NCBI GenBank assembly: GCA_050633245.1
Contig: JBOEGD010000011.1
Location: forward strand, 256,001 to 320,000
Reading direction: 5' to 3'
Source of the DNA: Calditrichia bacterium
Lineage (GTDB): Bacteria; Calditrichota; Calditrichia; RBG-13-44-9; J075
Length of the DNA: 64,000 nt
Shown: positions 1-64,000 of the stretch, in pieces
Position numbering within the stretch: position 1 is the first letter of the stretch
Layout: each line of letters starts with the position of its first letter
The notes under the pieces: model-generated
The model's input: the letters and a program-made list of their open reading frames with translations, nothing else
What the model was told of the DNA's origin: nothing
Databases searched by the model: none
Made by a program: the position numbers and the translations under genes

Positions 1-160
1 TGCCTTGAAGGAGATCAATAGCTCTATTAAATAATAAGGAGTAGCCAGCAGAACGGACTTTACGATCAATAATAAACATACTACACAAATTTGAGTTTTA
101 TAATTCTATCGCTCATCTGCTAGGATAAGCCCTACCAGACCAATTCACCCCACCAAACCC

Positions 161-189
161 TTGCATTCCCACCATCTTGGCTATACCTT
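161..189 (+). promoter_or_regulatory. Putative sigma70 promoter of first cargo cassette
   Basis: TTGCAT(161-166)-17 nt-TACCTT(184-189); similar context (ACCAAA..CTTGCATT..TATAC.TTT) at 4891-4929. Confidence 0.5.
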
Positions 190-303
190 TGAAGAGTCTT
201 AAGTAAAATCTCCCCAGATGATATAGTGTGCAAAGAGCAATTCAGTTCTTTGTTCGTTACATATTGATTTCTCAGGTCGCGTTAATACAGTGGTGGAGAC
301 GGA

Positions 304-723
304 ATGAGCGATTACAAATACAGCGAACAAATATCATCTTTACACAATTGCCCTCCTACTAATTATTCTCCTCAAGCTACCGATGCATATAGATTTGTAT
401 ATAAATCTAATCCTGAAAGAAGTTATATCCCTGTTGCAAAAGGAAACCCTAAAAGAATTAATGATAGAAGTGATATGAAAAAGTGTCAAGCTTGGGGTTT
501 GTCTTTTTTTAATACTGAAGAAAACGCAATAGCTAAGTTTGAGGATTTAAAAAGGAGAAATAAGAATATAGCTAAAACTATTGGTGATTCTATCGCTCTT
601 GTTAAATTAGAAGAGTCAGACGGAGTATGTTCTCCAGTTGGAGAAAAAGGACACTTCACCCTCCATGAAAGAGGGGAATCTAAATTTAGTGAAAGAAATG
701 AAGTCATAAAAGAACTGAGCTGA
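304..723 (+). CDS. Small hypothetical protein, putative ADP-ribosyltransferase-like (Tse2-like) fold
   Basis: SD GGAG upstream; motif order CPP..YR30F..P..C..GLS67FF..GH117FTLH resembles the R-S-H triad of ART-like toxins. Confidence 0.55.
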   Translation: MSDYKYSEQISSLHNCPPTNYSPQATDAYRFVYKSNPERSYIPVAKGNPKRINDRSDMKKCQAWGLSFFNTEENAIAKFEDLKRRNKNIAKTIGDSIALVKLEESDGVCSPVGEKGHFTLHERGESKFSERNEVIKELS

Positions 724-724
724 C

Positions 725-1954
725 GTGATGGAAAGTTTCAAAAATACAGAACTTTCAGAATTTCCAATCAAAAACCTTTCGAAGGTTTCTGACTTGATTT
801 ATTATGAAGGTCCGCTCTTGTCGCACTTTATTAGTCCCTCGGGTGATAATTACCTATATCTATGGTGTGATGTTGATACAGTCACAAACAGATGGCTTAT
901 TCTGAGAGTGACATCTGAAAAGCTATATAATTATTTGCGTCAAAAAGTTACTCTTCTTGAATTGGTCACCTCACCTGCTGATGGCTTTCTTTATTCGGTT
1001 GACATTGATGAGAATCTAGTGTACAGAAATATTTATATGCTTACTCCGGAGAATATACCTCAAAGTTACTTGCCTGAAAAAGATTCATATTCTACATCTG
1101 AGCCTGAAAGTGTTAAATTTGATTTACTCGATTTGTCACGCTTATATAACTCAAACCTATTTAATATTCATTTGAAAAGAGGACCTGGTATAGGCTACGG
1201 CACGGCTAATGTTTCGACGCTTGCTGATTTACTCTCCGCTTTTAGTGATTTAGCCGAAGAAGTAACAGGTGATGTTTTATATAAGCATAAAGAAAGTAGA
1301 CGAGCGCCTAAAGTAGATATAAAGCGTTATTCCGAATTTGAGTTGATAGAAAAGCGGGCAGCCTCATTTAGTTTGATTTTGCGTCCAATCCAAAAACAAG
1401 TTGCTATTCCGGGCACTGTAGATATTCAGCAAGAAATAATTGAACAAATATTTAAGCTGTTTTCAAAAAGTGAAAGCCTTGAAGAACTGCATACAATTGT
1501 AGATGAATACAGTGATGATGCAATTGACAAGTATCAGAAAATATTGAAGTTTATCAGTCACAATAAAATGCATGTTGAATTTAATTGGGCAAGCTTGTCT
1601 ACAGAGATTTTAGAGTCTGATTTTTTTAATCCGACAAAATCTGCAAAGATTATTGATAATATTAATTTTCTCGAAATTAGCAGAGAAAAAACTATATCTG
1701 AAGAAGGTCTGTTCCAGGCAGTGAATCTAAAAACAAGGACATATACTTTTGTCCAAGTTGAGACCAAATTGCAATTATCCAAGGGGAAATTTGCTAAGAG
1801 TTTGACAAAAACAATAGATCGATTGAATCTGGGGCATGTTTATGAGATTACTATCGTACGTCAATCCTTGAAGATCTCTGGTAAGTCGACTGTTAAGCAT
1901 GAGGATATAATAATTGATCTTAAGGTAATTGAACATCCGAGTGAGCTAGCATAA
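725..1954 (+). CDS. DUF6575-like N-terminal domain protein with C-terminal beta-rich (OB-like) region
   Basis: N-terminal LIYYEGPLLSHF..YLYLWCD....RWL..VT.E.L..YL...TL pattern recalled as DUF6575; starts 1 nt after upstream stop (GTG 725 or ATG 728). Confidence 0.6.
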   Translation: MMESFKNTELSEFPIKNLSKVSDLIYYEGPLLSHFISPSGDNYLYLWCDVDTVTNRWLILRVTSEKLYNYLRQKVTLLELVTSPADGFLYSVDIDENLVYRNIYMLTPENIPQSYLPEKDSYSTSEPESVKFDLLDLSRLYNSNLFNIHLKRGPGIGYGTANVSTLADLLSAFSDLAEEVTGDVLYKHKESRRAPKVDIKRYSEFELIEKRAASFSLILRPIQKQVAIPGTVDIQQEIIEQIFKLFSKSESLEELHTIVDEYSDDAIDKYQKILKFISHNKMHVEFNWASLSTEILESDFFNPTKSAKIIDNINFLEISREKTISEEGLFQAVNLKTRTYTFVQVETKLQLSKGKFAKSLTKTIDRLNLGHVYEITIVRQSLKISGKSTVKHEDIIIDLKVIEHPSELA

Positions 1955-2007
1955 TTTACTTAAGTCTTAACTATTCTCACCAGCTTCAAGGTTAAAGAGA
2001 GACTTTC

Positions 2008-3015
2008 ATGAACGAACGAATAGACAAACCCCGGGTGTTTCTATCCCATTCGAGCAAGGATAAACCCTTTATCCGGAAAGTGGAAGCTGATTTGCGGAGA
2101 TGTCAGATTAATACCTGGTTGGATGAAATAGATATCAGACATGGACAATCTTGGCTATCAGCTATATTCGAAGATGGTCTACCTAACTGTGATTCTGTAT
2201 TGGTCTATCTGACAAAGGACTCGATTGAATCGGAGATGGTTAAAAAGGAGATGGATGCTGGTATTCTTGGTAAATTGAATGACGGCAATGTTAGCTTCCT
2301 ACCTTATGTAAGTGATAGTAAGCTAAGAAGCGCGCTTAGAATCGATTTGCAAGGCTTACATGTTTTAGAGTGGAATGAGGATAATTATTACGAGTTGTTG
2401 CCAGTAATTGTAGCTGAGATTTGGAGGAGCTATACAGAGCGACGTGTGGCACATGCAGTTCAGAGTGAGAAAGTGCGAAGGCTTGAGGCTGAGTTGGAGC
2501 TTGAGAAAACGAAGTCGGATTCACCATTTAGCGGGCAAGAAGATGCTGAGTTTGAAAATATTTATAGAAAGACTAATAGAAGTTTAAGTTTTAGTGTAAT
2601 TTTTTTTGGAAAAGTAGATAATCCAGTAGACCCTGAAGATTACGAATTTGAAGACCGTGAAATAGGTACTAAACATTATCAATTTAATATGCTTGGCATT
2701 CTAAAAAGCCTAGGATACCATAAGTCTGTCTCTTCTTTCGATTTAAATCTCCTACTGACCGAAAAATCTAGAGAGGTTATAAAGAAGCGCGGAATAGAAC
2801 GCGCTCCGAGAATAAATTTCGAACCTAATATTATAATCGAAGAATTTTTAAAGCTCGGTCTATTCAATGGGTATCCTGACGATTGTCTAGTTGAGAGGGA
2901 AAAATATTATCGTTTAAAAAATTGGTGTGATTACTACGACAAAGAATTCCCAGAATTAGTTCTTGAGGAGATTGACCCTTCTAAGGAATGCACAAACACC
3001 CCACCTCCCACTTGA
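2008..3015 (+). CDS. TIR (TIR_2) domain protein with coiled-coil and unknown C-terminal domain
   Basis: VFLSHSSKDK..WLDE..I..G....S..S.MV..E81 TIR motifs; catalytic-position Glu retained. Confidence 0.85.
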   Translation: MNERIDKPRVFLSHSSKDKPFIRKVEADLRRCQINTWLDEIDIRHGQSWLSAIFEDGLPNCDSVLVYLTKDSIESEMVKKEMDAGILGKLNDGNVSFLPYVSDSKLRSALRIDLQGLHVLEWNEDNYYELLPVIVAEIWRSYTERRVAHAVQSEKVRRLEAELELEKTKSDSPFSGQEDAEFENIYRKTNRSLSFSVIFFGKVDNPVDPEDYEFEDREIGTKHYQFNMLGILKSLGYHKSVSSFDLNLLLTEKSREVIKKRGIERAPRINFEPNIIIEEFLKLGLFNGYPDDCLVEREKYYRLKNWCDYYDKEFPELVLEEIDPSKECTNTPPPT

Positions 3016-3053
3016 TACTTTCCTCGGATGTGTTTATTATTATACACTCCCCG
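3005..3053 (+). repeat. 49-bp direct repeat copy 1, containing a sigma70 promoter
   Basis: 44/49 identical to 4716-4764; contains TTGATA-17 nt-TATTAT and supplies the TGA stop of the TIR gene. Confidence 0.9.
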
Positions 3054-3159
3054 ATAGTTTTTCTGGTGTTGAGTCTATTAAATTGGGAATGAGAATTGAT
3101 TAATGGACTCATCTTAACTTTTTTCTCTTCGTTGAAAAAATAATTGATATGGGTTTGAA

Positions 3160-3954
3160 GTGATGTCAGAGCGCAAACACATAAAGGTCCAACTGCTACC
3201 TGCCCCCCTCAATAAGTTATATCATACTACAATATCAGTTGATAAGACTATTAAAGATATTATAAACTATTTAATCGAAGAAGGACTTCTTGTCGGGTCT
3301 TCTGATCAACAATATATTGTTGATTTGTATGAGGATAAAAAAAGTATTTACCTAGACCAAGATAAGACTCTAGAAGAATTACAGATAAAGAATAATAGTA
3401 TCATTAGAGTTTATCCTTATCTACCAGGAGGAGAAGATGTAGAGAGGTCTATTGAAATTGGTGTGGAGGTAAAGGAAAGTGTAATTATTACCGGAGACCA
3501 GACATATATAGACAACACGAACATGTCTGAGCCAACGCCTAAGGATGCTGCCTCTCGCTCTATATTCGACCGTATCGTCGGGGGGCCTGGTTTAAAGCTC
3601 TTAGGAGTTTTAGGTTTGTTGTTGGGGAATGCATTCCTTGTTTGGTGGCCTTTTTCAGAGAATCTCAACCTTGGTCAATATGCGAACAAAATGGAAATGG
3701 GGATTATAGTGGGCTGGGAAAAGCCAGCCGAGATTATGCCAACTAGATACCTTCTAGAGGCTAAGTCTCTAGATGAGGAAATAACCCTTCTGGAAAGTTT
3801 AGTCGCTGGGAAAAAACAAGTCGGATACATGCTTGTTGATATTACTCCAGAAGCTATCTCTGGGATAATAAAGGAGTATAGAATTAGAGTCATAGTTAAA
3901 GGCGATACGATTTCCCAAACAGAATGGTTTAGAGTTAAATCAGAGTCTAATTAA
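3160..3954 (+). CDS. Ubiquitin-like (YukD/EsaB-type beta-grasp) domain fused to a single-TM membrane protein
   Basis: aa 1-91: IKVQL..TI.DII..L..LDQDKTLEELQIKNNSIIRVYPYLPGG, a Ubl pattern ending in GG; hydrophobic segment LLGVLGLLLGNAFLVWWPF. Confidence 0.6.
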   Translation: MMSERKHIKVQLLPAPLNKLYHTTISVDKTIKDIINYLIEEGLLVGSSDQQYIVDLYEDKKSIYLDQDKTLEELQIKNNSIIRVYPYLPGGEDVERSIEIGVEVKESVIITGDQTYIDNTNMSEPTPKDAASRSIFDRIVGGPGLKLLGVLGLLLGNAFLVWWPFSENLNLGQYANKMEMGIIVGWEKPAEIMPTRYLLEAKSLDEEITLLESLVAGKKQVGYMLVDITPEAISGIIKEYRIRVIVKGDTISQTEWFRVKSESN

Positions 3955-3976
3955 TTGGAGTCCATGAATCTTCTAA

Positions 3977-4648
3977 ATGCAAAATTTCTCAAACAAATTC
4001 CGTCGCTTCTTGCATGAGTATATTGGGGATATAATAATTGTTTTAAGCGTAAGCTTTGTTTTGCTTGGTTCTATACGAGGCTACCAATATTGGGCCTCCA
4101 CAGACGAGCTTGCGCAAATAAAAACGATGACTGATCTGGCTAAAGCGGCGATCACTACTTTAATTGGTGCCATCGCTGCAATTGCCGGTTATCGCCGATA
4201 TTTCAAGGGAAGGACTTTCTCTGAACGTGCAGTAATCGAGTTGACATCAAAACCTATATGTGAAATCCAAGTTCCTCAACTTGAAGAAGATCCGGAGAAT
4301 GACGGAAATAAAAGAACATCAGAGAAAATGCTACTGCATGCGGTTGATGTTGCGATTGAAAATATAGGTTCACTAACTATTTGGGAACCTAAACTGAGAG
4401 TTAGTGCGAGGCATCTTGATTCGATTGAAGAATTCACTCAATACGGCTTTGAGGACAAAATTGAGACAGAAGTTGCACCGTTAAGCATCTCTGGGATCGA
4501 GCCAGGGGAGAAGATCTTCCACCACGTTAGATTTATTGTGCCAAAGGATATTCCTGCATTCAGAGTTGATTCCGAATTGAGCACATCGAGAAACAACATT
4601 TGGCATCGAGCGACTACTGTGGCAAACTTTATTCTAAAGAAGGACTAG
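3977..4648 (+). CDS. Hypothetical membrane protein (2 N-terminal TM segments, beta-rich C-terminal domain)
   Basis: 223-aa ORF 22 nt after the upstream gene; two hydrophobic segments; VAIENIG..GIEPGEK pattern is Ig-like. Confidence 0.65.
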   Translation: MQNFSNKFRRFLHEYIGDIIIVLSVSFVLLGSIRGYQYWASTDELAQIKTMTDLAKAAITTLIGAIAAIAGYRRYFKGRTFSERAVIELTSKPICEIQVPQLEEDPENDGNKRTSEKMLLHAVDVAIENIGSLTIWEPKLRVSARHLDSIEEFTQYGFEDKIETEVAPLSISGIEPGEKIFHHVRFIVPKDIPAFRVDSELSTSRNNIWHRATTVANFILKKD

Positions 4649-4715
4649 ATATTCATTCAGCTACGTCGCCAGCATCCCATCTATAACAGCAAGCATTGCT
4701 ACGCTGTTGGGATAG

Positions 4716-4764
4716 CTCCCGCTTGATACTTTCCTCGGTTATGTTTATTATTATGCACTCCTCG
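4716..4764 (+). repeat. 49-bp direct repeat copy 2, containing a sigma70 promoter
   Basis: CTCCCgCTTGATACTTTCCTCGGtTaTGTTTATTATTATgCACTCCtCG; 5 mismatches to 3005-3053. Confidence 0.9.
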
Positions 4765-4899
4765 TCACTATTCTCGCACTTAACTAGATCGAGACCGAAC
4801 GCCCATGCGCTTTCACTCCACACCAGAATCTGCACATAACACTGTCAGCGAGAATTTCCCCGCTGTATGCTAGTTAGTGTTGGGTAGGCTACCAAAGAC

Positions 4900-4928
4900 T
4901 TGCATTTCCGGTTGGAAGATTATACATT
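4900..4928 (+). promoter_or_regulatory. Putative sigma70 promoter of second TIR gene
   Basis: TTGCAT(4900-4905)-17 nt-TACATT(4923-4928). Confidence 0.55.
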
Positions 4929-5052
4929 TAAAGCGTCGCATCCACTCCCCATAATACAATCTACTGGTTGACCGCTAACGGTTTAATCCTCTTTTTATTA
5001 ACCAGTGGCTATGGAATAAACTCATACATTTGACCTTTAGCTGAGAGCAAAT

Positions 5053-6690
5053 ATGAACGCTAAGCCAATTACTGTTTTCCTTTCTTACGCCAGTCAGGAT
5101 AGAGAACCCATTGAAGAATTGTATGAGAAGTTGGCTGAGAATGGCTTTAGTCCATGGATGGATGGAAAGTCTATATTGCCTGGCAGCGACAGAGAATATG
5201 TTACCAAGAAGGCTCTGAACGAGGCAGATTTTTTCATATCATGTCTTTCGAGTAATTCTGTGAATAAAAGAGGATTTGTTCAGAAAGAGCTTAAACAGGC
5301 ATTGGATTTGTGGCAGGAAAAGTTGCCGGAAGATATTTATTTGATTCCTCTCAAGTTGGAAAAATGTCAGGTACCTGAATCTTTAAAGAAATTTCAATCT
5401 GTTGATTATTTTTCAGATGGAGGCGAAGCAAAGTTGTTTAAGGCTCTCAAAATGAGAACAAATGGAAAAGCTGAAGCTGAAATGCCCCTTAACATGGTTA
5501 GTGAAATAACAGATGCAACTACTACCGTTCAAGAAGAAATTGCAATAAAAGAGAAAACTCTGGACGTAGAAATTACACTAAAGGGTGATATAAAAGACTT
5601 TTCCGAAGATAAGCGAGCTCGCCTTCTTAAAGTCCTGGAAGAGCTTCTTGAAATAAACGATGGTGAATTAAAGATTAAAAAAATTAGAAAGGGGAGTGTT
5701 AAAGTAACGGTCGAACTTTCTCCAGAGCAGGCTGAAAAGCTTATGTGGGCTGTGAAAGCCGGAATGTTTAGTGATGTAAATATTATAGATGCCGAAATTC
5801 GAACTTTTGATAACGAGATGCCCACCGAAGAATCCATATTACCTAAACATAAAAGAGAATACGATACCGAAAAACAGGTAGCTGAATTAGAACAAACTAT
5901 TGTTCCATTATTAGAACTTTGGGAATTTCAAAATCCTCAAAAATCAGAAAAAGGAAAGGTCGAGTTTTGGATTGTTGTTAATCTAGGAACAGAAATTCAG
6001 CAAACGAATGATCTTGTTCGCCACCTTTTTAATTTAGGGGTGCCGATTTTGGCCGATGCAATGATTTTAGAAAATTTACAGGATCTTAATTTTTTAAATC
6101 GTTTTTTTAAAGGATCCGCGGATAGTTTCAAGTTTGGGGTAATTGTCTCTATATCACGGTCCTTACCAAATGCTCAGGAGTTAGACAATATAATACTTGT
6201 TCTAAATATGTGGACTGAGAAGTTTAATGTAGAAGTTGTTCCAGTCCAGCATTACTCAGAAAATAATCAAGCATTAAGTAAATTTAAGCAGCAATTATGG
6301 ACCTTATCCTTTGAACAACATGACTCTAAGTTTAATCAAGCTTGGATTAAGCGTTTCACAAAATATGTGTTTTTCAATAGCCGCTTTGCTCTACTGGGTT
6401 TTAAAAGTCACCCTCAAAATGCTGACTTTCATGATGATTCTAGGAGAATCCCATTCCCTGAACCGTTAAGAATGCGTCCGCCATTCTCTTTATTAATTAA
6501 AACCTTCTCCCAACCTTTGAATATTTTTGAGCTGTCTGAAATAATCAAAAAATCACCGGAAAGTATAATGGATGTCGGATTTGAAGCTGGAATATATATA
6601 AATATTTTTGAATACTTAGATCCCCCACTTTTGGAATTAATCCTTGAAGGATTTGGATACAAAAAAGATAGATCCTTTCTAGGCTCGTAG
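5053..6690 (+). CDS. Multidomain TIR (TIR_2) protein
   Basis: VFLSYASQDR..GFSPWMD...ILPG..ADFFISCLS..S...GFVQKE79L; central domain with IRKGSVKV; unknown C-terminal domain. Confidence 0.85.
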   Translation: MNAKPITVFLSYASQDREPIEELYEKLAENGFSPWMDGKSILPGSDREYVTKKALNEADFFISCLSSNSVNKRGFVQKELKQALDLWQEKLPEDIYLIPLKLEKCQVPESLKKFQSVDYFSDGGEAKLFKALKMRTNGKAEAEMPLNMVSEITDATTTVQEEIAIKEKTLDVEITLKGDIKDFSEDKRARLLKVLEELLEINDGELKIKKIRKGSVKVTVELSPEQAEKLMWAVKAGMFSDVNIIDAEIRTFDNEMPTEESILPKHKREYDTEKQVAELEQTIVPLLELWEFQNPQKSEKGKVEFWIVVNLGTEIQQTNDLVRHLFNLGVPILADAMILENLQDLNFLNRFFKGSADSFKFGVIVSISRSLPNAQELDNIILVLNMWTEKFNVEVVPVQHYSENNQALSKFKQQLWTLSFEQHDSKFNQAWIKRFTKYVFFNSRFALLGFKSHPQNADFHDDSRRIPFPEPLRMRPPFSLLIKTFSQPLNIFELSEIIKKSPESIMDVGFEAGIYINIFEYLDPPLLELILEGFGYKKDRSFLGS

Positions 6691-6792
6691 CTTTAATCCT
6701 ACGTTTTGTAGTATAAGTCCGACAAAGCCCTTGCTTTTCCTATATTTCTCACCTTATTTCTCCTCATAAGCATTCAAGGAGGATACCTACCC

Positions 6793-7089
6793 ATGTTTTT
6801 ATTCGACTACGCGATCGACCGCAACCGCTGGCTGTGGTTTCACATCTTAGCCGGGGGAGTAGCAGGTCTCTTGCTCATCAGCCTTCATATCCCAGCCATA
6901 TCCGGAGTTTTCATTGCAGCTTGCATCTGGGAGGCCATAGAAGCGCTGTGGAATCACATGGGCGGCGGCTTTGAGCTCAATGGTTATGGCAATGAGCGGG
7001 AAGGGATCTCTCCTCTTACGCATTTTCTGCTAGACGCTGTAGCTGATATTACCGGTGCGGTGCTGATGGCTGCGGTAGTGGTGGCCTAA
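6793..7089 (+). CDS. Small phage-like membrane protein
   Basis: Strong SD AAGGAGG; hydrophobic 98 aa; GC higher than upstream cargo; upstream of the terS remnant. Confidence 0.65.
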   Translation: MFLFDYAIDRNRWLWFHILAGGVAGLLLISLHIPAISGVFIAACIWEAIEALWNHMGGGFELNGYGNEREGISPLTHFLLDAVADITGAVLMAAVVVA

Positions 7090-7107
7090 ACTTAAGGAGA
7101 GCTTATC

Positions 7108-7344
7108 ATGGAAGGAGTCAAGCCAACAGTGAAGTGGGAATTTAAGCCGGCTGAATTAGTGAACTTAATCCTGGTCGGCATTAGCCTGATCGGGTTTTTC
7201 TATAATGCACATTTTCGCATTGAGCAGCTGGAGCGGGAAGTGAAGTCCATTAAGCAGAGCTACGTGAGATCAGAAGTCTTTGAGGCCGAGATGGAGCATA
7301 TCAAAGGCAGGTTAGATGATATTTTAATCGAGGTGAGGAAGTAA
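7108..7344 (+). CDS. Small single-TM + coiled-coil phage protein (holin/XhlA-like accessory)
   Basis: SD AAGGAG; TM aa ~17-33 then coiled coil YVRSEVFEAEMEHIKGRLDDI. Confidence 0.6.
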   Translation: MEGVKPTVKWEFKPAELVNLILVGISLIGFFYNAHFRIEQLEREVKSIKQSYVRSEVFEAEMEHIKGRLDDILIEVRK

Positions 7345-7470
7345 GTGGCTAGCCTGACTGCCAAACAGAAACGCTTTTGCGAAGAATACATACTCGATTT
7401 CAATACAAAAGCTGCTGCAGAGCGGGCAGGGTATAGTTTGCTCTGTCTCATTGAACTTTTACCACTTTAG
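7345..7470 (+). pseudogene. terS: Truncated phage terminase small subunit (N-terminal HTH only)
   Basis: GTG directly after upstream stop; translates MASLTAKQKRFCEEYILDFNTKAAAERAGYS (classic TerS N-terminus) then unrelated LLCLIELLPL* at 41 aa; below ORF-track size. Confidence 0.85.
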
Positions 7471-7480
7471 TGTTAATCAG

Positions 7481-7516
7481 AACAGCCCGCTTCTGCTTAT
7501 GCAGAAGCGGGCTGTT
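7481..7516. terminator. Perfect 16-bp inverted repeat, probable bidirectional terminator
   Basis: AACAGCCCGCTTCTGC-TTAT-GCAGAAGCGGGCTGTT followed by T-rich run; 12 nt from the tRNA 3' end. Confidence 0.85.
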
Positions 7517-7528
7517 TTGTTTTTCCAG

Positions 7529-7601
7529 AGCCACCGAGCGGAGTCGAACCGCTGACCCCTTCATTACGAGTGAAGTGCTCTACCAGCTGAGCTACGGTGG
7601 C
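7529..7601 (-). tRNA. tRNA-Thr(CGT), no encoded CCA
   Basis: Reverse complement GCCACCGTAGCTCAGCTGGTAGAGCACTTCACTCGTAATGAAGGGGTCAGCGGTTCGACTCCGCTCGGTGGCT folds as a cloverleaf; anticodon CGT; TTCGA T-loop. Confidence 0.97.
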
Positions 7602-7613
7602 TAATGAGGCCAA

Positions 7614-7642
7614 AAATTAAAAGATGGTAAGATGGATTGCAA
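7614..7642 (-). promoter_or_regulatory. Putative tRNA promoter
   Basis: Minus strand TTGCAA-17 nt-TAATTT, 12 nt upstream of the tRNA. Confidence 0.55.
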
Positions 7643-7818
7643 CCTTTTTTTGCGAATTGAATAAAATTTATACGGTAGGTATTGCGTTTTGAGAAGTTGC
7701 ACATTTTGGTAGGGGCAGGATGCCTAAAAAACATTGCTCAATGTGACAAATATCGCGGCGGAGCAGGGGAGTGCCGATTATGTTTGTATAAGGAGAAACT
7801 ACTACGCGAGGGAAACGC

Positions 7819-8205
7819 ATGAGCTTGTTTAATCTGGTGAAAATCCTTGGTTCCATCGCTCTGGCTTTGCAGAGCGCCATCATCGTATTTATCTACATGC
7901 CTCATACCTCCGGAGAAGCTCCGATCCTTTCAATGTCTGCTGCCAGTGGTTTGTTTACATTACTTGCCATTTTACTTCCATCGCTATTTGTTACCGAACA
8001 GCGCATTAAGGTGCCGCGCTATATGCTGATTACCTCTCTGGCGATCATGACGTTTATTATTCTATTAGCCAATGCCACAGACAATATTGCGAGGTTTTCT
8101 GCGGCCATAACCTGTGCGCTGGTAGGGGCGGTTACGGCGTGGTATCTGCAAAGGAGGGCAGAGCGGCTCACCGTTCCGCAACAGGGCGATCGGGAGACGG
8201 GGTGA
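7819..8205 (+). CDS. Hypothetical 4-TM membrane protein
   Basis: SD GAGGG; four hydrophobic segments. Confidence 0.65.
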   Translation: MSLFNLVKILGSIALALQSAIIVFIYMPHTSGEAPILSMSAASGLFTLLAILLPSLFVTEQRIKVPRYMLITSLAIMTFIILLANATDNIARFSAAITCALVGAVTAWYLQRRAERLTVPQQGDRETG

Positions 8206-8213
8206 GAAAAACT

Positions 8214-8416
8214 AGGCAGTAAGGCAGTAAGGCAGTAAAATATGTCAGAAACGAAGGGCAGAAACGAAGGGCAGAAAGGGAAATGAGTCTCCGATCAGCA
8301 CCGAAGGTGCGTCCAATAAGTCCCGAGTATCGGGACGCCCCATCAGCGTAGCACCCGATTCGTTCCGGCTTGCTACTTGCTTCTCGCCTCTCGCTACTTG
8401 CCGACTACCGACTACC
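8214..8416. repeat. Intergenic short tandem repeats flanking GC-rich hairpins
   Basis: AGGCAGTA x3 (8214-8237); CAGAAACGAAGGG x2 plus partial (8246-8280); hairpins GCACCGAAGGTGC and GTCCCGAGTATCGGGAC; degenerate 7-mers GCTACTT/GCTTCTC/GCCTCTC/GACTACC (~8372-8416). Confidence 0.75.
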
Positions 8417-8467
8417 AATCTTTTTCTTTTTCGTTGTTCAATACTCACGGGTCAATTATCATTCCAC

Positions 8468-9292
8468 ATGCTCTATCTGATACGATTTCTAAATATGTTC
8501 CTGCCGCTGATGTATCTGGCGCTGACCGCTCTGAACGTAGCCTGGTTTATGTACCAAGACCAACGTGCCCGGCAATACAAGAGCTGGCTACTTCCTGCAA
8601 CGCTGCTTGTGCATCTCGTTGAGGTTGTTCTACGCGGTATGTATAATGGACATTTTCCAATTGCGACGGTCTTTGAAGCGGCCAGCGTTCTGGCGCTGTG
8701 TCTGATGCTGGTTTACTATGTGGTGGAGCATCGCTTTAAGGTGCAGACAACCGGGCCATTTTTTGTATTTATTGCATTTCTTCTTCAATTATTCTCGAGT
8801 GCCTTCGTCGAGTTTGCCGGAAATATTCCCGGGCTGCTTCGCAGTCCAATGTTTATCCTACATACCGGGGCGGCCATGTTAAGCTACGCCGCAATATTCG
8901 CCGCTTCACTGTATGCATTGATGTATCTGCTGCTGTTCTATCAGATACGCAGTGCGCACTATGGATTGTTTTATCGTCGTTTACCGTCGTTGGAGCAGCT
9001 GGGCGATTTGAATTATCGCGCACTGGCTCTCGGCTTTGTGTTGCTAACAGTGCTGATTTTTCAAGGGGTAATCTGGCGGAAGAGCCTTTTCCCGGAGGAT
9101 GGACACTTCGATCCGCAGGTGGTCTTTGCCTATGGTGTGTGGCTTTTGTATGGGGCGACGCTGATCGGAAAACGGGTGATGCGCTGGAGCGGCAAATGGC
9201 TGGCCATTTGCACGCTGAGTGGCTTTTTGTTAATCGTTGTTTCGCTTATTACGGTGAATTATTTGGTAGATAGCTTTCACCGCTTTCACTAA
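8468..9292 (+). CDS. ccsA: Cytochrome c assembly protein CcsA/HemX-like family
   Basis: ~8 TM; GHFPIATVFEA, LHTGAAMLSYA, RRLPSLEQL, DPQV...VWLLY, final FHRFH. Confidence 0.8.
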   Translation: MLYLIRFLNMFLPLMYLALTALNVAWFMYQDQRARQYKSWLLPATLLVHLVEVVLRGMYNGHFPIATVFEAASVLALCLMLVYYVVEHRFKVQTTGPFFVFIAFLLQLFSSAFVEFAGNIPGLLRSPMFILHTGAAMLSYAAIFAASLYALMYLLLFYQIRSAHYGLFYRRLPSLEQLGDLNYRALALGFVLLTVLIFQGVIWRKSLFPEDGHFDPQVVFAYGVWLLYGATLIGKRVMRWSGKWLAICTLSGFLLIVVSLITVNYLVDSFHRFH

Positions 9293-9299
9293 GGCTTCC

Positions 9300-10640
9300 T
9301 TATGGCATTAAGACAATGCCGATATCCATTACATTGGTTCCGGTAGGTCCGGTGCGAATGAGCCCATTAATCTGCTGAAAAAAGGTATAGGCGTCGTTGT
9401 TGGACAGATAGTTTCTGGGATCGAGATTTGCCATGCGCGTTAAATGCCAGCTATAAGGTGAAATAATCGCTCCGGCCGCATCGGTTGGCCCATCAGTACC
9501 GTCAGTGCCGCAGCTTAACAACACAAACGATTCGCTCACGTCTTCCAGGGCCAGCATAGCCGACAGCGCAAATTCCTGATTCCTGCCACCTTTCCCATCC
9601 CCGCGTAGCGTAACGGTTGTTTCTCCACCAAACATCAGGCAGGCTGGTCTGGCAACAACACCATCGCCTTTAAGGCTTTCTCGAACATTGTCTGCTACCT
9701 GTTTGGCGGTAACTCGGGCCTCGCCCTGCAGTCTGCCGGTAAGCACCAACGTTTTATATCCCGCCTGCGCGGCAATCTTTTCCGCAGCATCCAGCGCGAG
9801 CATATTGTTGCCCAGGATAATATTGTGGGTTCGCTTTAGCAACGGATCGCCGGGCTTAATAGTGTCCGGAATTTGGCTGGAGCGCCCCGAACCAAAGTGT
9901 TTTACAATTGCCGGAGGGAGCTTGTCAACAAGGTTGTACTTCTGAATGACGTTCCAGGTGTCTTCAAAGGTGGTGGTGTCGGCTGCTGTTGGGCCAGACG
10001 CAATGCTTTCCAGAGCGTCTCCGATAACGTCACTAATAATTAGCGTAATGCAGGTAGCAGGATCGATTGCTCGTAATAACTGTCCGCCCTTAACGCGAGA
10101 TAAGTGCTTTCTCACGGTATTGAGTTCTTCAATATCCGCACCGCAACCAAGTAGGGCAGAGGTGATATTCTGTAGATCTTCCAGCGAAATAGAAACCGGT
10201 AAAAATTCCAAGAGTGCAGAACCGCCACCAGACAGAAGGCAAATAACCAGGTCATCGGCCTCAGCAGATTCTACCAGTTCCAAAAGCTCACGGGTGGCTT
10301 CAATGCCGTTTTTATCCGGTACCGGATGTCCTGCTTCGCGCAGACGAATCGTCTTGCAAGTAGCCGAATGGTCATATTTGGTGATAACCAGACCATCATC
10401 TATACGATCACCAAGCTGTTCTTCCAGTGCTTCCGCCATGTGTGCTGATGCCTTACCGGCACCGACAACGAGGATTCGTTTATAACCACTAAGGTTAAAC
10501 GTCTGCTCTTTAATCTGCAGAACATTCTCATCCAACGAGACGAGGTCGGATATCAATCGGTTTGGTCGTACCGCGTTAATTCCGGCCTTCAGGATTGCGA
10601 AGGCGTGTTTACGAAGAACAATTTCCCTTTCATTCAACAT
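9300..10640 (-). CDS. Glycerate 2-kinase / hydroxypyruvate reductase (MOFRL family)
   Basis: VVGAGKAS, EAGHPVPD, LLSGGGSAL, GGETTV, GGRNQE, TDGTDGPTDAAG, TGPTGTNVMD; likely start ATG 10640 (ORF track over-extends to 10796). Confidence 0.93.
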   Translation of the reverse strand: MLNEREIVLRKHAFAILKAGINAVRPNRLISDLVSLDENVLQIKEQTFNLSGYKRILVVGAGKASAHMAEALEEQLGDRIDDGLVITKYDHSATCKTIRLREAGHPVPDKNGIEATRELLELVESAEADDLVICLLSGGGSALLEFLPVSISLEDLQNITSALLGCGADIEELNTVRKHLSRVKGGQLLRAIDPATCITLIISDVIGDALESIASGPTAADTTTFEDTWNVIQKYNLVDKLPPAIVKHFGSGRSSQIPDTIKPGDPLLKRTHNIILGNNMLALDAAEKIAAQAGYKTLVLTGRLQGEARVTAKQVADNVRESLKGDGVVARPACLMFGGETTVTLRGDGKGGRNQEFALSAMLALEDVSESFVLLSCGTDGTDGPTDAAGAIISPYSWHLTRMANLDPRNYLSNNDAYTFFQQINGLIRTGPTGTNVMDIGIVLMP

Positions 10641-10865
10641 GTTGCGGTAGCTCCCGGGTTGTAAAGTAGAGTTGAGGCGCCGAACGAATCCATTCTGGTC
10701 GGCAGTTGATTGCAATAAAAGCGTTAAGAGTATTTGAGGTGTGATAGCTTCCACAGCAGGCAATGTGTATTCAAAAACGCGACGGCTTTTTTGCAAAGGT
10801 TGGTTTCAGATTTGTGTGTTTGTATATTCCTCTTATTGCGCGTCTTAACCATAAAGGTGTCCGAA

Positions 10866-12128
10866 ATGAAAAATATAATTTATCTGATACTGATGTTTTT
10901 GGCAATACCTATGTTTGCTCAAAACTGGCCAGGTTGGCGCGGTGCCACAGGAGATGGTCTTGTGCCGGACTCAAAGCTACCAGCGCAATGGAGCAGCGAT
11001 GAAAATATTGCCTGGCGTTTACCGATGCCCGGACCAGCAGCTTCGACACCGGTAGTTTGGGACAATCGCATCTTTCTAACTTCGGTTGAGAATGGCAACC
11101 TGATTTTGATGGCCATCTCCACCGAGGGTAAAGAGCTTTGGAAAAAGACTGTCGATCAGGGCAACAAAGAGTTTCTGCAGGGAGAGAGCAATTACGCAGC
11201 CCCATCACCCAGCACGGATGGTAAATTTGTCTATGCGCTGTTTGGCAGTGGTAAACTGGTTAACTATTCTGTTGATGGAATATTACAGTGGGAACGCAAT
11301 CTGGCGGAGGAATATGGCGAGTTCAATCTGTATTTTGGAATGGCAAGTTCACCGTTACTGCACAATGGCGTGCTCTACATTCAGCTAATTCATACCGATG
11401 CGCGACTGGTTTTGGCAATTGACAGTGGAACGGGAAAAAATGCCTGGAAACACGATCGCGTTACCAAAGCTCGAAATGAAAACCTGCACTCTTACGCTTC
11501 ACCAACACTCTTCAAAAACGCAAAGACGACTCAACTTATTATTCACGGCTCAGATGTCGTAACCGGCCATAATCTGACAGATGGAACGGAAATCTGGCGC
11601 AGCGCCGGCTTGCAGGACCCTGACAATTACAATGATGTTCTCAGACTCGTGGCGACACCCGTTAACAATGGTGAAATTCTTATCGTACCAAGTGCGAAGA
11701 ATGGACCTGTATTGGCGCTCAATCCCACAACGGCGAAGGGCAACATCACCGGAAATAAGGCGAATAATGTTTGGCGCTGGAACTCAGGTACCACCGATGT
11801 GCCATCAGCGGTTATTCACAATGGCCTGGTTTATATGTGTCGCGAGAATGGTGTTCTTTACTGCATCGATGCTGCGACGGGAGAAGAAGTTTATAAAGCG
11901 AGCGTTTATCGAAAACGACATCGCTCTTCACTTGTTTTCGGCGATAATAAAATTTACATCACCTCTATGGATGGAACGGTTTCCGTTGTCCGGGCTGGTC
12001 GTGAATACAAACTACTTTCACAAAATAAATTCAATGAACACACAGCTGCCTCTCCGGCAGTACATAATGGAGTCATCTATTTCCGGACATACCGCGCCCT
12101 GTATGCCGTATCAGATACTACAGAATAG
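10866..12128 (+). CDS. Secreted PQQ-binding-like beta-propeller protein
   Basis: Signal peptide then NWPGWRG; repeated SP...G...W propeller motifs; likely start ATG 10866. Confidence 0.85.
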   Translation: MKNIIYLILMFLAIPMFAQNWPGWRGATGDGLVPDSKLPAQWSSDENIAWRLPMPGPAASTPVVWDNRIFLTSVENGNLILMAISTEGKELWKKTVDQGNKEFLQGESNYAAPSPSTDGKFVYALFGSGKLVNYSVDGILQWERNLAEEYGEFNLYFGMASSPLLHNGVLYIQLIHTDARLVLAIDSGTGKNAWKHDRVTKARNENLHSYASPTLFKNAKTTQLIIHGSDVVTGHNLTDGTEIWRSAGLQDPDNYNDVLRLVATPVNNGEILIVPSAKNGPVLALNPTTAKGNITGNKANNVWRWNSGTTDVPSAVIHNGLVYMCRENGVLYCIDAATGEEVYKASVYRKRHRSSLVFGDNKIYITSMDGTVSVVRAGREYKLLSQNKFNEHTAASPAVHNGVIYFRTYRALYAVSDTTE

Positions 12129-12150
12129 TCAATTCTCGGGGGAAAATCTG

Positions 12151-12849
12151 ATGAACAAGCAGGACATGCAGAAGCAACAAGCTGCCTGGCATGCCGTGAA
12201 ATCGGTAAAGTCGGGCATGGTACTTGGTTTAGGAACCGGTAGCACTGCCAACTTTGCAATAAAGGCAATTGCGGAAAAGCTGAAATCGGGCGAGTTAAAC
12301 AACATCGTTGGTGTGCCAAGCTCGATACGAACTGAAACGCTTGCGCGTGAGTTGGAGATTCCGCTGAGCAGTCTGGAGGAAACGCCACGTATCGATTTAA
12401 CAATTGATGGTGCCGATGAAGTTGATGGAGACTTAAACCTCATCAAAGGTGGTGGCGGAGCATTGCTCCGAGAAAAAGTGCTGGCGCAATCCAGCGCTCA
12501 AAACATCATCATCGTTGATGAAAGCAAAGTGTCTGAACTGCTCGGCACAAGCTGGGCACTTCCAATAGAAGTAGTGCCGTTTGCTTTTTCTACTGTACAA
12601 CGTTTTCTTGAGGCATTGTCTACGAAAGCGCCGGTCCGCATGACGGACGATGGAAAGCCCTATGTTACCGATCAGGGAAATTGGATTGTCGATGCCTCCA
12701 TGGGTGTAATGACAGAAGCAGCAAAAATTGCCCAGACGCTCAATCAACGAGCAGGAATTGTAGAGCATGGTTTATTTATCGGACTGGCAACACAGGTTGT
12801 TGTTGCCTCGAGCGATGGTGTGCGCGTTATGGTGCCGCCCGGAAGGTGA
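12151..12849 (+). CDS. rpiA: Ribose-5-phosphate isomerase A
   Basis: LGLGTGSTA, IDGADEVD, LIKGGGGALLREK, GIVEHGLF; true start ATG 12151. Confidence 0.96.
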   Translation: MNKQDMQKQQAAWHAVKSVKSGMVLGLGTGSTANFAIKAIAEKLKSGELNNIVGVPSSIRTETLARELEIPLSSLEETPRIDLTIDGADEVDGDLNLIKGGGGALLREKVLAQSSAQNIIIVDESKVSELLGTSWALPIEVVPFAFSTVQRFLEALSTKAPVRMTDDGKPYVTDQGNWIVDASMGVMTEAAKIAQTLNQRAGIVEHGLFIGLATQVVVASSDGVRVMVPPGR

Positions 12850-12855
12850 GATTTG

Positions 12856-13611
12856 ATGTCTGCAAAGAATGAATCGATATTAATGTTTGCTGAAAAACAT
12901 GGTATTGCAGAATATGCGGCACAAAAGCTGCTTATTCTGTCGCTGAATGCGACAACTGAAAACCCTGCATTTGTTGCTCTGTCCGGCGGCAGTACGCCAA
13001 AAGCGTTGTTTAGGCTGCTGGCCGAAACGCCTTATCGCAATAGCGTGCTCTGGGAAAACATAATTCTGTTTTGGGGAGATGAACGCTGTGTTCCGCCTGA
13101 TAGTGTGCAGAGCAACTTTGGTACTGCCAGGGAATTGCTTTTTGACCGGCTGGACAATGCGCCGATTTTTCATCGCGTGCGAGGAGAAGCTGACCCGCTG
13201 GAAGCAAACAAAGCCTATGCAGATCTTCTTTGCAAGACGTTGCCGCTAAACGACTCTGAACTACCGGTTTTTGATTGGATAATGCTGGGAATGGGTGAGG
13301 ATGGGCATACGGCCTCCATCTTTCCTCAGCAACCGCTTCAGCATGTTTGTCGCGCAGCCTGCGGCATTGCAACACATCCCGATAGTGGCCAAAAACGCGT
13401 CAGCTTTACCATGGACGTTTTGAATGCCGCCAAAGAGGTGTCATTTCTGGTGGCCGGAGCCGGAAAAGCAAACGTTGTTGAAGCCATTTTTACACAGGAT
13501 GAGACGCCATTTCCGGCAGATCAGGTTCACCCATCAAACGGCAAACTGGAATGGTGTCTGGATCGCGCTGCCGGTGATGTACTTCTGAAACTTTCAAATC
13601 GCACCGATTAA
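12856..13611 (+). CDS. pgl: 6-phosphogluconolactonase
   Basis: ALSGGSTP, FWGDERCVPP..SN, LGMGEDGHTASIFP. Confidence 0.93.
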   Translation: MSAKNESILMFAEKHGIAEYAAQKLLILSLNATTENPAFVALSGGSTPKALFRLLAETPYRNSVLWENIILFWGDERCVPPDSVQSNFGTARELLFDRLDNAPIFHRVRGEADPLEANKAYADLLCKTLPLNDSELPVFDWIMLGMGEDGHTASIFPQQPLQHVCRAACGIATHPDSGQKRVSFTMDVLNAAKEVSFLVAGAGKANVVEAIFTQDETPFPADQVHPSNGKLEWCLDRAAGDVLLKLSNRTD

Positions 13612-13634
13612 CCTTTTAAACAGGGAATGTTTCT

Positions 13635-15965
13635 ATGAACAGCAAATATGTAGATCAAGTCTGTGAAGAGCTGATGAAAATGCCGCGGCTGCTACACTTC
13701 ATTCCCATGCTTTTTGTGGGATGGGCCGATGGCGTGCTCAGTCCAACGGAAGTAGAGTTGATTCGGAAAAAGATTCAGAAATCAGGACTGGATAAAGAAG
13801 AACGCGACGTTCTGGATCGTTATCTCGATCCATCTAACCCTCCGAAATATAAAGATATGGAAGCATGGCTTTGCCTCATTCGCAAGGCCGTTGATGGTGA
13901 AACTATTGGGCCGCGCAGAGATCTTATCGAGCTTGGTGCCAAAGTGGCCACCATGGGGAATTCCCAATATAAAGCAGACAATGCCACTCTCGAAGCATTG
14001 CGTGAAGTGGAAGACGCCCTCGGCGTCATTAGTCATGAAGCTTCGAAACGGCTTACGCAAACCGGGAAGCGGCCGCAAGCGGCAGCGAATACTGAAGAAG
14101 AGCCTTCATTTAGTGCATCAGCTATGCAGGCTTTGCTGGATGGCGAGCAGCGCGGTATGAAGGAACATGTCAGACAACTCCTGCGCGATCCTGCTTTTGC
14201 CTATCACGATCAGGATGATCGTTATGCCTATCGCGAGAAAGTGCTGGAGTGGTGCAGGATTCTCGCCGAACAGGGAATTGGTGCGCTTTCTTACCCGGAG
14301 AATGTTGGCGGGAAGAACGACATGCGTTCGTTTGTGGCCGCTTTCGAGACGCTGGCCTATCACGATCTAAGCCTGGTCATAAAGTTTGGCGTGCAGTTTG
14401 GCCTGTTTGGCGGTAGTATTCTCGGCCTTGGCACAGAAAAACATTATCAGAAGTATCTACCCGGCGCGGGAAGTCTGGAACTTCCGGGCTGCTTTGCCAT
14501 GACCGAATTGGGACATGGTTCAAACGTGCGCGATATCGAAACAACGGCAACCTATGACGTTACCACCGAAGAGTTTGTCATTCATACACCATCTGACAGC
14601 GCACATAAACACTACATTGGTAATGCCGCAATGCATGGACGAATGGCAACGGTTTTTGCTCAGCTCATTATTAATGAAGAACAGTACGGCGTTCACGCTT
14701 TTGTGGTGCCGCTACGCGACGAATCTGGTAAAACACTGCCGGGCATTCACATTGAGGACTGTGGCCGCAAGGTGGGCTTGAATGGCGTTGATAATGGCAA
14801 GATTTGGTTTAATTCAGTTCGTATTCCACGTGAGGATCTACTGAACCGCTTTGCCGAAGTCTCTGCTACCGGAGAATATGATAGTCCTATTCACAGCATT
14901 CCGGCAAGGTTTTTCACAATGCTCGGTACGCTGGTTGGTGGTCGGGTTAGTATAACGGCATCTGGTCTTAGCGCTGCAAAATCCGGTCTGGCCATTGCTA
15001 TTCGCTATGCTTCACGTCGCAGGCAGTTTGGTCCGGCAAACGCGCCGGAAACAACGCTGCTCGACTATCGCACACATCAACGTCGTCTAATGCCGTTGCT
15101 TGCCAATGCCTATGCACTGGATTTTGGCTTGAAGCATGTGGTGCAGCGATTTGCCGATCGCAGTGAAGACGATTCTCGTGAGGTTGAAGCACTTGCTGCC
15201 GGATTTAAGGCTTATTCCACCTGGAATACGACCAAAACCCTGCAGATATGTCGAGAAGCATGTGGCGGTCAGGGCTATATTTCTGCCAATCGCATTGGCG
15301 ACCTTAAGGCCGACAGCGATATTTTTACCACATTTGAAGGCGATAATACAGTGCTCATGCAGCTGGTTGCTCGCGGTAGATTAACCGATTTCAAAAAGCA
15401 GTTTCATGGAGCTCGCTTCTTTGGCATTCTGAAATACGTGGCAGGACAGGCGGCAACGATGCTCAGTGAAATGAATCCTCTGATTGTTCGCAATACCGAT
15501 CCCGATCACTTGCGTGATGCCGAATTTCACGTTGATGTGTTCAGGGCAAGGGAGAATGCGCTCATCGCTTCCGCTGCAAAGCGCTTAAAAAAACGCATCG
15601 ATAAGGGCGTCGACAGCTATGAGGCTTTCATCGACTGTCAGGATCATCTTATTACCCTTGCCGAAGCGTATGTCGAACGCGTTATTCTGGAGCAGTTTCA
15701 GCAAGGTGTGGCAAACAGCACGGATGAAACGTTGCGCAATGCGCTTCAGCCATTGCTACAACTATTTGCACTGTCTACCATCGAAAAACATCGCGGTTGG
15801 TATTTGGAGGAAGGTTTTATGGAAGGTGCGAAGGCCAAGGCGGTGCGTCGTGAAGTCAATCGGCTTTGCCTGGAAGTGCGAAAGCAGGCGCTGCCGTATG
15901 TGCATAGCTTTGCTATTCCAGATACCTGCCTTGCGGCACCGATTGCCGACATTTCGCAGCCATAA
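13635..15965 (+). CDS. Acyl-CoA oxidase/dehydrogenase with N-terminal TerB-like extension
   Basis: GCFAMTELGHGSNV, GLNGVDNG, CREACGGQGY, TTFEGDNTVLMQ; N-terminal WADGVLSPTE. Confidence 0.88.
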   Translation: MNSKYVDQVCEELMKMPRLLHFIPMLFVGWADGVLSPTEVELIRKKIQKSGLDKEERDVLDRYLDPSNPPKYKDMEAWLCLIRKAVDGETIGPRRDLIELGAKVATMGNSQYKADNATLEALREVEDALGVISHEASKRLTQTGKRPQAAANTEEEPSFSASAMQALLDGEQRGMKEHVRQLLRDPAFAYHDQDDRYAYREKVLEWCRILAEQGIGALSYPENVGGKNDMRSFVAAFETLAYHDLSLVIKFGVQFGLFGGSILGLGTEKHYQKYLPGAGSLELPGCFAMTELGHGSNVRDIETTATYDVTTEEFVIHTPSDSAHKHYIGNAAMHGRMATVFAQLIINEEQYGVHAFVVPLRDESGKTLPGIHIEDCGRKVGLNGVDNGKIWFNSVRIPREDLLNRFAEVSATGEYDSPIHSIPARFFTMLGTLVGGRVSITASGLSAAKSGLAIAIRYASRRRQFGPANAPETTLLDYRTHQRRLMPLLANAYALDFGLKHVVQRFADRSEDDSREVEALAAGFKAYSTWNTTKTLQICREACGGQGYISANRIGDLKADSDIFTTFEGDNTVLMQLVARGRLTDFKKQFHGARFFGILKYVAGQAATMLSEMNPLIVRNTDPDHLRDAEFHVDVFRARENALIASAAKRLKKRIDKGVDSYEAFIDCQDHLITLAEAYVERVILEQFQQGVANSTDETLRNALQPLLQLFALSTIEKHRGWYLEEGFMEGAKAKAVRREVNRLCLEVRKQALPYVHSFAIPDTCLAAPIADISQP

Positions 15966-16027
15966 GAAAAGACTTTTTTCTACCGAGAACATAGCTTAAT
16001 TTAGCGAGCTGTGTTTTGAACTTTGAA

Positions 16028-16097
16028 GTAAAGACGCAAAGCTATTGCGTCACAACCTTGAATCTTGATGTAAAGACGCAATGCATTGCGTCTCAAC
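16028..16097. repeat. REP-like palindromic doublet
   Basis: GTAAAGACGCAAAGCTATTGCGTCACAAC (16028-16056) and GTAAAGACGCAATGCATTGCGTCTCAAC (16070-16097); GTAG-like 5' end plus palindrome. Confidence 0.75.
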
Positions 16098-16124
16098 ATT
16101 TGCACGTTGAACTACTATCTTATC

Positions 16125-17450
16125 ATGAAAAAAGTATATATCGAAACATATGGTTGTCAGATGAACGTTTACGATACCGAAATCGTAAAAACCGTTCTCT
16201 CCGACAATAAATACACGCTGACCGAAAGCGAAGAGGATGCAGACATCGTTCTGCTCAATACCTGTTCCGTTCGCGACAATGCCAATCGCAAGGTGTTTAA
16301 TCGCATCTCGCGAATAAAACATCAGCGCAAAGATGGTGATGTGCAAATTGGCATTCTGGGCTGCATGGCTACCAACTTTCGCAAGCAGCTGCTCGAAAAC
16401 CCAAAGTTGCCGATCGACTTTATTGCCGGGCCAGACAGTTACAAGCGCCTGCCTCAGCTTATTGAAGAAATGAACCCGAAGGACACCCGCGGTAACTTCG
16501 ATGTAACGCTATCTGAGTTCGAGACTTATTCCGATGTTTATCCAACGCATCGCACCGGCATCAATGCCTGGATTGCCGTAATGCGTGGCTGCGATAATTT
16601 CTGCACCTTTTGCGTTGTTCCCTATACTCGCGGTCGAGAACGCAGCCGCTCACCTGAGAATATTGTTGAAGAGGTGTACAAGCTGGCTGATGAAGGTTTT
16701 CGTCAGGTTACCCTGCTCGGCCAGAACGTAAATTCCTATAAGTTTGAACAGCACGACTTTGCCCATTTACTTGAACAAGTGAGCGCTGTTCCAGGTATTG
16801 AACGCATTCGCTTTACTTCGCCGCACCCGAAAGACTTTCCGCGCAATTTGTTAGAGGTAATTGCTTCAAATGATAAGGTGTGTAAACAAATTCATATGCC
16901 GCTACAGGCAGGCAATGACCGCGTTCTCGAAATGATGAACCGCACTTATACTCGCAAAGAATACATGTCTCTGGTGGAAGAAATTCGTACGCTATATCCC
17001 AATATAGCCTTAAGTACAGATATCATTGTCGGGTTTCCGACTGAAACAGCTGATGAGTTTGACGAGACCTTCGAAGTGATGGATGAAGTAGAATACGATT
17101 CTGCCTATATTTTTAAGTATTCCGAGCGTCCACAAACCATTGCCAAGCGCAAGTTTCCTGACGATGTGTCGGAAGAGGAAAAGACGCGTAGAATTGTTAA
17201 GCTAAATGAGCTTCAAAAACGCAAGTCCTACCAAAAGAATCTTGCGCATATTGGCGAAGTTCATGAGGTGCTCTTAGAGAAGGAATCCACTAAAAAATCT
17301 GATCAGGAATTTCAGGGAAGAAACGACGCAAACAAGATCGTCATCTTTCCGCGCGGCGGATATTTAAGCGGACAATTTCTTAATGTAAAGATCACAGATG
17401 CATCGCCACATGTCTTGCGTGGCCACGTTCTGGAAGTTCTTGGTAAATAA
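16125..17450 (+). CDS. miaB: tRNA-2-methylthio-N6-dimethylallyladenosine synthase MiaB
   Basis: ETYGCQMN, LLNTCSVR, GCDNFCTFC radical SAM motif, RFTSPHP, C-terminal TRAM; start ATG 16125. Confidence 0.96.
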   Translation: MKKVYIETYGCQMNVYDTEIVKTVLSDNKYTLTESEEDADIVLLNTCSVRDNANRKVFNRISRIKHQRKDGDVQIGILGCMATNFRKQLLENPKLPIDFIAGPDSYKRLPQLIEEMNPKDTRGNFDVTLSEFETYSDVYPTHRTGINAWIAVMRGCDNFCTFCVVPYTRGRERSRSPENIVEEVYKLADEGFRQVTLLGQNVNSYKFEQHDFAHLLEQVSAVPGIERIRFTSPHPKDFPRNLLEVIASNDKVCKQIHMPLQAGNDRVLEMMNRTYTRKEYMSLVEEIRTLYPNIALSTDIIVGFPTETADEFDETFEVMDEVEYDSAYIFKYSERPQTIAKRKFPDDVSEEEKTRRIVKLNELQKRKSYQKNLAHIGEVHEVLLEKESTKKSDQEFQGRNDANKIVIFPRGGYLSGQFLNVKITDASPHVLRGHVLEVLGK

Positions 17451-17572
17451 GCACGCTTGTTTTTTCCTAAAGCACCCACAAATTGCCCTTTGTCACGTCA
17501 ACTTAACTTCTGACAACATATAATCTTATGAATCCGAAAGTTAAGTTCTCTCAGTGTTTTATATAACGATCT

Positions 17573-18343
17573 TTGGGGCAACTTTTGCCTTACCGAAACG
17601 TATTGCATATCTGTTTGCTTATTGCTCTCTCGGGATGGGGAGATTCACAGCTATTTTGCCAGGACTTCAAGGATGAACAGTTGCGATATCCGCGTGTTCG
17701 TGAAGCCTATCGTTCTAAGGAAAAGATTGTAAAACAGCGTTTCAGTGTCAGGAATATCGCATATCCGCCCAAACAGCTTTTTATCCGTATTCTCAAATCG
17801 ACTTCTCAACTAGAGGTCTGGGCAAAATCTGTAGACAGCCTGTCATTTCAGCTGGTTCACAGCTATGATATTTGCAGCTTCTCAGGGGATGTAGGGCCAA
17901 AACGTGCACAGGGTGATCTGCAACTGCCGGAAGGATTTTATACGATTGATCGCTTTAATCCGGTAAGTAACTTCTATTTGTCTCTTGGAATTAACTATCC
18001 GAATCGATCGGACAAAGCATTAACCAGCGCAGCAAAACCGGGTGGAGATATTTTTATCCATGGAGATTGCGTTAGTATTGGCTGTGCGGCAATGAGAGAC
18101 TCAAGTATTAAAGAAATATACGTAATGGCTGTAGAAGCACGAAACTATAGCAAGTCAATTAGCGTGCATATTTTTCCCACAAAATTGAGCGGCAGCGGTT
18201 ATTCAGCGCTTATTGAGCAATATCCGCAGCATCAAACGTTTTGGGAAAGTATGCAGTTTGGCTACAATTATTTTGAAAAGAATAAAGAATTACCTGAAGT
18301 GTGCATCTCACAGGCTGGTTGGTATATCAATTGCACTAAATAA
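17573..18343 (+). CDS. L,D-transpeptidase-family protein (YafK/DpaA-like)
   Basis: GPKRAQGDLQLPEGFY, FNPVSNFYLSLGINYPN, IFIHGDCVSIGC; start uncertain. Confidence 0.88.
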   Translation: MGQLLPYRNVLHICLLIALSGWGDSQLFCQDFKDEQLRYPRVREAYRSKEKIVKQRFSVRNIAYPPKQLFIRILKSTSQLEVWAKSVDSLSFQLVHSYDICSFSGDVGPKRAQGDLQLPEGFYTIDRFNPVSNFYLSLGINYPNRSDKALTSAAKPGGDIFIHGDCVSIGCAAMRDSSIKEIYVMAVEARNYSKSISVHIFPTKLSGSGYSALIEQYPQHQTFWESMQFGYNYFEKNKELPEVCISQAGWYINCTK

Positions 18344-18386
18344 GCCTGACTATTCGTATTATCACCGCATGCAGTAAAATTTAGGA

Positions 18387-19481
18387 TTGGAGTCCTTTGT
18401 GATCAACGTTGGAGCGTCGCTGCGAACTATGCTGTTCTTCTTCGTAATACTTCTCCTTTTTAGCAATGAAAGTTTGTTTGCTCAAAGTCAATTATCAGAA
18501 GCCGCAACTAAGCAATGGCAGCAGGCGAATACTGCCTTGAGGCAGAATGAGCTTGATAAAGCATTGCGTTTATATCGGTCGGTATTACATACTGCCGAGT
18601 CGTCCCAAAATATTTCAGCCAGCGTTCGTGCCTATGAAGCTATTGCGCTCGTTCATAAAAAACGCAGCGAATACGATCTTGCCAGAGAGTATTGCCGTCG
18701 ATCCATTCAAACCGGTTCACCTTCATTTCGTGCCTACGCGATATTTGCACAAACATCCTATGAAGATGGTAAATCGTATGATGAAGCACTGAAGTTCTGT
18801 CAGGAAGGTAGAAAACTCTTCCCGCATCAGGAATACTTGATCTCTTATTGCGATCTGATCGAGAATGTCTGGCGTAAGAAGGTCGATAATGCTACAATTT
18901 CCTCTGAAAATGGCTATCAGCTTACCCGCATGGAGCGTGAGGTGATCCGCGAGTTGAATTATGCCAGAACCCGACCGGCGGAATACGCAAAACATCTGAT
19001 TCAACTTCGGGAATTTTATTCAGGAGTGCTGTTAAAACAACCCAATAAGATTCCGGTGCGAACTAACGAAGGTGTTGCAGCAGTTGACGAAGCGATTCAA
19101 TATCTACAGCGGGTTGCTCCGGTTAGTGGCTTAAAGTCATCTATCGGAATGTCGCTTGCAGCGAGGGATCATGTTGTCGACCAACAAAAGTCCGGGCAAA
19201 CCGGACATACCGGTGGAGATGAAAGCGAGCCGTTTGAACGCCTGGAGCGATATGGTGTGTGGGACGGGATCTCCGGCGAAAACATTGCCTATGGTGATGA
19301 GTCTGCACGTATGATCGTGATGCAGCTGATTATCGATGATGGTGTTCCGAGCAGGGGACATAGGGAAAATATCTATAACCCTGAGTTTCGCATCGCCGGA
19401 ACAGCGATTGGGACGCATCCGGTTTACCGCACGATGTGTGTGATAACCTTTGCGCGAAAGTTCAAAGAAGGCACCCGTTAG
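18387..19481 (+). CDS. Secreted TPR + CAP (SCP) domain protein
   Basis: Signal peptide (possible start 18429), TPR-like helices, GHTG..ERLERYG..GENIAYG..LIIDDGVPSRGHRENI. Confidence 0.85.
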   Translation: MESFVINVGASLRTMLFFFVILLLFSNESLFAQSQLSEAATKQWQQANTALRQNELDKALRLYRSVLHTAESSQNISASVRAYEAIALVHKKRSEYDLAREYCRRSIQTGSPSFRAYAIFAQTSYEDGKSYDEALKFCQEGRKLFPHQEYLISYCDLIENVWRKKVDNATISSENGYQLTRMEREVIRELNYARTRPAEYAKHLIQLREFYSGVLLKQPNKIPVRTNEGVAAVDEAIQYLQRVAPVSGLKSSIGMSLAARDHVVDQQKSGQTGHTGGDESEPFERLERYGVWDGISGENIAYGDESARMIVMQLIIDDGVPSRGHRENIYNPEFRIAGTAIGTHPVYRTMCVITFARKFKEGTR

Positions 19482-19498
19482 CGCGAATTGCATTCCGT

Positions 19499-19527
19499 TT
19501 GACCCCGTCTGATGAATTGTCTATATT
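19499..19527 (+). promoter_or_regulatory. Putative sigma70 promoter of SLOG-SLATT/AhpD unit
   Basis: TTGACC-17 nt-TATATT. Confidence 0.55.
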
Positions 19528-19622
19528 CCCTAATTGGATGACAAGCTGCTTATGAGTTGCTTGTCGTTCACATTCCCATCTTTCAATTGCCGTAAAGCGT
19601 TATAGTTGTTAAGGAGACTTGT

Positions 19623-21794
19623 ATGAGCACCAGTCAAATCCCAATTCAGCACATTCTATTTAAGAACGGCCATTCAGCACATTCGGTTTTACACAATGAC
19701 TCTACTTCCATTAAAAATATTGTCCGATCCCTAAAACTACCTGATTTCGAGGGAGTTATTGTCATTGTCGGTGGAACCCAGGAATCCGAAGACGCTGAAA
19801 AGAACTCTCGGATCGAGCAGCTGTTTAATCGTGGTATCCTGCAGGCAGCGCTTAATACCAATGCTTTGCTGATTGACGGTGGTACCGATTACGGCGTGAT
19901 GAAAAAACTTGGTCAAGCGGTTGCCGATCGCAGTGAGAGGCCTGTCATTCTCGGGATTGCTCCAAGAGGCAAAATAAATCTTCCTGGAGAAAATGTGGAG
20001 GGGAACCACTCGCTCGAGCCGAACCACTCACACTTTGTATTCGCAGATTCTGCTAAGTGGGATGATAGCACCTCACTCATGTTTCGCCTGGCAGAGCAAT
20101 TGAGTAACGATAAGCCTGTTATGGCGGTTCTGGTTAATGGTGGCAAGACTTCGAAAGATTGTATTGTACAGGCTACGCGGCGCGGCTGGCGAACGCTGGT
20201 GCTAAAAGGAAGCGAGCGGCTGGCGGATCAAATTGCTGCAACCAATGAGTTCTTTGCTGCCCTTAAGCAAGATGAAAAAGCCGTGGAAGGTGAAGAGACT
20301 ACCACAAATAAGCCGTCCGGGAATTTGTATTGGACGGATGACAAAAAGCCCGTGATTGCCGCTGGAGGCAATGCCGCCGGACAGACGCTGCTGGTTTCCA
20401 ATGATGGATTTATTGCCGATCCGCAGCTCGCTGAAATAGTAATTGATGGCAACCTCGATGTTATCGATTTAAATGAAGGCCTTGAGCCGACTATCGAAAA
20501 ACTCAGCTCAAAGGTTACGGAAAACTTGCTGAGTGACAACTTTCTGGAGAGCGCCTGGCAGCGATTTACACTTTATGACCACAATGCCAATCTACATCGT
20601 GATCGATTTCGCAAGGTGGAGAATTGGGTGCTTTTCTTAAGCGTCTTGTCTACGCTGTTAGCGGTATTTAAGGTTGTGCTCGAAAATCAACTGTTGCTGC
20701 ATCAACTTCGTGATTTGGAGCGCCCGTCATGGCTTTTTAGCAGCTTTCCGGGGTTTGTTGACCTGGCTGGTGATATTAATTCGCTGTACCTACATTGGAG
20801 CATAGTGCTGGTTCCAATTGTTCTTACTGCACTACTAGCCGGCGCAAATCGCTTTAAGTTCGGTAAAAAATGGATTAACCTGCGAGCTAATGCCGAATCG
20901 ATTAAGAGCGAGATCTTTCGTTATCGCTGCCTTTCCGGTCCGTATGGCTGGAAGCCCGAAGAGGGGATTTCGCGCCAGTCACAATTAGCACATCAGCTGA
21001 AAGTGATTACGCGACAAACGATGTTGACAGAAGTTAACCAGGCAGCCCTGTTGCCATACAGCGATGTTGGCGATCTGCTTGCAAAAGATATTCTGGCTCA
21101 AGATACCGGTGAAAATAATGATCGCCTGTTTTGGAAGCATAGCAGCGATGATTTATTCAGCCTGCTTACACCACAGCAATACATTGACTGGCGTGTTAAA
21201 GAACAGAAAGGCTTCTTCGTCTCTAAATCGAACAAGCTTGCAGTGAAGCTGGGACGTCTTCAATGGTCGATATTTATCCTTGCCGGTTTTGGAACGCTGT
21301 TGGCTGCCTTTGGTTTCGAAATTTGGATTGCCGTTACAACTGCGATTGCCGTCGCAATTGGTACCAAACTACAATTCGATCAGGTTGAGGAAACGCTTAT
21401 GATTTATAATCAAGCATCCACCGATCTGGAGAATGTTATTGAGTGGTGGGAGGCGTTAAGTCCGCTTCAGCGCAAACAGCGACGCTTCTTTAATAAGATG
21501 GTCGAAACGACCGAACAGGTTCTTGAAGGTGAGACCAAAGGTTGGTCGCAAAACATGACAGATGCTCTGGCCAAGTTGCGCGATACGCAGCGCGAAGACG
21601 GCTTTATGGGAAGTCTCGAAGCGGCTGTCGAGAATTATAAGGATGATCGAGCACGTGGGAACCTCATTCATCAAATGGCCAATCTGATTAAAACCATTCC
21701 GGATCATGAAAAAAAGGCGCAGCTCGCCGAGGCAATGAAAGAAGTGCTCAACGCGGCTGTTGAGGATCCGGTGCCCGATCCACTGGAGGAATAA
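19623..21794 (+). CDS. TRPM-type SLOG (LSDAT) domain fused to two SLATT/DUF4231-like 2TM domains
   Basis: VIVIVGG, LIDGGTDYGVM, LEPNHSHF, LVNGG, GSERLAD; then W..LRANAESIKSE..RY and YIDWRV..Q..F..K SLATT patterns with TM pairs. Confidence 0.8.
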   Translation: MSTSQIPIQHILFKNGHSAHSVLHNDSTSIKNIVRSLKLPDFEGVIVIVGGTQESEDAEKNSRIEQLFNRGILQAALNTNALLIDGGTDYGVMKKLGQAVADRSERPVILGIAPRGKINLPGENVEGNHSLEPNHSHFVFADSAKWDDSTSLMFRLAEQLSNDKPVMAVLVNGGKTSKDCIVQATRRGWRTLVLKGSERLADQIAATNEFFAALKQDEKAVEGEETTTNKPSGNLYWTDDKKPVIAAGGNAAGQTLLVSNDGFIADPQLAEIVIDGNLDVIDLNEGLEPTIEKLSSKVTENLLSDNFLESAWQRFTLYDHNANLHRDRFRKVENWVLFLSVLSTLLAVFKVVLENQLLLHQLRDLERPSWLFSSFPGFVDLAGDINSLYLHWSIVLVPIVLTALLAGANRFKFGKKWINLRANAESIKSEIFRYRCLSGPYGWKPEEGISRQSQLAHQLKVITRQTMLTEVNQAALLPYSDVGDLLAKDILAQDTGENNDRLFWKHSSDDLFSLLTPQQYIDWRVKEQKGFFVSKSNKLAVKLGRLQWSIFILAGFGTLLAAFGFEIWIAVTTAIAVAIGTKLQFDQVEETLMIYNQASTDLENVIEWWEALSPLQRKQRRFFNKMVETTEQVLEGETKGWSQNMTDALAKLRDTQREDGFMGSLEAAVENYKDDRARGNLIHQMANLIKTIPDHEKKAQLAEAMKEVLNAAVEDPVPDPLEE

Positions 21795-21795
21795 C

Positions 21796-22392
21796 ATGCC
21801 ATGGATTAAAGTGTTTCGCCCGAACGAAACCAAAGGATTGCTGAAGAAACTTTATGATGATGCCATTAAACGCGCTGGTCGTATCTGGGGAATTGTTGGT
21901 ATTATGAGCCAAAATCCACGCGCAATGAAGACATCAATGGATTTTTACGCTGCCATTATGTTTGGTTCTTCACCGCTAAGTCGCGGACAACGTGAAATGC
22001 TGGCGGTGGTCGTATCTTCACACAACCACTGTGTGTATTGAATCCGCGCTCATGCCCACGACCTCCGTGCCGAGGTCGCCGATTTCGAAATTACCGATAA
22101 TACCGCTGCAGATGAATTCGTTCATCAAATTGCAAAAGACTGGCGCGGGGCCGCTTTGTCTGCTGAGAATGTCGCGCTCTGTGAATTTGCGATGAAGCTA
22201 ACCGTTAATCCGCAGCAGATGTTATCAGACGATCTTGATCATTTACGGACTTTTGGCTTTGATGACCGCGCTATTCATGATGCAACTCAAATCGTTAGCT
22301 ACTTCAATTACATTAATCGCATTGCTGATGCACTTGGCGTAGAGCCGGAAGAATTTATTCGTCCGTGGGAGAACTCTCCTAAACCTGTCTAG
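21796..22392 (+). CDS. AhpD/CMD-family peroxidase, predicted selenoprotein (Sec at codon 82, CVYU)
   Basis: Two ORF-track fragments share one frame, separated only by TGA 22039-22041: REMLAVVVSSHNHC-V-Y-U-IRAH...YFNYINRIADALGV; 198 aa; SD GGAGG. Confidence 0.85.
22059..22078 (+). promoter_or_regulatory. Putative bacterial SECIS element
   Basis: CGACCTC-CGTGCC-GAGGTCG perfect 7-bp stem starting 17 nt after UGA; loop has GU at positions 2-3. Confidence 0.7.
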
Positions 22393-22434
22393 GGCATATT
22401 TGCGATAGCTGAAGAAAGCAAAACAGACGTGACG

Positions 22435-22454
22435 CCCGGTCTCGACCGGGTTTT
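22435..22454 (+). terminator. Rho-independent terminator
   Basis: CCCGGT-CTCG-ACCGGG-TTTT. Confidence 0.65.
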
Positions 22455-22547
22455 CTCGTTGTGCTATTAGCGACAGCTTACTGCCGCTCGATTCCCAATC
22501 ATTATCCAATAAATCTGTTTCAAAAAAAGTGCGACCTTTCGTAAGTT

Positions 22548-23246
22548 GTGCCATTACTAAATGCAGCTCATGAGGCCCCATTGGAACAACGTGAAAAAAT
22601 CTTTTTAGTACTGGCAGGAATTTTTATTACCTCGCTGGTTATGGCGAACCTTGTCGGGATTACAAAAATATTTTACTTCTTCGGAATTGGCATCCCGGTT
22701 GGAATCATACCCTATCCTGTAACCTTTCTTGCAACAGACCTGATCTCCGAGCTCTATGGAAAGAAGCGAGCCAGCTTCGTCGTTTGGGTTGGTTTTAGTA
22801 TGAACGTGTTTATGCTGCTGATAATGACGATCGGCTACTACGCCGCACCGGATATGGATTGGTTTAATGCGATTGCGGCCGGTTCAGAGCCAGGAAAAGA
22901 ATTTACTTTCGACTATATTTATGGCTATATGATTCGCGGCACGATTGCTTCGATGATTGCCTATTTGGTTGCGCAGTTCGCAGATGTCAATCTTTTTCAC
23001 TTCTGGAAGCGAGTTACCAAGGGACGCCATCTCTGGCTACGCAATAATGCCTCGACGCTGCTATCGCAAATCGTAGACACCGTCGCTGTTATGATGATCA
23101 CCTTCGTTGGTGTTCTGCCCATGAATCAAATTCTCGACCTGATACTCTACGGCTATCTCTTTAAAGTCTGCGCTGCGTTATTCGATACGCCATTCTTTTA
23201 TCTTGGCGTGCGCTATTTAAAAGATAAGGTTACGGAAATAGAGTAG
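22548..23246 (+). CDS. yhhQ: Queuosine precursor transporter (YhhQ/Vut_1 family)
   Basis: YPVTFLATDLISELYG, ASMIAYLVAQFAD, LWLRNNAST..SQ.VDT, DTPF. Confidence 0.9.
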   Translation: MPLLNAAHEAPLEQREKIFLVLAGIFITSLVMANLVGITKIFYFFGIGIPVGIIPYPVTFLATDLISELYGKKRASFVVWVGFSMNVFMLLIMTIGYYAAPDMDWFNAIAAGSEPGKEFTFDYIYGYMIRGTIASMIAYLVAQFADVNLFHFWKRVTKGRHLWLRNNASTLLSQIVDTVAVMMITFVGVLPMNQILDLILYGYLFKVCAALFDTPFFYLGVRYLKDKVTEIE

Positions 23247-23289
23247 GGGAGTCTTGTAACATCTACTAATTTGCTTCATCCAATCTGTA

Positions 23290-23922
23290 ATGGACGAACA
23301 AAAATACTATGGAGATGTTATGACGACCTTTTTTCCCAAAGACCGAATTCTTGCAGGCTATACCTACGACCAATTCCTCACAACGTTTGAAAATTCGATT
23401 TCCACTGCAAATCCTACCGAGGATGAGCTTGCGGATCACGAAATGCTTAAGCTTAATCTGCATCGAAGCAAGCGCGTTGCCAAAACGGCAAAGATTTCAC
23501 CTGAACTTCAGTCACTAATCGAACACATTACGGAGCCACAACTTTGGATGGTTCTCACTGAAGATTGGTGTGGAGATTCTGCTCAGACACTGCCGCAAAT
23601 CGCCCGCATTGCTGAAATGAATCCACTGATAACGCTACGCATACTGCCTCGCGATGAGAATCTGGATATCATGGATCGCTATCTTACCAATGGCGGACGT
23701 GCTATTCCCAAACTCGTTGCATTCAGCGAAGATGGTGTTGAGTTATTTACCTGGGGACCGCGTCCGGAAGAAGCCAGAAAGCTGGTAAAAAAGAACATTT
23801 CTGCCGAAACACCTAAAGATGAGTGGCAAAAAGAGCTTCACCTCTGGTATGCCCGAAATCGCGGTATTGAAGTAGATAGAGAATTTGTTGAGGTGCTTGA
23901 GAGTGAAAAAGCGAGCATCTAG
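23290..23922 (+). CDS. Thioredoxin-family protein (single-Cys WCGDS type)
   Basis: LTEDWCGDSAQ, RDENLDIMDRYLTNGGRAIP, WGPRP. Confidence 0.85.
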   Translation: MDEQKYYGDVMTTFFPKDRILAGYTYDQFLTTFENSISTANPTEDELADHEMLKLNLHRSKRVAKTAKISPELQSLIEHITEPQLWMVLTEDWCGDSAQTLPQIARIAEMNPLITLRILPRDENLDIMDRYLTNGGRAIPKLVAFSEDGVELFTWGPRPEEARKLVKKNISAETPKDEWQKELHLWYARNRGIEVDREFVEVLESEKASI

Positions 23923-23932
23923 AATAAATCCC

Positions 23933-23961
23933 TTGACTTTTTACCTACTAGTTGGTAGATT
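23933..23961 (+). promoter_or_regulatory. tetR promoter with operator palindrome between -35 and -10
   Basis: TTGACT-17 nt-TAGATT; operator TTACCTACTAGTTGGTAGA 23941-23959; ATG 6 nt after the -10 box. Confidence 0.75.
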
Positions 23962-23967
23962 TTTCCT

Positions 23968-24543
23968 ATGACACCAAAGGAAAAAACGAAAAAGCGGATA
24001 TTAAAAACCGCCGGTAAAATGCTGCTTGCCAACGGCTACAATGGATTTAGCTATGGCGATATTGCTCAGGAGGTGGGCATACGCAAGGCGAGCATCCATT
24101 ACCATTTTCCGTCCAAGGCTGAACTGGGTGCTGCTATCGTAGAAAATTACACGAAGTGGATGCACCGCTGGGTAGCCGAAACAGATGCTTCCAGCAAAAC
24201 GAGTATGGAACGACTGGAGGCTTTTTTTCTGCTTTATCGCAATTTTTTTGGTGTCGGCGAGAAGATTTGTATGAATGGTGTTCTTAGTGCGGATTTAAAT
24301 GGACTTCCCGAAGAGATGAAGCAGGCGTTTAAGAGGTTGCTTCATTTTGAGCATGAGTGGATGAAACAGGTGATTTTGGAGGGGCAGAAGAGTGGAGAGT
24401 TTCACTCGAAGCAATCTGCCGGCCGACTGGCTTTACTTGTTGGTGCTGCTCTGCAAGGATCTATTCAAATTGCGCGAGCGAATGACAATATGGATTTGCT
24501 GGACATTGCCATTGAACAAATGAAATTCTTGTTACAGCCCTAA
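23968..24543 (+). CDS. TetR/AcrR family transcriptional regulator
   Basis: GYNGFSYGDIAQEVGIRKASIHYHFPSK HTH. Confidence 0.93.
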   Translation: MTPKEKTKKRILKTAGKMLLANGYNGFSYGDIAQEVGIRKASIHYHFPSKAELGAAIVENYTKWMHRWVAETDASSKTSMERLEAFFLLYRNFFGVGEKICMNGVLSADLNGLPEEMKQAFKRLLHFEHEWMKQVILEGQKSGEFHSKQSAGRLALLVGAALQGSIQIARANDNMDLLDIAIEQMKFLLQP

Positions 24544-24560
24544 TTTTTTTTGCAAAAACA

Positions 24561-24579
24561 TCTACCTTCTAGTAGGTAA
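24561..24579 (+). promoter_or_regulatory. Second TetR operator copy
   Basis: TCTACCTTCTAGTAGGTAA; its reverse complement matches 23941-23959 at 17/19; overlaps the hydrolase RBS. Confidence 0.75.
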
Positions 24580-24590
24580 GGAGTTGCTCG

Positions 24591-25436
24591 GTGGCAAAGA
24601 AGAAAAAAACACCTCTGATTTTTAGTTCTCTACGCGCCTTTTTTGGCGCGCTAAGTAAGGTCTCCCCAAAGCTGGCCCTCGAATTTGCCTTTCACTTATT
24701 TTTTCGACCTCGCGGTCGTTTAAAACAGGTAGTCATGCCCGATGTAGAAACAAGCCTCTTTTACATTGATGTCAATGGCAAGCGCGTTTCTGTGCAAAGC
24801 TGGGGGAGTGGACCCCTGGTTATTCTTGTACATGGCTGGGAAGGTCGTGGAATGCAATGGCACAAGTTTATTCCGGCATTAGCAAGCGCCGGTTACCGGG
24901 CAGTAACGTTCGATGCGCCTGCGCACGGGGCGTCTACCGGAAAAAGCACGAATCTTCTCGAGTTCTCTGCAACCATTCGCGCAATTCGCGATGTGCTCGG
25001 CGAGCCTTATGCCGTAGTCGGTCACTCTATGGGAGGAGCCGCAATGGGTATAGCCTTCGATGAAGGCCTGTCCGGTAAAAAGGCGGTTGCTATCTCAGCT
25101 CCGGCAAAGCTGGACTTTGCAATAGAACAGTTTTCCAAAATGATCAACCTCTCCGGATCTGTAAGAAACCGTATGCGCGACCGTATTTCAAAACACTTAA
25201 AACGCGCTGTTGAGACGCTTAATTTTGATGGGATTTCTGAACGGTTAACAATGCCCGCACTTATCATTCACGATAAGTATGATCGAATTGTGCCTGTTGA
25301 AAATGGCTACTCCATTCATCGCGCCTGGAACGGTTCGCGTCTGGCTGAGACGAGTGGGCTTGGTCATGTTCGAATACTGGAAGATGATTCCGTGATCCAA
25401 AAGGTTGTCAGCTTTATTGATACCGAACCTGTTTAG
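24591..25436 (+). CDS. Alpha/beta-fold hydrolase
   Basis: LVHGWEG, FDAPAHG, GHSMGG nucleophile elbow, HD.YD, GLGH. Confidence 0.92.
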   Translation: MAKKKKTPLIFSSLRAFFGALSKVSPKLALEFAFHLFFRPRGRLKQVVMPDVETSLFYIDVNGKRVSVQSWGSGPLVILVHGWEGRGMQWHKFIPALASAGYRAVTFDAPAHGASTGKSTNLLEFSATIRAIRDVLGEPYAVVGHSMGGAAMGIAFDEGLSGKKAVAISAPAKLDFAIEQFSKMINLSGSVRNRMRDRISKHLKRAVETLNFDGISERLTMPALIIHDKYDRIVPVENGYSIHRAWNGSRLAETSGLGHVRILEDDSVIQKVVSFIDTEPV

Positions 25437-25453
25437 AACCACCTCCATAAGTA

Positions 25454-25497
25454 CAGTGGGTGGGGCCTCCCAGAAAGGTTCCGCCCACTGGCTTTTC
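25454..25497 (+). terminator. Rho-independent terminator
   Basis: CAGTGGGTGGGGCCT...AGGTTCCGCCCACTG followed by GCTTTTC. Confidence 0.65.
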
Positions 25498-25567
25498 TGA
25501 TCAATCCTTTTGACATCATCCTCAACGTTGTTTATCTTTCGCGCCGATCAACTATGTAAAGGCCCAT

Positions 25568-26530
25568 ATGCAGCAGCCCAAACCGCAACGAATTGAACTT
25601 CCAACCGTGTTTGGTATGAAAACCGTTAACTCATGGCTTTTGCCGGGAACTGAACCGGTTCTTGTCGATTGCGGTGAGAATAGTCATGCCTCGATGACCG
25701 CCATTGAGAAGGGGTTAGGCGGTCATGGTATGAAAGTTGAAGACATTTCCCATCTTCTGATTACCCACGCTCATGTCGACCATATTGGAATGGCCGGCAG
25801 GCTGGCCAAGCGCAGTGGTGCGACAGTACATGTCTCAAGCATATTGCTTGATTGGGCGCTAAGACCACAAACGATGTGGAAAAAACGTGCTGATGCCTAT
25901 GTCGATGCGCTGGAAACCTATGCTCCCGATGAAGCGGATTCTTACCAGAAAGTCTTTCGAAACATGTTAGACATTTTTGCTGCGAGCTGGTCGATGATTG
26001 ATTCGGATCAGGTGAGCGTTTTTGAACCTGCTGCCCCCCTTGCGATTGGTGGTTTCGATTGGGATGTGATACCTGCACCCGGGCACTGTGGCAATCAAAC
26101 CGTGTTTTATCATTCCGCCAGTAAAACGATGTTGTCAGCCGATATGCTTCTTAAAGTTACGCCCACTCCGGTTATTGGGGAGTCTACCTCTGATAGCTCT
26201 AAGCCGGTGATAATGGAGATGCTGGAAAGCTATGAGTTCTTTTCCGCTATGGATATTGATCACACGTTCCCGGGTCACTATCAAGCTTTCGGAAATCCAC
26301 AAAAGTATATTTCCGAACAGGTTCAGCGGATTCATGGCCGCAAAGAAGCCTGTTTCGAACGTATCAAATCCGCAAAGCCCACCTTCATTGAACTGCTAAA
26401 CAGCATGTATGAGAATCGTGTTTCACCTCCTGCTTTTTCAATGCTCATTGGGTACGTCCAGCTGCTGGAGCGCGAGCAGCGAATACAAGCAGTGCGCAGA
26501 GGCGCTCGTTTTCAGCTTGAGCCGTGCTAA
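25568..26530 (+). CDS. Metallo-beta-lactamase-fold hydrolase
   Basis: THAHVDHIG, PGH, SADML, PGH. Confidence 0.9.
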   Translation: MQQPKPQRIELPTVFGMKTVNSWLLPGTEPVLVDCGENSHASMTAIEKGLGGHGMKVEDISHLLITHAHVDHIGMAGRLAKRSGATVHVSSILLDWALRPQTMWKKRADAYVDALETYAPDEADSYQKVFRNMLDIFAASWSMIDSDQVSVFEPAAPLAIGGFDWDVIPAPGHCGNQTVFYHSASKTMLSADMLLKVTPTPVIGESTSDSSKPVIMEMLESYEFFSAMDIDHTFPGHYQAFGNPQKYISEQVQRIHGRKEACFERIKSAKPTFIELLNSMYENRVSPPAFSMLIGYVQLLEREQRIQAVRRGARFQLEPC

Positions 26531-26658
26531 TCCCGCAAAACGTCCAAAAAACGCTTTTTTTGTGCAAAAATTGCTTGGAATTTGGAACCTTATCTTCCCA
26601 TATTTGTAAGCACATAAGCGTCCTGATACTTTAGTGGACGCTTTACCCGAGGATAAGA

Positions 26659-27762
26659 ATGCTAGGATATAGATTTAGCGATTTCCAGCCGCAAAAAGAT
26701 GGTAAATCGCAATTTGATAAGCTGCTGGATTTGTTTATGCAAATCCTTACGCATACCTCCGGGGATGTCTCTGAGGCTCTTCACTGGCTGAATCTGCTGG
26801 ACAATAAATATGACATGACCAGCGATGGTTATGGTATGGGCGATTTTATTCAGGATCTAAAGGATCGCGGATATATAAAAGATGACGAAGAGCAGGGGCC
26901 GGGCAACTATCAAATAACGGCCAAGAGCGAACAAACGATTCGCAAACGCTCTCTTGAAGAAATATTTGGCAAGCTGAAGCGTTCTCGTCCCGGACAGCAT
27001 CGTACACCTTTTGCCGGAATGGGAGATGAGCGTACTACCGACCGTCGCGACTTCCAGTTTGGCGATTCCATTGAACAGATAGACATGACGGATTCACTGC
27101 GCAATGCGCAAGTTCGCCACGGAATCAACGACTTCCGCCTGACTGAAGGAGATCTTGAGGTCGTTGAAAACGAGTATAAGGCGCAAACCTCTACTGTTTT
27201 AATGATCGATATTTCACACTCCATGATTCTATATGGTGAAGACCGGATTACGCCTGCCAAGAAAACGGCAATGGCGCTGGCTGAATTGATTACCACGCGC
27301 TATCCCAAAGACACTCTCGATATTATCGTCTTTGGCAATGAAGCCTGGCAAATTGAGATTCGCGATTTACCTTATTTGCAGGTGGGGCCGTATCATACCA
27401 ATACCGTTGCCGGCCTTGAGTTGGCAATGGATATTCTGCGCCGACGCAAAAACGCCAACAAACAAATCTTTATGCTCACCGATGGCAAGCCTACCTGTTT
27501 GAAAGAGGGTCTGAATTATTATAAAAACAGTTTTGGCCTCGATCGAAAAATTGTCAATAGAACCCTTCGTCTGGCAATGCAGTGTCGAAGACTGGATATT
27601 ATCATTACAACATTTATGATTGCCCGCGACCCCTATTTACAGAAGTTCGTGCAGGAGTTTACGCGCGTAAATAATGGTCGGGCCTTTTATAGCGGTCTAA
27701 AGGGGTTGGGCGAGTTCATTTTCGAAGACTATGTGCGTAATCGCCGCCGCCGTGTCCGCTAA
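26659..27762 (+). CDS. vWA (MIDAS) domain protein, partner of downstream AAA+ ATPase
   Basis: MIDISHSM (DxSxS), TNT, LTDGKP. Confidence 0.88.
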   Translation: MLGYRFSDFQPQKDGKSQFDKLLDLFMQILTHTSGDVSEALHWLNLLDNKYDMTSDGYGMGDFIQDLKDRGYIKDDEEQGPGNYQITAKSEQTIRKRSLEEIFGKLKRSRPGQHRTPFAGMGDERTTDRRDFQFGDSIEQIDMTDSLRNAQVRHGINDFRLTEGDLEVVENEYKAQTSTVLMIDISHSMILYGEDRITPAKKTAMALAELITTRYPKDTLDIIVFGNEAWQIEIRDLPYLQVGPYHTNTVAGLELAMDILRRRKNANKQIFMLTDGKPTCLKEGLNYYKNSFGLDRKIVNRTLRLAMQCRRLDIIITTFMIARDPYLQKFVQEFTRVNNGRAFYSGLKGLGEFIFEDYVRNRRRRVR

Positions 27763-27816
27763 TACATCATCCCAAAGCAACCCAAATTACCTGAACATGT
27801 TCGGAGAACAACTTAG

Positions 27817-29328
27817 ATGATCGATACAAATATAAAAACGCTTGGCCAATTGAAAGCCAGTGGCTATCAATCAAGGCCCATCAAGCAGGAACTGCGAGAC
27901 AATTTAATCACCAGGATGAGATCCGGTGAGCAGCTCTTTAGCGGTATCCTTGGCTATGAAAAAACGGTTATTCCCGATGTGCAGCGTGCATTGTTGTCTC
28001 GGCATAACATGATATTGCTAGGTTTGCGAGGACAGGCCAAAACGCGTATTGCGCGCCTGATGACGCAGCTGCTGGATGAATATGTGCCGTTTATTGCGGG
28101 TTCGGATTTGTTGGATGACCCGTTGGCGCCACTGTCTCGCTTCGCAAAGGATCTGATTGCTGAAAAAGGAGATGATACGCCAATCGCCTGGCTTCATCGC
28201 GACGAACGTTATTCCGAGAAGCTTGCTACGCCGGATGTTTCGGTTGCCGATCTAATTGGAGATAGTGATCCGATTAAGGCTGCGAATCTCAGATTGCCTT
28301 ATTCCGATGAACGTGTAATTCATTTTGGACTGATTCCGCGATCGAATCGCTGCATTTTCGTAATAAACGAACTACCGGATCTTCAGGCACGTATTCAGGT
28401 TGCGCTGTTTAACATTCTACAGGAAGGCGACATTCAAATTCGTGGATTTAATCTGCGTATCCCGCTGGATATTCAATTTGTTTTTACCGCGAACCCGGAA
28501 GACTATACCAATCGCGGTTCCATTGTAACGCCGTTGAAAGATCGTATAGAAAGCCAGATATTGACGCACTACCCAAAAACTCTGGAGACCTCCAGACAGA
28601 TTACAAAGCAAGAATCGAATCTACTTGACGATCAAAAGGAACGAGTCATTATTAATGATGTTGCTCAGGACCTGATTGAGCAGATTGCGTTTGAGGCTCG
28701 TGATAGTGAGTATGTCGATTTTCGCAGTGGTGTTTCAGCCCGTCTGACAATTTCTGCATTTGAGAATCTTATCAGCTCTGCTGAGCGGCGCAGTTTGCTG
28801 ATGGGTGAAAAGACTACCAGCGTGCGCATCTCAGATTTTTGGGGTGTTATTCCGGCAATCACCGGAAAGATTGAACTGGTATACGAGGGAGAGCAGGAAG
28901 GACCTGCGCAGGTTGCGCAAATTCTTATCGGAAAAGCCATTCGCAGCATGTTCCCGCAGTATTTTCCCGATCCGGAAAAGTTCAAAAAAGAAACGGAGTC
29001 CAACCCGTATCAAAAAATCGTCGACTGGTTCGGCAGCGGCAAAACTATTGATCTGTTGAATGATATCTCGGAAGCAGACTATCGCAAAGCTCTGCTGTTT
29101 GTGCCGGGCCTTCCAGATCTGGTGAAGCGATATCATCCTGAATTGCCTGAATCGGCAAGCCTTTTTATGATGGAGTTTGCACTTCATGGTCTGGCTGAAT
29201 ACTCCTTCCTGACAAAGCATCGATTGGAAGATGGACTTCAGTTCCGCGACTTACTGGGAAGTATGTTCGACGGCGGTGATGAACAGTCTCCCGGCGATAC
29301 GCTCTCCGATACGGATTTCTACGGTTAG
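27817..29328 (+). CDS. Mg-chelatase-like/MoxR-related AAA+ ATPase
   Basis: GLRGQAKT Walker A variant, FVINELPDL, TANPEDYTNRG.I.TPLKDR. Confidence 0.88.
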   Translation: MIDTNIKTLGQLKASGYQSRPIKQELRDNLITRMRSGEQLFSGILGYEKTVIPDVQRALLSRHNMILLGLRGQAKTRIARLMTQLLDEYVPFIAGSDLLDDPLAPLSRFAKDLIAEKGDDTPIAWLHRDERYSEKLATPDVSVADLIGDSDPIKAANLRLPYSDERVIHFGLIPRSNRCIFVINELPDLQARIQVALFNILQEGDIQIRGFNLRIPLDIQFVFTANPEDYTNRGSIVTPLKDRIESQILTHYPKTLETSRQITKQESNLLDDQKERVIINDVAQDLIEQIAFEARDSEYVDFRSGVSARLTISAFENLISSAERRSLLMGEKTTSVRISDFWGVIPAITGKIELVYEGEQEGPAQVAQILIGKAIRSMFPQYFPDPEKFKKETESNPYQKIVDWFGSGKTIDLLNDISEADYRKALLFVPGLPDLVKRYHPELPESASLFMMEFALHGLAEYSFLTKHRLEDGLQFRDLLGSMFDGGDEQSPGDTLSDTDFYG

Positions 29329-29335
29329 GCTGCAG

Positions 29336-30109
29336 ATGTCTGTAATCCCATTGATCGTCGAACATGAACCCAATGCGACCATTTTCAAACTAAATCGCCC
29401 CGAAGTACATAATGCGATTAACGATGAGTTGATGTCGGCCCTGGAGGATGCTCTGAATGCTCTGGATGCTGAGAAAAATGAAAAGCCGTTGATTCTTACT
29501 CATGCCGGCAGCAAAACCTTCTGTGCTGGCGGAGATTTAAGCTATTTTGCCAGGCTGCACACCGCGGAGGCATGCGAACGTATGTCTTTGCGCATGCAGA
29601 AAGTGTTGGATCGGTTGGAGAACAGCTCTCGCTGGGTTGTTGCTGCTCTTGATGGTCAGGCACTCGGCGGTGGTTGTGAGGTGATTTCGGCTTGTCACTA
29701 CCGAATCGCGGCGACTCACGCTAAGTTTTCGTTCCGTCAGGCGCCAAACGGAATTATTACCGGCTGGGGTGGAGGTCGTAGAATTTTGACGCTGTTAGGG
29801 CGTTCAAAAGCGCTTCGTCTTTTTCTTACCGGTGAAACGTTAAGTGCTGAGCAAGCTTTGAAGTTTGGTCTTGTCGATGAGATCTGTCCACCAGGTGAGG
29901 TGCTACAGCGTGCGCGCCAACTTTGTGAGCAGGTAAGGCTAAACGATGGGGCGGCAGTAAAGGGCTTTCTCGATCTTGCTGCAGCGTATCGACTGGCTCA
30001 CCAGACCGTTGCGGAGGTTGAAACAGATATTTTTGTTCGTCTTTGGACTGGCGAAACATTTCAGAAAATCGTTGAACGATTTAGAATAGGAAACAAATCG
30101 GCCACCTAA
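29336..30109 (+). CDS. Enoyl-CoA hydratase/isomerase family protein
   Basis: LNRPEVHNAI, FCAGGDL, ALGGGCE, GWGGG; start ATG 29336. Confidence 0.9.
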   Translation: MSVIPLIVEHEPNATIFKLNRPEVHNAINDELMSALEDALNALDAEKNEKPLILTHAGSKTFCAGGDLSYFARLHTAEACERMSLRMQKVLDRLENSSRWVVAALDGQALGGGCEVISACHYRIAATHAKFSFRQAPNGIITGWGGGRRILTLLGRSKALRLFLTGETLSAEQALKFGLVDEICPPGEVLQRARQLCEQVRLNDGAAVKGFLDLAAAYRLAHQTVAEVETDIFVRLWTGETFQKIVERFRIGNKSAT

Positions 30110-30223
30110 GTCGTTGAGAATTAAATCTATAAGTTGATATTCATTCGATTTCGTCATGAATAATTTCGTAGTATCAGCTAAATTAGCGGGATCGACCATT
30201 ATTCGCCGGAGCTTATACTGACT

Positions 30224-31594
30224 GTGAACCTACGCAAAAAACTTTTTCATATTCTTCAGTTTATTCCCGTACAGCGTAATTTTTGGGTGCTTGCCGGAAT
30301 TATGGGGCTGGCCATTTATTGGCTGAACCACTATTCGGGATTGCCCGGAGACAATGCACGCATTCGTTTATTGATAGGTATTGTTACTTTAGTGTTCTGC
30401 GGCTCTGTCTTGTTGTTTAGTATTGCGACTCTCTTTCCAAACTATGGCCTGTTTTGGCTTAAAAAGGGTATTCTTTCCAACGATGAATCGGAGTCGAAAC
30501 TTACCCGTATCCATTTTCCCTCTCAGAAAGTTCAGTCCGGTATGGTGCCGGTTACCGTTGAGGCAACGCGCGTTGCGCGGCCGCTTTTGGGCAATGTGTT
30601 GGCTCGAATTCTTTTTGAGGATATCGGCGTTGGTGAACCTTTACAGTTAGCCGAAAAATTTCGCGGTGCCGATGGCATAAAGGGGCGACGAGCAACCCGG
30701 AAAATGCGACTTCCTAATATTCGAGAATATCATATAAAAGGAGTTCTGCTGCATTTTGAAGACTTCTTTCGCTTATTCTCATTGCCATATTATGAAGCAG
30801 CCAATAGCCAGGTTATTACCGAACCGGCAACCCTGGAAAGTGCCAGTATCAGTATTTCCACAGAAAAAGCCGATGAAGCCATTTTAAAGGTTCACCAGCA
30901 TAAGAAGGCGCGCGGCGAGCTGTTTGACTATAAAAAATATGCTCCGGGTGATGACATTAGACGCATACTGTGGAAGAATTATGCGCGTACGCGTGAATTG
31001 ACAGTGCGAATTCCCGATCGGAATTTACCCTTCGTTTCGCACATCAATTTATTGGTTAGCTTTTATGACGGAAGTGGCTCGCAAGATATAGAGCTAAAAA
31101 ATTATCTGCTGGATATGTATAAGGAAAAGATTCGGCAAATTGCGGATTCAATTCTCGATCAGGAATTTACGGTGCAGCTTTTTACTGATCAGTCCTCAGG
31201 GCATCCGTTAACCGAATACAATGCTATATTGCGCGGTGTTAGTGCATCCTCCTGGCAAGCAGGCATTCCGCCACGTGAGTTTTTGCGATCGAATTCTCAT
31301 CGTTTACGAGGAGCCGCAAATATTCTCGTCCTGTCTTCTCTTTGTCCGGTCTCAGAGTATGATGAACTCGGCAGCGCACAGCGCGACTATAACCTTTGCT
31401 ACTTCGACATGGTGCGTCCATTGAATGAAAGAACCGGTCCTCCACTTTGGAAGAAGCTTTTTATGGTAGATATCTATGAGCCCTTTGAGCAGGCACGCCG
31501 AACGCTACAAGCCCGACGTGTGCAAAATTATATTGCGGAAAATGGCGATGAGATCGCCAAACGTCTAGAAAAAACGCGAGCGATTACCGTATGA
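30224..31594 (+). CDS. DUF58 family membrane protein
   Basis: GELFDYKKYAPGDDIRRILWKNYAR; two N-terminal TMs. Confidence 0.85.
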   Translation: MNLRKKLFHILQFIPVQRNFWVLAGIMGLAIYWLNHYSGLPGDNARIRLLIGIVTLVFCGSVLLFSIATLFPNYGLFWLKKGILSNDESESKLTRIHFPSQKVQSGMVPVTVEATRVARPLLGNVLARILFEDIGVGEPLQLAEKFRGADGIKGRRATRKMRLPNIREYHIKGVLLHFEDFFRLFSLPYYEAANSQVITEPATLESASISISTEKADEAILKVHQHKKARGELFDYKKYAPGDDIRRILWKNYARTRELTVRIPDRNLPFVSHINLLVSFYDGSGSQDIELKNYLLDMYKEKIRQIADSILDQEFTVQLFTDQSSGHPLTEYNAILRGVSASSWQAGIPPREFLRSNSHRLRGAANILVLSSLCPVSEYDELGSAQRDYNLCYFDMVRPLNERTGPPLWKKLFMVDIYEPFEQARRTLQARRVQNYIAENGDEIAKRLEKTRAITV

Positions 31595-34500
31595 AAAAAA
31601 TATATTTCAGTGAAGTGCTGATCAAGGGCATTTTTAAGATTGTTCCGACAGTGGCGATCATTTTTTATTTGTGGTCACTATCGACATTCTCAACCTCCGA
31701 GTTTCATACCAATCTCCAGATGAATCTTATTATGCTGGCAAGCGGTATGACGATTGCTTATTTCGTTTATAGCTACCGCCTGCGTTTTTCGCTTAGCTTT
31801 GCGCTGTTGGCGGGAATACTCTATGCGATATACCTTTCACTCGCTGATGGTAGTGGGGGAGAGTTCGATTCTTTTTATCAATCTGTTGCCTTCTCTGTTT
31901 ATGCCGTGGTATTTTTACTTGCCTGGATAGCGGGCTACGGCTTTGCGAGACACGATTACTTTCCGTGGATTATCTCGGTCGGCGTCTTCGTCTATGCAGC
32001 CGGATTGCTGGTGACGAACTTTATTAGCCTCGAAGCACTGGTAGATACCAGAGTAATTCGTCTGTTGGCCGGTCAACATCTTGCTGAAAGTCCTACGCTG
32101 TATCGCATATTTGCTTTTTTACTCAGCCTTTTCCTTCCGGTATTATTTTACTGTATTTATCTGATTTTCGTAAATGATGTGCTTCGCAAGGTATCCCTTA
32201 GCGATAAACAGACGGTTCTTACATTGTTGCGAAAGAGCGTTTCCGTAGCTGGTGTGCTGGCGATTATATTGCTGACGTTGATTATGGCAGTGCGCTATCT
32301 CGGTTTACCAAACTGGCTTTACGAAACGGTTAATCAGGCTCAGGTTAGCTCATCATCCTTTCTGAAAAAAACCTATAATGAGGGCACCAATCAACCTGAA
32401 TTCGATTTGAATGATTATGCACAGCTGCTCCCCGAAGTGGAGCTGTCGGACGAGACGGTTTTTTGTACCTATATAGACAACTTTCTGCCGACTGAAACGG
32501 GTGAAAACGTTCCGCTGCCGCTGCATTTTCGCCGATTTGTGTTAAATAGATTCGAGCCGGCAAGTGAAAAGTTTGTCCTTGATCCATATCCGCCATCCGC
32601 TATTCCAAACGATTTATTCTCGCCTTCGACGAAGGATGTGCCTATTGGTTTTTCAATTGAAGACCCAATAATCGAGAAAGAGACAAAAGCATACGATAAT
32701 CGCAAAAACGTCGCCTCAACTGTTTATGTGCAGGCGCTGAATCCCGATGCTTATCTGGCACCAAATACCGGTTATTCCTATCAGCGGCTGCCCGTTCCAC
32801 CGGAAGACAAAGAGACCTTTCATACCGTCTATCAATGTTCGTCTCTGGTGTCTATTTGGAATCTGCCTCCTTTTGTTTACAGCTCAACTCAGCCAGATCT
32901 GGTTGATTATCGTGAACTGCGCGCAAAAGAGCTGAGAAAGAACCGTGGATATGAGAAGATTGATTCCACGTTTATGCAATACTATACACAGTACGACACC
33001 ACGGATTCGTTGATACGAATGTTGTCTAATAATCTTACTGAAGGAATTAGCAATCCATACGAAAAGGTCGATGCGATCGTCAATTATATGACCGGCGATG
33101 AAGAAGATGGCGAACCGAGATTTACTTACACGTTAAAGCCCGGTTCACCCGAAGATGTGAATCAATCTTTGATGCACTATTTCCTTTTTGACAACAAACA
33201 GGGTTACTGCACTTATTTTGCCGGTGCGACAACACTGCTTCTGAGAGCTGCAGGAATCCCATGTCGCATGGTTGTAGGCTATGCTATATTCGACCGTAGT
33301 AATAAAAATACCGGGTGGTACTGGGTCTATGCCGATCAGGGACATGCCTGGCTGGAAGTCTATTTCCCCGAGCATGGCTGGATTGATTTCGATACAACAC
33401 CCAGCGATGATACCGAGCCGAACCGTCCGCCCAAGCCCGATGCAACACCACCGGAATATGCTCGCGAACCGTTTCTGGCACTACTTGGCCAGGTTACCGG
33501 CTATACGGCAGACTCAACGGCACTGCTGGTAAAGCCATACACCATGCGTTACAAAAGTAAAGCATACGAAATAACCGAAGATGAAACTGAAGTAGTTTCA
33601 ATTCGCCCTAATGGCGGTGTGGTTACTGTCGACGGTGAAAAGCGCAAGATTGGTGATTTCAAGATTGGCGCCAAAACGGTGGTTTCTGCTTATTCGTTCG
33701 ATTATGATCTGGAAAAGGTCAGAAGATATCGTGGCAGACAATCATTTATGAGCTTCTATAAAAAGTATTTCCCAAAAGAAGTATCCGTTGACGAAGCGAT
33801 TATTGTCTACGAGGATGAAACGGATAATACCGGACAGGTATTTGCCGTGAACGGCTTCTTACAAAGCGTTGATGTCGACTCTGGCTATCTTACGGTGCTG
33901 CCACAAACGATTACCTATCGCGAAAAGAGCTATCCAATTGAACCGCGAAAAGCACGGCCAATTGTGCTAAAACCGGAAGAAGCGGTTATTTATAGCGATA
34001 ATAAAAAGGTCGCGCTTAACCAGATTGTCATAAGCGACTCAATGCGTATTACTGCCGAGTCGAGTTCGTCCCAACTGCACGAAATAAAGCCATTTTTAGC
34101 AACTGAGCCGTTTCGCGTGTGGTTCCGGAATTCTTTCCCGGAGATCATCCCGATAGATAAGGCGAGTCTTGAACTTCCAGCCGTTCCTATCGCACAACGA
34201 ATTGGTTGGGGACTTCTATTCACTGCTCTTGCTGTGGTAGTTGGTCTGCTGCTCTTGGCAACGCTGCTCTATCTATATCTTACCGCTCGTAGTCGTGCTG
34301 CGAATGCCAGCCAGAAGCCCTATTGGGTTTATCAGTACGCCATGATGGTGTTGAATCAGCTAGGATTTACGCGATCTCGACAAACACCAATGGAATATGC
34401 TGAAACGGCTGTTGATCCCGCTTTAAGCACCGAGTTCAGACAGTTTATGAGCTTATATCAAAAGTCGAAATATGCCCCTCAGGGCCTTGCTCCGGCAGAG

Positions 34501-34629
34501 GAAGAATTTCTTGCCGAGTTCAAGGAGCAGTTTTCAGGCAAACTGTTTAAGGCTATTCCGAAGAAGAAAGTTCTGCTCGATTTTCTGGATTTCCGTCGAG
34601 CACTACGCTATTTGTTTGCAAGAAATTAG
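31591..34629 (+). CDS. Membrane transglutaminase-like protein (TgpA-like) with duplicated beta domain
   Basis: Multiple N-terminal TMs; GYCTYFA, GHAWLEVYF, WIDFDTTP Cys-His-Asp triad; C-terminal TM plus QTPMEYA (DUF4129-like). Confidence 0.88.
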   Translation: MKKIYFSEVLIKGIFKIVPTVAIIFYLWSLSTFSTSEFHTNLQMNLIMLASGMTIAYFVYSYRLRFSLSFALLAGILYAIYLSLADGSGGEFDSFYQSVAFSVYAVVFLLAWIAGYGFARHDYFPWIISVGVFVYAAGLLVTNFISLEALVDTRVIRLLAGQHLAESPTLYRIFAFLLSLFLPVLFYCIYLIFVNDVLRKVSLSDKQTVLTLLRKSVSVAGVLAIILLTLIMAVRYLGLPNWLYETVNQAQVSSSSFLKKTYNEGTNQPEFDLNDYAQLLPEVELSDETVFCTYIDNFLPTETGENVPLPLHFRRFVLNRFEPASEKFVLDPYPPSAIPNDLFSPSTKDVPIGFSIEDPIIEKETKAYDNRKNVASTVYVQALNPDAYLAPNTGYSYQRLPVPPEDKETFHTVYQCSSLVSIWNLPPFVYSSTQPDLVDYRELRAKELRKNRGYEKIDSTFMQYYTQYDTTDSLIRMLSNNLTEGISNPYEKVDAIVNYMTGDEEDGEPRFTYTLKPGSPEDVNQSLMHYFLFDNKQGYCTYFAGATTLLLRAAGIPCRMVVGYAIFDRSNKNTGWYWVYADQGHAWLEVYFPEHGWIDFDTTPSDDTEPNRPPKPDATPPEYAREPFLALLGQVTGYTADSTALLVKPYTMRYKSKAYEITEDETEVVSIRPNGGVVTVDGEKRKIGDFKIGAKTVVSAYSFDYDLEKVRRYRGRQSFMSFYKKYFPKEVSVDEAIIVYEDETDNTGQVFAVNGFLQSVDVDSGYLTVLPQTITYREKSYPIEPRKARPIVLKPEEAVIYSDNKKVALNQIVISDSMRITAESSSSQLHEIKPFLATEPFRVWFRNSFPEIIPIDKASLELPAVPIAQRIGWGLLFTALAVVVGLLLLATLLYLYLTARSRAANASQKPYWVYQYAMMVLNQLGFTRSRQTPMEYAETAVDPALSTEFRQFMSLYQKSKYAPQGLAPAEEEFLAEFKEQFSGKLFKAIPKKKVLLDFLDFRRALRYLFARN

Positions 34630-34671
34630 ATTACCATATATTGATTCTGATTAGCTAAGAAGGAACCTGTT

Positions 34672-35688
34672 ATGACTGAAGCTGAAAACACCGCGCCAGC
34701 AGAGCTGAGTAGCGAATTCACTGAGAAAATAAGTGCACTTTCCGCAAGTATCGGCAAAATTATTCGCGGAAAAGACAATGAAATAGCCAAAGTGATTACC
34801 TGTATGATCGCCGGCGGTCACATGCTGATGGAAGACCTGCCCGGCTTGGGAAAAACATCGATGGCCAAAGCCTTGGCTTATTCTATAGCCGGAGAGCATT
34901 CTGGTGATAAAGGCGACGATAAAAGCGTTGCTTTTAAGCGAATTCAGTTTACGCCAGATCTGCTGCCGATGGATTTGATCGGCACGTATATTTTTGATGA
35001 CAAGAATAAGGACTTCATTTTTAAGCAGGGTCCTATATTCGCAAATATCGTTTTGGCTGATGAAATAAATCGGGCCTCGCCGAAAGTTCAGTCTGCACTT
35101 CTCGAATGTATGGCTGAAAGTCAGGTCACGGTTGCAGAGCAAACGTATCCGTTGGATGATTTTTTCTTTGTTATCGGAACTCAGAATCCAATTGAATTCG
35201 AAGGCACCTATCCATTGCCGGCTGCTCAGCTTGACAGATTCTATATGAAGATCGATTTTGGCTATGCTTCGGAAGATAAGGAGCTGGAGATCTATCAAAA
35301 TTATCGCCAGATCAATAAAATTCGAGAAACACTCAGTCCGGTCGTGAGCTATAAAGATATTCTGTCGCTACGCGAACAGTCGGATATCGTTCATGTTCAT
35401 GATGAGATCATTCGCTCGGTAAATAACATTGTTCGTGCAACACGAGATGACGGCACTATTCGCCTCGGTGCCTCGACAAGAGGTGGCATTCTGTTTATTA
35501 AGTGCTTACGGGCTTTTGCTCTGGTGAAAGGACGAACGTACGTAATTGAGGATGATATTAAGGCGCTTGCAAAAGAAGTGTTGAACCATCGTATGCAATA
35601 CAAAAGTCCGGATGCAAAGGATACGGCTCTTGATGCTATCGTACATCGCGAACTTGAGCGACTTGCTGCACTGCGACTTTGGGACTAA
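34672..35688 (+). CDS. moxR: MoxR family AAA+ ATPase
   Basis: EDLPGLGKT, RIQFTPDLLP.D, LADEINRA.PK.QSALLE.M.E, TQNP.EFEGTYPLP.AQLDRF. Confidence 0.95.
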   Translation: MTEAENTAPAELSSEFTEKISALSASIGKIIRGKDNEIAKVITCMIAGGHMLMEDLPGLGKTSMAKALAYSIAGEHSGDKGDDKSVAFKRIQFTPDLLPMDLIGTYIFDDKNKDFIFKQGPIFANIVLADEINRASPKVQSALLECMAESQVTVAEQTYPLDDFFFVIGTQNPIEFEGTYPLPAAQLDRFYMKIDFGYASEDKELEIYQNYRQINKIRETLSPVVSYKDILSLREQSDIVHVHDEIIRSVNNIVRATRDDGTIRLGASTRGGILFIKCLRAFALVKGRTYVIEDDIKALAKEVLNHRMQYKSPDAKDTALDAIVHRELERLAALRLWD

Positions 35689-35701
35689 TTGGAGACTTTT
35701 T

Positions 35702-37723
35702 ATGCTGAAAACTCAGCTCAAAATAATTGCCCTGTTTGCAATAGTGCTTTTTTTGTTGCCCGATATGCTCCAGGCTCAGGGTAAAGCTGCTGCGCGTACG
35801 AAGATCGATTCCCTGCGATGGGGCTTCGATTACAAATCTGCGGAAGCCTATAAACGTGCTAACCAGGCAAAACAGCTCGATAGCACCTACTATGTCTCGC
35901 ACCTGATCGAAGGCCTGCACTACTACGACAAGGCCGAGGAGCATAGCGGATTACAGCGCGCTGTTGCGCCAATTCGCAAGGCTCTCAACTGCTTTGTTGC
36001 TGACTTTGGTCGCGTAATTCCCCGGCGGTTTTCGCAGGATCAAATTAGGCAAGGTGCCTGGAAAGATATTCTGAAGCAAATAGACTATTTGATGCTTGCC
36101 GGAACATTGGTCGAATGCTTTCAATCCCTCGAACAGCCCGACTCAACATATGCAGCCTTAATCGAGCTAAAAAGTCGCAATATGCCGTTCGATTTTAGGT
36201 CGCAGCAGGGGCTGGCCTGGCTGTATTTTCGTAGTCGGATTTATACCAGTGAAAAGTATCCTTTTTTGAAGGCTTCAATCGAAGACAATATCGCAACGGC
36301 ATTTCTGTACACGGACAGTCTTGAGGCGAAGTATAAAAAGAATCTCTGGTACCTGCGCAATCAGCTGCTAGGCACATTTCCCAGCGATAGTCCGTTTTAC
36401 GATTTTTTCAAAGGCGCTTATATTGATCAGCCCAAAAGTTATGTCTCTAATACGCGCGGTATTCTTTATGGCTATCAGCTCGATCAAAAGAAATCAGTTC
36501 GATTCTTCAAGCAAATGAAGGGCGAAGAGAATCTTGCGAAGATCGTTAACCTGGGCTATGCCTATCATTCCGATCTCGATCTAAGATCGTCTGAAGACTA
36601 TTTTGGCAATGTCCCGGATCTTGGAACGAAGGGACGCGGTGGACACTGGCAGGGATATTCTACAGTTTTCGTGTTCAAAAACAAACCTCTTGAGGGTGTT
36701 GCAAAGCTATTCGAAGAGCGTGGTGAAAGTGGATTTACAATCGGATACGGTTGGGACAATCTTTGTCTGGCGCGCATGCAAATCTACAGCGGCTTACTAG
36801 ACGAGGCAGAATTGTCTCTGAATAAGGCGGACAAATTTACCGAGGTGCACTTCAACACCTCTTTTCGAGAAGATCAGTATCGATTTATGCTGCGAACACT
36901 ACGGTTACTGCATCACGATTATAAGCTGAAGGCACATCGTTTTGAAGATCGCAACCGCTGGTTCTCGCTGGCGTGGTGGCGCGATGCTCCTCGCTTGGGT
37001 TATTTGAAATACAGTGGCGTGTATGAGTTGGCCAATGAGTTGGCTCTAAATCCGGAGCGGGAGAACGTCTATTATCATTTATTCCATTCTGAGTCAATTA
37101 TTAGTTTTGATGAGCTATGGACTATTATTCGTAACTACAACCATGGCTTTTTTCGTAAACTGTTTACTCGCGTCTCCCAGAATGACCCACGAGAGGGAAT
37201 CGATCGATATTATCAATATTTTCGCGGCCGTCTTTTGCAGGAAGAAGAGTTATATGAACGCGCATATAACAAGCTGACGGAAATTCTTTCCGATCCGAAG
37301 CTGGACAAAGAATATGAGCGCTTGTTAATTGGTCGCATCCAGGAAAATCTTTACAATATCGCTGCTGAAGAAGAGTGGGAGCCACAGCGGCTCTATCACT
37401 TGGTGCAACTTTATCAAGTTTATCCTCAGCTTATTCCTTTCTCCAACGTGATAATGGGATTCCGGATGACGCTTTCTGATGAACTACAAAACTCGAATGA
37501 TCCGCATCTTCTGCGAACTTTCGATCAGCTGAGAAGCTGTAATATCGATCTGGAAACGAATGCCGAAGAGTATCCTGAGCTAACACTGGAACTGGATGCA
37601 GAAGGACGATTGATGTTTCAGGTCGTTGTGTTGCAAGATCCTTTTGTACGCGGTAGTGTCGATATTAAAAATGAGGATGCCGGGAAGCGGCTTGCCTATC
37701 AGTTGTTTAAGATTCAACGCTAG
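35702..37723 (+). CDS. Secreted helical-repeat (TPR-like) hypothetical protein
   Basis: Signal peptide MLKTQLKIIALFAIVLFLLPDMLQA; SD GGAG; alpha-helical Tyr/Leu-rich body. Confidence 0.7.
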   Translation: MLKTQLKIIALFAIVLFLLPDMLQAQGKAAARTKIDSLRWGFDYKSAEAYKRANQAKQLDSTYYVSHLIEGLHYYDKAEEHSGLQRAVAPIRKALNCFVADFGRVIPRRFSQDQIRQGAWKDILKQIDYLMLAGTLVECFQSLEQPDSTYAALIELKSRNMPFDFRSQQGLAWLYFRSRIYTSEKYPFLKASIEDNIATAFLYTDSLEAKYKKNLWYLRNQLLGTFPSDSPFYDFFKGAYIDQPKSYVSNTRGILYGYQLDQKKSVRFFKQMKGEENLAKIVNLGYAYHSDLDLRSSEDYFGNVPDLGTKGRGGHWQGYSTVFVFKNKPLEGVAKLFEERGESGFTIGYGWDNLCLARMQIYSGLLDEAELSLNKADKFTEVHFNTSFREDQYRFMLRTLRLLHHDYKLKAHRFEDRNRWFSLAWWRDAPRLGYLKYSGVYELANELALNPERENVYYHLFHSESIISFDELWTIIRNYNHGFFRKLFTRVSQNDPREGIDRYYQYFRGRLLQEEELYERAYNKLTEILSDPKLDKEYERLLIGRIQENLYNIAAEEEWEPQRLYHLVQLYQVYPQLIPFSNVIMGFRMTLSDELQNSNDPHLLRTFDQLRSCNIDLETNAEEYPELTLELDAEGRLMFQVVVLQDPFVRGSVDIKNEDAGKRLAYQLFKIQR

Positions 37724-37807
37724 TTCTTCTTCTTTTTTTAATCCCGCTTGTTTTGAACATTCCGGAGTAGTATATCTTTTGTCAACCTATTCTGGAATGT
37801 ATCATCA

Positions 37808-39166
37808 ATGTCTAATTTAATCCAGCAAACTGGCCAGCATGGCACTTATGCCGATATGAAGGTTACCTTCAATATGAGCATGCCAATTATTATGGCTCAG
37901 CTTGCCCAAATTTCACTCGGTTTTATCGATACCGTTATGGCCGGCAACCTTAGCTCTCTCGATCTCGCCTCTGTTGCAATTGGGCGAACTGTCTATATCC
38001 CGGTCTTTATTTTTGTTCTGGGAATTTTGCTCGCTGTAACTCCGATTGTTGCTCAAAATCTTGGGGCTGGTAAGCGAGAAGGGCTCGAAAAGTCTTTCTG
38101 GCAGGGGATTTGGGTTGGATTAATGCTTGTTATTCCCAGTATTCTGTTAGTTCGAAATATGGACTGGCTACTTCATATAATGGATGTAAAGCCTGAAATT
38201 ATACCCATCAGCATGGCTTACTTAAAAGCTGTAGCCTGGTCTTTGCCGGCCGCCTTTTTTTACCTTGTGTATCGTTTCTTTAATGATGGAATAGGCATTT
38301 CTCGGCCACACATGTATCTGGCATTTGCCGCAATACCACTCAACATTATTCTCAATTACATATTTATGTATGATGGGTTCGGCATTGACGGAATGGGTGC
38401 CGAAGGAGCCGGTTGGGCAACGACATTGGTCTGGTATTTTATGCTGATCTCGATGGTTATTCTCTCACGAACCCTCAGTTCTTTGCGTGACCATTTTTCC
38501 TTTCGGGATATTTCTGCGCCAGACTGGCCGCAAATTCGTGAGATCTTTTATATTGGCGGTCCAAATGGTCTTGGTTTGGGGATGGAAATAAGTATGTTCG
38601 CCGCAGCTGCTCTGATGATTGGTTCTATGAGCGTTACTGCTCTTGCCGGTCACCAAATTGCTTTAAATGTTGCCTCAATTACGTTTATGGTGCCACTCGG
38701 CGTTTCTATTGCAACTACTGCCAGGGTTGGCTATGCAGTTGGAGAGAAGAATCCCGCGGGCGCGCGCAAGGCAGGGGAGAGTGGAATATATCTTTCGCTT
38801 CTCTTTATGTTGCTTACCGGAATAGTGATGATTGTGATGCCGGAGCCATTGATTCACCTCTATACGAAGGAACCCGAAACCATCGCGGTAGGCGCTTCCT
38901 TGCTGTTTTTCGCTGCGATCTTTCAATTGCCAGACGGACTGCAGGTGAGTGCTGCCGGAGCTCTGCGGGGTATGAAAGATACCCGCATTCCGATGCTTGT
39001 AAACTTTGTGTCGTACTGGATTGTTGGAATTCCTGCCGGTTATTGGCTTGGACTGAAAATGGGATTTGGTCCGCAAGGCCTTTGGGTTGGACTTATTCTC
39101 GGCCTGACCGTTGCGGCATTTGCGCATACGTCGCGCTTTCTGAATTTGGTTCGCAAAGTAAAGTAA
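37808..39166 (+). CDS. norM: MATE family efflux transporter (NorM-like)
   Basis: IDTVMAG, GMGAEGAGWAT, LAGHQIALN, FQLPDGLQV...GALRG.KDT; 12 TM. Confidence 0.93.
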   Translation: MSNLIQQTGQHGTYADMKVTFNMSMPIIMAQLAQISLGFIDTVMAGNLSSLDLASVAIGRTVYIPVFIFVLGILLAVTPIVAQNLGAGKREGLEKSFWQGIWVGLMLVIPSILLVRNMDWLLHIMDVKPEIIPISMAYLKAVAWSLPAAFFYLVYRFFNDGIGISRPHMYLAFAAIPLNIILNYIFMYDGFGIDGMGAEGAGWATTLVWYFMLISMVILSRTLSSLRDHFSFRDISAPDWPQIREIFYIGGPNGLGLGMEISMFAAAALMIGSMSVTALAGHQIALNVASITFMVPLGVSIATTARVGYAVGEKNPAGARKAGESGIYLSLLFMLLTGIVMIVMPEPLIHLYTKEPETIAVGASLLFFAAIFQLPDGLQVSAAGALRGMKDTRIPMLVNFVSYWIVGIPAGYWLGLKMGFGPQGLWVGLILGLTVAAFAHTSRFLNLVRKVK

Positions 39167-39230
39167 CGTTGTTAATCGTCCAATTACGGGGCTTACATGC
39201 CGTAACGATGTTTAAAATACCATAAGTCGA

Positions 39231-39259
39231 TTGACAACTACTCCCAGAAACAATATCTT
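39231..39259 (+). promoter_or_regulatory. Putative sigma70 promoter
   Basis: TTGACA-17 nt-TATCTT. Confidence 0.65.
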
Positions 39260-39301
39260 CAACCCTTAACCGCCCTGCAACACAACTAATCCGGGATATC
39301 T

Positions 39302-40243
39302 ATGGATCTTTTAACTCCACTTGCTGTTTTTGCCGTTAGCCTTGCGGTCTTAATTAAAGCGTCTGACTACTTTACCGCCGCGGCTGAAGAAATTGGAATA
39401 ATTTGTGGGATGTCCCCGTTTGCTGTTGGCGTTATTATTGTTTCAGTAGGAACATCGCTACCGGAGCTTATCTCTTCACTGGTCGCAGTTGCATCAAATT
39501 CCCCGGAGATTGTGGCCGGTAACGTTATTGGCTCCAATGTTGCCAATATCTTTCTCATCCTTGGTATAGGAGCGATAATTGGTAAAGAATTAACCATTAA
39601 ACATGATCTTATACGGGTAGACCTGCCGCTACTTCTCGCCTCGGCGTTTTTTCTGGCACTAACGTGCTGGGATGGAATGTTCTCTCGCGGCGAGGCCGTA
39701 ATGTTCCTGCTGGCACTCATTATCTTTCTGGCTTATCTGCTGAAAGACGGAAAGGGCGATATTCAGGGTGTTAATGAAAAGGCAGAGAAGGCAAGCTTTA
39801 CAATAAAGCCGTTTGCGATTATTGTTGTCAGCGCTCTTTTTGTTTTCCTTGGTGCCACTTATACCATTGAATCAGTGATAAAAATATCGGAACTGCTGAA
39901 TGTTGGAAAAGAAGTTGTTGCTGTCAGCGCTGTAGCTTTTGGTACTTCGCTGCCTGAGTTGATGGTAACGATTAGTGCGGTGAAAAAGAAGAATAGTGAA
40001 ATGATCGTAGGGAATGTGCTCGGTTCAAACATATTCAACACCTTTGCTGTTATGGGCTTTCCGGGATTATTCTCTGGGCTTGCTGTTCCAGATAATATGG
40101 TAAGCACCGGAATTACTACCATGCTGATTGCGTCTGTTCTGTTTTTTGGTGTAACCCAAGACAAGCACGTTACCCGTTGGGAAGGCTTTATGTTCGTTCT
40201 GATGTATTCTTATTTTATTGGAAAAATATTCAACCTGTTTTAG
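39302..40243 (+). CDS. Ca2+/Na+ antiporter (YrbG family)
   Basis: Two GTSLPEL alpha-repeats, GNV.GSN. Confidence 0.93.
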   Translation: MDLLTPLAVFAVSLAVLIKASDYFTAAAEEIGIICGMSPFAVGVIIVSVGTSLPELISSLVAVASNSPEIVAGNVIGSNVANIFLILGIGAIIGKELTIKHDLIRVDLPLLLASAFFLALTCWDGMFSRGEAVMFLLALIIFLAYLLKDGKGDIQGVNEKAEKASFTIKPFAIIVVSALFVFLGATYTIESVIKISELLNVGKEVVAVSAVAFGTSLPELMVTISAVKKKNSEMIVGNVLGSNIFNTFAVMGFPGLFSGLAVPDNMVSTGITTMLIASVLFFGVTQDKHVTRWEGFMFVLMYSYFIGKIFNLF

Positions 40244-40255
40244 AGAAAGTAAATT

Positions 40256-40921
40256 ATGCCGACCATTGAATTTAAGTCTGGTTCACGACAAGATGTGGGC
40301 ACCGTGTATTGTATCGGACGCAATTATGCTGCACATGCTAAAGAGCTCAATAATCCGTTACCTTCCGAGCCGATGGTTTTTCTAAAGCCGGCCTCGTCTC
40401 TGGTTGAAGAGGGCGCTGAGCTTGAGTTGCCACCGCAAAGCAACGATGTGCACCATGAGGTAGAAATCGTTGTTGTGTTGAACAAAGGTGGACGTAATTT
40501 ATCACTTGCCGAAGCAAAAAATACAATCTCAGGCTATGCGGTGGGAATAGATGTAACGGCTCGGGACCTACAGCAAAAAGCAAAAGCTAAGGGGCATCCA
40601 TGGAGTGTTGCTAAAGGCTTTGCAACATTTGGCCCACTAAGTCGATTTGTTGAGGTAGCTGAGATTGAAGACCGGGATGCCATTGATGTTGAGCTTAAAA
40701 TAAATGATGAAATTCGCCAGAAGGGCAATAGCCGTGACATGGTTTTTACCATTCCAGCGTTGATTAAACATCTGTCGAGTATTTTTGATCTGCAGCCGGG
40801 GGACCTCGTTTTTACCGGAACGCCTGAAGGTGTCGGCCCAATTTTAAATGGTGATGTATTGAGTGCTTCTCTTGGGAATAATCTTGTTGAGCTGAAAATA
40901 AGCGCAAAAAAAATGAAGTGA
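40256..40921 (+). CDS. Fumarylacetoacetate hydrolase family protein
   Basis: CIGRNYAAHAKE, VHHEVE, DVTARDLQ, TGTPEGVG. Confidence 0.93.
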   Translation: MPTIEFKSGSRQDVGTVYCIGRNYAAHAKELNNPLPSEPMVFLKPASSLVEEGAELELPPQSNDVHHEVEIVVVLNKGGRNLSLAEAKNTISGYAVGIDVTARDLQQKAKAKGHPWSVAKGFATFGPLSRFVEVAEIEDRDAIDVELKINDEIRQKGNSRDMVFTIPALIKHLSSIFDLQPGDLVFTGTPEGVGPILNGDVLSASLGNNLVELKISAKKMK

Positions 40922-40953
40922 TGCCATGGAATGGTATAGGATAGGGAGGTAGT

Positions 40954-41586
40954 ATGAAAATCGTTTGTTATCTGATAGTCTGTTTGTTGGGATTGTTTAG
41001 CATGGTAAATGCCCAGGAAAACGAAATGTATGAGCTGACTATTGGTGGAAATAAATTTGATGTGGAGCTAGGAAAAAGTTACACTTTTAATTTGCCCTCA
41101 GGCGAATCGATTCAGGTCTCTGTGCAGCAAAAGGCTGTCACGGCATACAGCGATGACTTTTTGTCTTTTCAGCATCCGCCGGAAAGCATCCCCTCACATA
41201 GTAACGTTCACAATGATTTGGCGCACGTCCAGTTGGTTACTCAGCTTGGCACCTACTACCTGATTCAAGAGCACAGCGCATTTAACGAACTCGATACCGA
41301 GCGGCTTATTCAAATTATTCTCAAAAAGATAAACGCCAAAGAAATTGGAAAAGGCTATACCATTCAACAGATTCCCTTTACAAGAGCCATTTCGGACAGC
41401 GTAACCTTTGAGGGCGTTTTTGCCACAGTTTCAACGCCGAACGACCCGGGATATGAGTGCGTGGTTGCAACCTATGGTTCCGGCACTGAAGGCATTGTCG
41501 TTGTGACCCGCATTCAAAAGGCGTTTTCGAAGACGGATCAGCCGATCTTGGATATGCTCTGGAACACACTAAGAGTAAAGAAATAG
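40954..41586 (+). CDS. Secreted hypothetical protein
   Basis: SD GGGAGG; signal peptide ending VNA-Q. Confidence 0.7.
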   Translation: MKIVCYLIVCLLGLFSMVNAQENEMYELTIGGNKFDVELGKSYTFNLPSGESIQVSVQQKAVTAYSDDFLSFQHPPESIPSHSNVHNDLAHVQLVTQLGTYYLIQEHSAFNELDTERLIQIILKKINAKEIGKGYTIQQIPFTRAISDSVTFEGVFATVSTPNDPGYECVVATYGSGTEGIVVVTRIQKAFSKTDQPILDMLWNTLRVKK

Positions 41587-41601
41587 GCGGAGCAGGACGA
41601 C

Positions 41602-42387
41602 ATGGATAGCCAACTCATTCGAGCTTGCCTGGCACATGATGAAATTCTTGTGCATACCTTTGACACACTAAACTCTACAAACACCTGTCTTTTGGAGATG
41701 GCTGCAGAAAACGCTGCAGAGTGGAGTGTGGTTACTGCCGATCAGCAGACGGCAGGGCGGGGACGATATCAGCGAAACTGGCACAGTGCCAGCGGTAAAG
41801 GCCTTTATTTTTCACTCTTGCTCAAGCCGGATATTCCGGTGCGATTCTTCAATTTAATAAATTTGTTCGTTGCCTTGCAGCTGGCAGACTTTTTGGAAGA
41901 TCAGTTCCGCGAGCGAGGAGTTCGGCAATCGTTGCAGTTGAAATGGCCAAATGATTTGTTTCTTAACGGTAAGAAGCTGTGCGGAATTCTTTTAGAAGGT
42001 AGTCTGTCCGGCGGTCAGAACAATACGCTGGTGGTAGGTGTTGGTATAAATGTAAACCATGAGGCCGCCGACTGGCCTGATGAAATAAATGATATTGCGA
42101 TCTCTCTGAGGCAGGCGTCTGAGGGTACCTGGAGCAGAGAATACCTTTTAGCAGGCTTTCTTAATTTATTTTATAAAAATTTTAATGCACAGTTTCCGCA
42201 CAAAATGGGCGAAATTGTTCATCTATATTGGCAGAAAGTAATGAACAGTCGAAAAATGGTGCGCCTCACAATCGCCGGCGAGCTGCAGGAAGGGCTATTT
42301 GCGGGCCTTACCCCGGAAGGCTTTATGCGTCTTGAAAAAGACGGTGTAGAGCAGATCATAGCTACCGGGGAGCTTCTTGCAGGTTAA
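41602..42387 (+). CDS. birA: Biotin-[acetyl-CoA-carboxylase] ligase (no HTH)
   Basis: STN, QTAGRGRYQRNW, LKWPNDL...KKLCGIL.E, GVGINV. Confidence 0.95.
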   Translation: MDSQLIRACLAHDEILVHTFDTLNSTNTCLLEMAAENAAEWSVVTADQQTAGRGRYQRNWHSASGKGLYFSLLLKPDIPVRFFNLINLFVALQLADFLEDQFRERGVRQSLQLKWPNDLFLNGKKLCGILLEGSLSGGQNNTLVVGVGINVNHEAADWPDEINDIAISLRQASEGTWSREYLLAGFLNLFYKNFNAQFPHKMGEIVHLYWQKVMNSRKMVRLTIAGELQEGLFAGLTPEGFMRLEKDGVEQIIATGELLAG

Positions 42388-42456
42388 AACGTTGTTTTTG
42401 TTGAGAAAAATCAGGCTTTCCAAAGCTCTTACAGTTCAATCCGGAGTTCTAAGTAA

Positions 42457-43236
42457 ATGATCCTTGCTGTTGACGTGGGCAATACACATATCGAGATTGG
42501 TGTGTTTGAAGATGATACCTATCTCACAAGCTGGAGAATCGCTACTGCTGTTCATCGAACTGAAGATGAGCTGATGGCATTTATTCAGCAATTCTTACAG
42601 ACCATCGATCGCAATGTAAAAGATATAGCCGATGTTGCCATATCCTCCGTGGTGCCTACAATAACGCAAATATTCAGCAAGCTGACGGATAAATACTTCG
42701 ACATAGAGCCGCTTATAGTTGGACACGATCTTGATTTGGGGATAGAGGTGGATTACGAGCCAAAGTATTCTGTTGGGGCCGATCGTTTGTGCAATGCTGT
42801 CGCGGCAAGAGAAAAATATGGCTATCCGGCAATTGTTGTGGACTTTGGAACGGCTACTACGCTCGATGTGCTTGGCGTAAATGGTGAGTATCGTGGCGGT
42901 ATTATTACCCCTGGTTTGGAAATATCAGCTTGGGGTCTGTATGAAAGAGCAACCAAGTTGCCTAAGATTCCACTTGAATTTCCCGAGCATGCCATAGGGA
43001 GCAATACAGAGGCCAGCATCCAGTCTGGGATTATGTTCGGTACTGTGAAAATGATCGATGGCCTCATCGAAATGGCCATCTCTGAACTTGGCGGAAGACC
43101 AACGGTAATTGCGACCGGGGGAATAAGTGGATTGTTAGCCCCCAAAAGTATTCATATTCAGCATGTTGAGCCAAGCCTTGTTCTGGATGGTCTCATGCTG
43201 ATTTATAAGCGAAACAGAAGCAGCTCACAGAAGTAA
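42457..43236 (+). CDS. coaX: Type III pantothenate kinase
   Basis: VDVGNT, VGADR, VDFGTATT, GG.I.PG, IATGG. Confidence 0.95.
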   Translation: MILAVDVGNTHIEIGVFEDDTYLTSWRIATAVHRTEDELMAFIQQFLQTIDRNVKDIADVAISSVVPTITQIFSKLTDKYFDIEPLIVGHDLDLGIEVDYEPKYSVGADRLCNAVAAREKYGYPAIVVDFGTATTLDVLGVNGEYRGGIITPGLEISAWGLYERATKLPKIPLEFPEHAIGSNTEASIQSGIMFGTVKMIDGLIEMAISELGGRPTVIATGGISGLLAPKSIHIQHVEPSLVLDGLMLIYKRNRSSSQK

Positions 43237-43253
43237 AAGGTAATAGACTAATA

Positions 43254-46200
43254 GTGTTTCAACTTGTCATTCAAACAACCGATCAAAAGCTTACCCAGCT
43301 TTTAGAGCAGCAACTGATTCTGGATAATGTGGAAATCTTTAAGGTTTCGACATTGCTGGATGCAGAGCAGCTCTTTGCGCGGATCAAGGCCGATCTGTTT
43401 GTTCTAACCGTTGAAGCTGAAGTAAACAGTATGCGCGGTGCAATTCATACCGTCAACACTATTTGTGAAGGTGATAATTCCTCGGTTGTCTTGCTGCTTG
43501 GTGAACAGGTTGATGTTAATGAACTTCGTCTGTCGATCAAAAATGATCGCGTTAGCTATCAGGATGCAAATTCAGACATAGACTTGCTTTCGGCAAATAT
43601 TGCATCCATTATTTCCATCGAAAGACGATTAAAGCGCAGTCATCACCAAGAGCGATTTGAAGAGTTTCTCGAAACGTTTCAGCAGGCTATCCGCAATGAA
43701 GGGGATTCCTCAAAGCTGTTCAGCCTTTTTGTAAATGTGATACCCAAACTCCTCTCCGTAAAGTATGTGACGCTAGCGGCTCTGGATAGCAAGCTATCCA
43801 ATTTGCACTACCATGCTCAGTTTCAGCCGCCAATGCAACCTCTTTCTGCAGCCACGCAAAGCCACATCACGGCCATTTTGCAAAAGTGTATTAAGGTGGG
43901 GGAGGCGCAGCTGTTGACGCCGCGAAATCGTCCGGAGCTTTTTCAGCAGATACGTGGTGAAGGCTGGAAAGTAGATCGCCTTAAGTTTCTTCCCATGCTC
44001 CACAATGAAATCTCAATTGGCGGCTTGCTGATGGCTGCCAAAGATATTGATAATCGTTTAGCCGACTCAGAACAGTTGCTTAATCGTGCACTTTCTATGC
44101 TTTCCAAACGACTGACCACTGAACATCTAGAGATAACGAGAGATGATGATGATCGTTCATTTTCCGATAAACTCATCTCCAACCATTTAGATCAATCGTC
44201 TATTCTACAGCATGCGTCTAAGGAGCTTGCCCGGGTTACGCGTGCCTCCAGCGCGATATTCTGGCAGTACAACAAGGGATTCGGCTTTCTTTTTCCCAAG
44301 CACTCATACTTTTCAACTTCTCATTCCAAAGTAGAGGGGTTGGAAAAAAATCTGATCTTTCTGGCCAAAGAAAAGTATTTGGCGGAACTGATAAACAAAG
44401 GACTCTTCAAACGGATTGAGTCTATCGGTGAAGATGATCGGCTTGCTGAATCGACGCAAAGCACGTTCCAAAAAGTGAATTATAAGAATGCCCTGCTGAT
44501 GCCCGTTCGCCTGCAGAATGAAATCTCCGGTTTGTTCATCGTCAACAAAACCAGCGAGAGCGACCCAATAAGCCTGTGGGAAGTTTATAAGGCTGAAGAG
44601 GTGCTAAAGCGAACCCAAACAGTGCTGGAAGATTCAAATACTGTCAAAGAGGCGAACTTCAAGCTGAAGCAGCTTGCGCGCATTTTTGAGTTGGGCAGTG
44701 AGATAAAGCTGGATGTCTCGTTAAAAGAGATCCTCAGGCGTATTATTAACAGCGTGCGTAAAACTCTCGGCTGGAATGACATCGCCATTCTTCTGGAAGA
44801 TGAGCTGGGCGAAAATCTCTCGTTGGACATTTCACTGGGGTTTGATAATCCGGCAAAATACAACAATTTGCCGCTAAGCAAGCCTATGCCTGTGAAGTCG
44901 TTTATGGGCTTCCTGAAGCAGTGTGAACAAATCAGCAGTTCGTATTTCTACGATGCCCGCAGCAAGTTGACACAGCCGAATGACAAAACCGGGCCGCTGA
45001 ATCTTACCGAGTGGGATTCTTCTGATCTGCTTGTCATACCACTGGAAACGCGAAATGAAATATTGGGCTACCTCGCTGTTGGCGATCCGGTCGATCGCCT
45101 CAAGCCAACTCCCGAGAAGGTTGTTCCGCTGGAATACTATGCCAACCAGGCGTCCGTTGCAGTTGAAAACACGAATCTCTATGAGCGTCTGAAAGCCAGT
45201 CAGGAGCGCTATCGATCTCTGGCTGAAACAATGAGCATGGGGCTTCTTACTTGTAACAAGCATCAACAGATTGCTTACGTGAATCCTGCGTTTTGCAAAC
45301 TGCTCGGGCGGGATATGCAAGACTTGATAGGATTACAGCTAAAGGAATTCTTCTCTCTGACATCTCATGAAGGATTAGATGAGGTGATCGATAAGCTGCT
45401 TGATCAGGAAAGCGATGAGCTTACCAAAATAGAAAACCTTGAATTCGATCTGAAGAGTAAAAGCGGTGAGGTTGTACCGGTCTCATTGTTTGGGTTCCCG
45501 CTCTTTGAACAGCGCGTAAAAACCGGTTTTTTTCTAATCCTTAACGACTTGCGCGTCATTAAACGCCTGGAGCGAATGAAGTCGGACTTCAATTCCATGA
45601 TCGTGCACGATCTGCGCTCTCCCATGAACGTCATTCAGGGTTTTCTTGAGCTAATACGCAATAAAGTTGTAGGTGATGTGAATGAGGAGCAGGAAGAACT
45701 TCTGGATATCTCCAAAGAGAATGTCAAAAAAGTGCTTACTCTGGTAGACAACTTTCTTGTGGCTTCCAAGCTGGAGGTTGGCAAGTTTCGCATCGACAAA
45801 AAACTGGATGAAATTAATAATCTGGTTCGTCAGCAGGTTGAGAATCACAAAGTGCTGGTTAAGAATAAACAGATAGACATGCAGCTGAATCTTGATGAAA
45901 ACCTTCCGTTACTGCAGTTTGATAGTCTTCGCATCGAGCAGGTTGTAAATAACTTGTTGAGCAATGCCATGAAATTTACGCCGGAGCGTGGTAAGATCTT
46001 TGTCGCCTCGGCGCTTGAAAAATCTCAGGAAAATGGCAGCCTGAAGTACTTTGCCAAAATATCGGTTCAGGATACCGGTATTGGAATTCCTGTGGCAAAG
46101 ATCGCTCATATTTTTGAGAAATATGAACAGGTTGAGGAAGGGCAAAGCTTTAATGTCCGTGGTACCGGCTTGGGGCTCTCTATCTGTAAAGAAATCGTCG

Positions 46201-46310
46201 ATCTTCACAACGGCCGCATTTGGGTGGAGAGTCCAACTGATGCCGGAAGTACCTTCTCATTTCTCCTGCCAATTGATTCTCCTGCAGAAACTGACCTGTC
46301 ACTTTCATAA
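43254..46310 (+). CDS. Cytoplasmic GAF/PAS sensor histidine kinase
   Basis: GAF-like repeats, PAS (YVNPAFCKLLG), VHDLRSP, NLLSNAMKFT, DTGIGI, GTGLGL; no TM. Confidence 0.92.
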   Translation: MFQLVIQTTDQKLTQLLEQQLILDNVEIFKVSTLLDAEQLFARIKADLFVLTVEAEVNSMRGAIHTVNTICEGDNSSVVLLLGEQVDVNELRLSIKNDRVSYQDANSDIDLLSANIASIISIERRLKRSHHQERFEEFLETFQQAIRNEGDSSKLFSLFVNVIPKLLSVKYVTLAALDSKLSNLHYHAQFQPPMQPLSAATQSHITAILQKCIKVGEAQLLTPRNRPELFQQIRGEGWKVDRLKFLPMLHNEISIGGLLMAAKDIDNRLADSEQLLNRALSMLSKRLTTEHLEITRDDDDRSFSDKLISNHLDQSSILQHASKELARVTRASSAIFWQYNKGFGFLFPKHSYFSTSHSKVEGLEKNLIFLAKEKYLAELINKGLFKRIESIGEDDRLAESTQSTFQKVNYKNALLMPVRLQNEISGLFIVNKTSESDPISLWEVYKAEEVLKRTQTVLEDSNTVKEANFKLKQLARIFELGSEIKLDVSLKEILRRIINSVRKTLGWNDIAILLEDELGENLSLDISLGFDNPAKYNNLPLSKPMPVKSFMGFLKQCEQISSSYFYDARSKLTQPNDKTGPLNLTEWDSSDLLVIPLETRNEILGYLAVGDPVDRLKPTPEKVVPLEYYANQASVAVENTNLYERLKASQERYRSLAETMSMGLLTCNKHQQIAYVNPAFCKLLGRDMQDLIGLQLKEFFSLTSHEGLDEVIDKLLDQESDELTKIENLEFDLKSKSGEVVPVSLFGFPLFEQRVKTGFFLILNDLRVIKRLERMKSDFNSMIVHDLRSPMNVIQGFLELIRNKVVGDVNEEQEELLDISKENVKKVLTLVDNFLVASKLEVGKFRIDKKLDEINNLVRQQVENHKVLVKNKQIDMQLNLDENLPLLQFDSLRIEQVVNNLLSNAMKFTPERGKIFVASALEKSQENGSLKYFAKISVQDTGIGIPVAKIAHIFEKYEQVEEGQSFNVRGTGLGLSICKEIVDLHNGRIWVESPTDAGSTFSFLLPIDSPAETDLSLS

Positions 46311-46410
46311 ACTTTCTTTGGCGTTTTGACATTATCCTGCGTTTTGTTATGTTTGTCTCGCCCATCACTCTAATCAGTGACTTTACTTGAACAAAAACAG
46401 GCTATAAGGC

Positions 46411-49041
46411 ATGTCTGCAAAATCTGGTGCTAAATCGTCTAAAACGACTCCGATGATGGAGCAGTATCTCGAGATAAAGTCTCGATATCAGGATATGCTG
46501 CTTCTTTATCGCATGGGGGATTTTTACGAAACGTTTTATGAAGACGCCAAAACGGTTTCGCGGGTTGTTGGCATTGCCCTCACCAAACGAGCTCACGGTA
46601 AATCTGCTGACGTGCCGCTGGCCGGTTTCCCTTATCATGCGCTGGATAACTATTTGCCGAAGTTGGTAGACGCCGGTTATCGGGTTGCTATTTGTGAGCA
46701 GGTGGAAGATCCGAAGAAGGCAAAAACTGTTGTAAAGCGCGACGTCGTTGAAGTCGTTACCCCCGGCACGGCACTCTCCGATAAAATACTGGATCGAAAT
46801 AGCAACAATTACCTGGCAGCAGTTACTGTAAGTGGCCAAGTTGCCGGAATTAGCTATGGAGATTTTTCAACCGGCGAGTTCTTTCTCTGCGAATTGGGCA
46901 TCGAGAATCTTGTCAACTATTTACTTGAAATAAACCCACGCGAACTGCTCGTTTCCAGGCGTCAATACGATGAAATCATCCCCTCGTTGGAACGCCGACT
47001 CCCGGCAATCGTTACTCGGATTGACGATTGGATTTTCTCGCATAAATTTGCCTATGAAACGCTTACACGCCATTTTGCGACATCGACCCTAAAGGGTTTT
47101 GGTGCAGAGGGTTACGAGTTAGGAACAACCTCTGCCGGTGCTATTCTGCATTATGCAGGAGAAAATGTTCAGGATCAGCTTCAGCATGTGCGTAAGCTGT
47201 CGGTTATCAGTCCGGATGAGTTCATGATCCTCGATCAATCTACCCGGCGGAATCTTGAAATAACAAGTGCTATTTCGGCGGAGACCAATGAAGGCACGCT
47301 GTTGGCCGTTATTGACCATACGATGACGCCGATGGGTGGTCGCCTTTTGCGGCAGCTGATAACACATCCACTGGTGCGCATGGCTGCAATTATTGAACGC
47401 CTCGAAAAAGTCGATGCGTTTTATCAGGATGCCGATTTATTACAATCTGCTCGCGAGCACCTGCGCAACATCGGAGATCTCGAGCGGCTTTATGGTCGAA
47501 TTACGACCGGGCGTGCCAGTCCGCGAGACTTGATTACGCTGCGCAATGCTCTCACGCATATAGAACCGCTTAAGAAAACGCTTGGCGACTCGACTGCTGA
47601 GGCGATTGCTGCCTATGTAGATGGATTGGCGGATACCGGACAGGTGATTGAAGAGATTTCCAGAGCTATGGTCGATGAGCCTCCACAGACTATAACAGAT
47701 GGCGGAATTATTCGCGAAGGATATAATGCCGAACTGGATGAGCTGCGCTCGATAAGCCGGGAGGGAAAATCCTGGATGGTCGATTTGCAAACGCGCGAAA
47801 AAGAAAGCAGTGGTATTCCATCGCTGAAAATCGGCTTTAACAAGGTTTTTGGGTATTACTTTGAAGTGACTCGGGCGCATCAGGATAAAGTGCCTGAACA
47901 TTTTATCAGAAAGCAGACTCTGGTGAATGCCGAGCGCTACATTACTCCGGATTTGAAGGAATTTGAAGAAAAGGTGCTTGGCGCAGAAGAGCGTATGTCT
48001 GAGCTGGAACACCGCTTGTTTCAGGAATTGCGCGAGCAGGTGGCGGGTTATGGAGAAACAATTCAACACAATGCACGTCTGATTGCAGAGATTGATGCAC
48101 TATCCGGAATGGCAAACGTCGCAAAAGAAAACAACTACGTAAAGCCCGAGGTAAACGACTCGGATGTGATTGACATCGTAGGTGGACGGCATCCGGTGGT
48201 AGAGCATCTACTTGGTCATGATAAGCCGTTTATTGATAACGACACTGCACTCCAGACGTCCGATACACAAATCATGTTGATTACCGGGCCGAACATGTCT
48301 GGAAAGTCTACGTATCTACGGCAGGTGGGGTTAATCACGCTTATGGCTCAGATTGGCTCGTTTGTCCCGGCAACAAAAGCTTCAATCGGCATCGTCGATC
48401 GCATTTTTACACGGGTAGGGGCCTCGGACAATCTTGCCTTCGGAGAAAGTACTTTCATGGTTGAGATGCTGGAATCGGCGAACATTCTCAATAACGCCAC
48501 CGCGCATAGTCTGATTCTACTCGACGAGATTGGGCGCGGAACCAGCACCTACGATGGACTGTCTATTGCATGGGCCTTAACCGAATATCTTCATCACAAC
48601 AAGAAGGTTGCTGCTCGAACTCTTTTCGCAACGCATTACCACGAGTTAACAGAGTTGGCGATGCTCTATCCACGCATAAAAAACTTCCGGGTTGCCGTTC
48701 AGGAGTATGAAGACCATGTTGTTTTTTTGCATAAGATAGAAGCGGGTGGCATGGATAACTCATACGGTATTTACGTCGCCCAAATGGCCGGACTGCCAAT
48801 CGACGTCGTTCGCAGGGCGCGAGAGGTCTTGCACAACCTTGAAAGCAGTGAACGCGAGAAGAATAAACCGTCTCGTATTAAAAACAGCGACAGCAGTGCA
48901 TTAGACAAGCAGCAGCTCAGTTTGTTTGCCCCCACGTCTTCTGTTGTCGAGAACGAGCTGCAGAAAATTGATTTGAACAATTTAACGCCAATTGATGCGT
49001 TGTTAAAGTTGCGAGAGCTGAAAGCACATCTGAAGAGCTAA
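46411..49041 (+). CDS. mutS: DNA mismatch repair protein MutS
   Basis: TPMMEQY, GDFYETF, TGPNMSGKST, DEIGRGTST, FATHYHELT. Confidence 0.98.
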   Translation: MSAKSGAKSSKTTPMMEQYLEIKSRYQDMLLLYRMGDFYETFYEDAKTVSRVVGIALTKRAHGKSADVPLAGFPYHALDNYLPKLVDAGYRVAICEQVEDPKKAKTVVKRDVVEVVTPGTALSDKILDRNSNNYLAAVTVSGQVAGISYGDFSTGEFFLCELGIENLVNYLLEINPRELLVSRRQYDEIIPSLERRLPAIVTRIDDWIFSHKFAYETLTRHFATSTLKGFGAEGYELGTTSAGAILHYAGENVQDQLQHVRKLSVISPDEFMILDQSTRRNLEITSAISAETNEGTLLAVIDHTMTPMGGRLLRQLITHPLVRMAAIIERLEKVDAFYQDADLLQSAREHLRNIGDLERLYGRITTGRASPRDLITLRNALTHIEPLKKTLGDSTAEAIAAYVDGLADTGQVIEEISRAMVDEPPQTITDGGIIREGYNAELDELRSISREGKSWMVDLQTREKESSGIPSLKIGFNKVFGYYFEVTRAHQDKVPEHFIRKQTLVNAERYITPDLKEFEEKVLGAEERMSELEHRLFQELREQVAGYGETIQHNARLIAEIDALSGMANVAKENNYVKPEVNDSDVIDIVGGRHPVVEHLLGHDKPFIDNDTALQTSDTQIMLITGPNMSGKSTYLRQVGLITLMAQIGSFVPATKASIGIVDRIFTRVGASDNLAFGESTFMVEMLESANILNNATAHSLILLDEIGRGTSTYDGLSIAWALTEYLHHNKKVAARTLFATHYHELTELAMLYPRIKNFRVAVQEYEDHVVFLHKIEAGGMDNSYGIYVAQMAGLPIDVVRRAREVLHNLESSEREKNKPSRIKNSDSSALDKQQLSLFAPTSSVVENELQKIDLNNLTPIDALLKLRELKAHLKS

Positions 49042-49096
49042 ATGCAACTTGTTTGTATGCAACTACTTAATTCTATAATATTTATAAAATTTAGCC

Positions 49097-49125
49097 TTGC
49101 AAAATTTAGCAGGTTCGGTTATCTT
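49097..49125 (+). promoter_or_regulatory. Putative sigma70 promoter of HU gene
   Basis: TTGCAA-17 nt-TATCTT. Confidence 0.6.
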
Positions 49126-49178
49126 CACTAAAATTTCAAACCTGCATACTCGTTACACTAGTCTTTGGAGGCGACTGT

Positions 49179-49502
49179 ATGAGAACCGTTACTAAGAAAG
49201 AAGTCGCAAAACGCGTCGCCAAAATGATGGGGCAGAAGATTTATATTACGGAAGATTTCGTAAATGCAGTCTTTCAGTCTCTCCGGGAGATCTTGAGTGA
49301 AGCAGATCCGGAAATCCGAATTGAGATTCGTGATTTTGGTGTGTTTGAAGTCAAGGAAACCAAGCCTAAGCCAAAAGCACGCAACCCGCGAACCGGACAG
49401 ATTATTTATGTTCCGGCCAGACGTAAAACCCATTTTAAACCGGGTAAACTATTGAAGGATATTTTAAAGGAACCGCTAGATCAAAATGATTCTTCAAAGT
49501 AG
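49179..49502 (+). CDS. HU/IHF family DNA-binding protein
   Basis: IEIRDFGVFEV..ARNPRTG..VP....FKPGK. Confidence 0.93.
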   Translation: MRTVTKKEVAKRVAKMMGQKIYITEDFVNAVFQSLREILSEADPEIRIEIRDFGVFEVKETKPKPKARNPRTGQIIYVPARRKTHFKPGKLLKDILKEPLDQNDSSK

Positions 49503-49543
49503 ACAATTTTTATTTAAAAATTTAATTCTTGCCAGTTTTATAT

Positions 49544-49575
49544 GCCGCTCTTCTGTTACCAAGGGGCGGCTTTTT
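49544..49575 (+). terminator. Rho-independent terminator
   Basis: GCCGCTCTT...AAGGGGCGGC-TTTTT. Confidence 0.7.
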
Positions 49576-49625
49576 CATATTAACCCACGTTTTAATTTTC
49601 TGGAATTGCAAGTCGGAGCCGCTTT

Positions 49626-50663
49626 ATGAGTCAGTCCTCTCGAAGCCCTTTGAAGGTTGCACTGGTCGGTTGTGGAGGCGTTGCACAGATTGTGCACCTG
49701 CCGATTTTAAACACGCTGAAGAATGTCGAGGTTGTTGCCCTTTGCGATATCGATACCCGAAAAGCATCAATACTGGCCAATCGCTTTAATATTGCACATA
49801 TTTATGATGACATTGTGCAGATGTTGGATACACATGAGCTGGACTTGGTGTTTATTCTCACTCCCAATAACATGCACTTACCCATGAGTCTGATTGCTCT
49901 GGAACATAAGGTGAATGTGTTTTTGGAAAGACCTGCTGCGCGCACCGCCGGTGAGGTTCAACGTATCGCGGATGCGGCCAAGCAGCATGGCTGCAGCGTG
50001 ATGGTGGGGATGCACAGTCGTTTTCGTCCAGACATCAAGGCAATCCGAAAGTTTGTATCGCAAAAGACTCTCGGAGATGTGTTCTTTATTCGTTCCCAGT
50101 GGATGCAGGCCGAATTTGAGGTGCTAAAACAGCCGTGGCTTTTGAGCAAGAGCATTGCTGGAGGTGGTGTGCTTATGGATCTTGGCGTCCAGCTGATCGA
50201 CACCACCTGGTGGATGTTGGGCAAACCAAAGCTGCGCAGTGTTATGGCGACCAGTCATCAAATAGACGCGAACCTGGAAGTAGAAGACTTCTGTAGCTTT
50301 CAGCTCAATTTTGAAGACAGCGCGACGCTGGCCTGTGATATCAGCTGGAATTTCCCGATCCCGCAGGACCGTTTTCACGCGGCTCTTTACTCTTCTATCG
50401 GATCGCTGACCCTTAATCCTTTCAATATTTCCAAGCTTTGGCAGGGAAAGCAAATTGATATGACGCCACCGGTACCGCGAAACGGAGCCATTCTCTTTCG
50501 TCAGGCCTATCAGAGTCAACTACAGCATATTGTCAATTTCCTGCAGGGTCGAGAAGAGAGTCTTGAATCGGATATTCAGGATGCGGTCGAAGTGCACAAA
50601 ATATTGGATACGCTTTACGCTTCACTTGCTGCCGGCGGATCATCCACTAATTTTTCGGGATAG
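49626..50663 (+). CDS. Gfo/Idh/MocA family oxidoreductase
   Basis: LVGCGGVA, TPN.MH, ERP, GGGVLMDLGVQ. Confidence 0.92.
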   Translation: MSQSSRSPLKVALVGCGGVAQIVHLPILNTLKNVEVVALCDIDTRKASILANRFNIAHIYDDIVQMLDTHELDLVFILTPNNMHLPMSLIALEHKVNVFLERPAARTAGEVQRIADAAKQHGCSVMVGMHSRFRPDIKAIRKFVSQKTLGDVFFIRSQWMQAEFEVLKQPWLLSKSIAGGGVLMDLGVQLIDTTWWMLGKPKLRSVMATSHQIDANLEVEDFCSFQLNFEDSATLACDISWNFPIPQDRFHAALYSSIGSLTLNPFNISKLWQGKQIDMTPPVPRNGAILFRQAYQSQLQHIVNFLQGREESLESDIQDAVEVHKILDTLYASLAAGGSSTNFSG

Positions 50664-50669
50664 AGTGCA

Positions 50670-51320
50670 ATGAATGAGGATTTACCAACCCATGCCTTCA
50701 GCTTGTTGTTGCTGATTTTTGCAACACTGGTTGCGTCAATTCTCAGTAGTCCGCTTCAGGCGCAGTATGCCGGCAAGTCGAATGATGTCCTTGTGTCTGA
50801 GCTCTTGACAGAACGAATTCTACCTGTCATCGAGGAAAAGCTGGTCAATCCTTCACCGCTTCGTTTTACTACTCCCAAACCCAGCCCGTTAGCGACCTGG
50901 ATTGAGGCGAAATTAACTGAGGCTTGCCTTCAAAAAGAATATGTTGTTTATTCCAGCGCGGATAGCGTAAAGACAATCTCGCTGGTTCGCTTTTCGAACC
51001 CGCAGGTGAAGATCGTATATCAAGCCGCTGCTCGTAGTTGGAACCTGCGTACGTCTGAGTATTCGCGCGATGTGATGCTGACAATGCAGCTGGAAGTTGT
51101 TGATGCAAACGGTGTCGTTCAAGCGAGTATCCCGATAGAAGAAATCTATGCAGATCGCATATCTCGCAGCGACTTTGCAAGTCTGCAAAAGAGTCCTTTT
51201 AGCTTCCTTCGTGGAACAAAAAAAGATTCAGGGCTTATAAAACGCTGGTTAGAGCCTGTTGCGATGACAGCAGCTACGATGACGGTTATTTATCTTTTTT
51301 ATTCACTCAGGAGCAATTAA
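50670..51320 (+). CDS. Hypothetical exported protein with C-terminal membrane anchor
   Basis: Signal peptide; C-terminal LEPV....ATMTVIYLFYSLRS; immediately upstream of bamD. Confidence 0.7.
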   Translation: MNEDLPTHAFSLLLLIFATLVASILSSPLQAQYAGKSNDVLVSELLTERILPVIEEKLVNPSPLRFTTPKPSPLATWIEAKLTEACLQKEYVVYSSADSVKTISLVRFSNPQVKIVYQAAARSWNLRTSEYSRDVMLTMQLEVVDANGVVQASIPIEEIYADRISRSDFASLQKSPFSFLRGTKKDSGLIKRWLEPVAMTAATMTVIYLFYSLRSN

Positions 51321-51322
51321 CA

Positions 51323-52105
51323 ATGACGTTTAATTTGAAAAACTCTCTTTTACTTATAATAGCTGTTGCCTTTTTGGCAGCTTGTGGCGGCAACGTTCGC
51401 AAGCAGGATTTGGGTCCGGACGCGTATTTTGAATTTGCTAAGAACAAGTTCGATAATGGCGACTATGTAGAATCAATTACCGACTTTACCGTAATCGTGT
51501 TGAAGTTTAGCGGGAATCCGGTAGTTGATGATGCACAGTATTATCTCGCGGAAAGCCATTTTAAAGAGGGTGATTATATTATTGCCGTTGCAGAATACAA
51601 CAAACTTCTCAGCGATTACCCACAAAGCGAATACCGGGTGCTTGCTCAGTTTAAACGTGGAATGGCTTTTTATGAATTGTCTCCTCGGCCCGAACTCGAT
51701 CAGGAATACACGCGCCGTGCTATTCGTAGCTTTCAGGAGTTTGTTGAAGAAAATGCGGGTCATGAACTGACCCCCAAAGCCGAAGGCTATATCGCTGAAT
51801 TGCGTGGCAAGCTTGCCTTTAAGAAAATGACCGGTGGTGAGACCTACCGCAAAAAAGGTGAGTATGATGCGGCCATTATCTATTACGATTTGGTCATCAA
51901 AGAATATTTTGATTCTGCTCCCGCTGGTGATGCCATGTATTGGAAAGGGCACTGTCAACTTAAGACAAAGCAGTATGAAGAAGCTCAGACAACGCTAAGC
52001 CTTTTTCTTGAAAAATATCCGGAGCACAAAAATATCGGCAAGGCGAAGAAGATGATTGAGGAAGCACACGACAATCTGCAAAAGACTGCTAAAGGTGATT
52101 CCTGA
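51323..52105 (+). CDS. bamD: Outer membrane protein assembly factor BamD
   Basis: Lipobox LAAC; TPRs; SPRPELDQEYT..AI..FQ.F. Confidence 0.9.
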   Translation: MTFNLKNSLLLIIAVAFLAACGGNVRKQDLGPDAYFEFAKNKFDNGDYVESITDFTVIVLKFSGNPVVDDAQYYLAESHFKEGDYIIAVAEYNKLLSDYPQSEYRVLAQFKRGMAFYELSPRPELDQEYTRRAIRSFQEFVEENAGHELTPKAEGYIAELRGKLAFKKMTGGETYRKKGEYDAAIIYYDLVIKEYFDSAPAGDAMYWKGHCQLKTKQYEEAQTTLSLFLEKYPEHKNIGKAKKMIEEAHDNLQKTAKGDS

Positions 52106-52704
52106 GCGGGTCGCCACGCCGGATTGGTCTGTTTGGAGGAACATTTGATCCGGTTCATCTCGGGCATCTCTTAATTGCCGAATTAATCAGAGACGAACTG
52201 GATCTTGAAAAAGTGCTCTTCATTCCTGTCGGACAGCATGCAATCAAGAATAATGAGAACATCACCTCTGCCAACCATCGATTGGCGATGCTGCAAATTG
52301 CTCTAAGTACAAACGATTATTTCGAATTGAGTGATATCGAAATAAGCAAGCCTGCCATATCCTATACCATCGATACAATCCGAGATCTAAAAAGTCAGTA
52401 CTGTTCTGATGACGCGGAGTTCTATTTTCTGACGGGGATTGATAACATCAATAGCTTTCATCGCTGGAAGAACCCGGAAGAACTGGTAAAGGAATGCCGT
52501 TTTATCGCCTTTGGGCGCCCTGGTTATAAACCTTTCTCGGAAGAGACGCCCTATCGACAACAATTTACCGAAGTAGAAATTCCGCTTCTGGAAATTTCGT
52601 CCTCACAAGTTCGACGTCGAATTAGCGCAGGGAAAACGATTCGCTATTTGGTTCAACGTGGGGTTGAACGCTATATTCGTAAGAATAACCTCTATACACC
52701 ATAA
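52102..52704 (+). CDS. nadD: Nicotinate-nucleotide adenylyltransferase, probable CTG start
   Basis: In-frame [16 protein letters not shown] lies upstream of the ORF-track start 52213; [14 protein letters not shown]; frame closed by TGA at 52096. Confidence 0.92.
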
Positions 52705-52740
52705 ACGTCGATTTTAGACGTCGAGCCTACCAATTAGAAC

Positions 52741-52769
52741 TTGCAAAGATTGATAATAAGGCGTATATT
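52741..52769 (+). promoter_or_regulatory. Putative sigma70 promoter of accB-accC-gcvH
   Basis: TTGCAA-17 nt-TATATT. Confidence 0.6.
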
Positions 52770-52808
52770 TTTCGGTCTATTTTATGCGTAACAGCCTTTG
52801 GAGGGTTA

Positions 52809-53282
52809 ATGGATATCCAGGAAATCAGGCAGTTGATCAAGCTTGTCGAAAAAAGTAAAATCGATGAACTTGAGATTGAGGAGGAAGGGAAAAAAATCCG
52901 CATCAGCAAGAATTCTATTTCTGCCGAGGCATTTAGTCAGCAGAGCCAGGTTTATATGGCTCCACCAGCAATGCAGGCCGCTGCTCCGGCAGCTAACGCA
53001 CCAGTTGCTGCTGCTGAGTCGGTTGAGAAACCGGCTTCATCGGATTACCTTGAGGTACGGTCTCCAATGGTCGGAACTTTCTACCGCTCACCGGCACCGG
53101 ATCAAGACCACTATGTAAGTGAGGGCGACAAAGTAAATGAAGGTTCGCCACTTTGTATAATTGAAGCTATGAAGCTAATGAACGAGGTTGTCTCTGACTA
53201 CAGCGGGCGTATTGCCAAAATTATGGTAGAAAACGCTCAGCCGGTTGAATACAATCAAGTCCTTTTTCTCATCGAAAAATAG
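52809..53282 (+). CDS. accB: Acetyl-CoA carboxylase biotin carboxyl carrier protein
   Basis: [18 protein letters not shown]. Confidence 0.97.
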
Positions 53283-53321
53283 CCAATCTTTTTACGGAAT
53301 CGCCTAAACCAGGAAACCGTT

Positions 53322-54707
53322 TTGTTCTCGAAGATCCTTATTGCAAATCGCGGAGAAATTGCGCTCCGCATTATCCGCGCCTGTAAAGAACTCGGCGTCA
53401 AAACCGTCGCTGTCTATTCAACTCAGGATGAAACCGCCGCTCATACTATTTTTGCCGACGAGAGTGTTTGCATTGGTCCGCCAGCCGCTGGTCAGAGTTA
53501 TTTAAATACGACGCGTATTCTTACAGCTGCCGAAATTACCGATGCCGATGCCATTCATCCCGGCTATGGCTTTCTTTCAGAAAATGCAGATTTTGCCGAA
53601 ATGTGTAGTGCAGTTGGTCTCACATTTATTGGCCCTCCCGCCGAAGTAATTGATAAGATGGGAGATAAGGCCAAGGCCAAACACTACATGCGTCTGGCCG
53701 GTGTTCCGGTGGTACCAGGAAGCGATGGCGTTATCGGTTCTATTGAAGAATTGCACAAAGTAGCTGAGGAAACCGGTTACCCCGTCATCTTGAAAGCGGT
53801 TTCGGGTGGTGGTGGTAAGGGAATGCGGATTGTGCATGATTCAAAATCTCTTGAAAATGCCTTTATGATGGCCAGTGCAGAGGCAGAAGCCGGTTTTGGA
53901 AATGCCGAAATTTATGTCGAGAAGTATATCGATAAGCCAAGGCACATCGAAATTCAGCTGCTGGCAGATAGCCATGGGAATGTAATTCACCTCGGTGAAC
54001 GCGAATGCTCTATTCAACGTCGCCATCAAAAATTGATTGAGGAAGCACCCTCACCGGTTGTTGATGCGGAAATGCGTGAAAAAATGGGTGCGGTCGCAGT
54101 TAAGGGGGCTGAATTCGTCGGCTATGAAAGCGCGGGAACAATTGAGTTTCTGGTTGATTCGCAGAAAAATTTCTATTTTATGGAGATGAATACCCGTATT
54201 CAGGTTGAGCATACCGTTACCGAGATGGTCTACAACGTCGATTTGATTAAGGAAATGATTCGCGTCGCTGCCGGCGAAAAGCTAAAGCTTAAGCAGAGCG
54301 ATATTTATCCTCGCGGGCATGCTATAGAATGTCGAATTAATGCGGAAGATCCACAGGTGAATTTTATGCCTTCCCCCGGTGAAATAACCAATCTTCACCT
54401 GGCGGGTGGCCCGGGAATTCGCGTAGATACACATATTTACAATTCTTATAAGGTGCCGCCTTTCTATGATTCTCTGCTTGCAAAGCTGATCGTTATTGCC
54501 AGAAACAGGGAAGAGGCGATCCGCCGATTGAATCGGGCACTCGATGAGTTTATTGTTGAAGGAGTAAAAACCACAATACCGTTTCATAAATATGTCATTA
54601 ATACACCGGAGTTTCAATCCGGCGATTTTGATACGCACTATCTTGAAAAAATTTACGAAAAAGCTAAAAAAGCCATGGCAGAAGATTCACAAGGGAGAGA
54701 CGAATGA
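53322..54707 (+). CDS. accC: Biotin carboxylase
   Basis: [50 protein letters not shown]. Confidence 0.97.
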
Positions 54708-55075
54708 TTCCATCCGATTTGAAGTATACAGCAGAACATGAGTGGGCAAAAATTGAAGGCGATACAATGACAGTCGGTATTACAGAGTATGCCCAGGGTG
54801 AACTGGGTGACATCGTTTTTGTGGAATTTCCTGCGGTTGGTGATGAAATCACGAAGGATGAATCCTTTGGGACCATTGAAGCTGTTAAAGCTGTATCAGA
54901 TCTATATGCCCCCATTACCGGCACCGTGGTAGCCATTAATGAAGCCTTAGCCGACGCACCGGATGCGATCAATAGTGACCCCTATGGTGATGGTTGGATG
55001 ATAAAAATAAAAATCGCTGACGCCGCCGAACTCGATTCGCTGTTAAGCAGTGATCAATATGGCGAGTTAGTTTAG
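54704..55075 (+). CDS. gcvH: Glycine cleavage system H protein
   Basis: [29 protein letters not shown]. Confidence 0.97.
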
Positions 55076-55151
55076 TCTCTCACCCTGGAACAGAGCGTAG
55101 TAATTTCTTTTTTCGCTATTCTCTGGCCCTATTAGCTTCGATAACAGATAT

Positions 55152-56183
55152 ATGGCAAAAATACTGATTGTCGACGATAATTTGGATATGCTTGATACTC
55201 TGGAACATTTATTTATGTTCTACGATTTCGAAGTTATCCGTGCCGGCAATGGTGCAGAGGCCATTAAAGTTGCAAACTCGGAAAAACCATCTGTTATTGT
55301 GCTCGATGGTCTTATGCCGGTAATGACCGGCTTCGAAGCTTGTGAAGTGCTTAAGAAAGATCCCGCAACCCGAGAAATTCCCATTGTTTTTTTATCGGCA
55401 AACTACACGGATGACGAACATCGTGAGCTGGGTTTCGAGCTGGGGGCAGATGAATACATGCTTAAGCCTTTTAATGCCAAAGAACTGATTGCAAAAGTTC
55501 AGCAACTTCTTCATCATCGCTCTTTAATTGAGCGGCTCAGAACAGACAATCAATTACTTATTCGCTCCCAGTCTACTCTTCCCGGTAAGCAGTTAAAAAG
55601 AGAAACGACTGAAATTGACCAGAATCAAGTTTTAGATCAGCTAACAGGTTTATATAATAACACGAACTTTCTGGAAAAATTGCACGCTGTGTTCCGATCG
55701 TCTAATGCTGGTGAAAGCGAGCTAAGCCTTTTGGTGATAGATGTCGATCATTTTAAGCAGATCAATGCAGCGTTTGGTGAGTATGCCGGTGACTATGTCT
55801 TAATGCAGGTCGCAAACGTAATTTTAACCTCCTGCAGCCTATCTTCCTCAGTATTCAGACTGGGGAGAAATCGCTTCAGCGTTCTTTTCGATGGGATGAG
55901 TGCCAGTGACTGTTTTTATGAAGCAGAACGTATTCGCGCTGCAATTGGACAAACAGCTTTTTTCGAAGGCGATTTTTTTGAACAACGCTTTCGACATACG
56001 CGCAGAAGAAGTGTCGATAAACGATTGACCGCAAGTATTGGCTTGGCTGTATCGAGATTGGATGAAACGCCAACCCGCTTTTTGCGTCGAGCCGAACAGG
56101 CGCTTTTAAAAGCGAAGGCCAAAGGTCGAAACATGACACTCAGGCACAGCGAGATTATACCGGAAAGTTCTCCGGAAAGTTAA
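55152..56183 (+). CDS. Response regulator with degenerate GGDEF domain
   Basis: REC (VDD..LDGLMP..KPF); DQLTGLYN, DVDHFKQIN..FG..AGD; signature reads RLGRNRF. Confidence 0.88.
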   Translation: MAKILIVDDNLDMLDTLEHLFMFYDFEVIRAGNGAEAIKVANSEKPSVIVLDGLMPVMTGFEACEVLKKDPATREIPIVFLSANYTDDEHRELGFELGADEYMLKPFNAKELIAKVQQLLHHRSLIERLRTDNQLLIRSQSTLPGKQLKRETTEIDQNQVLDQLTGLYNNTNFLEKLHAVFRSSNAGESELSLLVIDVDHFKQINAAFGEYAGDYVLMQVANVILTSCSLSSSVFRLGRNRFSVLFDGMSASDCFYEAERIRAAIGQTAFFEGDFFEQRFRHTRRRSVDKRLTASIGLAVSRLDETPTRFLRRAEQALLKAKAKGRNMTLRHSEIIPESSPES

Positions 56184-56206
56184 ATAGCTATAACCACAGG
56201 ATTCTC

Positions 56207-56935
56207 ATGTCGAAAAAGATCTTAATCGTTGATGATAACGAACATGTCCTAAAACTGCTTCGTATTAGTCTTGAAAAGGCAGGATATGATATCGCACAGG
56301 CAATGAATGGCGATGAAGGGCTAGACGTGGCGAAGGAGGTTTTGCCAGATCTTATCATCTCTGATGTAATGATGCCGCTTACCGACGGAATTGAATTCTG
56401 CTGGATGATCCGCGATAACTCACCAATCCCGATGGTTCCCTTTATTTTCCTGACAAGCCTGGAAGACCAGGAAATGGAAATCCGCGGATTTCGTGCCGGA
56501 GCAGATGAGTATCTCATCAAACCTGTTGACCGCTCTGTCTTACTCGAAAAAGTAGAAACCCTTCTGGAAAGAGCGACACGCGTTCGTTCGTTCGACAGCA
56601 ATCCAACCGAAGGTATAAAGGGATTTGAAGGTAATCTGGCCGATTTATCATTAGCTGAGGTTATCCAGCTATTGAATCTGAATCAACGTAGCGGAACGCT
56701 ACATGTTGAGGCCGGTGATCGGGGTGAAATCTTTTTTAGCAGCGGACATATGCAGTTTGCAACATTTGGAGATCTGCAGGGTGAAAATGCCATTCACAAA
56801 GTTGTTCCGCAAAAAGAGGGTAAATTTAGCTTTGAGCCCGGAGAAAAAGAAGTGGAGCGCAACATCACTGGTGCTACAATGAATATTCTTCTCGAGGCAT
56901 GCCGTCTGGCAGACGAACAGAATCTATCCGCATAA
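56207..56935 (+). CDS. Response regulator with DUF4388/PatA-N-like domain
   Basis: REC (SDVMMP); GNLADLSLAEVIQLL....SGTL....GEIFF..G. Confidence 0.88.
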   Translation: MSKKILIVDDNEHVLKLLRISLEKAGYDIAQAMNGDEGLDVAKEVLPDLIISDVMMPLTDGIEFCWMIRDNSPIPMVPFIFLTSLEDQEMEIRGFRAGADEYLIKPVDRSVLLEKVETLLERATRVRSFDSNPTEGIKGFEGNLADLSLAEVIQLLNLNQRSGTLHVEAGDRGEIFFSSGHMQFATFGDLQGENAIHKVVPQKEGKFSFEPGEKEVERNITGATMNILLEACRLADEQNLSA

Positions 56936-56954
56936 CATAAAACAGCGCAAAGAA

Positions 56955-57869
56955 ATGCAGAATTTCACTACCACATTGATGTGTTTGTCAAGACGCTTTT
57001 GGCTGGTGATCTTCCTCATTGTTTTTAGCTGTGACCAACTTCCTGCCCAACTCGCTGAAGGCGAGAAAATTCACATTATTTACACCGGTAATCTTAACGC
57101 TGCATTAGACGACTGTCGCTGTGAAGGACGGCTTGTCGGCGGAATGACGCGCATATTGCCGCTGATTGAACAACTCCGGGATTCTTTATCTGCACCAGCT
57201 CTGGTTGATGCCGGAGATTTTCTGAGCAGTTATTCTTTTCCAGACGTTAATCGGGCAATGCTTCGCCTGCTAAAACGAGCAGACTACGATGCACTGAACC
57301 TGGGAGATCAGGAGTTTGTGGAAGGGGTGAAGTTTCTGGAAAAATGGCAGAAGTCTTCTCGCAATCGTTTGCCTCTGGTTTCCGCAAATGCACAGGCCGA
57401 GCTAAATGGTGAAGGTGCCCTGGCACCGTATAGCATTGTAAAAAAAGGCAAGCACGTTATAGCAGTTATTGGCCTGGTTGAAGAAGAGAGTTTTGAGTTT
57501 GTCTCTTCTGATGGCATTGAAATTATTCCAACGCGAGACCGGCTGCATACACTTCGCTTTCTGGCTAGTGAAACCGATATTCAAATTTTGCTTTATCATG
57601 GCAATAGCTTAAAACTTGATGGCCTTATTCGCGAACACCCGTGGCTGGAAGCTGTTGTTGTTGGCAATAATCAAAAAATTCATGAGTCACTGATCGGTTC
57701 AACCCTTGTAGTCGAGTCAGGAACAGACGGTGAACACGTCGGATTGCTTCGTGCTACCTTCTCTCGCGGTAAGTGGCAATTGAGTAACTCATTCTTCGAA
57801 ATCACCAAAGATCGTAAATTAGATTCAAAAGCTGTTCGAATCAGCGCGCCTTTTTATGGGGCTCAGTAG
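56955..57869 (+). CDS. Exported UshA/5'-nucleotidase N-terminal-like protein with CxC motif
   Basis: YTGNL....DCRC...GG..R, VDAGDF, YDALNLGDQE, VSAN. Confidence 0.7.
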   Translation: MQNFTTTLMCLSRRFWLVIFLIVFSCDQLPAQLAEGEKIHIIYTGNLNAALDDCRCEGRLVGGMTRILPLIEQLRDSLSAPALVDAGDFLSSYSFPDVNRAMLRLLKRADYDALNLGDQEFVEGVKFLEKWQKSSRNRLPLVSANAQAELNGEGALAPYSIVKKGKHVIAVIGLVEEESFEFVSSDGIEIIPTRDRLHTLRFLASETDIQILLYHGNSLKLDGLIREHPWLEAVVVGNNQKIHESLIGSTLVVESGTDGEHVGLLRATFSRGKWQLSNSFFEITKDRKLDSKAVRISAPFYGAQ

Positions 57870-58047
57870 ATCCTGATTCGCAAAACATGTTGCTTCTGAA
57901 ATCTCTCTGACTATATTAGCCCTGTTCAATAGTCAAATGATACAGGATGATACCCTGCAAACGCATCGGATGAGACAACTTCTTACCTTTTGGTTAAACC
58001 GTATTGCATTTGCGGTCTACCTACCGCTAAAAGCTCTGTTATTCACC

Positions 58048-59079
58048 ATGAAAAAATATCTTCTTGCTACCTTTCTTATTCTACTTGTCGCACTTGCTGC
58101 CAGTGCAGCATATGTCTATCCAAAGACACTCGGCAAACTTCCTAATGCAGAAACGGTGAAACTTGTTGTGCCGAAGGGAGCCTCTTACCACCAGGTTGCC
58201 GATTCTCTGGTTGCCGCTGAAGTGCTCGGCGAAAAACGCTGGTTTTTATTGCTCGGTCGCTTGACAGGTGCTGATAAAAAAATGCGTGCCGGGAGATTTG
58301 ATATACCACCGGGTCTTTCAACAAAAGACCTGGTACAGCACTTGAATGATGCTCCGTTGTCGCAAATCAAGGTGACGCTTCCTGAGGGGATTCTCGCAAG
58401 CCGTATGGCTGCTGCCTTTGAGCGTAAGCTGGGTGCGGACTCAAGCCTGTTTATGAAATTTGTTCACGACACAGCATTTGCACAAACGCTGGTGCCGGGT
58501 GCGAAGTCGTTGGAAGGTTATCTGTTACCGGAAACGTATTTATTTCAATGGAAGACACCGGAAAAAGAGCTGGTAAAATTTTTGGTCAATCAAACGCTGG
58601 CTATTTTTGCGCCCGACAGCATCAGCAAGCGACTAACCGAAATGGATATGACTCAGCTGGAAATTCTTACGCTGGCATCCATCGTGGAAGGGGAAGCGTT
58701 GGTAGATGCCGAACGCCCAATAATCTCTTCTTTGTATCACAATCGCTTACGTTTGAAGTGGCCTCTTCAGGCAGATCCCACAATTCAATTTATTTTACCC
58801 GGCCCGCCGCGTCGTCTGCTCAATAAGCATTTGAAAATCGACTCACCGTACAATACCTATAAATACGGTGGACTGCCGCCTGGTCCGGTGAATAACCCGG
58901 GTAAGAATTCAATTCTTGCTACCCTCTATCCGGATAGCACGCCTTATTTGTATATGGTCGCATCCGGAGATGGTGGCCACAAGTTTAGCAAGACGCTTCG
59001 CGAGCATAACTATTGGCACGCAAAGTTTAATGAAGTGCGTCGACGCTACCGTCGTGAACAGCGACGACAACAAAATTAG
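58048..59079 (+). CDS. mltG: Endolytic transglycosylase MltG
   Basis: VTLPEG, LEGYLLPETY, LASIVEGE, LQADPT, SPYNTY...GLPPGP; likely start ATG 58048. Confidence 0.95.
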   Translation: MKKYLLATFLILLVALAASAAYVYPKTLGKLPNAETVKLVVPKGASYHQVADSLVAAEVLGEKRWFLLLGRLTGADKKMRAGRFDIPPGLSTKDLVQHLNDAPLSQIKVTLPEGILASRMAAAFERKLGADSSLFMKFVHDTAFAQTLVPGAKSLEGYLLPETYLFQWKTPEKELVKFLVNQTLAIFAPDSISKRLTEMDMTQLEILTLASIVEGEALVDAERPIISSLYHNRLRLKWPLQADPTIQFILPGPPRRLLNKHLKIDSPYNTYKYGGLPPGPVNNPGKNSILATLYPDSTPYLYMVASGDGGHKFSKTLREHNYWHAKFNEVRRRYRREQRRQQN

Positions 59080-59169
59080 CACATCGTCATACCGTAAAAA
59101 GACTTTCCTTAAACGCTATTTCTGGCTATATTTATCGCCGTTACCAAACTGGAAGAGAGCCGTCTTTTT

Positions 59170-61368
59170 ATGTCCGATATCCTTGCCACTCTGAACCCCT
59201 CGCAAAAAGATGCTGTTGAACATCTGGAAGGTCCGATTTTGGTGCTGGCCGGCGCTGGTAGCGGTAAAACGCGCGTGCTTACCTATCGAATCGCGAACCT
59301 TTTGCAAAAGGGCGTGGCTCGCCCTCATGAAATTCTTGCAGTAACGTTTACCAATAAAGCTGCACGTGAGATGCAGAAGCGAATTGAGAGTCTTATCTCA
59401 TCCTCTGCACGGGGGATGTGGATTGGAACCTTTCACTCTATCTGCGCTCGCATTCTGCGGATGGAGGCTCACGAGCTGGGCTACGATAGCAATTTTACTA
59501 TTTACGATGTAGACGATCAGCTTCGTCTTCTTCAGAACGTGATGGCTGGCTTAAATATCAGCACCCAAACGCTGAAGCCTCGACAGGTGCAGTATCGTAT
59601 TAGTGACAGTAAAAATAAAATGATTACGCCAGAGCGTTTCGATAAGATGGCAATGGATTATAATGACAAGCGCATCGCTCAGGTCTATCATGCTTACGAA
59701 AAAGCTAAGCGTCGTAATAATGCTTTCGACTTTGATGACCTGCTAATCAAGCCGCTCGATGTTTTTACCAAACATGAGCACGTGTTGCACAAGTATCAAT
59801 CTCGCTTTCGCCAGATACTGGTCGATGAGTATCAAGATACCAATAAAGCGCAATACTATTTTATTAAGCATCTTTCATCCATGCATCGCAATATTTGTGT
59901 CGTTGGCGATGAGGATCAGAGTATTTATCGCTGGCGTGGTGCAGATATCGAAAATATTTTGAACTTCGGTAAAGATTACCCGGAAGCAAAGACGGTCAGA
60001 CTCGAACAAAATTATCGTTCAACAACTACTATCCTGGAAGCAGCTAATGCGGTAGTCTCAAATAATGAGCGGCGTTTGGGAAAGGAACTTTGGTCCAAGC
60101 GCGAAGCTGGCAGCTTAATCGCAATTAACCGCTGCGCCGATGAAGCTTCAGAGGCTGCTCAAATTGTGGAGATTATCCGCAGTGAAGCACGTAGCCACGA
60201 CTACAACTATAATGACTTTGCTGTTCTCTATCGCACCAATGCACAAAGCCGTGCAATGGAAGATCGGCTGAGGCGTGCCAATATTCCTTACACCATAGTT
60301 GGTGGCACAAAGTTCTATGACCGAAAAGAAGTAAAAGACATTCTCGCCTATTTACGTGTTTTGGTGAATCCACTTGATGGCGTGGCCATGCGCAGAATAG
60401 TAAATTTTCCACCACGTGGAATAGGCGATAAAACTCAACAGCATATTGAACAATACGCTACGGAGAAGGCGCAGTCGCTTTTTCAGGCCGTTGTCGATGG
60501 AGCAAACATTAGTACGTTATCGGCCAGAGTCCGGACAAAAATTCAAGCGTTTGGTATGTCTCTGCAGCAGCTGCGCGAAAAGCTGGAAACCGAAAACGCT
60601 TATCTGCTTGCCCAGGAGGTTGCTCAGGTATTTGGCTTGAAGCGACACTACGAAAAGTCTACTTTGGTGGAAGATGAAACGCGACTCGAGAACATAAATG
60701 AACTTCTGAACAGTATTGCCGCTTTTGTTGAAACGGAAGGGGAAGATGCAACGCTTTCTAAATATCTTGAAGATGTTGCGTTACTGACAGATGTAGATCG
60801 CTGGGATCCGGATCATCAGGCAATTACACTGATGACGTTGCATAGCGCAAAGGGACTGGAGTTTCCGGTTGTTGTGCTTAGCGGCATGGAAGACGGCCTT
60901 TTTCCGCTTTTTCGCAGTCTGAATAATCCGGAGGACTTGGAGGAGGAACGACGTCTGTTTTATGTGGGAATGACGCGTGCAATGAACAGCCTCTATTTGC
61001 TCTGGACGAATCAACGTCGACGTTTTACCGGGGAAAAAGCCGGTATGATGCACCGCAATACACCGTCTCGCTTTCTGTTGGAAATACCAGCGTCGTTTAA
61101 AAATGAACCAACCGTTGGACGAGCAACGTTTAGTCAAACCCGTAAAAACACGCGTCCACGCGCGGCCATGGACTTTGCCGAACAAATGCTCAGTGCCGAT
61201 TCCAAATACAAAATTGGTGATTGGGTTCAGCATGAATCATTTGGGAAAGGGCAGGTCTTGGGAGTCGAAGGCAGCGGAAGTGGTACCAAGCTAACCGTAC
61301 TATTTCAAAAGAAGCAGCTAAAGAAACTCATTGCCGAATATGCGAACTTAACTGTTTTGAATACATAA
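59170..61368 (+). CDS. pcrA: ATP-dependent DNA helicase PcrA/UvrD
   Basis: LAGAGSGKT, TFTNKAA, VDEYQDTN, GDEDQSIY, TLHSAKGLEF, EERRLFYVGMTRA, C-terminal Tudor-like domain. Confidence 0.96.
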   Translation: MSDILATLNPSQKDAVEHLEGPILVLAGAGSGKTRVLTYRIANLLQKGVARPHEILAVTFTNKAAREMQKRIESLISSSARGMWIGTFHSICARILRMEAHELGYDSNFTIYDVDDQLRLLQNVMAGLNISTQTLKPRQVQYRISDSKNKMITPERFDKMAMDYNDKRIAQVYHAYEKAKRRNNAFDFDDLLIKPLDVFTKHEHVLHKYQSRFRQILVDEYQDTNKAQYYFIKHLSSMHRNICVVGDEDQSIYRWRGADIENILNFGKDYPEAKTVRLEQNYRSTTTILEAANAVVSNNERRLGKELWSKREAGSLIAINRCADEASEAAQIVEIIRSEARSHDYNYNDFAVLYRTNAQSRAMEDRLRRANIPYTIVGGTKFYDRKEVKDILAYLRVLVNPLDGVAMRRIVNFPPRGIGDKTQQHIEQYATEKAQSLFQAVVDGANISTLSARVRTKIQAFGMSLQQLREKLETENAYLLAQEVAQVFGLKRHYEKSTLVEDETRLENINELLNSIAAFVETEGEDATLSKYLEDVALLTDVDRWDPDHQAITLMTLHSAKGLEFPVVVLSGMEDGLFPLFRSLNNPEDLEEERRLFYVGMTRAMNSLYLLWTNQRRRFTGEKAGMMHRNTPSRFLLEIPASFKNEPTVGRATFSQTRKNTRPRAAMDFAEQMLSADSKYKIGDWVQHESFGKGQVLGVEGSGSGTKLTVLFQKKQLKKLIAEYANLTVLNT

Positions 61369-61410
61369 AATACTTTGGTAATAAGACGATATGTCATTCG
61401 AGGTTTATAC

Positions 61411-64000
61411 ATGAAACACCGTTCTATGTTTTACGCATTATGTTTTTTCCTTCTGAGTATTGCTCCGCTTTCTGCGCAACAATACAGCGAAAGTAACGAC
61501 TTTTCCTACGCGCTGAAGCTTTACAATGAAGGATTCTACGATATTGCTGCTCAACAGTTTTCAACGTTTATTAATCGCTATCCTGCCAGTGATAATATGG
61601 GCGACGCGCGTTACTACTACGCCGACTCTTATTATAAATTGGGCGAAATTGACAATGCGCGCATTGAGTTTCAGGGGCTTGCAGTGGGTTTCCCAGATCA
61701 TCCGCGTGCTGCTGAAGGTTGGTTGAGAGTAGGGGAGTGCTATGAAGAATTAGGCAAACCTATGGAGGCTGCAAAAGCCTTTGAAACGATCAAGATTTTA
61801 TATTCTTCAAGTCCATTGGCACCACGCGGCTTGCTTCATGCCGGTCGGTTGTACCTTGAAAGTGGCGAGCCATTACGTGCTGAACAAACGCTAAAGGAGT
61901 TTTTGGATCGGTATGTGGAATCCTCTGAATACCCTCAGGGCCGTGCTCAATTTGGCACAGTGCTTCTTGCAAAAGGAGAGCTTGAACACGCAATTAAGGA
62001 GTTCGAACGCGTACCGGCATTAACTCAGGACAAAGAAATTCTTTCGACTGCCCTCCTTGGCAAAGGACAAGCAATGTATCGACTTGGCCTAATCAGCCGG
62101 GCAACAGAATCATTTAATGGGATACTTTCAAATTACATCCGTAGCAGTTCAGCGGCTGAGGCATTGACACAGCTGGTGCGGATTCATCAGAATAAACGTG
62201 AGTATACCGAGGCACTGTCTCTTATACGTAAACACGCCTCCTCATTTTCCGGCGGCAAGCAGGCCACTGCAATAAGCATGCTCGAGTCGCAGTGCCTTAT
62301 TCTCCAAAAGAATCCCTCTCAAGCTGTCAGGATGCTTGAACCAATAGTCGGGTCAGCATCGCTAACGGTAAAAGAAAAGACACTCTCTACATATTATCTG
62401 GCATGTGCTTATTTGGAAGATGGAAGTTATGATAAGGCTCAGCCGCTCTATGAGGCTCTGCTCAATGACGCAGATGCTAAGACAAAAGAGCTTCGGGTAC
62501 CAATATTGATTAATTTGTCTTCGCTACATCTTGACAACAATCGGATTGCCTTAGCGCGTCCGCTGGTGCACCAACTTCAGGAAGAGCATCCGGGCTCACC
62601 AGACAATGAGAGCATTCACCGTGAATTGATCAAGAAGGCCTTTAAGCAACAGCAGATTTCTGTTGGCGTTGATGAACTGCAGCGCTATCGCGGTGCATAT
62701 CCGGCCTCTGCTTCGCGAGACGATCTGACTCATTTGGCCGGCAAGGCTTATTTCGAAAATGAACAATATCAGCGTAGCCTGTTGTTTTTTGAACAGGTGC
62801 TTGCCGAATATCCTGGCTCGGCGGTTTGGGATTCCAGCCGTGCGTATATTCGCTATATCAAAACCTACGAAGAAACTGGTGAGCAGGCTGGAGTTAAAGA
62901 GCTTGCTAAACTAATGGGAAGAATGATTACCGGGGAAAAGAAGGAGCAGCTCATCTTTGATCTGGGTGAGGTTTATATCAGCAGATTGAAAGACTTTGAA
63001 GCAGCGGCGAATATCTTTTCTCAACCGCAAACGGCTAAGGAAGATTCTGCCACAACGGCAAAGCGGCTATATTATCTTAGCGAAAGCAAGTTACTGCTTG
63101 CCGAGAAAGAACTCTTCCTAAGTTCACCCTCAGAAAAAAGTTATGCCGAGGCAGCTAGCGAACTTAAGAAAGCAATGGTCTACATAAATCAGTCTCCACA
63201 GCCGGATACGCTGATGTTTCGCTATCTAAAAACAACTTTGGCTGCGGATACGCCAATAGATAAATTTCTTCAGTTTTGGACGGTGTTTGAACAGAATTAT
63301 CCGCAGAGTAACTTACTCGCTGAGGCCTACTTGCATATCGCTCGAAAGGCGAACATTTCCGCTAAGGCGTCAATCGCAAATACCTATTTTGACAAGGCAA
63401 TTGCAAAAGGTGGATATTTTGGCGGTACAGCAGCTCTCTTTCGTGGAAAAGAACTACTCCAAAATGGCGATCGTGCCAATGGTGAATCTGTTTTAAAGAC
63501 TTTCTTGCTGGAAAATAAACGTCACCCGGGACACCCGGAAGCGTATTGGCTTCTTAGTCAGTCTAGTCTTACCGCAGGCGAGAAAAAGACCTCTGCAGCA
63601 TTTTTGGAGCGCCTTGCCGAAGAATTCAATTATACAGAGTATGGTGCTCAAGCGCCGGTTGGCGTTATTGCAAGCCACATTGCAGACGGCAATTATGAAA
63701 AAGCTGCACAGAAAATTCAGTATGAGCTACGAGGGGTATCGGTAGACGATCCTGTTGCTGCAAGCTACTTGTCCCAACCGGAACCAGCCTACTATTTTTA
63801 CGCCGGAAAATCTGCCTGGCGCCAAAAAAACTTTGGCCGTTCTCGCAGAGAATTGCTCGCCTATCTAAATCGAGCTCAAAAGCAGGAGTTTCAGAATGAA
63901 TCTCTTTATTTGCTTGGCATGATGGCGATTGAAGAGCAGGACATTGAGTCAGCTCTCCTTCACTTCGAACTTGTGAATAAAGATGGTGATGCGACATATT
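61411..64000 (+). CDS. Large secreted TPR-repeat protein (3' partial, runs off window)
   Basis: ATG 61411 with SD GAGGT; MKHRSMFYALCFFLLSIAPLSA-QQYSESNDFSYALKLYNEGFYDIAAQQF..RYP...DARYYYADSYY; not in ORF track because no stop is in the window. Confidence 0.85.
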   Translation, partial: MKHRSMFYALCFFLLSIAPLSAQQYSESNDFSYALKLYNEGFYDIAAQQFSTFINRYPASDNMGDARYYYADSYYKLGEIDNARIEFQGLAVGFPDHPRAAEGWLRVGECYEELGKPMEAAKAFETIKILYSSSPLAPRGLLHAGRLYLESGEPLRAEQTLKEFLDRYVESSEYPQGRAQFGTVLLAKGELEHAIKEFERVPALTQDKEILSTALLGKGQAMYRLGLISRATESFNGILSNYIRSSSAAEALTQLVRIHQNKREYTEALSLIRKHASSFSGGKQATAISMLESQCLILQKNPSQAVRMLEPIVGSASLTVKEKTLSTYYLACAYLEDGSYDKAQPLYEALLNDADAKTKELRVPILINLSSLHLDNNRIALARPLVHQLQEEHPGSPDNESIHRELIKKAFKQQQISVGVDELQRYRGAYPASASRDDLTHLAGKAYFENEQYQRSLLFFEQVLAEYPGSAVWDSSRAYIRYIKTYEETGEQAGVKELAKLMGRMITGEKKEQLIFDLGEVYISRLKDFEAAANIFSQPQTAKEDSATTAKRLYYLSESKLLLAEKELFLSSPSEKSYAEAASELKKAMVYINQSPQPDTLMFRYLKTTLAADTPIDKFLQFWTVFEQNYPQSNLLAEAYLHIARKANISAKASIANTYFDKAIAKGGYFGGTAALFRGKELLQNGDRANGESVLKTFLLENKRHPGHPEAYWLLSQSSLTAGEKKTSAAFLERLAEEFNYTEYGAQAPVGVIASHIADGNYEKAAQKIQYELRGVSVDDPVAASYLSQPEPAYYFYAGKSAWRQKNFGRSRRELLAYLNRAQKQEFQNESLYLLGMMAIEEQDIESALLHFELVNKDGDATY

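Follow-up and report, generated by a model that had tools for sequence, protein, structure and literature searches.

That defence islands acquire and shed unrelated systems at constant sites is well documented; how they do so without an integrase or transposase is poorly understood. Among described systems, the nearest likeness to the locus reported here is the promoter-early stem-loop (PeSL) elements, mobile regulatory cassettes of the T4-type phages RB49 and phi1 (Arbiol et al. 2010, PMC2839356; Comeau et al. 2014, PMC4122927). As presented in these papers, PeSLs are repeated sigma-70-like promoter units just 5' of orphan genes in plastic regions; they take in the preceding gene's stop codon and bracket single cassettes without a dedicated recombinase, and the mechanism proposed for them is recombination between units. 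Arbiol et al. also summarise two older ideas, the “linker” sequences of Botstein and Campbell, by which phages would evolve as modules, and the “morons” of Hendrix. A third point of comparison is the defence hotspots that Rousset et al. (2022, PMC9122126) describe in P2-like prophages and P4-like satellites.

We analysed a 64,000-nt stretch of a Calditrichia bacterium contig (hereafter the window), in which a low-GC island carries a short direct repeat. The reading we lean toward is that the repeat belongs to a portable sigma-A-type promoter module of about 60 bp, used over evolutionary time as a joining point for cassettes. The 49-bp repeat would be the core of this module, with a -35 hexamer TTGATA, a 17-bp spacer and a -10 hexamer TATTAT, and a C-rich ACTCCCC box would lie about at the expected transcription start. 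The module would head separate transcription units in horizontally acquired low-GC islands of defence type: copy 1 would drive a pair of genes (264 and 223 aa), and copy 2 would head the next unit, a 545-aa TIR gene that has a nearer second promoter-like site. Two copies would therefore bracket the pair. From these features we infer that the module is active as a promoter, where transcription would start, and whatever part the homology itself may play in recombination. All of the PeSL properties listed above have a counterpart in this locus, including a predicted sigma-70-type promoter and a plastic region upstream of an orphan gene. The module differs from PeSLs, as they are described in those papers, in having no stem-loop or terminator part, in lying in an island of a bacterial chromosome rather than in a T4-type phage, and in its 3 copies against about 50.

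The region opens on the plus strand with a PD-T4-10 defence pair, A at 304-723 and B at 725-1954 (PADLOC E values of 1.5e-37 for PD-T4-10_A and 1.3e-34 for PD-T4-10_B; Pfam DUF6575), and a 335-aa TIR-domain gene at 2008-3015 (Pfam TIR_2, E 2.7e-18). The same strand then carries the 264-aa gene (or 263 aa; 3163-3954, the ORF beginning at 3160 or 3163), the 223-aa gene (3977-4648), the 545-aa gene with a TIR domain and a TRADD-like N-domain (5053-6690; Pfam TIR_2 E 8.3e-23, TRADD-like_N E 1.9e-5) and, at 6793-7470, genes of 98 and 78 aa followed by a truncated terminase-small-subunit frame (Pfam Terminase_2 E 1.1e-10; PHROG 51 E 2.3e-10). A minus-strand tRNA-Thr (CGT) gene at 7528-7601 (ARAGORN; Rfam tRNA, 69 bits) marks the right-hand limit of the island. 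GC content is about 0.33 to 0.44 within the island and 0.45 to 0.54 outside it, so that both marks of a tRNA-linked island, a neighbouring tRNA gene and a deviant base composition, are present. No integrase gene was found on the contig, and the best att candidate, a repeat of the 3' terminus of the tRNA, matched at 15/16 nt (E 0.13).

The earlier note on this DNA had spoken of a prophage. That is too strong a word for what remains, a 31-residue terminase-small fragment beside tRNA-Thr; homology in that frame is confined to residues 1 to 31. A blastn search of positions 2950-7470 against 50,697 phage records returned no match, and no relative of the 98-aa protein was confirmed in viral_contigs or genome_contigs. 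No syntenic empty site was found in the family genomes, where separate contigs hold the flanking decarboxylase and glycerate-kinase-like genes. Like the P2 and P4 hotspots described by Rousset et al., the island holds variable anti-phage cargo at one constant location of an element derived from a phage; in this case the location is upstream of the 98-aa, 78-aa and terminase-small genes beside the tRNA. It differs from them in that the backbone is a remnant, and no related complete phage was found.

Recomputation bore out the direct repeat at 3005-3053 and 4716-4764, with 44/49 identity, as well as the hexamers and their 17-nt spacer in both copies (3012-3040 and 4723-4751) and the statement that the 264-aa and 223-aa genes are the only ORFs between them. 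Module copy 1 spans 2993-3053 on the plus strand, with its -35 hexamer at 3012-3017, its -10 hexamer at 3035-3040 and the ACTCCCC box at 3046-3052; module copy 2 spans 4716-4764 on the same strand, with its -35 at 4723-4728 and its -10 at 4746-4751. A 40-nt pattern taken from the repeat occurs at only these two places within the window and in 0 of 100 dinucleotide shuffles. Copy 1 also supplies the stop codon of the 335-aa TIR gene, as had been claimed: the ORF ends TNTPPPT and its TGA (3013-3015) lies within the TTGATA hexamer, and the last 7 codons and the stop all fall inside the module. Homologues of the TIR protein form 20 clusters of 305 to 357 aa with variable tails, which indicates that the 335-aa gene is full length. 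The DNA of its tail has a homologue in an intergenic region of a metagenome contig, L009, and we postulate that copy 1 overwrote the end of the gene.

The module is not a dispersed element. A pattern search, blastn and an nhmmer profile agree on exactly three copies in the 6.3-Mb genome, every one in a low-GC island at a cassette or island boundary. The third lies on contig C9, where GC falls from 0.50 to 0.31 at the start of a second low-GC island. A short repeat is in itself nothing unusual here: a self-blast of the genome found 291 loci involved in repeats of 40 to 120 nt; inside the two islands the module copies are the only such repeats. A fourth copy was found on L009, the one contig (2.65 kb) returned by an exact-pattern scan of the metagenome collection, where it lies upstream of an unrelated gene with 92 to 93% identity over 60 nt. 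An assembly artefact is an unlikely source of the repeat, because five positions distinguish the two window copies, the third copy is on a different contig and the fourth comes from an independent assembly.

Identity between L009 and the genome copies ranges from 91.7 to 93.5% (55/60 against copy 1; 93.5% over 46 nt against copy 2). Copies within the genome match one another at 44/49, 49/55 and 41/44 positions, and the comparisons with the metagenome copy give 55/60 and 56/60. Because the genome copies are no closer to each other than to the L009 copy, these values favour a conserved unit of some age over a recent local duplication. Local alignment of 14 intergenic regions showed that homology around the module ends sharply, after 44 to 60 nt, with unrelated flanking genes. 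All five copies, counting two in L009, of which one is diverged and stands before an ECF-type sigma gene, are co-directed with the next ORF. The pattern was absent from the 15 family genomes, from the 85 other genomes of the phylum in all, and from genome_contigs and viral_contigs.

By the genome's own standard, the repeat scores as the promoter it was predicted to be. Of the 35 tRNA genes, 17 are preceded by TTGACA-like and TATATT-like hexamers, separated by 17 nt in 14 cases. We built a position weight matrix (PWM) from these 17 tRNA promoters and scored it over 12.68 million genome positions; the module copies fall within the best-scoring 3.2e-5 to 7.4e-5, and copies 1 and 2 each score 14.7 (top 3.2e-5). 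Hexamers alone prove little, since a generic sigma-70 scan of the AT-rich stretch found 22 sites against 19.8 in shuffles. The module is probably read by the host's main sigma factor. For two of the three genomic copies, about 300 nt separate the module from the start codon that follows, and a further promoter-like site lies between copy 2 and the start codon that follows it. Compared by eye with the consensus sequences, the hexamers did not fit a sigma-54 or ECF-type reading. As a general promoter of TIR paralogues the module was also rejected: 0 of 11 upstream regions scored above the shuffle maximum (z at most 3.0). A 15-nt identity to the module at position 9348 of contig C37 is within chance.

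An alternative hypothesis, which we consider possible but doubtful, is that the module is merely the shared promoter or operator of a private regulon, and that cassettes move by unrelated non-homologous events in which homology plays no part in recombination. In its favour, the conserved footprint, from about -50 to +10 and including the spacer, exceeds what recognition of the hexamers needs. Further promoters of the islands also have the ACTCCCC box 5 nt past a -10-like hexamer, and this 7-mer is more frequent across both islands than expected (12 against 2.06, P 1.8e-6). The ECF-type sigma gene behind the diverged L009 copy would fit a dedicated regulator, but this protein is just 29% identical to an ordinary host ECF sigma and has no BLASTP match to the sigma-like gene of the second island, and the module's hexamers fit housekeeping promoters. 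Nor does a regulon by itself explain why, in two assemblies, unrelated sequence begins directly at the module's borders, or why L009 and this genome have in common two distinct short modules, equally ordered but enclosing different genes. Copy 1 meets the TIR gene at the module's edge, as the regulon hypothesis would have it; because it is at the edge and not inside, this one join has the look of a non-homologous event. Copies 1 and 2 likewise match without interruption over stretches of just 17 and 13 nt. RecA-type exchange in E. coli takes about 23 to 27 bp of identity, next to which the longest run is short.

We prefer the junction reading because, across two assemblies, this sharp-ended module precedes four genes that are unrelated to one another, and because the TIR gene appears to have had its end overwritten, which suggests that the module acted as a linker for joining cassettes, a role also proposed for PeSLs. 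In this it resembles the linkers and morons outlined in PMC2839356, with short conserved sequences at module joints and a promoter for each cargo unit. Morons, as outlined there, carry their own terminator and have no conserved flanks, whereas here a predicted promoter is itself the conserved flank, no terminator-like site was predicted in or beside the copies, including 4649-4715, and the phage backbone is the terminase fragment.

The earlier note went further and read the region as a cargo hotspot in which recombination between promoter units adds or removes cassettes. What stands of this is a predicted promoter tied to boundaries, and L009 with different genes beside the same module and the same 33-nt stretch. 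No variant without the cassette, or with a swapped one, was seen, L009 being the one related sequence found. That island cassettes, ready to express, are swapped by general recombination at the shared module, a recombinase-free, integron-like arrangement of PeSL type in a cellular genome, is a tentative proposal that we rate as rather unlikely. If it were true, it would be something for which the PeSL authors stated that cellular organisms had as yet offered no evidence, and experimental support for cassette joining at promoter units is, in their papers, reported for T4-type phages only. If a promoter unit doubled as a cassette joint, incoming units would arrive expressible and land between genes rather than inside them, a simple answer to how defence islands turn over without an integrase or transposase. 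The present case is modest and suggestive, a well bounded pattern rather than a demonstrated mechanism.

Integron cassettes share with the island an array of unrelated cargo genes with a recurring short element between them. The earlier note had excluded an integron, and the searches agree: the genome has six matches to tyrosine recombinases (PF00589) and three to serine recombinases, none of them on contigs C11, C9 or C37, no IntI accompanies the array, and the repeat contains no attC-like hairpin. The element here is, moreover, promoter-like and 5' of genes, and each unit seemingly has its own promoter. It is highly improbable that a site-specific recombinase acts on the repeat as an attC-like site of the integron kind or an att-like site, or that the repeat encodes a non-coding RNA or small peptide, even though direct repeats bracket the cassette and a minus-strand frame is open across the four close copies. 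The attC idea was rejected, as the four folded copies have no conserved hairpin or common helix (z-scores of -1.87, +1.62, -0.96 and +0.16), and a search of both window copies found no inverted repeats. With Rfam at E values up to 1 on positions 1-8000, the tRNA alone reached its gathering score, and six weaker matches fell far below theirs. A small ORF was rejected as well: plus-strand ORFs over the two window copies lie in different frames, and changes between copies in the minus-strand frame are, by reading, mostly amino-acid changing.

Type II Thoeris effectors contain membrane helices, and copy 1 might be an internal promoter of a three-gene Thoeris-like system, with the 335-aa TIR protein as sensor and two membrane effectors, so that no true unit boundary would lie there. 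The TIR gene abuts copy 1, both downstream products are predicted membrane proteins, and the TIR protein has weak ThsB-type PADLOC matches (E 4.1e-5). We find this improbable, because homologue counts are too unequal for conserved partners: 20 TIR clusters of like length, against two for the 223-aa protein (53 to 56% identity) and none or one distant for the 264-aa protein. For the latter, a word search of 5.8e9 proteins found no homologue, and 1.8e9 representatives gave one distant match (29%, residues 124-262). It has an N-terminal ubiquitin-like domain, one predicted membrane helix and a C-terminal domain; the ubiquitin-like part holds at the level of fold only (VIA Z 6.3-8.8 over residues 3-93, and Atlas structure rows), in a model with a mean pLDDT of 45. 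The 223-aa protein combines two long N-terminal helices with an Ig-like beta-sandwich (mean pLDDT 67) that has generic beta-sandwich matches (Z 8.3-10). Its gene was not found in the 85 other genomes of the phylum, nor was a relative of its homologue P0004 in viral_contigs.

A looser second motif had been noted before the other cassettes, and it stands in part. B1 (154-191, plus strand; TTGCAT at 161-166, a 17-nt spacer and TACCTT at 184-189) lies 5' of the PD-T4-10 pair, and B2 (4893-4928, plus strand; TTGCAT at 4900-4905, 17 nt, TACATT at 4923-4928) lies 125 nt 5' of the 545-aa TIR gene. The two share a 16-nt pattern (154-169 and 4893-4908) that occurs three times in the genome, twice within this island, but only B2 scores well as a promoter (11.8, top 1e-4; B1 3.8, top 3e-3). 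The third site, placed earlier at 6722-6760, bears a weak likeness to these two. It corresponds to module B3 (6707-6748, plus strand), 5' of the 98-aa gene, which has a weak PWM score of 5.3 and a pattern that is absent from viral_contigs. L009 shares only the module and a 33-nt stretch of B3 with the genome; other genes lie between the two, and BLASTP matched none of the three L009 proteins to an island protein. At the end of L009, B3 is kept with 93.9% identity over 33 nt, or 39/42 in a gapped local alignment.

The 49-nt direct repeat first described at 3005-3053 and 4716-4764 was recovered at 44/49 identity, with TTGATA, a 17-nt spacer and TATTAT in both copies (3012-3040 and 4723-4751). 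As the earlier note had stated, the only ORFs of note between copy 1 and copy 2 are frames of 264 and 223 aa, and copy 1 gives the upstream TIR gene its stop codon (protein tail TNTPPPT, with the TGA inside the TTGATA hexamer). Within the 64-kb window, C11:256001-320000, a 40-nt pattern that allows for differences between the copies hit these two sites and no others, and 100 dinucleotide shuffles gave no hit. The proposed genome-wide search (6.35 Mb, 59 contigs) found exactly three copies, whether by pattern search, blastn or an nhmmer profile. The third, at C9:92487-92541 on another contig, opens a second low-GC island (island 2). It lies about 135 nt beyond a gene for a T9SS protein and that gene's terminator-like hairpin (identified by eye), and GC content drops from 0.50 to 0.31 at this point. 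The genome encodes T9SS-sorted proteins.

The repeat, a promoter-like module of about 60 nt, was found neither in 15 genomes of the family nor in any of the other 85 phylum members in the collection searched, which has 86 species genomes for this phylum, and scans of genome_contigs and viral_contigs gave no copy. In metagenome_contigs it occurred on one contig, L009 (2,654 nt), which carries on its minus strand, in order, a diverged module copy, an ECF-type sigma gene (193 aa), a 196-aa ORF, a close module copy, a 297-aa multi-helix membrane ORF and, at its extreme end, 33 nt with 94% identity to window 6707-6739, directly upstream of a 98-aa gene. By blastn, the L009 module is 93.3% identical to the C9 copy over 60 nt, 91.7% to copy 1 over 60 nt and 93.5% to copy 2 over 46 nt; beyond the module and the 33-nt stretch, L009 and the genome had nothing in common, and BLASTP found no match between the three L009 proteins and the island proteins. 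The diverged copy stands 5' of the sigma gene and 196-aa ORF (L009:1760-2457, minus strand), and these two genes could be cargo in the form of a sigma/partner pair that regulates itself.

When 14 intergenic regions of the two islands and L009 were aligned locally, homology was limited to 44 to 60 nt and then ended. Copy 1 is homologous to the L009 copy from 2993 onward (55/60), so the last seven codons of the TIR gene and its stop are module sequence, which is intergenic in L009. Identities among the genome copies are 44/49, 49/55 and 41/44, and those to the L009 copy are 55/60 and 56/60. Because the genome copies are no closer to one another than to the L009 copy, recent local duplication is disfavored; the comparison argues for a conserved unit that predates its arrival in this genome. 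In the four close copies both hexamers and the first ten spacer bases are invariant, and changes are confined to the rest of the spacer and to positions past the −10 (by eye), a pattern that fits a promoter, the counts being too low for statistics. The layout recurs in two more diverged sequences (z of about 7, 30-shuffle control), namely, the copy before the L009 sigma gene and a site that precedes a pentapeptide gene of island 2. All five copies (three genomic and two in L009) are oriented toward the next ORF.

Several minor sequence features touch the module. A 27-nt inverted match (3015-3041 with 6540-6566, 78% complementary) pairs its core with a site inside the 545-aa TIR gene and is in the range of other chance pairs from the same search. 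A C-rich stretch resembling the module's 5' part, with an 8-nt internal duplication, directly follows the stop codon of a pentapeptide gene (L004:19104-19135; C9:101603-101634). The 10-mer CCCACCTCCC has only five sites in the genome, two of them inside module copies.

A generic sigma-70 scan was uninformative in AT-rich DNA (22 sites versus 19.8 in shuffles), and we therefore used the genome's own tRNA genes as a promoter reference. Seventeen of 35 tRNA genes have TTGACA-like and TATATT-like hexamers ending 8 to 40 nt before the tRNA, 14 of the 17 with a 17-nt spacer. The TATATT is often followed by TG, and this −10 resembles TAnnTTTG, a motif in Bacteroidota promoters. Ranked over 12.68 million genome positions with a matrix built from these 17 promoters, copies 1 and 2 score 14.7 (top 3.2e-5) and the C9 copy scores 12.6 (top 7.4e-5). 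The looser second promoter motif proposed before other cassettes held up at 4893-4928 (11.8; top 1e-4) but was weak at 154-191 (only 3.8; 3e-3) and from 6731 onward (only 5.3; 1.7e-3). From the −10 to the next start codon there are about 120 nt at copy 1, about 80 nt at the close L009 copy and about 300 nt at copy 2 and at the C9 copy. Given this distance, copy 2 may serve the 545-aa TIR gene as an additional, distal promoter, or it may be what a join left behind.

The two islands hold more sites of the 7-mer ACTCCCC than expected (12 versus 2.06; P = 1.8e-6). At several unrelated island promoters it lies 5 nt past a −10-like hexamer, about where transcription should start, and these promoters may thus have a start-site or regulatory box in common. 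Its sites include window 3046-3052, C9:97360(−), C9:105909(−), C11:249311(+) and C11:260944(+).

Other identities for the module were rejected. The copies have no common hairpin (fold z of −1.87, +1.62, −0.96 and +0.16) and no terminator-like site, and only the tRNA reached an Rfam gathering score. With no attC-like hairpin, and no tyrosine or serine recombinase gene on the contig, the view that no integron is involved stands. A small peptide gene fails on the plus strand, where ORFs over copies 1 and 2 are in different frames; on the minus strand one frame is uninterrupted in every copy, yet most differences between copies change the amino acid (by eye). Nor is the module a general promoter of TIR paralogs, as none of 11 upstream regions exceeds its own shuffle maximum.

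Copies 1 and 2 lie in a low-GC block (about 0.33 to 0.44, versus 0.45 to 0.54 outside), island 1, whose limits are about C11:248,500 and tRNA-Thr(CGT) at window 7528-7601 and whose genes are all on the plus strand. It has genes for a TerB/zinc-ribbon protein, an Mrr-like nuclease and a PHROG-25239 protein. It also holds an 828-aa Roc-COR-TIR protein, a ROCO-type GTPase fused to TIR (L005:17002-19488; C11:253002-255488), and a 143-aa ORF; PD-T4-10 A and B (PADLOC E values of 1.5e-37 and 1.3e-34); and the 335-aa TIR gene (2008-3015, plus strand; Pfam TIR_2), followed by the 264/223 pair. After the pair come a 545-aa TIR/TRADD-N protein, the 98-aa protein, a 78-aa protein and a terminase-small-subunit frame of which only the first 31 residues are kept. 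At the left edge, C11:248602-248664 (L005:12602-12664) encodes a 21-residue piece 71% identical to the 98-aa protein, so that a remnant of this small gene stands on one side of the cargo and an intact copy on the other. Island 1 is of the defense type and is probably what is left of a phage-like element. It is not recognizable as a prophage, the term used earlier; the contig has no tyrosine or serine recombinase gene, and a search for a tRNA-end repeat gave nothing convincing.

The best-supported reading is that the module is a portable, putative promoter at cassette joins. It would mark the 5' ends of cargo units, each expressed independently, and would have come to lie, repeatedly, where unrelated genes meet; copy 1 joins the 335-aa TIR gene at the module edge. 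The module and the 33-nt stretch stand in this order in both sequences; between them L009 has one membrane gene, whereas the window has the 264/223 pair, copy 2, a second promoter-like site and the 545-aa TIR gene, a difference of the kind expected of a cargo hotspot upstream of the 98-aa and terminase genes of a phage-like backbone. No population-level or comparative evidence of cassette gain, loss or circles was found, the module and the 223-aa gene being in 0 of the 85 other phylum genomes. In copies 1 and 2, the two longest stretches without a mismatch are 17 and 13 nt.

The closest described system is the PeSL, a regulatory cassette of T4-type phages. Both have a promoter repeat ahead of orphan genes, an upstream stop codon inside the unit and single cassettes bracketed with no recombinase; the module differs in lacking a stem-loop, in having three copies and in lying on a bacterial chromosome. 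The PeSL paper proposes that homology between units drives exchange and states that such plasticity was not yet evidenced in cellular organisms (PMC2839356). A limited literature search on PeSLs in anti-phage defense found only one unrelated paper, and one on conserved promoters and defense hotspots found none.

The 335-aa TIR protein has 20 homolog clusters (305 to 357 aa) with variable tails past a conserved tryptophan and is full length despite its module-derived tail. The 264-aa frame (3160-3954, plus strand; probable start ATG at 3163) had no homolog by word search and one distant match among 1.8e9 representatives (29% identity over residues 124 to 262). In this sole relative, P0005 (355 aa), the membrane and C-terminal parts are common and the N-terminal domain, which looks vWA-like by eye, differs. 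The single-sequence model of the 264-aa protein is poor (mean pLDDT of 45), but residues 3 to 93 match mostly ubiquitin-like domains (Z of 6.3 to 8.8; rmsd of 2.2 to 4.5 Å over 72 to 104 residues), with pLDDT of 60 to 76 over about residues 21 to 90 and lower at the start. The Atlas model likewise gave YukD- and ubiquitin-like rows. We treat this predicted N-terminal domain as a fold-level lead only; it ends in LPGG, just ahead of a linker and membrane helix.

The 223-aa frame (3977-4648, plus strand) has two homolog clusters (53 to 56% identity), neither from the 85 other genomes searched in the phylum. Its model (mean pLDDT of 67) combines two long helices with a sandwich of seven strands, for which the matches are generic Ig-like domains (Z of 8.3 to 10). 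With 20 homolog clusters, the TIR protein differs widely from the 223-aa protein, which has 2, and the 264-aa protein, which has none or one; we therefore doubt that the TIR gene belongs with the pair in a single conserved system. The setting suggests, with low confidence, that the pair is a candidate for membrane-acting defense or abortive infection.

Island 2 (C9:92,500 to about 110,500; L004 10000-20000 and L011 1-8100) has low GC and encodes cNMP-binding, FAD monooxygenase, ASCH and PIN-EVE proteins, two pentapeptide-TIR paralogs, a CHAT/pentapeptide protein and a 315-aa sigma-like protein; the ORF after the sigma-like gene, of at least 561 aa, extends past the end of the locus. On the same contig, a 553-aa ORF (L011:12689-14350; C9:115188-116849, minus strand) matches Pfam Thiol_cytolysin (E = 4.9e-78), which identifies it as a predicted cholesterol-dependent-cytolysin-like gene in an environmental bacterium.

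Follow-up and report, generated by a model that had tools for sequence, protein, structure and literature searches.

AhpD-like proteins with a CxxU motif are a selenoprotein family known since 2005. Such proteins are recorded from the Sargasso Sea (27 sequences, COG2128; PMC1088965), and the GOS survey tabulates "AhpD-like 1" (COG2128, CxxU) with 299 selenoprotein sequences and 902 Cys homologues (PMC2398784). The table of a 2026 review carries the entry "AhpD-like protein, TIGR01926, CxxU" (PMC13188914), and BSepDB, which illustrates browsing with this family, stresses that annotation routinely truncates or misses such genes (PMC13326102). As for function, a DR1765 mutant of Deinococcus radiodurans is reported to be H2O2-sensitive, with complementation depending on the CxxC cysteines, and Mycobacterium tuberculosis AhpD to reduce AhpC with lipoamide-linked electrons (both PMC8945050).

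We examined a candidate gene of this kind in the window (the whole 64,000-nt stretch of DNA that was analysed). From the sequence comparisons below, positions 21796-22392 are very probably a genuine selenocysteine (Sec)-decoding gene in which the TGA at 22039-22041 encodes Sec. The analysis established the architecture of the gene, its family membership, the Sec/Cys pairing at the TGA, a conserved SECIS-type hairpin and the presence of the Sec pathway in the genome. Like the "AhpD-like 1" proteins of the Sargasso Sea and GOS collections, the gene matches the TIGR01926 profile, has CxxU with Sec in second place and widespread Cys homologues, and carries just past the UGA a SECIS-type hairpin whose small apical loop contains a G. 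There is no difference in kind; the clade of the present gene is all-Sec among the 17 distinct rows that a quick tree places in it. The closest solved homologue, DR1765 (PDB 6k40), and the "peroxidase-related proteins" solved by structural genomics (3c1l, 2oyo, 2pfx and 2prr) share the aligned motif E-x11-C-x-x-C-x3-H, but they have Cys where this gene has Sec, and identity is about 30%. The DR1765 phenotype lends indirect support to a probable role in H2O2 tolerance, through the CxxC cysteines. M. tuberculosis AhpD (PDB 1gu9), the founding member, has the same CMD/AhpD helical core and CxxC...H redox motif but is distant, ranking 50th in a Foldseek search (TM 0.44/0.51). Two further families, NF041238 (AhpD_rel_CFYUT) and NF053654 (YciW-related), share the superfamily and the replacement of Cys by Sec, but the gene scores far below both cut-offs (57.9 bits where the first asks for 175, 19.3 where the second asks for 310) and is a member of neither.

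The gene is consequently a new member of a known selenoprotein family and will not surprise a specialist. The sequence-only reading that preceded this work had called it a hidden selenoprotein while noting that AhpD-like selenoproteins had been described. The latter is borne out by the review entry cited above; the former is true of gene callers and untrue of the literature, in which the family is listed. The value of the locus lies mainly in annotation: standard callers cut the gene in two, and the correct reading adds one selenoprotein to the selenoproteome of the genome, beside a TIGR01926 paralogue and selD. It also provides a clean, well-conserved example of a bacterial SECIS element whose stem is held by synonymous-codon choice. 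Knowledge of selenoproteins or of AhpD-like enzymes is left unchanged.

Reading frame, family and fold

The features of the gene are as follows.
21785 to 21789, + strand: Shine-Dalgarno-like GGAGG, 6 nt upstream of the ATG, read from the sequence
21796 to 22392, + strand: predicted AhpD-like (TIGR01926) selenoprotein CDS, 198 codons plus the stop codon TAG at 22390-22392
22039 to 22041, + strand: in-frame TGA (U82) in the motif C79-V-Y-U82...H86, with E67 upstream; TGA in orthologues, TGC or TGT in distant homologues
22059 to 22078, + strand: bSECIS-type hairpin, 7-bp stem and 6-nt loop CGUGCC, 24 nt past the UGA

Translation with TGA read as U gives a single frame of 198 codons from the ATG at 21796 to the TAG ending at 22392, with one in-frame TGA, codon 82. 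The peptide around it, N77-H-C79-V-Y-U82-I-R-A-H86, puts the TGA at the second Cys position of the motif E-x11-C-x-x-C-x3-H. This is what the sequence-only reading had described: a frame that stays open on either side of one TGA, which occupies the second Cys of an AhpD CxxC..H motif in NHCVY-U-IRAH. The frame can be read directly from ATG to TAG, and the local peptide is identical. Since M1 is near-invariant in an alignment of 36 homologues, the ATG at 21796 is favored as the start over the listed TTG at 21760.

In the ORF list the gene appears as two entries, 21760..22041 with 93 aa and 22156..22392 with 78 aa, the split that had been predicted of standard callers. Taken at face value, this list would mean two separate small genes, 21760/21796-22041 and 22156-22392, and the public protein collection might seem to agree: among the 120 homologues listed (P0002-P0121), 61 are fragments whose first aligned residue is 83. 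These fragments start there because callers restart right after the TGA. A separate downstream gene would, moreover, leave residues 83-120 without a start codon, since I83 is encoded by ATC and the first start listed beyond it is the TTG at 22156. The Cys homologues are single proteins, and one family profile and one compact predicted fold cross the TGA unbroken. We therefore give next to no credence to a pair of genes and treat 21796-22392 as one.

The profile in question is TIGR01926 ("peroxidase-related enzyme", NCBIfam), which the read-through protein matches at 140.8 bits (cut-off 81.8); residues 3-185 align with profile positions 2-176 of 178, continuously across the TGA. The protein also matches the AhpD core TIGR00778 (40 bits, cut-off 27.8) and Pfam CMD (PF02627). 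Against canonical AhpD of the M. tuberculosis type, TIGR00777, it reaches 19.4 bits where the cut-off is 191.95, which makes it a member of the superfamily only. Of the earlier designation "AhpD-like peroxidase", the first word holds on the TIGR01926 score; "peroxidase" is a family name, and the activity is a prediction. Across the 36 aligned homologues, C79 shows at least 90% conservation, and E67 and H86 do not vary. The same 36 sequences were used to build an AlphaFold2 model (pLDDT 95.7), which predicts ten helices and puts residues 79-82 at the N-terminal end of helix 80-92. The best PDB matches of this model in Foldseek are AhpD-like proteins (TM 0.80-0.89, 22-32% identity; TM 0.83/0.88 for 6k40), and a sequence search of the PDB returns the same set (6k40, 3c1l, 2oyo, 2pfx, 2prr) at E values from 1.3e-23 to 1.5e-15. 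On this basis an all-helical AhpD/CMD fold can be predicted confidently.

A single base change turns TGC or TGT into TGA, and the locus might accordingly be a pseudogene, or its TGA a sequencing or assembly error. Sequences from public runs bear on this. No run shares more than 0.11 of sampled words with the window, no RNA run is among those listed as sharing them, and the contigs compared derive from relatives. Long contigs from runs X1 and X2, whose source is a relative with about 90% identity, cover the gene completely; 40 differences are listed for them and there are 37 further ones. Within the ORF 32 differences are listed; third codon positions of one frame account for 25 of them, with 12 of 14 upstream of the TGA and 13 of 18 downstream. 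Indels in these long contigs lie solely outside the ORF; two short, low-depth X4 contigs have single-base deletions inside it, possibly errors. None of the 40 listed differences changes 22039-22041 in the contigs that span the site. Across 16 complete orthologue rows, identity is 59-84% in the N-terminal half and 55-72% in the C-terminal half (one row cut by a contig end was left out of these ranges). These patterns indicate that purifying selection acts on both halves, in one frame. Since, in addition, the same TGA is found in all distinct orthologues, as set out below, and no member of the clade has Cys that would point to a recent TGY ancestor, we consider an error or a pseudogene extremely unlikely and a functional Sec codon the better reading.

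The codon and the hairpin in relatives

All 18 distinct close orthologues available at the DNA level, from at least five phyla, have TGA at the codon followed by the same hairpin. Among genome loci with identity of about 59% or more, the codon is TGA in 13 of 13 (12 distinct). The titles of the orthologue MAGs name Anaerolineae, Promineifilaceae, Chloroflexota, Latescibacterota, Calditrichaceae, Acidobacteriota and Gemmatimonadales, to which four genomes of the source's family are added. Nine metagenome loci belong to the clade; the eight that cover the codon (six of them new and distinct) all have TGA, and one stops short of it. Neither TGG nor TGY occurs at the codon in the 13 genome and 8 covering metagenome loci. 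Distant homologues, in contrast, have TGC or TGT, at 36 genome loci and 32 metagenome loci:
L026-29, L032, L035, L039, L048-76 and L085-117: homologue loci with TGC or TGT at the codon

The scan patterns were back-translated with Cys and not with TGA at this position, so that the retrieval was without bias towards TGA forms. The pairing of Cys with TGA among homologues, which the earlier reading had put forward as a check, is thus found. In a quick maximum-likelihood tree (SH-aLRT, midpoint root; 79 of 97 rows, 18 having been dropped as identical or shorter than 150 aa), the gene falls within a Sec-only group of 17 rows with an SH-aLRT of 100.

A second Sec clade, 36-44% identical and with the motif C-H-Y-U-x-x-H-H-G, is represented by L025, L030, L031, L033, L034, L036, L037 and L038. 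Its hairpin is different (ACGGRG...CUCCGU, starting about 13 nt after the UGA), and several genomes of the source's family carry both Sec clades.

The hairpin of the present gene consists of the stem CGACCTC (22059-22065) / GAGGTCG (22072-22078) and the loop CGTGCC (22066-22071). The loop begins at the 25th nt after the UGA, and its second base is G, followed by U; the perfect stem, the position of the loop and the G had all been read in this way before. Folded alone, the hairpin has a free energy of -10.5 kcal/mol. The bacterial SECIS model, as given in the 2026 review, asks for a loop of 3-9 nt with G within its first two nucleotides, an upper stem of 4-16 bp, a distance of 16-37 nt from the UGA and an MFE of at most -7.5 kcal/mol (PMC13188914). 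The hairpin at 22059-22078 lies within all four published criteria (6-nt loop with G at position 2, 7-bp stem, spacing of 24 nt, -10.5 kcal/mol). As a single sequence, the 62-nt fold is not significant (z = -0.89; 28 of 200 shuffles fold equally well), and of the 2276 TGA trinucleotides counted over the two strands of the window, 13 have an equally good hairpin after them. Since the hairpin alone is unremarkable against chance, the case rests on where the TGA falls, within the catalytic motif, and on conservation in relatives. At E<=1, an Rfam scan of 21700-22500 picked up no SECIS family, its sole hit being an lncRNA attributable to chance (11.2 bits, E 0.054). Rfam is not known to include a general bacterial SECIS model, and this null is thus uninformative either way.

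A consensus 7-bp stem and 6-nt loop are common to all 12 distinct orthologues compared. The stem encodes D-L-R-A-E-V, so its conservation is partly at the protein level and only the synonymous positions argue for selection on the RNA. At these positions codon choice is fixed in a way that it is not elsewhere in the same genes: the stem Asp is GAC in 12 of 12 (72 of 171 elsewhere), the stem Leu is CTC in 12 of 12 (42 of 184) and the stem Glu is GAG in 12 of 12 (69 of 170). The stem Val is GTC or GTT, either of which pairs with G (GC in 8, GU in 4). The outermost pair is CG in 8, UA in 2, UG in 1 and CC in 1, and compensatory change is confined to it. Wobble positions show free variation both ahead of the stem and within the loop. 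In runs X1 and X2, a 24.7-kb contig from a different organism matches the window solely at 22039-22078, with 6 differences, and reads ...A-N-D-C-H-Y ahead of the match. Judged from these alignments, the 40-nt span running from the TGA through the hairpin is the most conserved piece of the gene at the nucleotide level, and the match in another organism's contig lends independent support to a TGA-plus-hairpin element. The clade of the present gene may be a Sec-obligate AhpD-like lineage that has moved between phyla with a nearly frozen 40-nt module of UGA and SECIS.

Since the assignment of Sec to the UGA is drawn from sequence alone, we also considered that the codon might be read through without Sec, by near-cognate Trp or Cys insertion, or that termination might prevail and leave mainly an 81-residue product. 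The codon is easily read otherwise, as public calls illustrate: among the 120 homologues listed, position 82 is W in 26 full-length entries, G in one and Cys in 10 more distant ones. The W and G entries most likely reflect translation of TGA with codes 4 and 25, because the DNA loci of the clade show TGA and none shows TGG; presumably they are gene calls made under these codes on short contigs. Between such entries and the fragments described above, the family is systematically mis-annotated in the public protein collection. Against read-through without Sec, the codon is TGA and not TGG in all eight covering metagenome loci of the clade; the position is that of the redox Cys, and a Trp there would destroy the centre; and the hairpin is placed and shaped like a SelB-binding element and conserved at synonymous sites. 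A further argument comes from the decoding machinery of the genome.

The selenocysteine pathway of the source genome

The source genome is 97% complete. On its contig C20, selA (561 bits) adjoins selB (359.8 bits); both score over cut-off, as do selD (358.9 bits) and a tRNA-Sec (71.2 bits against the Rfam model), which ARAGORN calls SeC with anticodon TCA. The Sec machinery that the sequence-only reading had proposed to look for is therefore in place. TGA keeps its ordinary meaning elsewhere: since it terminates 506 of the 2724 open frames of at least 300 codons, since the sole tRNA with a TCA anticodon is tRNA-Sec and since RF2 is present (525.6 bits), TGA is not reassigned genome-wide. The anticodon of tRNA-Trp is CCA. 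With a complete Sec pathway including tRNA-Sec, a tRNA-Trp of this kind and RF2, decoding or termination at the UGA without Sec is very unlikely, and insertion of Sec remains our preferred reading.

The selD gene itself (G000:C14:56308-57231, - strand, corresponding to L009) has one in-frame TGA, in the N-terminal glycine-rich loop ...T-C-G-U-A-A-K-I-S-P..., at what we take to be the catalytic Cys/Sec site; this genome's selenophosphate synthetase, too, is probably a selenoprotein. Two paralogues were also seen. A second TIGR01926 gene, at G000:C26:110836-111420 on the + strand (L122:137-721), is a selenoprotein candidate of 194 codons (101.9 bits, cut-off 81.8) with one in-frame TGA in C-P-F-U...H and a stem-loop after it. 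The third, at G000:C1:369614-370156 on the - strand, has an ordinary C-D-Y-C motif.

Co-occurrence was assessed in 61 genomes, made up of 60 relatives and the source genome. In the class to which the source belongs the Sec pathway is nearly universal: 51 of the 61 score over cut-off for selA, and 51 for selB. A TGA-containing match occurs in 16 genomes, with the codon position verified in 13, and each of the 16 has selA (E <= 1e-40). Of the 8 genomes without a selA match at E <= 1e-40, none has the TGA form and two carry Cys forms. Since 53 of the 61 genomes have selA to begin with, this co-occurrence is consistent with Sec decoding but weak.

Proposed function and gene neighbourhood

The product would be a 198-residue AhpD-like thiol/selenol oxidoreductase of the TIGR01926, COG2128 or "AhpD-like 1" type. 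Following what is general for bacterial Sec decoding, SelB-GTP-Sec-tRNA(Sec) would bind the hairpin at 22059-22078, inside the CDS, as the ribosome nears the UGA, and the ribosome would then insert Sec there instead of terminating. C79-x-x-U82 would form the redox centre where a helix begins, and H86 and E67 would be its partners, as is usual for the AhpD type. By analogy with the family, C79 and U82 would cycle between a selenol/thiol and a selenenylsulfide state with the aid of H86 and E67, and would serve in peroxide defence, either by reducing peroxide directly or by re-reducing a peroxiredoxin-type partner. In M. tuberculosis AhpD the second Cys is the nucleophile; we infer the nucleophilic residue and the redox partner of the present protein from the family.

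The gene lies among the following features.
19623 to 21794, + strand: upstream neighbour, a 723-aa SLOG/LSDAT_prok (141.1 bits), DUF4231 and SLATT_1 protein
22434 to 22451, + strand: terminator-like hairpin with a T run after it, some 40 nt past the stop, from a consensus scan and a suggestion only
22548 to 23246, + strand: downstream gene, Vut_1 family transporter
23290 to 23922, + strand: downstream gene, Thioredoxin_9 family protein

Because the upstream gene ends 1 nt before the ATG, the two are likely co-transcribed. The 1-nt gap, and a promoter-like site (19499-19527) and the terminator-like site that bracket the pair, led us to consider a functional tie, in which the selenoprotein would serve as redox guard or redox switch of a membrane effector that senses nucleotides, the SLOG(LSDAT)-DUF4231-SLATT protein. 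Terminator-like sites are in no excess over shuffles (5 found against 3.7 expected), and the promoter-like class is likewise without excess. Among 19 orthologue loci the SLOG/SLATT junction is kept solely in the two nearest relatives, L077 and L078; the SLOG/SLATT gene is therefore not a conserved partner and is treated as incidental, and we regard the tie as improbable. No conserved neighbourhood was found among 40 flanking ORFs from 10 orthologue loci, which belong to unrelated families, and no ahpC was seen in the annotated interval 19623-23922 or beside those 10 orthologues. The Thioredoxin_9 gene lies beyond the terminator-like site and was not seen beside the orthologues at the 10 loci; as a neighbour, its product could be a redox partner of the selenoprotein.
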